NCBI GenBank assembly: GCA_951406725.2
Contig: OX597823.1
Location: 28,210,001-28,274,000 of the forward strand
Length of the DNA: 64,000 nt
Direction of reading: 5' to 3'
Source: Octopus vulgaris
Taxonomy: Eukaryota
In this document: positions 1 through 64,000 of the stretch, one piece after another
Layout: every line of letters starts with the position of its first letter
Position numbering within the stretch: the first letter of the stretch is position 1
Translations under genes and position numbers: made by a program
Notes under the pieces: model-generated
What the model was told of the DNA's origin: nothing
The model's input: the letters and a program-made list of their open reading frames with translations, nothing else
Databases searched by the model: none

Positions 1-276
1 AATTGCGACATGAGCACCTATTCTATATATCGCTAGCGGGGAGAAGAATCTAGCGGTCGAGCGTCCATCACTAACGAGAGCAAAGAAAGTTGGAACAACG
101 TGATCTGTTACTCTCAGGCTCGGAGATGGTGTGAATTTCCCCGTTAGCGATATAAACAAAAGGTCAATACGAGAGTTTCTCTCGTGCTATCTATCGCAGT
201 GTAGTTTGTTCTAACAGAACATCCACGTTTAAGTTGTGAAAAATATTATCTTTCGGTATTGGTACTGCCGCTGTCG

Positions 277-334
<58 letters not shown>

Positions 335-1088
335 AAATGTTGACTAGGTCATGTGATCTCGTTTATCAGAACATCCCTGGAGTCAAAGAAGGATAACAAC
401 AACAACAACTGCTAGAACATCAATGTGAAGAAAGCAAACTGTTTTATATGAAAACGTTAAAAGTCCATTGCTTTAGAAATTTCTTAGTCAGACATTTATC
501 GTCAACAGAAAACTAACAATGAACGACGTATGTGATTGAAGACTAAATGAAATATAAACTAGACACTTATAAAATTATTTAAGAAATCATATGTGACACA
601 AGGCAATACTTCCTGTAAATTTACGAGGGACGTATTTCGTGTCACAGTAATGAGGAAGTATATTATATCGACGCTGAAAACAAAAATTATAATAAATCAT
701 AGAAATGCAAATATTTTTAACAAGGAATATGTTTGCCTTGAATGAATATAAGTAAAATGGTTTAACGATAAAAGGAATTGGTTTTATCACGAATCTAATT
801 CTAAATGAATCAGTGATACTTTTCTTTTCTTTTATGGCTAAGGAATTTGGATAAATGTTTGAAGCAACATTTGTTGTGTGGTAAAGAAAAATTTAGCTCT
901 GAAATCACATGGTTCCAGGTTTAATCTCACTGTGCAGCAACTTGGCAAAGTGTTTTAAGAGATTTCGGCTATAGTCCCTCGCCGGCTAAAACCTTGTAAG
1001 GGAATGTGATAGGTGGAAACTGTGTGGAAACTCATCGCATATATGTGTGTGTGTATATGTATGTGTGTGTGTGTGTGTGTGTGCGTGC

Positions 1089-1147
<59 letters not shown>

Positions 1148-1149
<2 letters not shown>

Positions 1150-1347
1150 GTGTGTGCTGAAAAATCTTGGCTTTGGGTAAAAAAATTTAGGGGGATCAGT
1201 TAATTATGATTTTATTCAACATATTCCCTTCTCAGATTCACAAACTATTGCAGTGGTCTTTCAGTTTTTTTAAGCCCTGTAAAAGAACTCGGAAGTTTGT
1301 GCCTTCAGCAAAGCCTTTCACTATAGCCAGGAACTTTTAGCACCCCT
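1148..1347. mobile_element. mariner-type MITE (degenerate)
   Basis: Imperfect terminal inverted repeats (gtgctgaaaaatcttggct vs revcomp gtgctaaaaagttcctggct), embedded between microsatellites. Confidence 0.5.
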
Positions 1348-1349
1348 TT

Positions 1350-2157
<808 letters not shown>

Positions 2158-2261
2158 TTGTCCTTTTGTTCTTTATATATGTTCCTGTCTACAGGAACAT
2201 ATATATATAAAGAACAAAAGACAGCCAGTCAACCACAGTTGAAACATTCCTGTCACAACCT

Positions 2262-2305
2262 GGGACCTTGAAGACTGCTTTAATGCAAGAACGTATACTA
2301 GTCCC
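2262..2305 (+). ncRNA. Degenerate hammerhead ribozyme motif
   Basis: GGGAC-CTTGAAGA-ctgc-tttaat-gcaa-GAAC-GTATAC-TA-GTCCC; stem I GGGAC/GTCCC, palindromic stem III, core mutated; the element continues to (TA)n at about 2506. Confidence 0.5.
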
Positions 2306-2502
2306 TTAATATTTGATGTATAATATTTCATCTATTTATTAAGACAATCAATACTTCATTTCATTTTACACTATAAATACTATTTGTACTATCTATTCTA
2401 TATTCTACATTAATATTATAAGGAATATAAATAAAACATAAAAAACAGAGTTGGAATTTCTTTGAATAAAATATATCCCTCTATACACAATCATACAAAC
2501 CC

Positions 2503-2599
<97 letters not shown>

Positions 2600-3054
2600 T
2601 TCACGCACGCGTTAATATTTGAACTCCACACCGCTTGAAAACCAGTGTTAGCTTGCTTATGGCTTCGTATTTTAGTGGTTCGGCGTAGTGTGAACAATGG
2701 AACACGTACCAGACTTTAAAAATGAGTATTCGTTTCGATTTTTTTCGATGAAACCTTTCAAGACAGCGCCTCATCGTGGCAGCAGCATTCCATTGGCTGA
2801 AGCTAATAATTGTAACAGTATTTTAGTTTCTGTATTAGACTCGTGTTAAGGTTTGACGTCTTTTGATATTATTGCCGAAGAGATACACTTTCCTGTAAAG
2901 GATTCGTGTAGGACAACTCCAAATGTCTCCTGCGTATCAAACATACTACAAAATTACATCCCCATTATACACATACACACACCACACACGCATATATGCA
3001 TATATGTATAGGCGCACAAACACACAATATATATATATGTATAGACACACACAC

Positions 3055-3128
<74 letters not shown>

Positions 3129-4377
3129 ACTTCTGCCTGTGTTTTCCCCCCTAACCATTGCTTGACAATCGATGTTTATGGTCCCTGTAACTTAGAGGTT
3201 CGGCAAAAAAGAGACCGATAGTGTAAGTACTAGGCTTACAAAGTATAAGTCCTGGGGTCGATTTGTTCGACTAAAGGCGATGCTCCAGCATGACCGCAGT
3301 TAAATGACTGAAACAACTAAATAAAAAAAAACAAATGGTCGCTGGAACTGTTAGAAATACCTAAATTCCCTACATATTACACACTATAGTCTTTGAAAAG
3401 AACATTGTATAATGTAATCCTAGATAGATTATGAATCAAAATATTGAAGAATATCACGTTTGGAATGACTGTGGTCATAGGTATGTTCGGTCAGATCTGA
3501 CCTTGGGTTAAACAATAACAAAACAACCGTTCCAGTAAACTTGTCAATTCTCTAATTTGTTTCAGTAACAGCGGTACGGCAGCGGGTGATGAAAAAATAC
3601 AAAAATCAAATGAGACGAGCTGTCATTAATTATGAATTAGTAATTAATCTAATATAATAATGTTGGGCTAGCAAAACTATGGCGGCCCTCATACTTCATC
3701 AGAGTCTAGTGAAAATTGCTATTTGCAAGCTACCACCTGAACAAAACGAAGTCTATATAATTGATACAACCTTAGACATACGGTCTTTTATATTTTGACT
3801 GTAAGCACTTCAACATATTCTAAATATATCCACTTGAGTTCATTTCAGTTCGTATGCTATTGTCGGTGTCTTTCAACATACGTCTTCTCGGTTAAGGTTG
3901 ACCTGGGCTGAACTACAATGAACAATGTCTTGTTTGGATAAATGAGAATCTGGATTCACCTGCGCCACGTTCGTGGAAATGAATCGTGAAAAATATCATT
4001 TCCTAATATTCTTTCTTTTTTTTTTTTTTTATTAATTTTAGCTGAAGGTTATACAGTAAAATCTCATTATTGTTTATGAAATGATGAAGACTTTAAGAGT
4101 AGACAATATCAAACGAACTGAAATGAACTCAAGAGGATATGCTGAAGGGAAGATATTCAAAATATACAAGAATGGAAATATTAAGAGTTAAATACAATAA
4201 AAATATTTTTTCTCTTTTTAGGCGCAGGCATGGTTGTTCTGTTATGAAGTTCCTTTTGCAACCAAATGGTTTTGGGTTTAGTTCCACAGCGCGGTTCTTT
4301 GGACTTCTCTGTTGCCGCAAGTCGGTCACTTCCATGTGATTGAATTTGATAGACGAAAATTCTGTGGAAGCTTGTCT

Positions 4378-4424
<47 letters not shown>

Positions 4425-5207
4425 GTTTGTCTCCCACTCTACTTATCGATAAAATGGTGAAACAGGTCAGTTCATCCCAAATTCTTTGTAAACTCCTAAA
4501 TATATCTCCTTCTGGGTATATACTACCAAAATATGGCCTTTTTGAACTTATAATTTTCTGTGCATATATATAGATACTTCCAAACAAACATGATTTAAAA
4601 AAAAAACTTTTTAATAATTTCTCAAGATTTTTTCTGTAAACTGTTTTTAACATTTTCTTATTATCAAAGAATGTATATATATACTGTAATTTTTTGTGTC
4701 TAATATTTTAATGAACTTTCTAATATTTTCCCAATATTTTTCCCTGTAAACTGTTTTTAACATGTTCTTATTATTATCAAAGAATGTGTATATGTATTGT
4801 GATATTTTTGACAACCAGTGAATTTCACAAGAGATGCAGCTTCGTACCATTTATAATAATAAAATGATAAATGAATTAATAAAGACAGTAGTAGCAAAAT
4901 TATCGCAAATTGTTTGAATCTTCAGCACTTATCTTGTTAACGGAAAGAAATATTTCAGAATGAAGAATAAATAATAATAATAAACTGTCGTATTACTTCT
5001 GAAAGTATTGTATGTCCATATATTGTAATTCTAGTTTTGTAAAGTAGTGATTCTCATATTAGGAAAAGCAGGAATCAGAATATGGTTTTATGCTGGTGAA
5101 AGACCACAAATGATAGCATTTTGCAATGCAACAGTAAACTCAATTAGCACATTGAGGGATGCACTTAAAGAAAAAAAAATTATGAATGAAATATAAAACT
5201 TGTGTGG

Positions 5208-5389
5208 TTAACGTTCGGGAAATATCTTCTAAACTGATACTGTACGAAAAGCCTTTTATTGACACAACATTGCAGCAGAGTTACCATATATACACATAAT
5301 GTTTCAACTTCATTATCTTATAAATCTTACCAGAATTTATCAACGGACTTGCAAAAAATGAAATATAAAAAGCGGAAGGGGGGAAAAAA
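5208..5389 (+). repeat. ~180-bp direct repeat, copy 1
   Basis: Nearly identical to 8207-8388 (one substitution plus homopolymer-length differences). Confidence 0.95.
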
Positions 5390-5451
5390 TCTCCAGGAAT
5401 TTTAGCATGAACTCTGATAAGTGATGTGCAAACATACACACATCGAAGGTG

Positions 5452-5517
<66 letters not shown>

Positions 5518-5596
5518 TTTATATATATATATGTGTGTGTGTGTGTATCTACAACATTGGCTATAACCTTTCCCTCGCGTTCTCTTGTCTTCATTG

Positions 5597-5652
<56 letters not shown>

Positions 5653-6734
5653 ATGTATGTATGTATGCATGTGTGTGTGTGTGTGTGTGTATATGTCTGT
5701 GTGTGCGTATGGGGCAATAAAGCCTTAATACTAAAAGTAGCAATGCCGAATCGTTACAATTGTATGCGGAAATATCTCAGAGAGGCTAAAATTTACGCGA
5801 TATTTTTAAGTGAAAAGATTTCGCTGTATGGAAGAATGCGTACATTACTCGCATTGTAAGCAATACCTCATTGAATAAAACACATTTTCTTCTGTAAAAG
5901 CATTAAAATCTTATCCATTCCTACAGCCATAGAACATTTTCAGACAATAACGTAATATATTTTGTTTATGTTTTTAAAGCAATTAAATCGGCGATCTAGT
6001 TGTAAACGTGAGTTGATACATGATATCTGTATATTTACTAAGTAGCCAACGGTCTTTGGCAGCATCTCCTATGTATTATAGCGGATACAATGCAATAGAG
6101 CAATAGAGGACAGAGAGAATGTTTGTAGTTTAGAAGGTGCACGGTGTAGTGTCTAAAGTATTGAGCACATGAATTCTGGACCGAGCGACGTGTTATGCTT
6201 TTGAGTAAAACATATTTTGCCTTGCTCCAGTCTACTCAGATGAATAAGAGTAACAACCGACTTCTGGTGCTGCCCTCTCTCCCTCCATCTGTCACATCCT
6301 TAATGTTCTAGCTGGTCAAAGGCAGGATGGACAAGAGACTATCTATATCAACTCGCCACTACCGGGTCATACACGCTTGAATGTGACGGCGAAACAAGCC
6401 TTTGCAGTAATTCGCTTTGTGACTATGATGATTTGGGATCGATCCTCTAACGCAGCAAGTGTCATTTACCATAGCCAAGAGCAGATCGAAGCCTTCTAAA
6501 TGAAATTTGTTGACGGAAACTGTGTGGAATCAGTTCCATATTACTTATTAAGAGTAGGTAGATTTAATCCGTAACTTGATTTCATATGACAGCCAAACAT
6601 TTGAGTGCCCTTATTGAAGACAGTGACAGCCAGTCGGACCAGGTATCAGGTCTAATGATGACTTTCTCTGTTCCTTCACCAAATGTCGGTCACTCTGAAA
6701 AGGGCCATGAGAGTGCCCTTCATTCTCTAAGTTA

Positions 6735-6773
<39 letters not shown>

Positions 6774-8206
6774 GAGAGTGAGAGAAAGAAATGACAATAA
6801 AATAAATCTTACATAATAATATCACTCTAAATTGTGTATTCATCTGAACATCTCATAGATAGCAGCATCTAATCTGAGCATCTGAGCATCGTGCAAAATC
6901 AGTAGAGTATCTTTGATCACGTCGTCTGAAATGTTGTTTTTGAATTCCTTCGACAACTTCAAAGGATCTCTAAATTTCGGAATACTGAGTAAAAAAAAAA
7001 ATGAGTAAAGAAAAGGGAAAGATATACATTTGATAAGCAATCTATGTATCATACTTAAAGTAGGTACATCGAGGAAAGCCTCATAAACTGTAGTATTGTT
7101 CTTAAGAAAGCAAATCATCTCTTATGGACGTATAGATTTACAAAAGAAAGCAACATACAGGTAGCAGACAAAAATCATCCAGCAGAAATGAAGGCATTGT
7201 TAGATGCGTGTTTCTGCCTCTTTGGTCCTCGTTGGTAGCTAGTATCCACTTGCAACAACATGCAAAGACAAAATCAACCATCACTGATGTGTAGTTAAGC
7301 AGTGATTGAAAGATCACTAGAGTCCTGAATTGATGGCAGGCTGAATAAAAATGCATTATGAGCGACAGAAGCTGTATTAGTTCAAAATTGGCAATCGTGT
7401 GGCATACTTAAAATGATACATCGTTAAAAACAGTATAAATTGGGGGTATTACAGGCGTATATTGTTAAAAATAATACCCCAACCCTCAAAATACCAGTAA
7501 CGACTGCTTTTGTCATTAATAACAAATATTTATTCAGCTTGCTGGTTATTCGCGGAAACAGTGAGTTTTTCACTCACTCCTTTAAGTGGGGCTGATTCTG
7601 ATTTAGCATGCGGTTGCTAGGGATACTTGGTGATATTGAAGTCCAAGGAGGCTGATATACGCATTCAGAAATGTCACCACCGCCAGTAGACAATTTTTAT
7701 CTGCTACGGATATATTTCTGTATCTTTTAAATGCTATTACGAAATGTTTTCGCTAGACGAATACCGCAGTTCACCAGGCTTTCAATTATGTATCTACTTT
7801 AAGTATAATACACAGATTGCTATTTTGAACTAACACTGCTTCTGTCTCTAATAATGAATAAATCTGATTATGAATAATTTTGTAACATTAACGTATACTA
7901 CATTTGGTGAAACTTGTTTTAAATGTGCTAAAAACAATCAACTTCAGACTCGAATAAAAGAATGTTGTGGAATGATAAATATGAACACCGTAAAAGATAT
8001 TACAAATCTTAGTATAAAATTCAATAATGTTGACGTTAGAATACAAGTTGATTTTGGCAGTTATGTAAGGTAAGACATCAGAACTTCAGGGCGGAAATGA
8101 AAATATGAAAACAATTTAGTGGATCAATCTGATTTTTTTATTATTTGAAGCATCTGGTGGATCAATCGACGAAACGATGGGAGAGTTTGACACATTGATG
8201 GAGCGA

Positions 8207-8388
8207 TTAACGTTCGGGAAATATCTTCTAAACTGATACTGTACGAAAAGCCTTTTATTGACACAACATTGCAGCAGAGTTACCATATATAGACATAATG
8301 TTTCAACTTCATTATCTTATAAATCTTACCAGAATTTATCAACGGACTTGCAAAAAATGAAATATAAAAAGCGGAAGGGGGAAAAAAA
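8207..8388 (+). repeat. ~180-bp direct repeat, copy 2
   Basis: Copy of 5208-5389, bracketed by AACGTT at both ends. Confidence 0.95.
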
Positions 8389-8424
8389 CGTTAAGTTGGG
8401 ATTTGTAAAATATATAAAATCAAT

Positions 8425-10470
8425 GCGCAGGAGTAGCTGTGTGGTAAGTAGCTTGCTTCCCGCGCATGCATGTGTCAGTGTTTTCTTTACACTGAGAGGA
8501 GTCACGACGATGGTGTGCAGTGAACTAGTGAAGCGCAACTACAAAGTAAGACATTTGCTTTTTGGGGATGCAGTGGGGATTTCTTGCTTGTATTTATTTG
8601 TGTTTTTTCGAACAAGAGATCTCTACTGGATTCCGAGCATTTGACTGCTTAGTCCTCACTTGTGCTTAGTCCTCACATAACGGTGAGAAGGGTGTTGTAT
8701 GGGGGCGTATCCCACCTCCAAAAATTGTGGAAATTTTTCACCAATTTGTAGAGCTGTGTTCCGGTTGTTGTATTCCTCTTGCTATTTGGAGTACCAGTTG
8801 ACCAGGGAGTACTAGTTTACCGGAGAATTGTGGTCGCTGTGTCCTTGAACTGTTTTCTTTCCTTCTTCCTTCTTTTTTGTGACTTTCTTTTGAACTTTTT
8901 TATTCCTAAGAACATGGCGAAGAAACAAGACACTGAGTTGGAGTGGGAGATTGTCTCACCCAAAGAGTGGGTGAAAGATTTGGAAGAGAGGATGGCGATG
9001 ATGTTGCTCGACATCATCACCGTCTTTAAGTAAACTGTGATTGAGAAAAAGTTGACAGAGTATTTGCCAATCATGAAATTTATTTCCAGGGGTGCTGAAT
9101 ATGCAACGGTGTGGTTGCTGTTTGACCATAGCTGGTAGCAAGTATCTGGTGATACTTGAGGGACGCTCTCCCAAGTGTCACCTGTGCCTGGAACCAGGTC
9201 ACATAAAAAAGAACTGTCCTCAGGATCAGAGTAGGGTGCTGGAGCAGTTAGTGGAAGAAACGCCCTCCCCTCCTCATTCAGAGGGAGAGATGAAGACGGT
9301 CGAGGAGGTTGAAGCCTTATCGAACATGGGCCGAAAGAGGAAGAAGGTGGGTAACAAATGGTTGCCCACCGAGGGATCCTGAGGCTGCGGGAGGGAAGGA
9401 CAATCTTCCGGACAAAACGGAAGAATTCCACCCTCTCGTGTTAAAAGAGAAAAAACGAAAAAGAAAAACGGGCATTGCCGGCGGCTGCATGTCCCGAAAC
9501 CCCGTCGGTGGGAATTTGTGCCACCGATGGTGGAAACTGTGGCCTCGAACCATGTGGAAGAGGCATTTTTAGTTTCATTCCACAAAGGAGGGGGCAGTTG
9601 AAGATTTCATTAAAAATTTTCCAAAGAAGGTCAGAGGGAAGGGGTTCTAACTTGCACTAAGGACCCTGATTGGCCTCTGCAGGTAGCTGCGGAGGTCGTG
9701 TGGGACACCGATTTGTATAAGGTGATGGAATCCTTCCCCAAAGATACATTGCACTTTCTGCTGAAGCACCTCGACCTAGCACCATCGAGGTGCCTGAGTG
9801 AGGCATTGAACCTGTTCGGGCGCAGGCGGGGTGGAAAATAATTAAGAGGCGTAGTGCCTCATTTGTATGGAACTTGGGTCCAATTGAATTAAAGTAAGAG
9901 GTTTATAACCTCAATTTGATAAAAAAGAAAAGAAGAACAATTTTTTCGGGAAGCAGCCATCGGCGGGCGTCGCTTACCTTCTCTCACCAATTTCATTATT
10001 TGCTTGATCATTAATTCATCTTGTGTTTTGTCCAGCCCGCAGCTACTACCTGTATATACGGCTTTTATAGCCAATTAAATGAAATGAAATAAAGTACCTT
10101 GCTTACCAACCTCATTGTTCCGGGTTCAGTCTCACTGCGTTTCACCTTGAGCAAGTGTCTTCTGCAATAGCCTCGGGCCGACCAAAGCCTTGTGAGTGGA
10201 TTTGGTAGACGGAAACTGAAAGAAGCCCGTCGTATATATTATATGTATGTGTGTGTGTGTGTGAGTGTGTGTGTATGTTTGTGTGTCAGTACTTGTCCCT
10301 CTGATATCGCTTGACAACCGATGCTGGTATGTTTACGCCCCCATAACTTAGCGGCTCGGCAAAAGAGACCGATAGAATAAGTACTAGTCTTACAAAGCAT
10401 AAGTCTTGGGGTAAAGGCCATGCTCCATCATGGCCGTAGTCAAATGACTGAAACACGTCAAAGAATAAAT
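8425..10470 (+). mobile_element. tRNA-derived CORE-type SINE (family A), split by the 8462-10091 insertion
   Basis: 8425-8461 and 10092-10470 together match the intact copy at 61262-61701. Confidence 0.85.
8462..10091 (+). mobile_element. L1/Tx1-like non-LTR element with decayed ORF1 only, inserted in a SINE head
   Basis: Broken ORF from ATG 8914 with a CCHC knuckle (EGRSPKCHLCLEPGHIKKNCP); imperfect 16-bp TSD aagtagcttgcttccc (8446-8461) / aagtaccttgcttacc (10092-10107); (GAAAT)n-like 3' end. Confidence 0.7.
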
Positions 10471-11039
10471 GAATGCATATCTGGTATCGACGGATCAATG
10501 TTGATAATTCGACATTGATTTATAAGATTAAAGCACCAGAAATTCTGATGGGGAATTTGTTTTAAGGTTAATAGTCTTACTAAAGGAAATACCCTAGCCA
10601 AGGTTTTGTTGTATCTTGGGACGGTCTTTATACCAATAATAAACACACGCACGCATTTTAGTTCACTTCTTTAATTCAACAATCAAGTAAGTATTTGATT
10701 AATAAAGTAATCGATTGATTAATCATTGAAGAGATCGCAAATACCGATGAAAGCAATTTGACAAACAGCTGTTTACTTGATAATGTGAGACGAAATTAAA
10801 GAGGTGAAATAGAAACAGTGCATGTGTTTATTATTGACATAATGTTCTTCCTGACAAACAACAAAATCTGCTTCAGCACACGAATTCTCATCAAGAATCT
10901 TGCAAACCAAATACAAAAACGAAATATTCAAAGATTCAGCCAAATCATTTTGAGACAGGACCATTACCATTACACAGATTATTACTTCTAACCAAATTGA
11001 GGAAACTAATTAATGACGATCCTTTAAAAAGTTCCTCCA

Positions 11040-12300
11040 AGAGGGAATAAATGTCTCATTTGTAGTGGTTACATGAAAGATAGCTGCCGATGATCTCAGA
11101 ATATGTGAAGGCTATAAAGCAGGTCTAAATGAAACGAATTTGCCCAGATACTTATCCAACTATTATTACTACTACTGAATCGATATTTCATTTTCTTTCT
11201 GGTATAAATTAATTTGCTAAATTGGATTTGAAGGGTACATTTCCTCAAATAGAAACATGTTCTGAAGTAAGAATCAAAAGAAGTTATGGTAATAAATCGC
11301 CCAAATGAGTCTTTTGAGATGGACTTGTCTTCCATATTAAAACAGGCGGTACTATGATTCAGAAAGCAATTGAACATTTTGGAAATGAAGAATATATGTC
11401 TATATTGATGCTAAAACTGATCGAGAAAAATCTCTAAAGAAATAAGTTCATAAGATTTTGAAAATTATCGGGCAGGGTGATCAATCGAACAAAATTTGTA
11501 TTAGAAACTGATGAATTGTCTTTTATAGACTGACAGAAAAGAACTTATCACCAGATCAGCGTTTAATACTGAGAAATATGGACGTAAAATCTGTCAAGGG
11601 ATAAGAAGCAATTAGAAACTTTTCTCGTATATTTTCTTTTCTATAAAAGATTTATTGAGGAATTTTTTAAAGAACGCATAACGTCACTTGGCAATTGCAG
11701 TCTCTAATTTTCATGGAGAGTCAGATCACAAAAGGTATTTGACCCTATAAAGCTGATGTTAATATTCAAATTTATGATGTCACGAAAGAAGTTATACTAA
11801 CAAATCATACAAGACAATATCAGGAATAATTTCAAGAGACAACTATTCTGTATTATATGTCAGACGCATTAATCACAGCTGATGCAATGCACCCAATACT
11901 TGAAAGTGGAAGGATCGATAATTGCATATATTTGTTTAATCGAATAGCATAGCGCAATTTTGTTTGTCTCACAAAGTTTATTCCGATCATGTCACCAGAA
12001 TATATTTTTAACAGCAAATTCGTTTACTGAAACTAATATAGGCACGGGTCTTACAGGGGGCACCTTTTAATAATAAGATATAATATACAACGGAATTCGA
12101 GGTACCATTTCCTATTGGTATTTATAAATAATGTTCGTTTAGCAAACCGGAATCATAATGATGACGGCTTTCGATTCATCTTGTAGTAATATATTTATAA
12201 AACATAAAAATATAAAATTGGAATTTGTCAATGATATTTCACCTGGAATATTACAAAAGAATATTCTCACGTAATCGAGGTGATTAGCTGAAAGGTTTTT
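11040..12300 (+). pseudogene. Highly decayed Ty3/Gypsy pol remnant (RT, RT-RNaseH linker)
   Basis: Manual translation across frameshifts: LRICEGYKAGLNE, RICPDTYP, ESIFHFLSG, FAKLDLKG, SKEVMVIN, QKAIE, YDVTKEVILT; boundaries approximate. Confidence 0.65.
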
Positions 12301-12619
12301 TAAGTCGTTGAACAAAAAATAAAGCAGTTGGTATCTTGTATAACAGAAATAATTGCTCCATTTATCTGTTGCAGAAATATTAATGATGGAAGCTGCCTTT
12401 ATGGTGTACATTGTAGCTAAACAGTAGCAAGGAATAGGTAAAAAAAAATATGACGGCAATGATACGGTGAATATATGAAACGGTATATAAAATGTCAGGT
12501 GTACGCCAGAGTAAAATAAGAATAACGTCATACTGGGCATACGTCACCTAAATTAATTAATGTATGAGCACGTGAATGGATGTAGACATAGACATGGCAG
12601 TAGATGCAAGCTGACATTA

Positions 12620-12744
12620 AGAAGCTCGTAGTTTGGGGTTCAGTCCCACTGCGCGCACTTTGGACAAGTGTCTTTATTTCTAGCTTCGGACCAATTAGTG
12701 TCTTGAGAATAGATATGCTAGGAGAAAATCGCGCGGAAGCCTCT

Positions 12745-12776
<32 letters not shown>

Positions 12777-13030
12777 CTGTCTGTCTGTCTGTGTATATGT
12801 ATGTGTGTGTAGACATGTGTATGCGATTGTGTGTATATTTGTATTTGTGCTTGTCCCCATCATCGCTTGGCAACCAGTGCTGGTTTGTTTGCGACCTCAT
12901 AACTTGGAAATTCGGCAAAATAAACCGATAGGATAAGTACCAAAATTAATATAATCTACATGGCTCAGTTTGTTCGACTAATCTCTTGAATACGGTGCCC
13001 CAGCATGATCGCAGACCATCACAAGACAAA
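12620..13030 (+). mobile_element. SINE family A, diverged copy
   Basis: ggttcagtcccactgcg...ttggacaagtgtc head, internal (TG)n, then the cttggcaaccagtgctgg 3' half. Confidence 0.75.
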
Positions 13031-13776
13031 AGAATCGCACCGGTATTAAGAACGGTGTACGTCAGAAATGATACACTGATACATTATTGTCCGGGACAAA
13101 GCGTGAATTTCAGGATAAGCAGTTGTAGTCACGGCTTGAAAGTTCAGATATAATGGTAAGGAAACATATCCATTTCATTCACAATAAAATGGAAATACTG
13201 AAAGAATGGTTGCAGAAGTTAATATGGTTTGGAACACATAATATGCATATCTAAACCACATTCTTTTGAATTATCAGGTAATCACTCCCCCAGGAAAACA
13301 TTGTGATCCACCTTTGCTAAATAAGCAAACGTGATCGCCAATTACTGTATACTGAGGCTCCCGTTTAGTATTCGTGTAGAAGAAATTATGGACGGCAATA
13401 AGCTTGATTTATATCTCAAAAGGGTAATAATAAAGCAGTGATTATTAGAGGTGAACAGGCCATATTAGGTCGAGTAGAGAAAAATAAATAAAGACACAAT
13501 ATATTTATAGTGGAAAACTGTTAACCCTCAGACTGTTAATGGGTCTAATAACAAAGGTATTCATTTGACACACACGCATACACGCACACACCTATATATA
13601 TATCGTTGGGCTAAATAGCAGTAGCATTCTTCCCTTTCATGGGATTATTGTCACATTAAGTTGACAACATACCATCACTTTATTGTGGTGCTACTGTATA
13701 AATCTATCTGAGACATTTAGAAATGTATTAGTTCTCTCTCTCTCTCTTTCTTTCTCTCTCTCTCTCTCTCTTTCTT

Positions 13777-13822
<46 letters not shown>

Positions 13823-13844
13823 CATGCATACACACAAACACACA

Positions 13845-13938
<94 letters not shown>

Positions 13939-14002
13939 ACATACCGATAACTACCGGCTGCTATTTCTAGCAATGATCGTACTTCGTCTACATTCACTTT
14001 GT

Positions 14003-14067
<65 letters not shown>

Positions 14068-14580
14068 CGTGTGTGCGAGTGTGTATGTGTAAGAGCGAGT
14101 GTGAGTGTGTATGTGGTATGCATGTGTATATGACATGCGTGTCGGTATAGCAATAGTTTCGTGTGCGGTAATAATGTACAGACCTAATTAGTGCACTTTT
14201 AAACACGCTTTATGGAAAGAAAATGAAGGGCGATATGATATTTGATATATTCTGCATCCAGTAATATAAAAGAATGAACATATTGATATTGTGTGATATT
14301 TTGTTGAACAATAAAGAAACGGTCTCCATAACGATGTTAAAATGTCTTAACGAATGTCGCCATTAATTCTTATCTTTCATCTTTCGATGATCAAAGTCTT
14401 GCCAACAGCGGTGACAGGGGTGTGGTAGATTACTTCTCATTTCTGATTAGTGTATTAAGCTAGATTTTACTGTAACGAGTGTAGTGACAAGTTAATGAAT
14501 GCATACGACTGTACAGTTAAAAATGTGAGTCTGCAACCAACTGGTTACCAGTTCGATCTCAGTGTATACTTAACTGGTTT

Positions 14581-14966
14581 GGAGGCGCAATGGCCCAGTG
14601 GTTAGGACAGCGGACTCGTGGTCATATATCGCGGTTCCGATTCCCAGACCGGGCGTTGTGAGTGTTTATTGAGCGAAAACACCTAAAGCTCCACGAGGCT
14701 CCGGCAGGGGATGGTGGTGATCCCTGCTGTACTCTTTCACCACAACTTTCTCTCACTCTTTCTTCCTGTTTCTGTTGTACCTGTATTTCAAAGGGCCGGC
14801 CTTGTCACTCTCTGTGTCACGCTGAATATCCCCAAGAACTACGTTAAGGGTACACGTGTCTGTGGAGTGCTCAGCCACTTACACGTTAATTTCACGAGCA
14901 GGCTGTTCCGTTGATTCGGATCAACCGGAACCCTCGTCGTCGTAACCGACGGAGTGCTTCCATTCC
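14581..14966 (+). mobile_element. tRNA-derived SINE (family C) with 13-bp TSD
   Basis: A-box tggcccagtgg, B-box ggttccgattcc; TSD atacttaactggt at 14566-14578 and 14967-14979. Confidence 0.85.
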
Positions 14967-15004
14967 ATACTTAACTGGTCAAATGATTCTTTCATCTGAC
15001 CTTG

Positions 15005-15193
15005 GCCATGTTGGAGCTCCATCTTAAAGGGGATTTTAGTCGAAGGAATTGAGCCCAGGACCTATTCTTTGTAAGCCTAGTACTTACTCTATCGGTATCT
15101 TTTGCCAGACCGCTAAGTCACGGGGACACAAGCACACCAGCATCGATTGTCAACCAATGGCAGGGGGACAAACAAGGACACACACACACATAC

Positions 15194-15285
<92 letters not shown>

Positions 15286-15445
15286 GGTGGGTTTCTTTCT
15301 GTTTCCGTCTACCAAATCCACTCACATGCTTTTGCTCGGTCCCTAGGTTATAGCACAAGAGAGTTGCCCAAGGTATCACGGAGTGTGACTGAACCCGGAA
15401 CCATGCGGATGCAAACTTCTTACCACACAGCCACGCCTGCGCCTA
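15005..15445 (-). mobile_element. SINE family A
   Basis: Reverse-complement match to 61262-61701 with internal (TA)n. Confidence 0.85.
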
Positions 15446-15761
15446 TTAGTAGATGAATAAATTAATTTATAAATTTGTCGTCTGCTTCGTTGGTTAATTT
15501 ATTTTGTTACACTCCTCTATTCTCTTCACCGATTTCCATGACCTGTATTTTATTTCTACCAGCTTCGCATCCGTTCAGCTATTTTTATGTATTCTTGTAA
15601 TAGTATATGAGCTTCCGTGTTCTTGCCTATTTGTCCGTATATGGTGTGCGGCTATATCTGTTCCTGTGTGCTTGTGTGTATGTGTGTAAGTTTAACTGGT
15701 TTGTTGATTCCCTGTATGTGTTTGTATATCGTAGTGAGTGTCTATATGGGAAAAGTTTAAA

Positions 15762-16392
15762 GCTGCGAGCTGGCAGAAACGTTAGCACTCCGGGCGAAAT
15801 GTTTAGCGGTATTTCGTCTGCCGTTGCGTTTTGAGTTCAAATTGCGCCGAGGTCGACTTTGCCTTTCATCTTTTCGGGGTCGATAAATTAAGTACCAGTT
15901 GCGCATTGGGGTCGATGTAATCGATTTAATCCCTTTGTCTGTCCTTGTTTGTCCCCTTTATGTTTAGCACCTTGTGGGCAATAAAGAAATAAGAAACGTT
16001 AGCACTCCGGGTTAAATGTTTAGCGGTATTTCGTCGGCCGTTACGTTTTGAGTTCAAATTCAGCTGAGGTCGACTTTGCCTTTCATACTTTCGAGGTCGA
16101 TAAATTAAGTATCAGTTTCGCACTGGGGTCGATATAATCGACTTAATCTGTTTGTCTGTCCTTATTTGTCCTCTCTGTGTTTAGCCCCTTGTGGGTAGTA
16201 AAGAAATAGGTATTTCGTCTGCCGTTACGTTCTGAATTCATATTGCGCGATGTCGACTTTGCTTTTCTTCATACCGGGGTCGATTAAATAAGTGCCAGCT
16301 GTGCACTGAGGTCGATGTAATCGACTTAATGCGTTTGTCTATTCTTGTTTGTTCCCCCTATGTTTTGCCCCCTGTGAGCAATAAAGAAATAA
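15762..16392 (+). mobile_element. Tandem trimer of SINE family B (Deu/Nin-like central domain)
   Basis: Three copies of gtcgactttgcctttcatc...gtcgataaattaagtaccag; units 2 and 3 are 5'-truncated. Confidence 0.85.
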
Positions 16393-16485
16393 ATATATGT
16401 GAAGAGGTTTGTGTATGTTCATTTTGGCTTTAGTTAGGCCTTCGTTTCAATTATACGTATACATACATAATTTATGTACACATAA

Positions 16486-16640
16486 GAGTGGCTGTGTGGT
16501 AAATAGCTTCCTTACCGACCAAATTGTTCCGAGTTTAGTCCCACTGTGTGGCATTTTGGGCAAGTGACTTCTACCATAGACTCGGGCCAACCAAAGCCTT
16601 GTGAGTGGATTTGGTAGACCGAAACTGAAAGAAGACCGTC

Positions 16641-16642
<2 letters not shown>
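16486..16642 (+). mobile_element. SINE family A, 5' half (3' half at 20475-20680)
   Basis: Matches 61268-61425; followed by (TA)n and then satellite sequence. Confidence 0.85.
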
Positions 16643-16698
<56 letters not shown>

Positions 16699-16814
16699 TT
16701 ACTGAAAATTTTTTCGGTGAAAATTTTCGTAAAATTTTTGGTGAAAATTTTCCAAAAATATTCTCTTCTTAGTATTTTATATTTTTTATGCTCTATGTAA
16801 GTATACTAGAATAT

Positions 16815-16897
<83 letters not shown>

Positions 16898-17218
16898 GTG
16901 TGTGTGTGTGTGTGTGTGTGCATATCTTTATGAATATATGTAGATACATGTGTTTGTGTGTGTGCATGTGTGTATGTTTGATGTGTGCCTGGGTGAGTAT
17001 GTAAACATGTATGTATATATGGTTCAAGCGTAATTCCGTTTGATTGCTTCGCTACCTCCATATCAGCCTTTCTTGGCTTATTCTTATAGCCGCAATTGAC
17101 GCCGTGGACTTTGTCCTGGATGAAGCATTCCTACTTTGAGTACACTCTCATTTGAGCACTGCAACGTGTCTTGTATACGGTGCATATCTAGCTCTTACCT
17201 GTTACCTGAATCTATCTT

Positions 17219-17299
<81 letters not shown>

Positions 17300-17579
17300 A
17301 TATATATATACACACTTACATACACACACACACATATGTATATGCATCTTAACTGGCCTAGTATATATTCCTTTTACTTTCCACAACCCAGCATAATAAA
17401 TACCACTGCTACGAAAATATCTGAATAACTAAAATCATAACATGAAACTTAACAACCCAAAAATAAAATACATTACAAGAACTGTACTTCCAAGGAAGAT
17501 TATACGATGGAACACTTAAAAGAATCTTGAATTTTTCCAAGATTATTTTATTCACTTAGTTTTACATGTCTATATTTTT

Positions 17580-17918
17580 TTATCGCTTTCACAGTATTCT
17601 CCATTTGAAGCACTGCATCGGTCCAGACGCGTTTTCTACTGTTCGAAACACGCCAGGATCTCTTGCGATGCAATAACTTTTAACGTCTCTGTCGTATTTT
17701 GCTTCGCCTTTCCACATCTGCAAAACGATTTCCTTTAATGACTTTTTTCACTCGGCGCACAAAATAAAAGTCGCAGGGAGCAAGATCGGATGAATAAGGA
17801 GCGTAGGTAAGCAGAGTCATGCCATTTATAGTCAAAAACTCTTTCACATTCAATGCAGTTTGCACAGGTGCATTGTCGTCATGAAACCACCGATTTTCCC
17901 TTTGCTATAGATCAGGTG
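17580..17918 (-). pseudogene. mariner transposase C-terminal fragment
   Basis: YAPYSSDLAPCDFYF resembles the HPPYSPDLAPxDF motif; downstream RLDRCSASNGEY; frameshifted. Confidence 0.85.
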
Positions 17919-20470
17919 TTTTTCGAAAATTTTCTCCGAAAAATTTTCACCAACAAATTTTACCCAAAAATCTTTCGAAAATGTTCACCGAAAATTTTTC
18001 CCAAATATTTTTCGAAAATTTTCACCGAAAATTTTACCCAAAAATTTTCTGAAAATTTTTCCCGAAAATTCAACCGAAAAATTTTTCGAAAATTTTACCC
18101 AAAAGTTTTTCGAAACTCTTCACCGAAAATATACCCACAAAATTTTCCGAAAATTTTCGCGAAAATTTTACCCAAAAATTTTACCCAAAATTTTACCCAA
18201 AAGTTTTACCCAAAAGTTTTACCCAAAAATTTTACCCAAAACTTTTTCGAAAATGTTCACCGAAAATTTTACGAGAAAATTTTCACCGAAAATTTTTCGA
18301 AAATTTTACCCAAAAATTTTCTGAAAATTTTCACCGAAAATTTTACCCAAAAATTTTTGGAAAATATTCACACAAAATTTTACCCAAATACTTTTCGAAC
18401 ATTTTCACCGGAAAGTTTTCAAAAATTTTCACCGAAAATTTTCCCCAAAATTATCTGGAAATTTTCACAGAAAATTTTACCCAAAAATTTTCTGAAAATT
18501 TTCGCCGAAAATTTTACAAAAATTTTTCAAAATTTTCACCGAAAATATCCTCAAATATTTTTCGAAAATTTTCACCCAAAGATTTTTGAAAATTTTCACC
18601 GAAAATATCCTCAAAATTTTATGAAAATTTTCGCGAAAATTTACCCAAAACTTTTTCGAAAATTTTCACCGAAAAATTTTCAGCAACAAATTTTACCGAA
18701 AATTTTTCGAAAATTTTCACCGAAAATTTTTCGAAAATTTTTTTTACCAAAACTTTTCGAAAATGTTCACCGAAAATTTTACTGAAAATTTTCACCGACA
18801 ATTTTACGAAAATTTTTTTTCGAAAATTTTCACCGAAAATATCCTCACAAAATTTTTCGAAAATTTTCGCGAAAATTTTACCCAAAACTTTTTCGAAAAT
18901 GTTCACCGAAAATTTTACGAGAAAATTTTCACCGACAATTTTTCGAAAATTTTACCCAAAAATTTTTCGAAAATTTTGGCCGAAAATTTTACCCAAAACT
19001 TTTTCGAAAATGTTCACCGAAAATTTTACGAGAAAATTTTCACCGACAATTTTTCGAAAATTTTACCCAAAAATTTTTCGAAAATTTTACCCAAAAATTT
19101 TCTGAAAATTTTCACCGAAAATTTTACCCAAAAATTTTTGCCGAAAATTTTACCCAAAAATTTTTCGAAAATATTCACAGAAAATTTTACCCAGATACTT
19201 TTCGAAAATTTTCACCAGAAATTTTTCAAAAATTTTCACCGAAAATATTCCCCAAAAATTATCTGGAAATTTTCACAGAGAATTTTACCCAAAGATTCTT
19301 CAAAAAGATTCTCCGAAAATTTTACACAAAAATTTTAACCAAAATTTTTGGAAAATGTTCAATGAAAATTTTACCCAAATACCTTTCGAAAATTTTACCC
19401 AAAGATTTTCGAAAATTTTCACCGAAAATTTTACCCAAATATTTTTCTAAAATGTTCACCGAAAATTTTTCCCAAATATTTTTCGAAAATTTTCACCAAA
19501 GAATTTTCGAAAATTTTCACCGAAAATTTTACCCCAAAACTTTCTGAAAATTTTTACCGAAAATTCTAACCAAAAATTTGTCGAAAATTTTACCCAAAAC
19601 TTTTTCGAAAATGTTCACCGAAAATTTACACAAAAATTTTCACCAACAATTTTTCGAAAATTTTACCCAAAAATTTTGCGAAAATGTTCACCGAAAATTT
19701 TTGGGTAAAATTTTCGAAAAATTTTGGATATTTTCGTTGAAAATTTTCGAAAAATTTTTGGGTAGAATTTTCGGTAAAAATTTTCAGAAAATTTTTGGGT
19801 AAAATTTTCGGTGAAAATTTTCGAAAAATTTTTGGTGAAAATTTTGGAAAAATATTTGGGAAAAATTTTCGGTGAACATTTTCGAAAAATTTTTGGGTAA
19901 AATTTTAGGTGAAAATTTTTGAAAAATCTTTGGGTAAAATTCTTGTGAAAATTTCCAGATAATTTTTGGGGAAAATTTTCGGTGAAAATTTTTGAAAAAG
20001 TTTTGGTGAAAATTTTCGAAAAGTATTTGGGTAAAATTTTCTGTGAACATTTTCGAAAAATATTTGGGTATAATTTTCGGTGAAAATTTTTGAAAAATTT
20101 TTGGGTAAAATACTCTGAAAATTTCCAGATAATTTTCATTTTCGAAAAGTATTTGGGTAAAATTTTCGGTGAAAATTTTCGAAAAATATTTGTGAAAAAT
20201 TTTCGGTGAACATTTTCGAAAAATTTTTGGGTAAAATTTTCGAAAAATTGTTTGAAAATTTTTGTGTAAAATTTTCGGTGAACATTTTCGAAAAATTTTT
20301 GGGTAAAATTTTCGAAAAATTGTTGGTGAAAATTTTTGTGTAAAATTTTCGGTGAACATTTTTTCAAAAAAGTTTTGGGTAAAATTTTCACCAAAAATTT
20401 TTCGAAAATTTTCACCGAAAATATCCCCACAAAATTTTTCGAAAGTTTACCCAAAACTTTTTCTATTTGA
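17919..20470. repeat. AT-rich satellite of ~12-13-bp A4T4 subunits with internal inversions
   Basis: Units such as gaaaattttcacc / gaaaattttaccc; orientation flips near 19697 and again near 20383. Confidence 0.95.
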
Positions 20471-20474
20471 AAAT

Positions 20475-20680
20475 GTTTGTGTGTCTTTGTTCCCCAAACA
20501 TCGCTTGACAACCGATGCTGGTGTGTTTACGTCCCCGTAACTTATCGGTTCGGGAAAGAAACCGATAAAATAAGTACTAGGCTTACAAAGTATAAGTCCT
20601 GTGGGCAATTTGCTCGACTAAAGACGGTGCTCCAGCATGGCTGCAGTCAAATGACTAAAACAAATAAAAGAATAAAAGAA
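20475..20680 (+). mobile_element. SINE family A, 3' half
   Basis: cgcttgacaaccgatgctggtgtgtttacgtcccc...gtcaaatgactaaaacaaataaaag. Confidence 0.85.
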
Positions 20681-22684
20681 TATACACAAACACACACATA
20701 TTTATAGAAGAACACAATTCATTAATTCCGTGAACATAATCCATTAATTACAGTTAATTCTTTAGTTTTATACGTTGCGACAGTACGTGGTATATACTTT
20801 CACAAATATGAATATCCCTATGAATATAAATGGTTTTATAATATTACAACCCATCACATGTAATCCGTTCGCCTCTCCTCAGCATAAAAGACAAAGACCT
20901 TTAAGTTACTTCCCTGTAACTTAGAAGCTAAAAGTTCCGATAAACTGTGAAGCAAACTTATGAGAGATGGTTGTTTATCTTCTCGATAAGGATGGTGGAC
21001 ATTGATTCTTAGGTTAATCAGAGAATATTTAGAGTAAATCTGTAGAAAGTGTTCATCAGAAAATGACATCATAATCTTCCTGATTTGCGTATTATTTGTT
21101 CGTGGATCCCGTGGTTAAATGTTAATTGAATATTGTATATTTAATGAAATGCAGCTTAAAACATCTAGACAGGTCTACGGTAAGTTGTTTGAAAGCTTTT
21201 ACTGTGCACATTATGATCGATGCGAAATTTCATTCAAGCAAACTGGAAAATATCTGGAAATTTTCTTACAGGTATTTTTCAGGTATAATTATCTCCATAT
21301 CAGAGAAGACAACTGCTTTTCTTCGGTTACCCAGAGAACTATTAATCTTATTTCCTATAGGTTTAAGATATGTTTTCTATAGATATCTATTGTTTAGTTA
21401 CCTTTATGGTAGGCTAACATATAGTGAATACCACTGAAGAAGGCTATATACAATTTTCTTGAGATGTACCCTTTATGTCAGTCAATATATTGTGAATTCT
21501 TCTTGAATTTTATGTCCTAAGAAGCTACTGTCATAGAAAAAATCGATCAAAAGTGCTGCCAATCTCCACGAGATCAATTTCGATATGAAGGGAGTTTGAC
21601 AATATTAAATGATTCAAATTAACCCTATTTCATTTCTATCATTTCTTATATTTTTTTATCATCTCTAAGGACAATGAGGCCGAAACAAGCATATAAAAAA
21701 ATAAATGTTATCTATTGAAATATCTGCTTTGTCCACAAGTTCTTCGTTATTCATACATTGTTTCTAAATACATTTTATCAAATCAAAATATCAAGTCATT
21801 GGTGAAAATAAAAGTCATAACTGATGGATTCCTCAAAAGTAATTCTATCTTAATTACGAAGTTTAATTAGGTGTTATTATGAAGGCTTGTGAAGTCAAAT
21901 AATTATTTTTTCTCAAAATTAATTATTTGATTTCGCAAATAATTCCTTGGATTTTCATTAGAAAATGAAAAAAAAACCTATTCAAAATATATGTATAAAC
22001 TCAAAACAAATTTTTAATAAAGAGTGCATTGATGGCAATCTCTCACATTTTTTTTCGCACAGTTCTGGATATTGTTTTCGCAATTCGAAACGAAAGTAAA
22101 AGGAACGCATTCTGTCATGACAACGCGAGAGTATGAGACCGAGAAAGGGAGAGAAAGAGGGAGAGAGAGAGAGAGAGAGAGAGAGTGAGAAAGAAAGATA
22201 GAGACAGACAGTAAAAGAGAGGAATAAAGACGGAGAGATGGGGAGAGAAAAAGAGAAAATAATCATTTGATTAGACTGACGTTCATAACCAACACCGAGG
22301 TGAGGCGCAATTAAACCACGTAATTAAGACTTAATTACTTTCAAAATTTGAATTTGTTTTGTGCCAGCTACTAGCAATGGGTTTATGAGATATATAACGA
22401 GGTGAGAGTTTTATCTTCACCTAACTATTTTCTTATAGCAACTGGTCACATGATAGCATTAGTCCTCCGAAATTTACTAGATTATTGATGCTACATGGCT
22501 GAAGTTGTTATCATGGGCGAGTGCTTTATAACTTTTCTATCATTTCTAGACCTATTCAATCGTGTCTAAGAGTAGTATGTCCAAAATAATGAAATATTAA
22601 ACAGAATACCGCCCATTAAACTGCCTCGCCCCCAAAAGACGCTAGCATTGATAATGATTTCTTACTCACATCATTCATACATAC

Positions 22685-22710
<26 letters not shown>

Positions 22711-22718
<8 letters not shown>

Positions 22719-23619
22719 AAAAAAGGTTTGAAAATGCAATTTAAACGATGTTTATTTACTTAACCGGTTTCACTCTTTGGTAAAAGATTGTCAAAAGTTA
22801 CATTTAAGGAAACATTGAATAATATGGGTTCAAAAAAGTTTTTTTACATAATTGTCACATTGAATATTATGCATTCTAAAAAGTTTTTTACATAATTGTC
22901 ACATTGGATATTATGGGTTCAAAAAAAGTTTTTTACATAATTGTCACATTGAATATTATGCATTCAAAAAAGTTTTTTACATAATTGTCACATTGGATAT
23001 TATGAATTCAAAAATGTTTTTTTATACATAATTGTCACATTATTTGGGAAAATTTGGCAGAAAAGGATAAAACAAATATATTATTGGGAATTGGTTGCGT
23101 TAATTATTGGTTGTCGCAAATTGTCACATTACATGTATATATATACAATCTTTGGTATATATATACAGCGTTTTGACAGCAAAAATTAAAATGGATTTTT
23201 TGTACATCTCAGAATATTTTAAGTATGTTTTTACTGACCTGTCAGTATTAGCAGAAAGGCTGAACTGAGAGAACAGAAGAAGTAGCCAATGTGGTGTATA
23301 CTTCCCCTTTATGCATGAATGATTTTGGGGTTATCAGGAGGTTAGTATGCGGGTGTGAATAGATGTGTCCGTGCCTGCTGGTCAGACAGCGTCTGTTTGT
23401 CACACACATATATATACACACAAACACACACACACACAACAACACACACACACACACACATAGTATACAAACACACACCACATACAAACAACACACACAC
23501 ACACAGAACACACACACCCACACACAACGCACCCACATATATCACATATACACACAGCACACAAATATAACATGTATCTATATATAACATACACAGATAT
23601 ATAACACACATACACACAC

Positions 23620-23665
<46 letters not shown>

Positions 23666-24236
23666 TACATACATAATATAAATATCACACAAATACACCT
23701 AGCATATATATACACACATACAATACACACATACAGCATGTAAGTAATATACATACACAATATATGCATGCAATATACATACGCAATACATACATATAAT
23801 ATATATATATATAGACAATGCATATACATATATACACATATACATATAAATAGTGTTTACATACACATACATAGATGTACCACATATACACACAACACAC
23901 ATACATACAATGCATACACATACACGTACGCATACATATAATATATATATACACACACACACACATAACATACATACACACACAATGCATACATATATAT
24001 ACACGCAATGCATATACATGTATTCATGCACATATAGCACACCTACAATATACATATATACAGTGCACACATACACACAAATATATACACTTAATTGTAC
24101 ACGTACATATACAATACACATACATACAATATACATATACACAATGCGCATGCAAATAATGTACATGTTTATACACACATAAACATGCAAATAAATATAC
24201 ACACACACACATACACACACACACATATATATACAC

Positions 24237-24268
<32 letters not shown>

Positions 24269-24348
24269 ATACATACATACATGCACATACATATATTTTT
24301 TCACACACATACACACACATATATATATAAAAAAAATTCACCACCCCC
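22711..24348 (-). repeat. Left pseudo-LTR arm (sense to the ORF)
   Basis: Reverse complement of 27831-29385; has 5 copies of a ~44-bp cataattgtcacatt unit versus 3 in the right arm. Confidence 0.95.
22758..22798 (-). ncRNA. Minimal hammerhead ribozyme motif, U3-A8 core variant
   Basis: Minus strand: ACTT-TTGACAA-tcttt-tacc-aaaga-gt-GAA-ACCGGT-T-AAGT. Confidence 0.6.
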
Positions 24349-24464
24349 CCACACACACAAATTACAAACCTATAGCGTACACACTCAAATATATCTCTAC
24401 ATGCCGCACATACACACAAACAAAGTACTAACATATACACACATACCATGCATATACACACACA

Positions 24465-24506
<42 letters not shown>

Positions 24507-24680
24507 AAACAGATACATATGTAAATACATACACACGTACACAATGCTCACACACACACACACACATACACACACACCCGCACACAGTGCACACACACAC
24601 ACACATATATACACACGTGCACACACACACACACATACAACGCGCGCACACACACATATATACACACACACGCACACAGT

Positions 24681-24712
<32 letters not shown>

Positions 24713-24897
24713 CACTCACACACATACATCACCTACATATATATAATGCATGCGTGTGCATGCCACGTATGTGTGCGGTCAATGCCCGCTAGTGTGTCCT
24801 ATGCGTGCCGATGCGCGCATGTGCCCGCCCGCACGATATGCTGTGAGCGTGCGCGCGTCCCTGTGTGCTTGCTCTGGATGTGCTTCCAGGGAGTATG

Positions 24898-27159
24898 TTA
24901 GAGTATGTTTAGTTGTGGTCTGTATTTTTGAATAAGATTACTTTCCTTATTTATTCGTGTTTGGTCTGTGGTGTTGTCCGAGCATTGGTATAGTGGGAAG
25001 ACTAAGAATTTGGGGGACTTATTGTGTGCACAAAGGTCTAAGTGTCCACTTAGTGGTATCTGTCTTGTGGAGGGGTCCCTCAGTTGTTGTCGGTGAACTG
25101 TCATTCTGTCTCTGAGGGTAAGGCTCGTTTGCCCTATGTAGTCTTCGTGGCATCCTTCACACCTTATGACGTAGAGTAAATTTTTTGATGCGCACGTGAA
25201 GTTATTTTTTATGATGAATGTGTGTCCCGAGTGGAACTTGTACGACGATCCCTCAATGAGGTGGATGCAGGTCTTACAGTTGGGGCGACCACATTTTTTG
25301 ATGGTGGGCGGTGGGTTTGTGTTGTGTAATTTTGCGTTGGTGAGGAGGTTTTTTAGGGATTTAGGTTGTCTCTTACTTTTTATTATTTTATGAGCTGCCA
25401 GTATTTTTTTCAGGCGTGGGTCTTGATTTAGTTGTGGAATGTTGTTGTATATAATAGTGTAAGCTTCTGCATTCCTTGGGTTGTGTGTTGAGAGATAAGG
25501 GAGGCTATTGACTGTACTGTGGATGTGTTTGGGTTTTCGAAGGTCTTGAATGTTGATTGATTTGGCCCGTTCTATTCCGTTGTCTACTAGTGATGCCGGG
25601 TAATGTCTTTCGAGAAGAATTGCCCTTAGTTCCCGGAGTCTTCTATTTCGTGTTGTGTCATTTGAGACAATAGTGCAGATTCTTCTCGCTAGGTTGAAGG
25701 GGATATTTGTCTTTGTGTGTTTTGGGTGATTGGAGGTGAATAGAAGGTATTGTTTAGAGTCAGTGGGTTTGTAATGGATGTCAGTTTCAATGTTGACGCC
25801 TTTTTTAATGATTAGGATGTCAAGAAAAGGGAGTTGGTCCTGACTATATTCCATTGTGAATTGAATGTTGTTATTTACACTGTTGATAAGGTTTTTGAAG
25901 TCTATAAGTTGGTCGAGTGTGTGGGACCATAGGATGAGGCAATCATCTAAGTAGCGTTTCCAGTTCTCCAACAGGTATTTGTGGAAAGACTGGCCGTACT
26001 TATATTTGGATTTTTCATAGATATGTGATTCCAGGTAGGCCATCACCAGGTTTGCATAGGTAGGTGCAACTTTCGTACCCATTGCAGTCCCTGAGACCTG
26101 TCTGTAAGTGTTGTTGTGGAAATACATGAAGTTGTTTTGCAGAATAAATTTGAGGCCCTCAATTATGAATTCTTTTTTAATTCTTTCCGGGATCTCATTG
26201 GGATATTTATCCAGCCAGAATTTAATGGCTTCCAGTCCAAATTCATGTGGGATTGTGGTGTAAAGATTAATAACATCAAAAGAAACGATTAAGGTGTCTT
26301 TATCGGCATGTTTGGGGAGATGGTTTAATAGGTCCAGGTCATCTCTTACAATACTTGGAATGTGTTTCAGTATTGGCTTTAAGATGATATCTATAAAGTT
26401 GCTAAGTCTGTGTGTTTCACAACTTGGGCCTGCCACTATTGGTCTCAGTTTGAGATCAGTGGGATGTGGTATAGTGATGCAGGTTGAAGTGGACTTTTTG
26501 CAAGCTTCTGTGATAATTTTTGGAAGCCCATAGAGTGTGCTGGTTTTGCAATTAAATTTAGTAATGTAGTCGCATTCCTTTGCTGCCAAGTCATTCTGGT
26601 GTTGGTAAATGAGTGCCTTCAGATTGGTCATTGTTTTGGATTGCTGGTAGTCGACTACTCTTTCGTAGTATGTGGTATCCTCTAAAAGGAGAGATACAGA
26701 GTTTTTATATTGCTCAGTATTCATAACAACGACCGTACTACCCTTATCAGCTTCCTTTATTGTGACGTCATGATTGTCTCGTAGCGTATGGATGATTTCC
26801 CATTCTCTTTTACTGGTGTTGGGTTTGAGTTTAGGTTGTGGGAGTTCACCATAAGGGAAGTTGGAGATGTAATCGCAAAATTTGTCTAAGGTTTTGTTTT
26901 TGCCTTTTATGGGATTATAGTTGCTTTTGTTACAGACCATTGATTCGTCGTTATTATTAGTTTTTCTGTCAAAAAATTCCTCTGTGAGGCGTAATTTTCT
27001 GCAAAAGTGCGAGATGTCATCCTGTATTTCCCTCAGGTTAGGGTATTGCGGAGTTGGGGTGAATTTTAGTCCTCTTGAAAGGATTTTTATTTGTGGTGTC
27101 GACAGGTTTAGGTTAGAAAGATTCACTATTTTTGGTTTTTCGGGGTTGGTATCTACCAT
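24898..27159 (-). CDS. Penelope-like (Neptune clade) reverse transcriptase + GIY-YIG endonuclease, 753 aa
   Basis: ADKG, LRPIV, SFDVINLYT, QVSGTAMG, RYLDD, LPFLD RT motifs; CGRPNCKTC linker; NLLYVIRCEGCHEDYIGQT GIY-YIG. Confidence 0.95.
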   Translation of the reverse strand: MVDTNPEKPKIVNLSNLNLSTPQIKILSRGLKFTPTPQYPNLREIQDDISHFCRKLRLTEEFFDRKTNNNDESMVCNKSNYNPIKGKNKTLDKFCDYISNFPYGELPQPKLKPNTSKREWEIIHTLRDNHDVTIKEADKGSTVVVMNTEQYKNSVSLLLEDTTYYERVVDYQQSKTMTNLKALIYQHQNDLAAKECDYITKFNCKTSTLYGLPKIITEACKKSTSTCITIPHPTDLKLRPIVAGPSCETHRLSNFIDIILKPILKHIPSIVRDDLDLLNHLPKHADKDTLIVSFDVINLYTTIPHEFGLEAIKFWLDKYPNEIPERIKKEFIIEGLKFILQNNFMYFHNNTYRQVSGTAMGTKVAPTYANLVMAYLESHIYEKSKYKYGQSFHKYLLENWKRYLDDCLILWSHTLDQLIDFKNLINSVNNNIQFTMEYSQDQLPFLDILIIKKGVNIETDIHYKPTDSKQYLLFTSNHPKHTKTNIPFNLARRICTIVSNDTTRNRRLRELRAILLERHYPASLVDNGIERAKSINIQDLRKPKHIHSTVNSLPYLSTHNPRNAEAYTIIYNNIPQLNQDPRLKKILAAHKIIKSKRQPKSLKNLLTNAKLHNTNPPPTIKKCGRPNCKTCIHLIEGSSYKFHSGHTFIIKNNFTCASKNLLYVIRCEGCHEDYIGQTSLTLRDRMTVHRQQLRDPSTRQIPLSGHLDLCAHNKSPKFLVFPLYQCSDNTTDQTRINKESNLIQKYRPQLNIL

Positions 27160-27830
27160 CTGGTGTCGTGGAAACTGATGCCCTTGCCTAAAAAAGGAAT
27201 CCTGGGGGTTCTTCTATTTGCGGTATTTTGCTGTATGTGATTCTGTCCCCCGTTGACATGTCTGTTGAAGAGGTTTTGGTTGTTGTGATTCTGTCCCCCG
27301 TTGCTATGTTGTCTGTTGAGGAGGTTTTGGTTGTTCCAGGGTCTGGGTTGTTGGTGTGGCCTCCTGGAAGAGTTTTGGTTATTCCAGGGTTTGGGTTGTT
27401 TGTCCTGGGTGTAATGTTGGTTCCTTAGAGTGGGTTGGAAACTATATTCATGGTTTAGGAGTGAATTCCTATATGTTGGGGGAGAACTCTGAGTTAGGAG
27501 CGGTTTGGGTTGGAATCTACAATCATAGTTCAGAGATGGGTTTCTAAGTGATGGGTAGGATCTCCGAATCTGGAACGGTTCTTGTGTGGGTTGGGGTCTA
27601 CGTTGTCTGGTAAAGTTTTGTCGTGTGATGATGGGTGTCTCGGTTCTTTTGATGGGATTGTAGTGCTGTCTGTAAGTTCTGTTGTTGTTGTTGTCGATGT
27701 TAGGGGTGGTGTGTGTTCGGTGTTTTGTGGTTGGTTTTCTTTGTTTTTGGCGAGGGGTGTGAGTTGAAGTAGATATTTTAAAATATGGGTTGCTTGAAAG
27801 GTGTTCCTTTGTGAACTCTGTTTCATAATT
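27153..27830 (-). CDS. 5'-truncated upstream ORF (ORF1-like; N/Q/R/P/T-rich), overlapping the RT ORF
   Basis: Manual translation: 225 sense codons with no stop from the pLTR junction (NYETEFTKEHLSSNPYF...) to ...RRTPRIPFLGKGISFHDTRW*; no start codon, so absent from the ORF track. Confidence 0.75.
   Translation of the reverse strand, partial: NYETEFTKEHLSSNPYFKISTSTHTPRQKQRKPTTKHRTHTTPNIDNNNNRTYRQHYNPIKRTETPIITRQNFTRQRRPQPTQEPFQIRRSYPSLRNPSLNYDCRFQPKPLLTQSSPPTYRNSLLNHEYSFQPTLRNQHYTQDKQPKPWNNQNSSRRPHQQPRPWNNQNLLNRQHSNGGQNHNNQNLFNRHVNGGQNHIQQNTANRRTPRIPFLGKGISFHDTRW
27189..27195 (-). promoter_or_regulatory. Candidate -1 ribosomal frameshift slippery heptamer U UUU UUA
   Basis: Minus strand ccT TTT TTA ggc is in the ORF1 frame; the -1 frame is open into the RT ORF (FFRQGHQFPRHQMVDTN). 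Confidence 0.6.
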
Positions 27831-28521
27831 GGGGGTGGTGAATTTTTTATATATATATATGTGTGTGTATGTGTGTGAAAAAATATATGTATGTGCATGT
27901 ATGTATGTATGTATGTGTGTATATATATATATATATATGTGTATATATATGTGTGTGTGTGTATGTGTGTGTGTGTATATTTATTTGCATGTTTATGTGT
28001 GTATAAACATGTACATTATTTGCATGCGCATTGTGTATATGTATATTGTATGTATGTGTATTGTATATGTACGTGTACAATTAAGTGTATATATTTGTGT
28101 GTATGTGTGCACTGTATATATGTATATTGTAGGTGTGCTATATGTGCATGAATACATGTATATGCATTGCGTGTATATATATGTATGCATTGTGTGTGTA
28201 TGTATGTTATGTGTGTGTGTGTGTATATATATATTATATGTATGCGTACGTGTATGTGTATGCATTGTATGTATGTGTGTTGTGTGTATATGTGGTACAT
28301 CTATGTATGTGTATGTAAACACTATTTATATGTATATGTGTATATATGTATATGCATTGTCTATATATATATATATTATATGTATGTATTGCGTATGTAT
28401 ATTGCATGCATATATTGTGTATGTATATTACTTACATGCTGTATGTGTGTATTGTATGTGTGTATATATATGCTAGGTGTATTTGTGTGATATTTATATT
28501 ATGTATGTATGTGTGCGTGTG

Positions 28522-28556
<35 letters not shown>

Positions 28557-29385
28557 GTGTGTATGTGTGTTATATATCTGTGTATGTTATATATAGATAC
28601 ATGTTATATTTGTGTGCTGTGTGTATATGTGATATATGTGGGTGCGTTGTGTGTGGGTGTGTGTGTTCTGTGTGTGTTCTGTGTGTGTGTGTGTTGTTTG
28701 TATGTGGTGTGTGTTTGTATACTATGTGTGTGTGTGTGTGTGTTGTTGTGTGTGTGTGTGTTTGTGTGTATATATATGTGTGTGACAAACAGACGCTGTC
28801 TGACCAGCAGGCACGGACACATCTATTCACACCCGCATACTAACCTCCTGATAACCCCAAAATCATTCATGCATAAAGGGGAAGTATACACCACATTGGC
28901 TACTTCTTCTGTTCTCTCAGTTCAGCCTTTCTGCTAATACTGACAGGTCAGTAAAAACATACTTAAAATATTCTGAGATGTACAAAAAATCCATTTTAAT
29001 TTTTGCTGTCAAAACGCTGTATATATATACCAAAGATTGTATATATATACATGTAATGTGACAATTTGCGACAACCAATAATTAACGCAACCAATTCCCA
29101 ATAATATATTTGTTTTATCCTTTTCTGCCAAATTTTCCCAAATAATGTGACAATTATGTATAAAAAAACATTTTTGAATTCATAATATCCAATGTGACAA
29201 TTATGTAAAAAACTTTTTTGAATGCATAATATTCAATGTGACAATTATGTAAAAAAACTTTTTTTGAACCCATATTATTCAATGTTTCCTTAAATGTAAC
29301 TTTTGACAATCTTTTACCAAAGATGAAACCGGTTAAGTAAATAAACATCGTTTAAATTGCATTTTCAAACCTTTTTTCTTATATA
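27831..29385 (+). repeat. Right pseudo-LTR arm (inverted), followed by a unique 35-nt tail at 29386-29420
   Basis: Reverse complement of 22711-24348; tail atcccactcgtgcgataccccacaactcaactttt is absent from the left arm. Confidence 0.95.
29299..29338 (+). ncRNA. Minimal hammerhead ribozyme motif, U3-A8 core variant
   Basis: ACTT-TTGACAA-tcttt-tacc-aaaga-t-GAA-ACCGGT-T-AAGT; stem I ACTT/AAGT, palindromic stem III. Confidence 0.62.
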
Positions 29386-29416
29386 ATCCCACTCGTGCGA
29401 TACCCCACAACTCAAC

Positions 29417-29457
<41 letters not shown>

Positions 29458-29459
<2 letters not shown>

Positions 29460-29846
29460 TGAAGTGTATTTGCCACCAAAATGTGGCTGACCCATATGGG
29501 ACGATGCTACTGTTGTTTATAGGTCCAGGAAGAAATCTGCTCCAGCTGGTTAATGACACACTGTCTGTGCATTATCAGTATTTTCAAAGGGAAATCATCG
29601 TTCCCATCTCTGGCCTGGCTTGATACACACGGATCCGGGTTTCTGAGTAGTAACCGGTCATCAGCGGGTGACAATCACCTGCCAGGTATGAGAAGTGATA
29701 TTTCCAATGCAAATATGTATGCTTTGTCCAGTGACAAAAAGTCGCTGATCTCGAAAAAAGGAGAAGCAAGCAATAATAAATCTCTGAGCGAGATATAAAC
29801 AGTAGTAGCACGACATCGTGAAGTGCATTTGCCAACTAAATGTCTT
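29458..29846 (-). mobile_element. ~360-nt hammerhead-containing monomer with terminal redundancy (retrozyme/PLE-like)
   Basis: cgtgaagtg(t/c)atttgcca repeated at 29458 and 29818; homologous to 63185-63492; inverted fragment follows at about 29848-29901. Confidence 0.8.
29626..29670 (-). ncRNA. Type I hammerhead ribozyme motif, canonical core
   Basis: Minus strand: cacccg-CTGATGA-ccggt-tact-actca-GAAA-cccgga-TC-cgtgtg. Confidence 0.75.
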
Positions 29847-29909
29847 CATGGGGCTATAAAGTACACGACCATCATTCCATATGGTTCAGCGACATTTAGG
29901 TCGTACAGC

Positions 29910-30535
<626 letters not shown>

Positions 30536-30565
30536 TAAACGTCTGTGTGTGTGCGTGTAAATTTA

Positions 30566-30620
<55 letters not shown>

Positions 30621-31477
30621 CGTAAGTGAAGTTAAAAGAAGTGCATGAGAAAAGAATCTCATTGAGAAGTTCAAATCAGTTCTGAATGGACAATAAAACT
30701 AACTTGGATTTTATTCGACTTAAAAACATTAATTTCACTCAGAAACTGTTTCTAGATCATCTCCTTTCCTTTCATGTGAAAATTCTGCTCTGCAGGAATT
30801 TAACTGACGAATAAGTAAAGATATATTCATTCAAAATTTCATGACTCTACAATTGTTTCGTTAGCTACTCATAATTTTGATTTGTATTTCTATTGCAACC
30901 AATGCTTTAAGTCTTATGAGTACGTATATACATCACAACCTCCTTTCATGGAATTCTAATTTATTGCATGCAGTTTTATTAGATATTTAATACGAAACGA
31001 TGTATATAAACTTACGTGGAAGCAGAAAGCATCTCAATAAGATATTGCTAAAACATGATTTACTTTCAGCAGCATCAGCAGAAGCAGCAGCAGCTGTAAT
31101 GAAACAAATTTATCCTTTCTACTATGGGCACAAGTCCCGAAAGTTTGGTAGGAGCGGACTAGTGGGTCCCACCGAATCCCATGTTTAACTGGTACTTGTT
31201 TAATCAACCACGAATTCGAACTCAGAATGTAAAGCCGACCGAAGTGCCGCTAAGCGTTTCGGTCGGCGTTCATTGAAACAAATTTATCGTAAGATATTCT
31301 AACTTTTTGATGTAGACAAAGGAAACAACACCATGAAGTGACGGAAGAGAGTGAAGATTCGAGACGTTGCTTGCGGCATTTTTTGCATGTTGAAGTCTTT
31401 AGAGAGGGAGTCCTCTTATATGAAAGTATGAAAGTATCATTAAAAAATAATCTACTTACAAAATTAAGCATTATAAA

Positions 31478-31489
31478 ATAATAATAATG

Positions 31490-31563
<74 letters not shown>

Positions 31564-31664
31564 TAGAAGAAGAAGAAGAAGAAAAAAGAAGAAGAAGAAG
31601 AAGAAGAAGAAGAAGAAGAAGAAGAAGAAGAAGAAGAAGAAGAAGAAGAAGAAGAAGAAGAAGA
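31478..31664. repeat. (TAA)n-(GAA)n compound microsatellite
   Basis: Directly visible; same junction as 40820-41031. Confidence 0.97.
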
Positions 31665-33280
31665 ATACGACCGTAAGCCCGAACGCATCATCGAAAACGA
31701 TTATGCAAAGATCCTGTGGGATTTTATTATTCAGTGCGACCATGAGATAGAGAATAGGAAGCCAGACATAGTCTTAATTGAGAAAGAAAACAAACGATGC
31801 TGGATCATAGATATAGCATGAAAGCACCCGTGCTAAAACTGCTGCCTTAGATATTCTGACTAATAAATGGCAAGGAAAACCTCTCAATGGCAAATACCCA
31901 AATAGAGCGAATAATACCGATGTTGACAAATACCTTACCCATCAATGGCTAATAGCTTCTGGCTTAAAATCTAAAACAGAAGAGTTTATCAAAGCAGCCC
32001 AAGATCAATGCCTCCCTACAAGGAACTACCAGGCCAACATTTTAAAGAACAGCAGCTTCCCAACATGTCGTGTATGTCAACAACAAAATGAAACCATTGA
32101 TCATGTTGTCTCCATGTGCAGTGTTCTTGTGCCTACAGAGTATGTCAACAGGCATGATAGAGCTGCACAATATGTTCACAGAATAATTTGCAAAATCCTG
32201 GACTTGCCCCATGATAAAAACTGGTGGGAAAACAAACCACCCCCAGCGCTTGAAAATGATCTCATCTCGCTTTTCTGGAACTTCACCATTCAAACTGACA
32301 GAAAGATAGATGCAAATAAACCAGACATCATATTGAAACACTTCAGACAAAGAACATGCCTCCTCATTGATATGATTGTCCCAATCGATATGAAAGTATC
32401 TGTCAAGACCTACCAAAAACTGAGCAAGTATAAAGATATTGAAATAGAAATTGGCAAAATGTAGAACCTGAAGATAAAGACAATACCTGTTGTCATAGAT
32501 GCCCTAGGAATGAAAGCAAAATGGGCTGATTGCTACCTATCTCAGATACCAGGAAACCCCAAAATGGCAGAAATTCAAAAGATAGTGCTCATTGAACTGC
32601 CCATATCCTACGTAAAATATTGTCTATGTAATCTCAAATTTTAAAACAAACACATAATTTTCTTATGGTTTCTTAAACATTCTGTAGAACAACACTATGT
32701 AAAAAGCTAAATATATGGCATCCTAGGCATAACACCAACATGAACTTCCATCTTATTGTCTCTTGAGGTCTCTGGGTGAGACTTGGAGCCAACTTGTACA
32801 AATGCAAAGCAAAAGTCAAACACAACATAATAATAATAGAACAATGCAACATTAAAACTGACAATAGGTGGTACAAACATAAGCGAAACAAGGTACAAGA
32901 CAATGAGCAAGGCATCACCATCTGGGATATGCCGGTTCAAACCGACGAAGAAATATAAGCTAGTCTGTCAGATATACTAATCAAGGATTGTGAAAAGAAA
33001 AAAACACACCTGCTTACTGGCAGTCATTACAGCCCCTTCTGATCAAAATATTATCCTAAAAGAAGTGGAGAAATGATCATAAAAGCCTTGAAATTGAAGT
33101 ATTTATGATGTGGGGCATGGAGGTGGAGAGAGTACTAATAATGATTGGAACTCAGCGCATGATAAAAACCATTTGAACAAAAACGTAGAAGCTATACCTG
33201 GATCTTCAACACTACACACCATCCAAAAAATAGCCCTGCTAGGAACAGCCTACACCCTACGCAAGCCACTATCAATTAAA
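31663..33280 (+). mobile_element. Chain of three 5'-truncated RLE-type (Dong/R4-like) LINE fragments
   Basis: 31663-31820 ILWDF..RKPDIVL..IIDIA; 31821-32826 AAQDQ, CRVC..ETIDHVVSMC, RHD, KPDI, KLSKY plus 3'UTR ending in (TAA); 32839-33280 TIWDM..IQKIALLGTA. Confidence 0.88.
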
Positions 33281-33695
33281 CATAAACACAACATTAATAC
33301 AACATAAACAAAACCAACAATCACAAGACACACTCTATACAACAATTATCCAGTGAAATAAACTTCTACCAGCAAGCTAGTTAACCAAAGTATTATACTT
33401 TCAACACACAGTACAAGCAGTACTACAACAAAAGTAGTACTGCACCACACCATAAAAGAAAACAAAAACTGACGCAATTAAATACTGGGAAGAATTTGTA
33501 CACACTCAACAACAGAGAATAATACAAAATGCTACACACGCCCAAGCAACACGGATGTGTAGCACGGGATGCTGTAGAAATGTGCTTGAAACTACCAAAC
33601 GTTTATCAATTATAAAATGATAGAAATATTTTACTGAATAGAAACGAAGGTATTTTTTCCATCCAAGTATTTGAAGAAGGTAATTCAATTATATA

Positions 33696-33756
<61 letters not shown>

Positions 33757-34042
33757 ATATATATATTGAGATATATATGTATGCATGTATGTATGTATGT
33801 ATATGTGTGTGTGTGTGGGGGGGGGTGTATACACACACACACACAAACACAAACACATAATATAATATACTAAATATACTAAAGTGAAGGGACACTAGAA
33901 AATATGGAAAGTGTTATATGTAAAATAATATACAAATTTTTCTTTTTAATATTCCAGACACACACACACACATATACACACCCATCTATATATTATACAC
34001 ACATATATATTGCATATACGTACACACACACACACACATATA

Positions 34043-34088
<46 letters not shown>

Positions 34089-34541
34089 GCATAACGTGTA
34101 TATATACAGGTATATAAACAATTATATATTGTACGTATTATTGTACGAGGAGTATATAAAGGCGAACACACCCACATGCGGTAAGAAATACGTATCCACA
34201 GAATATGCAAAGCACTTAAGCGAATACTTGACAATGAAATCACATATGACAGTTCATCAATATGTTTCATTCATACGAAGTTTCTAGAAGAAAGAGAAGA
34301 TGAAAACAAACACTCGGCTTGTCTTACTAAGTTTGACCAATTATTTCCTAAAAACAAACAGATATCACTTTTAGTCTTTTGCCTCGCTTCAAGACTTTAT
34401 GTGCGTGCGTGTTTGTTTGCTTGTGTGTGTGTGTGTGTGTGTATGTATATGAGAGTGTATATATTATGTGTGCAGACATTCATGAATATACACTTACAGA
34501 TATTTGTTGGTGTCTGTATTCAATACACACACACATATATC

Positions 34542-34573
<32 letters not shown>

Positions 34574-35149
34574 ATATATATGTATATATATATATATATA
34601 TATATCTATATATATCTATATATATATATATATAAATATGTATATATATACATACACGCAGGCACACATGTTTATAGGTGCATGTATTCAATATATATAT
34701 ATATACGTACACACAAACACGCACACACACGCACAAACATACAAACACACAGAGACACAGACACACAAACACATGCACACACACACACACACACATGCAC
34801 ACAGAACTCACAAGCACACTCACACATACACACACATACATATACCTATGCGAATCGATTGTCGAATGTAGTGACATACGTCTAATTGGAAATATTTCAA
34901 AGAGTAACTTGACGGTAACAATAAACATTTTATCATCATTTACTTCCTCCTTTCGGGCCTGCATGCCATGTACGGTTATCGATTTAAGAAAATAAGAGGC
35001 TTGTCTTCTTCAGTTACTCTACTTATTTCGAGACTGATGTGATCTTTGAACTTTGCCATCCACAGAACCTCTGTACTGTTGCGTTCATACAGTTCTTCCA
35101 GAGGTTTGTAGGCCTTTCCCTAGTAACCTTTAATGGTTAATTGTTTGAC

Positions 35150-35900
35150 TTAGCTTGTCTGTCTGTCCTTGTTGGCGTAAGGAAGCGGGTGAATGAATCG
35201 GTGATTGACAGCGTTGATATTTGAGTGAAGACATGAATAAATGGTTGAATGAATAACTGACTCAGACACTGAGTGACAGAATATGTGTGTCGCTTCCTGG
35301 TAGAGTGAGTATAGAGCGAGCATGTGAATGGGTGAGGTGTGAATAAGTTTATGACTAATAGAGTAAATGAGTGACTCTCTGTGTGTGTATGTGTGTGTGT
35401 GTGTGTGTGTGTTTGTGAGTGTGTGTGTGTGTGGGTGGGGTGGGGTGAATGAGTGAATGATTGACCGGATGAGTGCATGATTTAAGGAATTGGTAAATGT
35501 TAATGATTGAATGAGTGAGCCTAGCAGCAGGTAACTGAATGAGTGAGACACAGACTGAGTGAAAGAGCATTTAGTGAGTCAGTGAGTTAACGTTCGAGTG
35601 AGATGATGAACGAATGAATAAGCGAATAATAAGTCAATTGAGTGAGTGAGCGAATGAAAGAATAAGTGTAGGACAATGAGAATGAGCTTTGAGGGAAAGT
35701 ATAAATAACTAATGAAGTCGGTGATTAAAAAAAATGACTGAATGAGTCAGTGAAAGATACTGATTGTTTTGTTGAATCTGTGAATATCTGTCAGAGAGTT
35801 TGTGACTGAGTATTCATGAGTGGATGATGATTGAGTAAGTGACTTATTGAAGTCAAGAGTCTGTGAGTGATGGATGTGTGAGTGACAGAATTAAGGCATG
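35150..35900. repeat. Degenerate (TGAG/TGAA)n low-complexity tract
   Basis: Repeated gagtga/gaatga motifs. Confidence 0.7.
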
Positions 35901-36369
35901 AGCGAAGCAGTAGATATTTGAATTTTTGTTGTTGTTGTTGTTTGGTGTTATATTTGGATTTTCGGCAATGGGAATATTGGAATAAAAGTTTGTTTGATGC
36001 AGTTAATTAAATGGTTTCATACACTAATGATCTCTCTTGCAGTGAACCAAATTCTGACATGAGCATTCATTTGGGAGTTTTATTAGAAGATCGATCAGGC
36101 GTTGGTGCGTACATGCGCTTTAGTGTAGATTTGTGCACGAATGTCGTTTTTTGTGTGTAGCGAACGAGAATACGATCGAAATACATTCTGATTGGTTGCA
36201 TGAATGCAATGCCTTTCATAGTAGACTTTACTGACCTGTAGGTTATTTTTTTGTTCTTTCATGCATTGTTTTCTCGGGTTAGATCCTTTTTGAAATTAGC
36301 GGATTCTGTAATAATTTACTTCAGTAATGTAAAGCGGATTATAACCGCTTCCTTTTGTTTCCAGTATAT

Positions 36370-37168
36370 CTTTTTCTACTCTAGGCACAGGGACCGAACT
36401 TTTGGGGAAAGGGGACCAGTCGATTAGATCGACCTCAGTACGCAACTGGTACTTAATTTATCGACCTCGAAAGGATGAACGTAAAAAGAGACGAAATACC
36501 GCTAAGCATTTCGCTCGGCGTGCTAACGTTTCTGCCAGTTTGCCGCCTTCTGTTTCCAATACATCCTTTTCTGCTCGAGGCATAGGGTCTGAAATTTTGG
36601 GGGAGGGTGCTAGTCCATTAGATCGTTTCCATTACGCAACTGGTACTTTGTTTATCGACCCCGAAAGGATAAAAGGCAAAGTCGACCTCGGCGGAATTTG
36701 AACTCAGAAAGTATACAGACGAAATACCGCTAAATATTTCGCCCAGCGTTGTAACGTTTCTTATTTCTTTATTGCCCACATGGAGGGGACAAACAAGAAC
36801 AGCGAAAAAGATTAAGTCGATTACATCGACCGCAGTGCGTAACTGGTACTTATTTAATCGACCCCGAAATGATGAAAGACAAAGTCGACATCGGCGGAAT
36901 TTGAACTCAGAACGTAAACACAGAAGAATTACCTATTTCTTAAACTACCCACAAGGAGCTAAACACAGAGAGGACAAACAAGGACAGTCAAACGGATTAA
37001 GTCGATTACATCGACCCCAGTGCGTAACTGGTACTTATTTAATCGACCCCGAAAGGATGAAACGCAAAGTCGACCTCGGCGGAATTTGAACTCAGAACGT
37101 AGTGGCAGGCGAAACACCGCTAAGCATTTCGCCCAGTGTGCTAACGTTTCTGCCAGCTCACCGCCTTC
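36370..37168 (-). mobile_element. Tandem tetramer of SINE family B
   Basis: Four reverse-complement copies of the actggtact..tatcgacc..gaaaggat core. Confidence 0.85.
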
Positions 37169-37592
37169 TCTTCCCTATATATCGTTTTGTTAGTTCAGTT
37201 TGTATATGTTTTCCTATGTATCGATAAATGTTATATTTTCATAATCTTTCCTTCATAATAACCTGCTTTGACTTGGTCTCCTCTCTATCAGACTGTTGCA
37301 CGGAAACTCTAAAAAAAAAAAAAAAAAACATTTATGCGTACAGAATAAAAGAATTTGCGAAGGAAATGTGTGTAATCTTCTCTTATATGCTTCTCTGTCG
37401 ATTTACAGCATTCTTCTACATGTTTTGTCTATAATGGTAATTCATGTCTTATCTAAAACGACCAGATCTGATTTTCGTAGGTTCTAGTGTTAATTCATCC
37501 CCTCAGAACCTTGCGTAAATTCTTTAATACAGTACACATAAGCTTATTTTTCTTCCTGTATTATTTTATATCTGTTATTTCCCTCATAAATG

Positions 37593-37687
<95 letters not shown>

Positions 37688-37743
37688 TGTGTGTGTGTAT
37701 AAATATATATATATATGTATATGTATACGAAGGTATTTGAATG

Positions 37744-37786
<43 letters not shown>

Positions 37787-37826
37787 TCTATCTATCTATG
37801 TCTGTCTATATATATATATATATATT

Positions 37827-37883
<57 letters not shown>

Positions 37884-38288
37884 CTTCTGTCTGACAATAA
37901 AGTTTGGTGCATCTGCTAACCAGTATTATTAGCCGGACCTCTGTTCTGGTTTTTCGGCCATTAATAGAGTTAGCAATATCTTAACTGTTCCAGTATCTAA
38001 AATCTTGCGATTTCTCTTGGCAAGCTGGTAAACTAACAAAACGATACCATGAACATCGAAAATCATCATAATAGAATGGAGAAATAAAGATATTTTATAT
38101 TTCATAAATAATATGATAGAAGTGTTGAAACATAATAAAATATATCTGAACTCGGACGACCCGTAGTCTTATGCTGATGTTTGCATAGTAGCATTAAAAA
38201 AGGCGGCCTGTATATATTCTGAAAATAATCTACTGCAACGTTGCTTTGAGTTTAATATAATTCTTTGCAGTAACAGTTAAAATACGTA

Positions 38289-38520
38289 GCACTTCATTAT
38301 TTAAATTATTCACATTAGACGGATATATATCATCATCTTGTTTGTTGTTACCACAACGTTTCGGCTGATTTACTCTCCAGCTTTTATCAGGTGCCCTGGT
38401 AGAATTTTGAACCCAACAGTGGGTTCTCATTCCTAACAACAAGCAAGATGAGGATACATATCCGTCCAATGTAAATAATGTGAATAATGTATAGAATTCT
38501 TCATCTCTAAAATATAGAAC
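38289..38520. mobile_element. Miniature inverted Penelope-like element with hammerhead and 8-bp TSD
   Basis: Inverted arms 38296-38350 and 38434-38489; aatacgta at 38281-38288 and 38521-38528. Confidence 0.7.
38352..38393 (-). ncRNA. Hammerhead ribozyme motif (G8A mutated)
   Basis: Minus strand: cac-CTGATAA-aagctg-gagagtaaat-cagcc-GAA-ACGT-T-gtg. Confidence 0.65.
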
Positions 38521-39066
38521 AATACGTATCAGCTGTCATAACTGACAAGAAATTTTATTTTATCGATACCAAATAATTAGGGGTTGAATTTGATTTCGTT
38601 GATATTTGAAATTAGAATCTTAATAGAAGAGGCTAAATGCTGAAATAGTGCTGGTCTCTATCTATTTAACCACACCCCAAAAATTGACGGATAGTACAAG
38701 AATAATGACGGTGACTAAAATGTTGAGTTAAAAAGGAAGGACTCTAGATGGGTGCTTGACCTGTTGGGTAAAAAACAAAACAGGCAAATCACAAGCAAAT
38801 AGCACGTGTCTTTAGAAATAAAACATTAAAACATTACTCAGAGTAAACAGACGCAAGGTCACAGGCGTTGGAGGAAGATATAATTGATTATATAGATCTT
38901 AGTATTTGATATTAATTATGGTATCGACATGAGAGGAAAAGAGAGACGAAGACAACTCCGGTGGGATCCGAATGCATTACATAAACGGAGATAACTAGAT
39001 ATTGCAGGGCATTTTCTTTTGTATTTTGCCGTCAATGTCGTATACCTTCCAATAATGATGATGACA

Positions 39067-39100
<34 letters not shown>

Positions 39101-39109
39101 CAACAACAA

Positions 39110-39145
<36 letters not shown>

Positions 39146-39170
39146 CTACAACAACAATAATAATAATAAC

Positions 39171-39208
<38 letters not shown>

Positions 39209-40818
39209 GGGGAAGTGAAAGGGAAAGTGAAGACCACAAATTCAGTCGTGTTAGATGTTGACACAGTCATAAGAGAGCTTGAGCAAGAACAAACATACAA
39301 ATATTTAGGGATAAATGAAGGCTCTGGTATTCAGCATGCAAGCATGAAAGAGAAAATCAGGAAGGAATGTTATAGGAGAGTTCGTGCAGTCCTGAAATCT
39401 GAACTAAATGCACGTAACAAGGTGTTAGCTATAAATTCCTTAGCAGTTCCAGTTGTTACTTATAGCTACAATGTGTTGAACTGGAATATGAGTGAAGTAA
39501 AGAATATAGATAGAAAAATACGCAAGCTGCTGAGTTGTAATAGGATGCACCACCCAAAGGCAGACGTAGATCGCCTTTACCTTCCCAGAGCCCAAGGAGG
39601 TCGAGGCCTGATCCAATTTGAACTAGCTTACAAAACAACCACAATTGGACTGGCCAAATATCTCGAAATATCGAATGACTGGATGCTAAAGCTCGTGGAA
39701 AATCACGAGAGACGAAAGAAGCTTCATTCTATCATAAAGGAAAGCAAAAAATTTGCTATTGATCTCGTGCAGGATACCCAAACTGAACAACCCGAGGGAA
39801 GTACGGCAACTATTGTTGCAAAGAAGGTGAAAATGATGGCAATGAAGAAAGCGCACGAGCAATTGGCTGATAGGTGGGAGGAGAAACCTCTGCACGGCAA
39901 ATATGTGACCCGCAGCAAACAAGCTGATGTTGACCAGAAGCAAATCCATCAGTGGCTACGGAGCTCAGGGCTAAAAGCAGAGAGCGAAGGTTTCATCCTG
40001 GCTGCTCAAGATCAAAGCCTATTAACCCGGAACTACCAGGCCAATGTGATGAAAAATGGAGCAGACCCAAAATGCCGATTCTGCAACGACATGATTGAAA
40101 CAGTGGACCACCTAATCTCTGGATGTAAAGTCTTAGCACCAGTGGAGTATAAATTAAGACATGACAGAGTTGGCCAATATCTCCACTGGCTAATAAGTCG
40201 GCATTACAATATCAAAACTGCCGACAAGTGGTATAATCACCACCCTGAGGCTGTAACTGAAGGAGAAAATGTAACCATTCTGTGGGACTTTCCAGTACAT
40301 ACAGACCGAACCATCACGGCCAATAAACCAGATATTGTTGTGAAAGACCAAAATAATAAAGTTTGCTTATTGATCGATATGAGCATCCCCTGTGATCATA
40401 ATATCTCAGCGAAAGAGTTTGACAAGCTCAGAAAATATAAAGACCTACTCATTGAAATTGAGAAAATGTGGCATCTCAAGGCGGTTACAATACCAGTGAT
40501 CGTAGGAGCACTAGGAATGATCAAGAAGGGAACCGAAAATTATATGAGAATGATCCCTGGCTTACCATCCCTGCAAGAAGTGCAAAAGATTGTCTTAACT
40601 GGTACATCACACGTATTGAGAAGAGCATTGTTGATGTGAGAACTGTTGCTGCTCATGTATTTTAATTTAACTAAAAAAAAAAAAAAAAAAAAAAAAAAAT
40701 GAACGAACTACTGAGTTTGATTTAATGGCCTACCATTGTATACTATGAGCTTCTTTGCCCTAGGAGTCGGGAAGACACTCGGCAAGAAATGGAAGCAAAT
40801 TTGAAAGAAGAAAAAAAA

Positions 40819-40819
<1 letters not shown>
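39209..40819 (+). mobile_element. 5'-truncated Dong/R4-like RLE LINE inserted in (TAA)n
   Basis: Flanked on both sides by (TAA)n; intact terminal ORF plus 3'UTR. Confidence 0.92.
39215..40639 (+). CDS. C-terminal part of non-LTR ORF: RT thumb, CCHC zinc finger, restriction-like endonuclease
   Basis: YKYLG, RLYLPRAQGGRGL, AAQDQ, CRFC...HLISGC, RHD, ILWD, KPDIV, LIDM, KLRKY motifs; no stops, suggesting a young copy. Confidence 0.92.
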   Translation: MKGKVKTTNSVVLDVDTVIRELEQEQTYKYLGINEGSGIQHASMKEKIRKECYRRVRAVLKSELNARNKVLAINSLAVPVVTYSYNVLNWNMSEVKNIDRKIRKLLSCNRMHHPKADVDRLYLPRAQGGRGLIQFELAYKTTTIGLAKYLEISNDWMLKLVENHERRKKLHSIIKESKKFAIDLVQDTQTEQPEGSTATIVAKKVKMMAMKKAHEQLADRWEEKPLHGKYVTRSKQADVDQKQIHQWLRSSGLKAESEGFILAAQDQSLLTRNYQANVMKNGADPKCRFCNDMIETVDHLISGCKVLAPVEYKLRHDRVGQYLHWLISRHYNIKTADKWYNHHPEAVTEGENVTILWDFPVHTDRTITANKPDIVVKDQNNKVCLLIDMSIPCDHNISAKEFDKLRKYKDLLIEIEKMWHLKAVTIPVIVGALGMIKKGTENYMRMIPGLPSLQEVQKIVLTGTSHVLRRALLM

Positions 40820-40882
<63 letters not shown>

Positions 40883-40890
40883 TAATAACG

Positions 40891-40945
<55 letters not shown>

Positions 40946-41031
40946 TAATTAGAAGAAGAAGAAGAAGAAGAAGAAGAAGAAGAAGAAGAAGAAGAAGAAG
41001 AAGAAGAAGAAGAAGAAGAAGAAGAAGAAGA

Positions 41032-41320
41032 AACTATGTATCATAATCGATGTGGCATTCTCCTTTGATACCAGATGAAAAAGAATGGAAAATGTAATAA
41101 AAGTGGTGTATTGTACTGACATTAAGTATGAAATTCGCAAGTGCTGGAGCCTAGAAGTTAACAAAGTTATATTTCTGTCAATTATTATCGGGGCCTTAAA
41201 ACAGTGACAGAGAATTTGAGAGTGTATTTGATCTCAGCCTGGGAGTAGCTGCAACTGAGAAGCTATACTTACAATGATTTGTAGGAATTATCTGGAAAGT
41301 TCTCAAGACAAAGTAAGAAC
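41032..41320 (+). mobile_element. Degenerate RLE LINE 3' fragment
   Basis: KLCIIIDVAF, DIKYEIRKCW and IIIGAL motifs after (GAA)n. Confidence 0.65.
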
Positions 41321-41467
41321 ATATATGTAAAAGAGAAATAAACTATTTATATGGTAGGTAAAAAAAAAAAAAAAAAAATTCATCTCAACTCAGATCACGA
41401 GCTGTCTTTCAATAGGAAGTAAAACTGAACTGGTTACAACAGCTACAGCAACAACATGAATAATAAT

Positions 41468-41905
41468 GGTTTCTTTTATTTGCCCCTGAGGCATCAGATG
41501 AATATATTACAGGGAAAATTTACAATTTTTGTGAGGATTTACAGAAAAGAAAAGATGAGGAAAGAAAATGAAAGGCGTTGGTAGATGAGATAAAACGTAT
41601 ACATAATATACAAAATAAGTGAACACGTGGATGATAGACTCCTCCTGATACAGAAGAGGCTCTAACTAAGGCCAATCGAGAAACAGATCCTGACTAGCAA
41701 GGACTTAAGCTTTCACCCAAATGTTGTTCTCTAATTTATTGGTCCATGCTTAGAGGAGCCTCATTCATTCTATTCATTTTGTTTTTGTCAAATTCGCTGG
41801 TAGAGAGTTCACTGCCACTCCATCCTCTCTTTCTTTGCCAAGTGAAGCTTGAAAAAGTCGATGAGTGCTAGGACGAAGAGGAGGATGCCTGTCCTCACTC
41901 TTTTC
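41468..41905 (-). mobile_element. Probable L1/Tx1-like 3' end fragment
   Basis: Minus strand LIDFFKLHLAKKERME resembles an ORF2 C-terminus; ends gcaaataaaagaaa next to (TAA). Confidence 0.4.
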
Positions 41906-42459
41906 AAATAGCAATAATGATAATCTTGGTAATGATGATGGTAACAACAATAGTTATAATAATGTTTTACATAACCCAAATCCCATTAAAAATAGCAGCG
42001 GTAGGCGCACTTCACGCAACCTATGTGGAGCACTTTTAATACAGTAAGTATAACACTCCAAAACAAACCACAGCACATAGCCAAGGGCCATACAGCGTCG
42101 CTCAGCTGTGCTGCGGGAAGAACGGGAAAGAATAAGACGATTGCATTATAATAGTAGTGGTAGTAATGATAATAATAATGATGTTGATGCTGATGGTGAT
42201 GGAGATTGTTACTTTATTACCTATGAGGTCTCGAAAAGTACAATGAAATAACAATTCAATATTAAACATGATGATTACAAAGTCATGCGTAGTTGTACGA
42301 AAATGGTGAAGAAAGACGAGCGTAGGGTGGAGAGTGATGAACGAAACGATAAATCAATGATGTTTCAGTTCATTGGTCATGATTTCAAATTCTCTGCGGT
42401 TACTACGTTCCCTTTTACTACACAACTCCATATTCTACACTGCATCACTTTATACACCA

Positions 42460-42840
42460 CTAGCAGTATCGCCCGGCGTTGCTCGGGTTTGTAAGGGAAA
42501 TAACTATATAAGCATTTTTAGAGATGTAAAGTATAATAGCCATGTCAATATGGCTAACCACAAAGGTGGGGGTGTTACTGTAGCTTTTTACGTTCTGAGA
42601 TTTAATAATAAATTTGCTAATAATGCCAAAAATGCATTAAAAATGGGAAAAATTGAAGGTAATTTTTCTTTTAAATCGTAGACTCATCGTAGACGCGCGC
42701 TAATACCCAGAAGGGCTCGATATGAATCACGACTATAAGATACCCGGTTTTGGTTAAACTGCACCGCAAAATGTGGGAGTAGTTAGGAATCTAAATCGTA
42801 GGAGACAGACAGCACACAACCTCTCTTTTATATATAAAGA
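42460..42840 (-). mobile_element. Non-autonomous Helitron (381 bp)
   Basis: Minus strand begins TC, ends with hairpin cccgagcaacgccggg then CTAG; inserted between A and T. Confidence 0.9.
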
Positions 42841-45644
42841 TTAACGAATAGGTACGATTTGTGTGGGAATATTGCATAACGTGAACATCTTCGATCAGAG
42901 GCAATCGTCGTGCAGTAGTTAAACGCCATGAAACAGGACCTACTCAGAGCACCTCTAAAACCTCTCAGTATTTTTGGAGAAATACGATGAATACTTTTCG
43001 AAGCCTGCAGCTGTAGATCATGTTAGGGTCGTAGTTAAACATAACCGTATTGTGTTTCTTGCAATGACATCTAGTTTGAGAGATTTAAATATTTAGATAC
43101 ACTAGAGAGAACATTGATCTTCTACGTATTTGAAACTCTGACATTTAATTACCGTAACTTTTCAAAACAACTAATTGAAGTCAAGTGATTGTCAAGGAAA
43201 TAACTTATATATACCGTGAGTCAGCAAAAACCTCTGTATCTAACTATTCAATTTACTAGAAGTTGCAGCTAAGCCTCGCTGAAATTACAAACAGACGTCT
43301 TAAAAGAAAACAATAAAATAAGCGAAAGTCACAGTGGATAATATAGTTCTAAATACACATTATCTAGATGAAGTACAGGAATATTACAGCTGAAGCATCT
43401 TTGATTATAGGTTTGGTAGATCGGGTCTGACAAGGGGCTAAGAAACTTCTGTTACCTAATTTTACTATCAGCAAACCACCAACAACACCATCAACGAGGT
43501 ATCGTAAAAGCTTTTAATACGCTCTTTACAATATTTGGAAAATATGACCAGCTCCGTTGTGATTACTCTTGGGGTCAGTTTCTCATGTATTGCGATGTCA
43601 TATTAATCTTAAATAGTGAAATGGAGTGACAATTTATAAGTCCATAGATGAGGAGGGTATATATCGAGGCTGATTATCCATTGACATACAAGCCAACCGT
43701 TACAGAATACTACATCTGACATCACGATGAAGAACAGACATTTTCTCGTTGCTTTTACCTGCTACAAATAGCAGTTATATCCCTCTCAAGCACAGTCAGA
43801 AAGAGGAATGATACATAGATAAAATCTTCTGAGTTATATTGCTATATTATATCAGAAAAATATAATTAACGATAATTCGCTAAATAGTCAGATCTGAGCT
43901 ATGATCAAAGATTGCCTAGGGTTAAATTTTTACAACCTGTCTACACTTGAAGAGTACAAATCTTTGTATTTCCAAATATAACATAGCTGTTTTCTTTAAT
44001 ATCTTAGTCATGAGGGAAGGATTTCCGAGGTTGGATGAGGGAAGGAAAAAAGTTATACTTAAATTGTAGTCCTGGTATTCATGCTAGGACTACAATTCAG
44101 AGAGCGAACTGTGCCAAAGGAATCCAAGGCTCACTGAGTCTTCTACCCAAGCAAGGCGAAGCGGGATCTGAACTCAAAAGCAGACGTTTACAGCAAGGCA
44201 TCCTGACCGAAAACTTAACGTTTCTGCCTGCCTGTCCAGCTGAGATGTATGAAAGATAAAGCTGACAGCAACAGGCTTTGATCACAAAACGGAATGAGCC
44301 GGAACAAACACCGCAGATAATGTTGTCTGACACACTGTCGTCTCTGCCTAGTGATCTCTTTTGAGTAAATAAATAAATATACGAAATCAAATCGAAATGA
44401 AACTCAATGTGTAATTAGGGCCATGGGCGACGTTTCGGGAGCTTGGAAGTAAGACATGATCGACCAGTTTCCGTTTTACCTTTCAGTTAATCAGGATACG
44501 CTCATCCTCTTTCTTTTCGAAATACGAGCGAGTGTTAAGTAAAGCTACATGATGTATGTAATTAAGAATACACTTATTAAACACAATTCCATTTACATAA
44601 TGGTACACATTTGGAAGTCTGACAATGTTTGCATGCAATCAAACACACTGTGGGATGTGAATAATGAAATATACAGACATATAACTTGTATATATCTAAT
44701 CTAACTGTAGGCGGTGGGGGGTTATTGGCAGCAGGAGTATCATAGTTCCTATAATACAATCATGATGCCCAAGTTAGGGAACACTGGAGTGGTTTAATTT
44801 GAGAACAGAGTTATGCTTAATTTTATATTGTTTAATGAGGAGATTTCGAAGCAATACCCATAGTCATTGTTGAATCTTTATTAATTGTATCGCACCAGAG
44901 AAGTACAATACGATTATTGTTAGTATTAACTGGAGGCTAAACATTTGAAGGTAATCGCCTATATTCTTAAAATCAAACTGAAAGGAATCAACAACTGGTT
45001 ACAATTTTAGAGAGCAAGGATTTAAAGGAAGTTTTAGAGCTGGATCGGAATATTAAGACACTTCAGGAATATGAATGGGTGGTGAGTCTATTGCATAATT
45101 TGAGAGCTCTGAGAATCAGGAATCGTTGTGGTGCCACTTGAAAAGTTCAAGAATGGATACGGAATTAGCTCTGAAAGGAAATGAATTGGTTGGTTTAACT
45201 GAGGAATGATTCTATTTCGTTGAAAGTATTTTAAATAAAATTGAAGTATTCTTTTGTGTTTGCCTTTAAATATCCCCTGCTTAGAAAGAGCAAGTCCGAT
45301 AGCTGCTGTACATATTGGCTGTTATTTCTGATATTGGCACAAATGTCAATGGTTTTTAATTTAGTTCATCAGTGAGAAGAATTTTTGCTGGCATATCTGC
45401 AAATAATTTGTGAATGAGTTATTCAAAGAAAGAAATTAAGAGACTTTAAACATGCTTAACTGAGCGAAAGTAACCGACAAAAAGAAAATAAATAAAAGAA
45501 AAACAGCCAAAACAAATAAATCGATGAATAAATCTATTTTAACCCCAGTAAAGTAATTTACAATGGGTAATCAAAGGTTTTCCAAAGTTTCTATCAGTTT
45601 CTTTGTTCTTAAATGATTCAGGAAGACAGCCAAGACAGGGAGAA

Positions 45645-45695
<51 letters not shown>

Positions 45696-45801
45696 CACAC
45701 ACACAGAGTCATATATATAAACACATGTTATATACATAAGCATATAAATACATGCGCATATAAATATAATATGCAAATATATATGAGTCTATATGTCTGT
45801 A

Positions 45802-45840
<39 letters not shown>

Positions 45841-46739
45841 CTACAAAACGACGAGCGAGTGAGACGTCGAAAATAAAAGAGAGAATAAAATAACGAGGGA
45901 AAAGGGAAAGAGGAAGGGTAAAATGCCATTAAAAGCTACGAATATATAGCAAGGAGTTACTAATTGTTGTTTGGGAGGCGTCTGTTTTGATTAAATTCCA
46001 TAAGACAAATATAATATTGTGATGTGGATTTGACTTTGACAGCAGAAAGTATGGTTATATTTAGGAAATGAAGCGATCGATAGGCTAATTGCTGATTATC
46101 AACGATATTTTAATATCTCAAGACCAATATTTACTATTTAGATATAATTGATATAACATAAGCATTAGGACATTTGCCAAAGTTCTTCCATTGCTTTAGT
46201 CGTGATCGAAAGAGCAATTATTGGTGTAGAAGAAAACTTATCTTTATTGAAAAGAAGAAAACAATTATTACAAAATACTTTTTTTCCCTTTTCATAGAAC
46301 AAAAACAAATTCAGATTTCTCTCTCACAACTTTCGAGAGAGAGACCGATAAAATCTATGCATTTGAACAAAAGCATCTTGTGGAATTTGGTCTTTCCGAT
46401 TAGTCTAACAAAACCATCTTGACTTTGTTCATTGTAAATGTAGAGAGGCAGTGACTGGGCAGCCAATGAACGATATCTTTACAAAAATACGAGATAAAAT
46501 AGAAATAGTGAACAAGATTACTCACAAGTGGCGAGATAAAATAGAAGACAGATATATAAACTTTAATGACAAAAGATAGGCATTGATATTTACGCTATTT
46601 TGATATCATTTCTCAGCTCATTTATTCGGTTTCTAGACAATGTTGTAGAGAGTTTCGATTTTTTTAACGACTTTGTCCTGTCAATGTTTCGTCGACTTTG
46701 CCTCAGTTGTCCTAAAACCAACAGTTTGCGTTTGTCCCT

Positions 46740-47110
46740 ACCCACCACAGCTTGATAACTAGGGTGAGCGAAGGTTAAATGATGTTACAATATGAACTGA
46801 AAGCCTGGGAAGGTCAAGTGGCTGGGGGGCAGTAGCGAAATATCTTCATGTAATACAACACACATTTAAATTGATAGGGTTTTCCTAAGGATGTGTGCAG
46901 TACATGTCAGAACAACCTTTTGGATTTCTCTGAGACATAGTTCTCCTGGAACATTATCGAAATGTTTTTGGCATCCCTTTCTTGTCATACAAAGGGCGCT
47001 CGCAATAACAGGAACAGTTCTTGCTTTAAGATGCCACATCTTTTGTATTTCAATTTCCTGGTCCATATATTTACTTAATTTGTCAAATTCCTTTACATAC
47101 TTTTCTTTTA
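46740..47110 (-). mobile_element. RLE LINE 3' fragment
   Basis: EIEIQKMWHLK..IQKVVLTCTAHILRKTLSI; near-duplicate of 49253-49497. Confidence 0.85.
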
Positions 47111-47377
47111 TACTGATTATTTGTTTCTGCGGGTGCAGATCTCGGTGGTAGTAGCAAATATTCGAACAGTTTCCGCACAGTTTCTCACTAGTATATTAAC
47201 TCACAAAGAATTGGTTGTCCAGTGGCTTTTGTAGAAGACACTTATCCGAGGAGCTGCGCCGTGGGACCGAACCCAATAGCATGTGGTTTACAAAACGAAC
47301 TTATCTGCCATACAACTAAGCCCGCACCTGAATCCATCCCTCTGAGCACGCAGAGTAATCCGTATTTAATTATATAA

Positions 47378-47600
47378 GGTCGGCGAGCTGGCAGAAACGT
47401 TAGCACGCCGGGCGAAATGCTTTGCGGTATTTCGTCTACCGTTACGTTCTGAGTTCAAATTCCGCCGAGGTCGACTTTGCCTTTCATCCTTTCGAGGTCG
47501 ATAAATTAAGTACCAGTTACGCACTGGGGTCGATATAATCGACTGAATCTCCTTGTTTGTCCCCTCTGTGTTTAGGCCCTTGTGGGTAGTAAAGAAATAC
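47378..47600 (+). mobile_element. SINE family B monomer
   Basis: ggcgagctggcagaaacgttagc...gtgggtagtaaagaaa; flanked by repeated cgtatttaattatataa (TSD). Confidence 0.88.
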
Positions 47601-48289
47601 GTATTTAATTATATAATACTTTATTCCATTATTCTCCATTTTATCTCAACACACAATAAACTAAATAAATGCGCCCTTTTCCACTCCTTCTTTGGTGGTA
47701 ACATAAGAACGTAAAGAAACGACGGCCCGTGAGCTCTGTCTTTTACCCAGGGCTTAAAAATAAAATCAAAGAGAAAATTACTTGGGGAAATTGTAACCTT
47801 CTAATATTACACCATGATAGATTCTTCTATCGTTTGAGAAAGGAATAACATGCCGCTTAAGGGTTAACCGTTATTGTTCTTATATTTCTGCTCTTTCATT
47901 CGTAGGCCAATATTTCTTTATATTATGTTTCATTATGCATTTCGGTCTGAGATATTTACTCACATAAAATGTCTTTTGGCAACGCAGTGAATGTTCTGTC
48001 TCTCTTTATCTCCTCTCCCACTCTGTCCCACACATGTACACGCTCACTCACTCACTCACTCACTCACTCACTCGCTCGCTCTTTACCCCCTCTCTGTCTC
48101 ATGCACACGTACGTACACAAACTCTCTCCCTCCCCCTTCCCTCACAAACATGCACAAGAGCACACTCACACATGCGATTGCTTTCTCTCTCACTTATGCG
48201 CTCACACACACGCACAAGCACACGCACACATACATTTGCACAGACACGCACACACATACAGACACACTTATACATACATATACACACAT

Positions 48290-48710
48290 ATGCTCTTTCT
48301 GTCTCTCCCGGTCACATACAAACACACACACATACTCACACTCACATATATATGCTCTCTCACTGTCTCTTTGTTTCTCTGTCTCTCTATCTCTCTGCCT
48401 CTCTGTCTCTCAGTTGCTCTGACTCTCTCTCTCTCTCAGTTTCTCTGTCTCTCTGTTTCTCTGTCTCTTTGTCACTCTGTTTCTCTGTCTCTCTATTTCT
48501 CTGTCTCTCTATTTCTCTGTCTCTTTATCTCTCTGCCTCTCTGTCTCTCAGTTTCTCTGTCTCTCTGTCTCTCTGTTTCTCAGTTTCTCTGTTTCTCTGT
48601 CTCTCTCTCTGTCTCTCTCTCTGTCTCTATATCTCTCTGTCTCTCTTTTTCTCTGTCTCTCTATCTCTCTCTCTCCCTACCTATTTCTCTGTCTCTCTGT
48701 CTTCCCCTCT
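48290..48710. repeat. (CT/CTGT)n low-complexity tract
   Basis: Directly visible. Confidence 0.9.
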
Positions 48711-49252
48711 CTTTGAAGTGAAAATTTATGCAGTTTACGCAGAGTTATAAAATGTACCGAATCACCTAGAATCTTAATTAGAATCTGAAAAATTCCTGTC
48801 TAAATCATTTGCCGCATGCTGTTAATATAAAACACCTGAGGTCATTATTCACTCATGTATTGCGGTATTTCGGCTCAAAGTTCCAAGTTCTTAGTTTCAA
48901 TGCTTCGAAAAGCGATAAATACCTGTAATAACTTTCTGTCATATCATTTAAATCAACCTACTTTATTAGACCATGTCTAAAATTTATGATCTTTTGTATT
49001 AGATACAATAAGAAAGGAGCTTCATCCATAGAACTGGATCCCGTATAACATTGGCAGTTATTTTTTTGGATCCGGAACCCCTAACGATTTAAGTCTACCA
49101 TAGAAGAAGTGGAATAGTTTCTGAATTTTCACCCAAAAATGGTAGAACTTGCACAGAATTTCTGTTTACCAAAATTTACTTACTGGAATTAGCCCTGAGG
49201 GCGTTTGCCTAATGTCCCGTGCAGTGTGACTGAACTCACACCATAAAGTTTT

Positions 49253-49497
49253 TTGATAGGGTTTTCCTAAGTATGTGCGCAGTACATGTCAGAACAACCT
49301 TTTGGATTTCTCGGAGACATAGTTCTCCTGGAACATTATCTAAATGTTTTTGGCATCCCTTTCTTATGATACAAAGGGCGCCAGCAATAACAGGAACAGT
49401 TCTTGCTTTAAGATGCCACATCTTTTGTCTTTCAATTTCCCGGTCCATATATTTACTTAATTTGTCAAATTCCTTTACATACTTTTTCTTTTATACT
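49253..49497 (-). mobile_element. RLE LINE 3' fragment, duplicate of 46871-47115
   Basis: Same 5' truncation point, about 95% identical by eye. Confidence 0.85.
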
Positions 49498-49709
49498 TTT
49501 TATTTGTTTCAGCCATTTGACTGCAGCCATGCTGGAGCAACGCCTTTAGTCGAACAAATCGACACTAGGACTTATTCTTTGTAAGCCTAGTACTTATTTT
49601 ATCGGTCTCTTACTACCGACCCGCTAAGTTACGGTGACGTAAACACACCAGCATCAGTTGTCAAGCGATGGTTAGAGGACAAACACAGATATACAAACAC
49701 TCATACACT

Positions 49710-49799
<90 letters not shown>

Positions 49800-49938
49800 G
49801 ACGGGCTTCTTTCAGTTTCCGTCTACCAGATCCACTCACAAGGCTTTGGTCGGCCCGAGGTTTTTGTAGAAGACACTTGCCGAAGGTGCCACACAGTGGG
49901 ACTGAACCCGTAACCTTGCAGTTGGTAAGAAGCTACTT

Positions 49939-49940
<2 letters not shown>
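49495..49940 (-). mobile_element. SINE family A
   Basis: Reverse-complement match to 61262-61701. Confidence 0.85.
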
Positions 49941-49989
<49 letters not shown>

Positions 49990-50572
49990 TTAATAATAAT
50001 AATTATTATTATTCTTATTAGTAATTGTAATAGTAGTAGTAATATCAGCTTTATCTTCGAATTTACGTTGGTGGTTGATATTACTAAAGATGTGTTGTAG
50101 ATTAAAAAAAGAATAGTTGGGTGAGGGCTTGTTTCCTTGGTCACCATGGGTTAGGGTATTCCTGGGTTTGTGTGGTTCCTTGATTGGCCCAAGCTGAAAG
50201 TAATTGTATCACGGATGTGTTCATATGTTTTGTGCACCGGAAATGCTCTCTATCTTACTTCCTTCTCCTTTCAATTTCTTCCGCACAATTTTTATATAAA
50301 CCTTAACACAAATTCTAAACAATCCTTTTTATATCCCCTCATCTGATATCCCTACAGCATCATCAACATCACCACCACCACCACAAACATCATAATCAGT
50401 ATTATGTTTTTGTTGTTGTTGTTGTTTTTGTTGTTGTTGTTGTTGTTGTTGTTCTTCTTCTTCTTCTTCTTCTTCTTCTTCTTCTTCTTCTTCTCCTCTT
50501 CCTTTTTCTTCTCATCATTACCATCATCATAATCATCACCATCATTAATATTATTAGTTGTATCAACATTAT

Positions 50573-50634
<62 letters not shown>

Positions 50635-50694
50635 TTATTATTATTATTAATATTATCATTATTAATATTATTATTGTTGTTGTTGTTGTTGTTG

Positions 50695-50758
<64 letters not shown>

Positions 50759-51086
50759 CTATCAATTGTTTTCTCTAGAATTGAGAACAGAAAGTGTTTG
50801 TTAAAAGAAGGCTCTGGAATCATCGATAATTTCGGTAAACAATAGAAATTGGAATTGATATGATACAATCTAAAATATCGATCACTTAATTCTGTGTGAA
50901 CGGCAAACGAAGAAAAAACAATAATTAACTTTCAATTGTTTAAGCATTTATTAAAAAAAACCAAAAAAATGCTAATCGATTATTGTTCAAATACAAGGAT
51001 TATTACGTAATTATCTATCGATTCTATATTGCGTTCACATATCAATTTTCTTTCGTTTCCATTTCATATATATATATATACATATA

Positions 51087-51424
51087 TTACGGAGATGTAC
51101 TTGCATAGCAAGTGACCTGATCTGAGATCGTGTGCTGGAAGGAAAACAATTGCAGCGTGGAAGGTTGCAGCGGTCTCAAAACGACGGAAGCTATTTAGGA
51201 AACACACAAAATCCGTTAGATTCACATTTAAATATAATTTGTCAAAATATTTTCGTCGTTTTGAGACCGCGACCTGTTCATTGACAAAATTCCGATGCAG
51301 CACGGAATTTTATCAGTGAACAGGTCGCGAAAATATTTTGACAAATTTAAATGTTGAAGTAAATCTAACGGTTTTGTGTTTTTCTTAAATGGCTTATAAA
51401 CACCTTCCACGCTGCAATTGTTTT
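51087..51424. mobile_element. Palindromic hammerhead-bearing Penelope-like element in TA/TG microsatellite
   Basis: Arms 51143-51294 and 51303-51424 around an 8-nt loop; extra tail 51087-51142 on one arm only. Confidence 0.75.
51240..51286 (-). ncRNA. Hammerhead motif, G3-C8 core variant (second copy 51311-51343 on +)
   Basis: Minus: TGTCA-ATGAACA-ggtcg-cggtctcaaaa-cgac-GAA-AATATT-T-TGACA; the plus copy has GTGAACA but a stem II deletion. Confidence 0.6.
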
Positions 51425-51448
51425 TGTGTGTGTATGTGTATATGTATA

Positions 51449-51500
<52 letters not shown>

Positions 51501-51599
51501 ATTTTTTGTAATCGGCTGAAAGTTCCAGAAGTAACTCGCACACGGAAAGTCTCGTTCGAGGTATTCATAATGAATTCCTTAATTACCATGCACGAGAAT

Positions 51600-51952
51600 T
51601 TCAGTCCTTGAGTCGGGGATCCCTTCGATAATGAATGACCATGGGATTTCACCTAGAAAGTTACCCTTCGAGGCACAATTCCGAGTAAGGTTGTTTATAG
51701 AAGACCAGCAGTAACCCATGCGTACCAGCCTCTCCTCTCTATGCCACCGATGTTATCCAAGGGAAGGGCAAAAGGGCCGATACAACTTGGCACCTGTGAC
51801 GTCGCAACTCATTTCTACAGCTGAGTGAACTGACGCAACGTGAAATAATGTGTCTTGCTCAAGAACACAACACGCATCCCGGTCTGGGAATTGAACTCAC
51901 AACCTCAAGATCGTAAGCTCGACGGTCTAACCACTGACCCATACGCCTTCAC
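51600..51952 (-). mobile_element. tRNA-derived CORE-like SINE (family D)
   Basis: Minus strand: A-box tgggtcagtgg, B-box gagttcaattcc, core ttcttgagcaagacac; 3' boundary approximate. Confidence 0.7.
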
Positions 51953-52151
51953 ACGCTCTTGAGTATCTTCTCTAATTTTCGATTAAAAGTATACACACAC
52001 ACAAGCGCGCGCCGACATGAAGATGTTTTAATACGTATCCGTGGAGGTACAGCTTCTTAGGACGGATATAATGAAAAGGTACGAAATGAAGAATCACAAG
52101 AGTATATGTATTCTTAAGTACCATCATCTATTATAATAAAACAAACCTGTA

Positions 52152-52787
52152 ACGCCGGGCGAAATGCTGCGAAGCAGCATTTCTTCTGTCTGTGTTCTGA
52201 GATCAAATTCCGCCGAGATTGACTTTCCCGTTCAATAAATTTCCAGGGTCAATAAATTAAATACCAGCTGCATACTGGCGTTGATCTAATCGACTGGCCT
52301 CCTCCCCTAAAATTTCGGGCCTTGTGCCTAGTGTAAAAAGAATATCTTAAGCCAGCGAAGTAGCAGAAATGTTAGCAAGCCGGGCGAAAAACTTAGCGGT
52401 ATTTCGTCTGTCTTTACGTTCTGAGTTCAAATTCTGCCGAGATCGACTTTGCCGTTCATCCTTTCGGAGTCGATAAATTTAGTAGGACTTGCATCCTGTG
52501 GTCGATCTAATCGACTGGCAGCATCTCCAAAAATTTCGAGCGTTGTGCCTAGGGCAGGAAATAAAAATATTTTAAGGCAACGAGCTTGCAGAAACATTAG
52601 CACGCCGGACTCAATGCTTAGTGGTATTTCGTCTGTCTTTACGTTCTGAGTCCAAATTCCGCCGAGGTCGACTTTGTATTTCATCCTTTCGGAGTCAATA
52701 AATTAAGAACCAATTGCGTAATGAGGTCGATGTAATCGACTTGCCCCCTCCCCAAAATTTCGGGCCTTCTGCCTAGAGTAGAAAATA
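52152..52787 (+). mobile_element. Tandem trimer of SINE family B
   Basis: Three copies of ttctgagttcaaattccgccgag..gacttt. Confidence 0.85.
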
Positions 52788-53826
52788 ATAAAATACACCT
52801 ATGTGTGTGTGTGTCTGCGTTCGCTTTTCACGCGAAAACGGCTGCGCGAATTGCTTCCATACTTGGAATGCGTGAAGAATTTGACCTCCGATACCCAATA
52901 GCGTCATCGTTTTCTTTATTGAACATACATAATTTTTCTTCAAAATTATGATCCACTTTCCTCACTGTCATCTTCCGTTGTTGAAATTCTCCGTTTTAAT
53001 TTGCGAGGTCTCTCTAATTTAATGTTTTAATTTCAAGTTTTAATTCGCTATTTGTAAGCAACTACGATAAATTACTGAAAGAAGTATTTATTAAGTTCAC
53101 GATTTTAAATATCCGGTACAAGATAGTTTTAACGAGCTTTATTTATACGATTTTAGCCTTTAATGTTTCTCTAAACCATTGTTTGCAATGTTCCCTCTCC
53201 ACACCTCACTCTATCTTCCTCTCTCTCTCTCTCTCTCTCTCATACACACACTCCAAGTTTTATTTCGTTATTAAACAAATATCACATTAAAATTTTGCAA
53301 TTCAACATGGGGCGTCCCAAAAGAATATGGGCATTCTTTCACTTCAACCCGCACACTTTGTTAATTTCCGTAATGTTTTTTTATTTATTTACTTTTTGAG
53401 CATCGTGTTACCTCTATGTGTTTGTAGCCAGTCACACATGCCCACGTGTGTCTTACTATGCACGTTTGTATACATTTATATATGTGTGTGTGTGTGTTTG
53501 TGTGTGTAAGAGAGAGTGAGTGAAGGAGTATGTTGTCATGCATACGTACACACATAAATACATATGCATACATCTTTTTGTATGTATGTGTGCGAGTGTG
53601 AGAGAGAGAGAGAGAGAAAGAGAGAGATGTCTAAGTGGCACTCAGTCTCTCTCTCTCATGCACACACGCACACATTGATACAAAAAAGATGTATGCTTAT
53701 TTATTTGTGACAACACATCCCTTCACTCGCTCTCTCTCTCTCTCTCTCTCTCACACATACGTCAATTTCATCTGATATTTGATACTGTATATATATATAT
53801 ATATATATAAATAAATATATCTGTGC

Positions 53827-53859
<33 letters not shown>

Positions 53860-53914
53860 TGTGTGTGTTTCTGTGTGTGCGTACGTGCGGCGTTCCACAA
53901 TCGCCAGAAAAAAT

Positions 53915-55195
53915 CTGGGAAATTTTCTTTCTTGATGCTCCTGGTGGCACAGGTAAAACATTTGTAACAACATTGCTTCTCTCGAAGGTAAGCCAACAAA
54001 AAAGAATTTCAGTTGTTGTAGCATCGTCTGGCTTTGCTGCCACCATTCTCCCAATAAGACGACCAACTCATTCTACTTTTAAAATACCACTAAACCTGGT
54101 CACAAATGACAGTCCAATTCGTAACATTAGCAAAGATTTAGGTTCAGCAGAAGTGTTGCGTAATGTCACCTTATCATTTTGAATAAATACACTATGTCAC
54201 ATAGAGGTGCAATGGAAGCTCTTGTTAAGACCTTACAAAGCACAAGAGGCAACAATAAATATATGGGAGGAGTTACATTAGTTTTATCAGGAGACTTTAG
54301 ACAGACATTACCAGCCATTCCGAGACGAACAAGACCTGATGAAATAAAAGTATGCATTAAGTTTTCACACCAACGGAATAAAGTGCAGAAATTCTTCTTT
54401 AATACTAATGTGCGAGCTTTATTATATGGGACCAATGTACGTAACAGTTTTCAACATGATTCCTCCAATTAGGAAATGGGAAAGTACCATTTGATGGGAA
54501 TGGAGATGTCAATTTGGCTCATATTGCTATCATGGTGAATTCCTCAGCTGAATTAAATAACAGGCTATTTCCAGACTTAAGTATTAATTATAATTCACAT
54601 AAATGGTTGTGTGAAAGGGCGATTCTTGCTCCAAAAATAAACGAGACAAAAGCAAGGATTAACCATGAATGAACAAATAAGATTCTAACAGTCATTAAAG
54701 AATACAAATCAGTTGATGCAGTCCTTGATGAAAATCAAACCGTCCATTACCAAACAGAGTTCCTTAATTCTCTTGAGCCACCTGGAACTCCTTCGTATAA
54801 ACATTTTCTGAAGGTCAGAGTCCTAATAGTGCTTCTAAGAAATTTAGATCTTCCTAAATTATGCAGTGGGACAAGGTTGATTGCGAAGACATTATCACCT
54901 AATGTGATAGAAGCTACCATCATTACTGGATGTGCCTCGGTGGAAGATGTTTTCATTCCAAGAATTCCAAATCAAAACAACAAACTTGCCATTTGAGTTC
55001 AAACGAACACAATTCCCAGTGTGACTTTGGTTTGCAACGTCTATTAATAAAGCTCAAGGTCAGTCTTTGAAATCTTTGCTTTTCTCATGGTCACCTTTAT
55101 GTTGGTTGCTCCGGGTTTGGGAGATTGCAAGACTTATTTGTCTATGCTCCAAACCAGAATGCGATGAATGTTGTTTACCCAGAAGCTCTTACGTA
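53915..55195 (+). pseudogene. Helitron PIF1-family (SF1) helicase, frameshifted
   Basis: FFLDAPGGTGKTF, VASSG, HSTFKIPL, LSGDFRQTLP, EFLNSL, LLRNLD, QFPV, SINKAQGQSL, FSHGHLYV. Confidence 0.93.
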
Positions 55196-55339
55196 ACTTC
55201 TTCCAACATATGTCATAGAATTTATTTCCTTTCATAATAGCGGTAAATTTTCTATTTTCGTTTATTATTATTATTATCATTATTATTATTATTATTGTTA
55301 TTATTGTTGTTGTTGTTGTTATTGTTGTTGTTATTATTA

Positions 55340-55401
<62 letters not shown>

Positions 55402-55404
<3 letters not shown>

Positions 55405-55738
55405 TAGTTTTATTTTTATAGCGTGCTTTCACTTCACTACCGAGCACAGCTCTGTGTGCCTTGGGTATGAGCTGTGATTTGTTGTGATGCTCTGATGGTT
55501 ATTGTATGGAAAGTGTTCTGCGTAGGATGTGTGCAGTGCCTAGTAGTGCAATTTTCTGTATGTTATATATGTTTGTAAGTCCTGGTGTTTTTGTTATGTA
55601 TTTGTCTGAATATTTTTTTATCATGCCTAATGCACCTACTATGATAGGAATTGTTTCTGTTTTCAGATTCCACATTCTAGTTACCTCTATTTCCAGGTCT
55701 TTGTATTTTGAGAGCTTTTCCATTTCTTTTAGAGACAC

Positions 55739-55739
<1 letters not shown>
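55402..55739 (-). mobile_element. RLE LINE 3' fragment in (TAA)n, nested in the Helitron
   Basis: EKLSKYKDLEIEVTRMW..IQKIALLGTAHILRRTLS; (TTA)n on both sides. Confidence 0.9.
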
Positions 55740-55819
<80 letters not shown>

Positions 55820-56964
55820 TATTATCTTGTATTATGAATTCAAAATTGATTTCCCAATTAAAGAATAAATGGAATTTACAATACCAAATTTCCATACAAT
55901 ATATTTTGCATTTTTTCTCCAATATATAAGGAACAATTTCATTCCCGGGTAACGCCGGGTGCCTCTGCTATTATATAATAAATACACAAATACCTTTTTA
56001 TTTCGAATTATACATCCCCGATTAATTTAATTTGAGTTCTGAAATATTCGTAATCTTGTAAAAATTACTCAGCTTTGGCATTTACTACTTCTTATCTTTC
56101 CATGGATATACTCTTAATTTTGTTGTGAGAAATATATTTCTATTCATATATATTTGCTTCAAGTTCCAGAACGTTCTCCTTCAGAGAAAATTCCATTCCA
56201 ATCCGATTTCGTATACATTTCTGGAGCACCTCTTAGATAAGTTTTCTCTTATCACACTTTCTTTGTCATTCCTTAGAAATTTTATTTCCTTTGACGTCAG
56301 TCGAAAGTGAATCTGTGGAGATAAGTTTGCACTAAGTGATCGCTTAAACAATTACCTCATCTCATATTCATTTGTCACTATAAATTTCTATGAATAGCTT
56401 CAAGTACCAGGTTATTTCTTTAGGTATCAGTCATCTTCTTAAACCTATTCGTGAATGAATATCTGTTTTTCAGTACTCAATTACCTAGAAATTATAAAAC
56501 GAACTACAACTGTTGCACACAGGTTGCTCTTATTCAGTATGTGTTTGTTGATATGATGACATTTAGAATATTTTTTAATGAAAAGTCCCACATTCTTTTG
56601 GGTTAAAAAGATTAACAAAAGAGTTATGCATTTGCCGCTAATAAATTACTCTCAATATTTTCAAAGATTTATTTAACGTATTTAATGGAATAAAAGATGC
56701 AAATAATAGCGATGCATTTCAACAGAAATATTGTAATAAATGGTTCAAAAGAATAATTGTTTGTAACATTTTTAGAGTAATTCCAATAAAATAATTATCA
56801 AGAGTTTTCTGGAGGCATTCAGTGAGCCATTTAAAAAAACAACAACTAGCATTGGTTCATATAAATTGAAATAACAGAAGATATGCATCGCAAAGTAGAT
56901 TATAATGATTTTCTTTATAATATGGAAAATAGTAAAATTGCGACTCAATCTCAGTATATTTAAA

Positions 56965-57360
56965 GATAGAAGAAGCGGGGAGGAGGAGGGGGAAACAGAG
57001 GAAGTAGTAGTAGGAGGAGGGGGAAGAAGTAGAGGGAGAAGATGAGGAAGAAGGAGAAGGAATAAAAGAAGAGGGGAGGAGAAGGAAGAAGAAAAAGAAG
57101 TAGAAGAGAAAGAAGTAGAAAAGAGGAAGAAGTGACGAAGTAGAAGAAGAAGAAGAAGAAGAGGGTAAGGGTGAGGAGGAGGAGGAGGAGGAAGAGGTAG
57201 AAGAAGAAGAAGTAGAAGAAGAGGGTGAGGGTGAGGGTGAGGAGGAGGAGGAAAAGAGAGTAGAAGCACTAGAGGAAGAAGAGGTAGAAGAAAAAGAAAA
57301 AGTAAAAGAAGGAGAGGAAGGGGAGGAAGAAGTAGAAGAAGAAGAAAGAAAAAGCAGCAA
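56965..57360. repeat. Purine-rich (GAA/GGA)n tract
   Basis: Directly visible. Confidence 0.9.
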
Positions 57361-59873
57361 AGCAGCTATACATATGGCGCACTGTGCAGGATTACTCATA
57401 GACAAGAAATAGAGCCGAATGAAGATGAAAAAACATCATCCATGTCTCAAGTTTTTTTCCTAAATCGTCCCATGATCAAGAAACACTATTTTAGATAAAC
57501 AATGAAGACCTGTAATAATATGAACAAAATCCCCCCAGGAAACGACAAAACCTTTTACTACAGCAAGATAGTTAAATGCTGCATTCAATTATTCAGCGAA
57601 CGTTTTTGTAGTCTGTTGACGTGTAGACATTTAGCTACGTAGCAAAGGCTGGTCAACTTGAGAAAGAAAGAAATAGTAAAAGGGAAAACGCCATTATTAT
57701 GTTGTCCTAATGATCAAGTTATTGGCAGAACCTCTAGAATTTCTAAAAAAAACTACTAGTAGACTGCTACTGAGCAGAATTCGATATCAGTATTCCAGAC
57801 GACATCTTTTAAAGCTAAGGTCATTACAGAAATGGACTTGAAGCAAACGTTGATATTTTAAGTACAAGACTACCGTCGTCCTGGATCATTAAATCTCTAG
57901 ATAAAAGAACCTTTCACCGTACTTTTAACTTTACTTTGTTGGAAATATGCACAGAGAGGGAGAATGTTGTTGCAAAAGACTTGATATGAAAATGTGGTTT
58001 TAAATGATCCGTATTTCAAGCGACGATTTGGAAAACTTTACATCATGAATCAGAATCCATTTTGTATATAGTTCCGACGCTGCGTTTCACCTTAGCATTT
58101 CAACTTAGCATTTCACCTTTTGAAGGATTGATGGAGCTGTTAGAACGTAGAATCGGATACCTTGTTGTATTTGATTAGCTCTTCTCATTCTGATTTCAAA
58201 TCTCCCAAAAGGTCTTAATACGTCATTTCCGACACTTAGTATTTTTGATGCCTTTAGTGAAGTCCAGCCTGTTACAAACACTCGAAGTAAGGTTGCAGTT
58301 GAAGGACATCTTTTTCTCTCCTTCCAACTAGTTTTGGAGGCCCCATAAATGATCATGGGCATTACCACAGTTATATGTAACCCATCCGTGTGAAAACACG
58401 ATTAGGCTATAGATGAAATGATAAGACCGTTGGACACAAACATTTGTTGTCATTAATCTTCATCTGCTACGAACTCGGAACCAATCGTCCACAGCCCACT
58501 AAGAACAGGCTTTCATATACTTAATATTTCTATGGCCTCATTTGTTCTTTTCTACTCTAGGCACAAGGCCCGAAACTTTTAGAGAGTGGGGCCAGTCGAT
58601 TAGATCAACCCCCCTTACGCAATTGGTAATTAATATATTGACCCCGAAAGAATGAAAGGCAAAGTCAACCTCGGTGGAATTTGAACTCAAATGGCCTCAT
58701 TTATTTATGGGAAGGAAGAAATTATTCTTGGGCTGCAGACGTGGCAAGACTGTTACGGATTAAGGATATTATCTCAGGGCAAGAATGACCGCCCCTATGC
58801 AAGCAAGGAAAAAACACCCACCCAGTGACAATATGAGTGTGTTAAACACGTTAACGGAATATATCTTTTATTGAAGGAAAGGAATGATTTTCTTTATGTC
58901 TGCAGAAAGCATCCATTGATACCTTAGCCTCTTGCTACTCTGATTCAAAGATCATTAAGTCTTCTCTCTAACAAGAACGTTCACTTTGATATAACTTCGA
59001 TTGGTCAAATGCCATACATAAGGTTTTAGCCGAACCGAGACTAAGGTAGCAAAGACTTGCCCTAACTATTAAGCAGAAGTGCTATAACGAAGAAATCACC
59101 ACACGAAGTATGTGAAACAACTGTCTTCACCCTACAGTCAAATCTTGTACCAGTATTTGAATATAGATCCTAAAACAAAGCCGAAACTATTTCCTTGATC
59201 GTATTTCTCCACTCCATCACGTCCTTACTACATTATATATTACTTTTCATGTAACAAGACTTTCCACCGAATTTACAAAAATAAAACACTGAAGAAAGAC
59301 AGAAATTTATTTTTCAATTTGGATAGATTCTGGCGACTCTACACATTCAGACTACAACAAAATTGGATTGGTGCATTATGAAAATGAATCAATACACGAA
59401 AATATAAAAAAAATGTTCTTTGATTATTCCAATTTATTATAAATGGTAAAAAGGAAAGAATTTTCATTCCAACGTCTTCATTTGTTTTACAGCCACACGT
59501 ATCTGTGGCATGCTGGGAAACAAATTAAATGTCACATCTGATTCATTTGAATATTGCAATCTGATCTACTTGGTAGCTTGTTTCTTCTATTTTTACTTGT
59601 GTACATGTCATTATTATAAGAAATGAAATTGTTCATACATACACATACATACATAGATACGTACATACATACATACATACACTTAATACGTATGTATGTG
59701 TGTGTATAAATATACACATATATCCACATATATACATACATAGTATATATATATTTTGTATATGTTCAAGTAATATGTATATATATATAACCGTACAAAG
59801 ATGTATATGTGTGTGTGTATAAATAAATAAATGAGTATACACATATTACATAAACGTTCATATATGTAACGCG

Positions 59874-59904
<31 letters not shown>

Positions 59905-60605
59905 ACAACGTATACATATTTATGAATATGTAGATGTTGTTGAATGTATATACACTTATATACGTTTTTATCTTATATTCGCGCAGATATGCTCACATAT
60001 GCATATACACACGCTGGCACATGTGAATACGAAAGAATTCAAGGTCACGTGCATAGCCTACGTGTATGTATATTTAAATGAGATAATGTCTATACGTATT
60101 AAAACATATCTAAATATTTCTTAGTAATAAGTTTTAATATTTCACATTGTCTATTGATTTTCCCCTTTACACAGTGTATATACTGCCTACAGTATAAAAC
60201 GTACGTACACTCACGTCGTTTATTTTCCATCTTCATTTCTCTACGGATACTTATATTTTATTGTATCACCAATAATAAAATAATGTAAATATAGGCATCT
60301 CCATGCGCATGTATATTGACACGGTATATATAGCACACACACACACACACCGGCACACATATACATACAAACACATACACACACAAACAAACATTTATAT
60401 GTATACACATATACATACATATACAGATGCATACGTGCATATATGCGTCTCTCCTTCTCTCGCTCTGTACATACACATACAGATACCCCCACACATGTAT
60501 ATTTATATATATATATATATAGGTGTGTGTGTGTGTGTGTGTATCTGTACCTGTGTCTGTGTGTTTATAATAGATGCACATGCACAAACCCGGGAACAAA
60601 CGCAG

Positions 60606-60694
<89 letters not shown>

Positions 60695-60724
60695 ACACAT
60701 GTAAACTATATAGATACGTACATA

Positions 60725-61245
60725 CCGTAAATCCTCAAGTATAGTCCGCCCTTGAGTATAATACGCAAGGGATTTTTAGAGGGCTGTACTTCTGAAACAC
60801 CTAAACCTTGTGTATAATACACGCCCCTTCTCTAACTTGAGTCATGCGTAATTAAGCCAGCAGGACCTAGTCGAACAAACACTTCCGCGCATGCATAATA
60901 CAATAAAGGTGATGTTCTTAACTGTTATATGGGAATGTAAATATGTTTCCAAATTGTTTTTGTTACATGTTATTCTTTGTTCTGAATACTTTTATTTTAA
61001 TAAATGTTGCTTACTGCAAGTTATGGATGATTTTTTATGACTTCATTGCTTTCAGGCTTAGCTTAAGGTATTTTCGCACCCGACATCACAAAATATGTCT
61101 GAATAAACATTGTCGGACAGCAAATAGAGACTCGGACATTGCTTAGAAAATATTTTTCATGTTTAACGTCGTATATAGTACGCACAAGGGATTTTGACCT
61201 TTAAATTATAGCAAAAACGTGGGGATTATACTCGAGGATTTACGG
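60725..61245. mobile_element. Tc1/pogo-type MITE
   Basis: 19-bp TIR ccgtaaatcctc(a/g)agtata (18/19 match), TA on both sides, subterminal repeats. Confidence 0.88.
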
Positions 61246-61261
61246 TAAATATATATATATA

Positions 61262-61424
61262 GGCGCAGGAGTGGCTGTGTGGTAAGTAGCTTGTTTACCA
61301 ACCACATGGTTCCGGGTTCAGTCGCACTGCGTGGCACCTTGGGCAAGTGTCTTCTACTTTAGCCTCGGGCCGACCAAAGCCTTGTGAGTGGATTTGGTAG
61401 ACGGAAACTGAAAGAAGCCCGTCG

Positions 61425-61486
<62 letters not shown>

Positions 61487-61701
61487 CATGTATGTTTGTG
61501 TGTCTGTGTTTGTCCCCCTAGCATTGCTTGACAACCGATGCTGGTGTGTTTATGTCCCCGTCACTTAGCGGTTCGGCAAAAGAGACCGATAGAATAAGTA
61601 CTAGGCTTACAAAGAATAAGTCCCGGAGTCGAGTTGCTCGACTAAAGGCGGTGCTCCAGCATGGCCGCAGTCAAATGACTGAAACAAGTAAAAGAGTAAA
61701 G
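61262..61701 (+). mobile_element. Full-length tRNA-derived CORE-type SINE (family A) with internal (TA)n
   Basis: A/B-box-like head (tggctgtgtgg, ggttcagtc), core gcaccttgggcaagtgtc, many copies in the window; resembles octopus OR-type SINEs (from memory, not searched). Confidence 0.88.
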
Positions 61702-61763
<62 letters not shown>

Positions 61764-61784
61764 TTATATCTTTATCACAGGCTT

Positions 61785-62215
61785 TGTTGATACTCCTGGA
61801 GTCTTGCCTGCGTAGAGGGCTTACTACCTGCACACTACGGTACCATGCTATTCGTTTTTTTCAGCTCTTTTATACTTTCATGATTATTTTGGCCGTGTTA
61901 AGGAGACAAACCTCTTGTAATAGTTCCTCTGGGCACTCTATTCCAAATTCCTTTATATTCCTCTTGATGTCTTCTGATACTGTTCCCAAGGACCCAATAA
62001 TAATTGGCATTATCTTCACCTTCATTTTCCAAACCAGATCTGTTTGGATTGGGAAATCCCAGAGGATTTTGCTAGTCTCTGACTCTGCCACACTCTGAGG
62101 TCTGTCCTCATACCACGTCTTGCCTCTCTCTAGCCCCCCCCCCCACCACTTTTCGCATAGTTTCCAATGTAGCACTTTCGCTACCTGGTCGTGTCCCCAC
62201 AACTTGTAGTGGTTT
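61785..62215 (-). mobile_element. RLE LINE 3' fragment with internal deletion
   Basis: HDQVAKVLHW, ILWDFPIQTD, MPIIIGSLG, LQEVCLLNTA. Confidence 0.85.
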
Positions 62216-63184
62216 GGGGCAAGTTCAGGGCTTTGGTTCGTGATATGGGCAATGGTTTCATCTACTCAATTACAGATGCGGCACAGCGGAGACACTTATC
62301 CATTTCTAAGAATGCCCCACGCCTGAGGTTGGTCCCGCGCTGCCAGTATAGTCCTTGTGGTCTCATTTTTTAGGTTTCCTTTCATCAGCTAATCCCACCT
62401 ATTTTTTCAGCGACTTCTGTTGTGGCTACATGGAATTGATCCCTTCTTGCGTAATTCTTCTTTATATCTTTTATATTTATAATTATAATAATGATAATTA
62501 TTATTGTTGTTGTTGCTCTTCTTCTTCTTCTTCTTCTTCTTCTTCTTCTTCTTCTTCTTCTTCTTCTTCTTTCTTTTGCTTTTGCATAGCGATAGCAAAA
62601 GCCTGTAGTTGAAACCCAGTATGCCTATTTGTAAATCTGTGCGATTTGTTTGTGCGTATTTTGCGTTCTTGTGTATGTATTCGTATCGTATGCTAGGCCA
62701 TCTATCTAGTCTTTTGACTTATAGCGTCTAGTTTAAAATGCACAGAGATTCTTTTTTTTATTTCTATAACCACGAGTGTGCAACGTGTATCATGAAGAGA
62801 TTGTGAATGAAACGAAGAAGGAGAGAAAAGAAAAAAAGAGAAAAAGACTTAAAGAAAAGTAAAATTACCGTATGAATTGATTTCTTTGAAGATGTAATGT
62901 ATTTGATACCTCACTGATACTGACGTGTTTTGAATCGAACTATTTTTCTATCAGGTGATAAAAAAACGGATATATAAAGGTGCTATATGAACTATCAGAA
63001 GCTTTTGAAGATTTCCAAGTGAGAATAATTTGGTAGACTGAGGAGAAGACTGCTAGTTTTGGAAGTGAAGTTAATGTGCACTTTAATACTTTGAACATTA
63101 CCATAATTTGTGTGGCGAAGGGGAGCCAAGCACATAAATAAATTGATTGGTGTATAGTTTAGACATATACACCTATATGCTTTT

Positions 63185-63492
63185 TTCTCCTTTTTCGAGA
63201 TGAGCGACGGTTTGTCACTGGAAAAAGCATATATAGTATTTTGCGTTTGGAATGTGTTTTCATCACTAGCTGGTGATTGTCACACTCTGATGACGGGTTA
63301 CTACTCAGAAACACGGGTCTGTGTGTATCACGATTTCCCTTCGCAAATACTGATCGGACACAGTGTGTCGTTAGCCAGCTGGAGGAGATCTCCTGGGGCT
63401 ATAAACAACAGTTGCATCGTCCCATATAAGTCAGGCACATTTAGGTGGCAAATATACTTCATGATGTGCTGCTACAGAGATTTATTATTGCT
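63185..63492 (+). mobile_element. Second, circularly permuted copy of the 29458-29846 hammerhead monomer
   Basis: Starts ttctcctttttcgagat and ends cagagatttattattgct, which in the other copy lies just upstream of that start. Confidence 0.8.
63281..63325 (+). ncRNA. Type I hammerhead ribozyme motif, canonical core
   Basis: cacact-CTGATGA-cgggt-tact-actca-GAAA-cacggG-TC-tgtgtg. Confidence 0.75.
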
Positions 63493-63539
63493 ATAAATAT
63501 AAGGGAACACAGACACACACACACACGCGCGCACACCCC

Positions 63540-63585
<46 letters not shown>

Positions 63586-64000
63586 GTGTCTGTGTTTGTC
63601 CCCCTACCGTCGCTTGGCAACCGATGGTGGTGTGTTTACGCGCCCTAACTTAGCGGTTCGGTAAAAGATACGATAGAATAAGTACTAGACTTACAAAGAA
63701 TAAGTCCTGGGGTCGATTTGTTCGACTAAAAGTAGTGTTCTTGCATGGCTGCAGTCAAATGATTGAAACAAGCGAAAGAGTAAAAGAATATGTATACATA
63801 CCGACTTGTTACTTACTGCAAATATGCTTGAAACATATTCGAACACGCAAGAAAGACAATCACTGTATTTTGTTATCGTGGAGGATATTTCTCGATGCAG
63901 ACAAATACGTGTAAATACACCGAGTCAACTCTTAGAAGTTATTTACGCTCTGTGCTTTTACCTGCTTTTTATATTATGTGTATGGAACAGAAGGCGGCGA

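Follow-up and report, generated by a model that had tools for sequence, protein, structure and literature searches.

The window analysed here is a 64,000-nucleotide stretch of the Octopus vulgaris genome (GenBank assembly GCA_951406725.2, contig OX597823.1, positions 28,210,001 to 28,274,000 of the forward strand), and coordinates are counted from its first letter. It contains a Penelope-like element with a 771-aa open frame (24898..27213, minus strand) that encodes a reverse transcriptase (RT; Pfam RVT_1, E 5.8e-08), a Cys linker and, C-terminally, a GIY-YIG domain (E 4.7e-05), both matches being above the Pfam cut-offs. The frame is followed by a microsatellite-rich 3′ pseudo-LTR or 3′ UTR with (TA)n at its end (22717..24332, minus strand). 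An inverted copy of this 3′ end lies on the 5′ side of the element (27843..29384, plus strand), and the two arms are 98.3% identical over 1,460 columns. (TA)n is present at both flanks, and a tail of about 37 nt occurs at only one of the insertion's ends (29385..29421, plus strand), followed by (TA)n. These features, together with the single frame for RT and C-terminal GIY-YIG, are those of endonuclease-bearing Penelope-like elements, and the inverted 5′ copy, one-sided tail and (TA)n agree with the insertion layout in the accessible text of PMC8557442. The Neptune and Nematis elements treated there share the C-terminal GIY-YIG and preceding Cys linker, as well as the inverted 5′ copy, one-sided tail and (TA)n flanks, a likeness of layout and linker rather than of position in a tree. 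A view of the arms (22.7-24.3 and 27.8-29.4 kb) as terminal repeats of a DNA transposon was also considered and rejected, since RT and GIY-YIG are encoded by the intervening frame. A 275-aa open frame (27153-27980, minus strand) overlaps the start of the 771-aa frame in another phase and has no Pfam match; it may represent the N-terminal portion or an upstream frame set apart by a frameshift.

Each arm carries a minimal type I hammerhead motif with a TTGACAA core, and thus a U3-A8 pair, and the stem III palindrome ACCGGT (family A). The copy in the 3′ pseudo-LTR is in sense with the ORF (22758..22798, minus strand; U3 at 22794, A8 at 22789, U17 at 22762), and about 45 nt separate its predicted cut from the element's 3′ end. 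The copy in the inverted 5′ arm is directed away from the ORF (29299..29338, plus strand; N3 at 29303). As these are inverted arms of one insertion, they constitute a single observation. The 22758 copy represents the family type, given that all 40 scored genome matches (881 candidates) were 100% identical to it. The 29299 copy has a private deletion of one stem II base, seen in none of the fetched loci compared with 41 full copies. Directly upstream of the motif in both arms lies a degenerate tandem array of about four units, each roughly 40-60 nt long (22800-23050 and 29130-29290); some contigs of other organisms match this array apart from the motif.

Also present is a head-to-head fold-back insertion of two short 3′ ends of a second family (family B; 51086..51424), with a tail of roughly 55 nt on one side. 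One of its motifs has a G3-C8 core (GTGAACA, palindrome AATATT; 51311..51343, plus strand; N3 at 51316) and is decayed, with 14 nt of stem II deleted. Its inverted partner (51238..51288, minus strand; N3 at 51281) has a full stem II and A3, a mismatch at 3-8. Three further motifs have the C3-G8 core CTGATGA. The family C copy (1760..1816, minus strand; N3 at 1811; palindrome ACTAATTAGT) bears G17, and its stem II is shortened, while 19 of the 34 rows of that family combine an intact palindrome with A17. Two copies belong to family D/E: one with a decayed palindrome in a separate insertion adjoining the family A element (29626..29670, minus strand), and one in which both the palindrome and stem I are decayed (63281..63325, plus strand; N3 at 63287). 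The perfect palindrome ACCCGGGT of family D/E is absent from both.

All six motifs reported in the first-pass annotation are thus present in the window, and their assignment to the minimal hammerheads of Penelope type is supported by core and stems and, for families A and B, by placement behind an RT and GIY-YIG frame. The annotation had also listed an ACGT palindrome. This exists, but on a further decayed copy (38352..38393, minus strand; N3 at 38390) that has a C3-A8 mismatch where its family majority is C3-G8. Most motif copies in the window are damaged, the departures lying in stem II at 51311, in G17 at 1760 and in the palindrome at 29626 and 63281. At the level of families the expected structure is found: stem I of 4 bp (A) or 7 bp (B), stem II of 5 bp, a palindromic stem III and a non-G H17. 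The core bases U4, G5, A6, A9, G12, A13 and A14 and the A15.1-U16.1 pair occur in families A-E.

Considered by itself, the window is suggestive but weak evidence for hammerhead motifs. A relaxed scan that left positions 3 and 8 open but demanded a perfect palindrome and a stem I of at least 3 bp returned 23 rows, 17 of them within one tandem repeat at 17.9-20.4 kb. The remaining six include 29303 (plus), 22794 (minus), 51316 (plus), 51281 (minus) and 38390 (minus); the three CTGATGA copies were missed because of G17 or broken palindromes. Shuffled windows gave a mean of 1.93 chance matches under the same scan, 0.74 of them with a paired 3-8. The tandem repeat's GTGAACA and TTGAAAA look-alikes were rejected, as they form only 0-2 pairs in stem II. 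At the Rfam gathering score there were no matches across 10 sources, and canonical families were missed too. The best match of the family A motif to an Rfam hammerhead family had an E of 2.3, and Rfam on the whole window gave microsatellite-driven microRNA noise among the matches listed (150 of 177 rows). None of the seven window motifs folded better as a single strand than its shuffles (z -1.50 to 0.81).

The families are better judged genome-wide. A family A pattern with positions 3, 7 and 8 left free matched 2,150 times in the genome, and the family B pattern 7,902 times; the reversed patterns used as controls matched nowhere. Family-level evidence therefore far exceeds chance. The first-pass annotation had predicted that the variant pairs would be conserved in their families, and this is the case, with U3-A8 in 99 of the 100 family A matches listed and G3-C8 in 96 of the 100 listed for family B. 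A pattern excluding U3 recovered 15 family A copies (10 with C, 3 with A and 2 with G at position 3), all of which retain A8; the decay of inserted copies is thus uncompensated. Between subfamilies of family A, N7, H17, loop II and the upstream flank vary while the core is constant, a constancy that is partly circular because the copies were chosen by core patterns. Sequencing runs of three other organisms yield a high-depth contig that aligns with 22748-22797 only, a 50-nt region containing the motif, and has unrelated flanks. The motif is also covered by contigs of four runs whose RNA nature is only a guess; they differ at H17 and in the flanks, with no difference listed at 3 or 8. Next to stem II, family A has U-U and then C-G in place of the G10.1-C11.1 pair.

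The parent element of family B was reached through longer copies. From 150 protein matches, 20 loci were taken, 15 because their open frames were long and 5 because they were divergent. A same-strand GTGAACA lies downstream of the frame in 16 and GTGAAGA in one, with none in range in three. Both search patterns fixed part of the core; this protein-anchored test did not. One locus (L364) has an open, intact 1,025-aa frame with GIY-YIG above the cut-off (E 1.8e-05), and its motif lies 1,006 nt downstream. Pfam did not identify RT in this frame, and the family B RT is visible only by weak similarity to the family A protein. Identity between the A and B proteins is about 24-30% and confined to short stretches, so the U-A and G-C swaps lie in distant lineages. 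Among 46 distinct aligned rows of family B, 41 are G-C at 3-8, three are A-C and two are gapped. A 3.4-kb tandem with family B copies on C2 has no frame of at least 250 aa. Many short family B copies share a point, upstream of the core by about 20 nt, at which they start or fold back (51293-51300 in the window, and L035, L041, L044, L045 and L053); in longer copies this point is immediately preceded by a branch-point-like CTAAC, a pyrimidine run and AG. Judged by these letters, the start point looks like a 3′ splice site that would mark the beginning of the copied RNA.

It could be argued that a loose pattern picks up such motifs by chance in AT-rich repeats. The 0.74 paired matches per shuffled window and the GTGAACA look-alikes yielded by the 17.9-20.4 kb repeat are what such a view would draw on. 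Against this, the motif is the sole hammerhead-like site in the 3′ region of each element, at the expected place, and no canonical CTGANGA core was found elsewhere in the 3′ regions of family A and B elements. In addition, a stricter scan of 864 kb gave 17 matches, 12 of them paired, versus 0-5 for seven decoy cores, the best of which turned out to be a real family. The protein-anchored position refutes this explanation, which we consider vanishingly improbable.

The family exposed by the decoy-core search has U at position 6, although A6 of the hammerhead core is normally invariant. It is the largest family counted, with 20,287 genome matches (none for the control), and is absent from the window (examples are L278:2705, L352 and L177:7791-8090). 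Among 100 matches listed, 94 have U6, four A6 and two C6, and N7 varies freely; the stems, the ACGT palindrome and C3-G8 are all intact. At 25 loci behind Penelope-like frames we identified CTGTNGA in 18 and CTTTTGA in one, with none in range in six and no core with A6. The frame in L278 and L352 continues beyond the nuclease into low-complexity sequence. Thus, the textbook core is evidently not needed for the spread of a very large family.

For families C and D/E, a comparison of three Penelope-like proteins with 3-kb loci (L061-L120) gave no match, and these copies may be too short. CCGANGA (C4) copies were seen in several families (L169, L189, L025, L281, L238 and L164). One 10-kb stretch (L121) has seven copies of a single C3-G8 motif with ACCGGT and is possibly a tandem retrozyme-like array.

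To survey families more widely, 1.52 Mb (the window, 800 kb chosen by position, including 120 kb flanking the window, and the search loci) were scanned with positions 3 and 8 free, and the matches were clustered, with 31 singletons set aside. In all 15 multi-copy families the majority 3-8 pair is Watson-Crick (10 C-G, 4 U-A and 1 G-C). Permutation gives p = 6.7e-5 for 15 families and 0.006 for the 11 non-seed families, values that are optimistic because the families are related and their independence is overstated; the family data require only two or more swaps. H17 is A, C or U across families and rarely G, as the cleavage rule predicts. The compensatory variation at 3-8 proposed in the first-pass annotation is hence real between families but absent within them: the covariation expected in family alignments was not found, as the 15 family A copies without U3 illustrate.

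This lack of compensation within families raises the question of whether the variant cores are founder accidents, that is, dead or drifting remnants amplified from one master copy in which pairing at 3-8 arose by luck. That only a single G-C family was found, and that most window copies are decayed, would fit such a history. An accident of this kind would not, however, be expected to leave all 15 families paired, with no mismatch majority, or U-A in four clusters. Nor does it readily account for subfamilies that alter loops and flanks and not the core, or for the high-depth contig from three other organisms' runs whose match covers the 50-nt region of the motif without its flanks. We therefore regard founder accidents as highly unlikely.

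Some of these variants have precedents. In their account of the minimal hammerheads of metazoan Penelope-like elements (Cervera and De la Pena 2014, PMC4209133), the motifs occupy the same place in the pseudo-LTR, have a short stem I and a palindromic stem III, and likewise occur mostly in solo truncated copies and inverted pairs. According to the accessible text, a U3-A8 subtype with about 1,300 matches in Schistosoma mansoni was recovered after the canonical descriptor had missed it. Both U3-A8 in Penelope-like elements and the resulting undercount are thus already published, and the focal U3-A8 motif is ordinary. Natural U3-A8 covariation, as in family A, is also among the core variants described by Perreault et al. 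2011 (PMC3088659). The closing pair G10.1-C11.1 that is usual among the PMC4209133 motifs is absent from family A, which has U-U beside C-G. By comparison, family B fits the published consensus in its extra base after A9, G10.1-C11.1 and palindrome.

That a search restricted to CUGANGA undercounts ribozymes, as the first-pass annotation had anticipated, holds for this genome as well. Of 41 family-assigned motifs in the 800-kb sample, 18 are canonical, nine are U3-A8, one is G3-C8, six are C4, five are U6 and two are other. About half (23 of 41) would therefore be missed, ten of them through 3-8 swaps.

The G3-C8 and U6 families are probably undescribed variants. Unlike the octopus families, none of the 56 representatives in Fig. 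S3 of PMC4209133 has G3-C8 or U6. The same G3-C8 pair is known from engineered C3G/G8C hammerheads, in which cleavage is partly rescued (anole Poseidon, PMC11167929; review PMC8495972). Those are laboratory mutants, whereas the G3-C8 of family B is natural, fixed and present in thousands of copies with an open full-length frame. U6 parallels a natural change at the same position, A6C (phage Bcep176, PMC7151607; PMC3088659). The accessible parts of PMC3088659 and PMC7151607 name U3-A8 and A6C, and not G3-C8 or A6U. Neither natural G3-C8 nor A6U was found in the papers searched, which were available in part and include PMC6765202, PMC6155905, PMC10085705, PMC12192606, PMC6962438 and bioRxiv 10.64898/2026.07.22.740005; most subscription papers, including a 2017 paper on dimers, lay outside this scope. 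No description of hammerheads in octopus Penelope elements was found in the papers searched.

Tentatively, we suggest that recently amplified Penelope-like families carry cores unreported from nature, G3-C8 (about 7,900 copies) and U6 (about 19,000), and may amount to a natural experiment on the need for cleavage. If this is so and G3-C8 cuts while U6 does not, catalysis would be optional for spread. If U6 also cuts, the dimer or the element's own protein would relax the core rule. In either case, the families are ready natural constructs for probing the role of the hammerhead.

Nearly all Penelope-like elements have a hammerhead motif, the role of which is described as unsettled and the in vitro activity as low (PMC4209133, PMC11167929). 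For the anole element, the accessible text of PMC11167929 reports that single mutants at 3 or 8 abolish cleavage and that C3G/G8C partly restores it, that cleavage needs the protein of the element, and that insertion proceeds in vitro without a need for cleavage, with no RNA-seq ends at the cut site. Our preferred reading, to which we assign a probability of roughly 0.7, is that the octopus motifs are hammerhead-shaped sequences in Penelope-like 3′ repeats, with one 3-8 version per family, and that they are likely slow ribozymes assisted by dimerization or by protein. Their most likely activity would be weak, assisted self-cleavage of the element RNA 3′ of H17. Selection on master copies would have retained the 3-8 pair since it forms in the active conformation, swaps would have arisen rarely in founding lineages, and copies would decay without compensation after insertion.

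The same findings can be read in another way, namely that the fold of the hammerhead persists as a structural signal or one for protein binding (whether to give the RT or endonuclease a handle or to mark RNA ends), that little or no cleavage takes place, and that the 3-8 pair is kept for shape. The lack of effect of catalytic mutants on in vitro insertion and the missing RNA ends at the cut (PMC11167929), as well as the weak in vitro activity of minimal motifs (PMC4209133), are in line with this, as is the strong reduction of cleavage in Mg2+ by A6C (PMC7151607) when set beside a largest family that is U6 (94 of 100 matches listed, 20,287 in total; 18 of 25 protein-anchored loci). What speaks against a purely structural role is that 3-8 pairing is part of the rearranged active core (PMC3884650), to which double swaps that preserve the pair point, and that H17 is A, C or U and rarely G, which fits the cleavage rule. 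On balance, a structural signal seems to us rather unlikely. Under the preferred reading of assisted ribozymes, a pair of the active conformation that is kept through double swaps in separate lineages would be indirect evidence of selection on that conformation.

Small hammerhead variants associated with Penelope elements reportedly cleave as dimers, to judge from the title of a paper by Lunse, Weinberg and Breaker (RNA Biol 14:1499, 2017). In a double hammerhead, each junction draws the strands of stem I from two molecules. Two octopus motifs are accordingly predicted to pair via the palindromic stem III and to exchange stem I strands, with the choice of partner set by stems I and III together. 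The 3-8 pair lies within one strand and is thus predicted to have no role in this choice. As the two family A copies of the window are on opposite strands, they could not form a dimer with each other in one transcript.

The suggestion that each family has its own palindrome is contradicted by ACCGGT, which is common to the U3-A8 family A and a C3-G8 family, and by ACGT, which is common to at least three clusters; shared palindromes also occur in the PMC4209133 set. A preference of dimers for the same family is nevertheless predicted by modelled pairs, through stems I and III jointly and not through the palindrome alone. Among 11 representatives, a full stem III duplex formed in four of 55 pairs, three of which have an incompatible stem I (0-1 bp), while the fourth joins sister families. 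In one additional pair, stem I is full and stem III partial. Unconstrained cofolding gave the double-hammerhead arrangement in two of 12 motifs (C and F), and not in the other ten. The family A dimer is off-pathway in the energy model; its stem I has only 4 bp and U-U adjoins stem II.

Other features of the window include a fold-back array of about 2.7 kb (17830-20530), composed of a short tandem repeat of A/T runs with many inverted arms of 71-83% identity, which was a source of false hammerhead matches. Open frames at 31817-32464 and 39209-40639 (both plus strand) have weak zf-RVT matches (E 7.5e-05 and 0.0015, respectively) and are likely to be 3′ parts of LINE elements.
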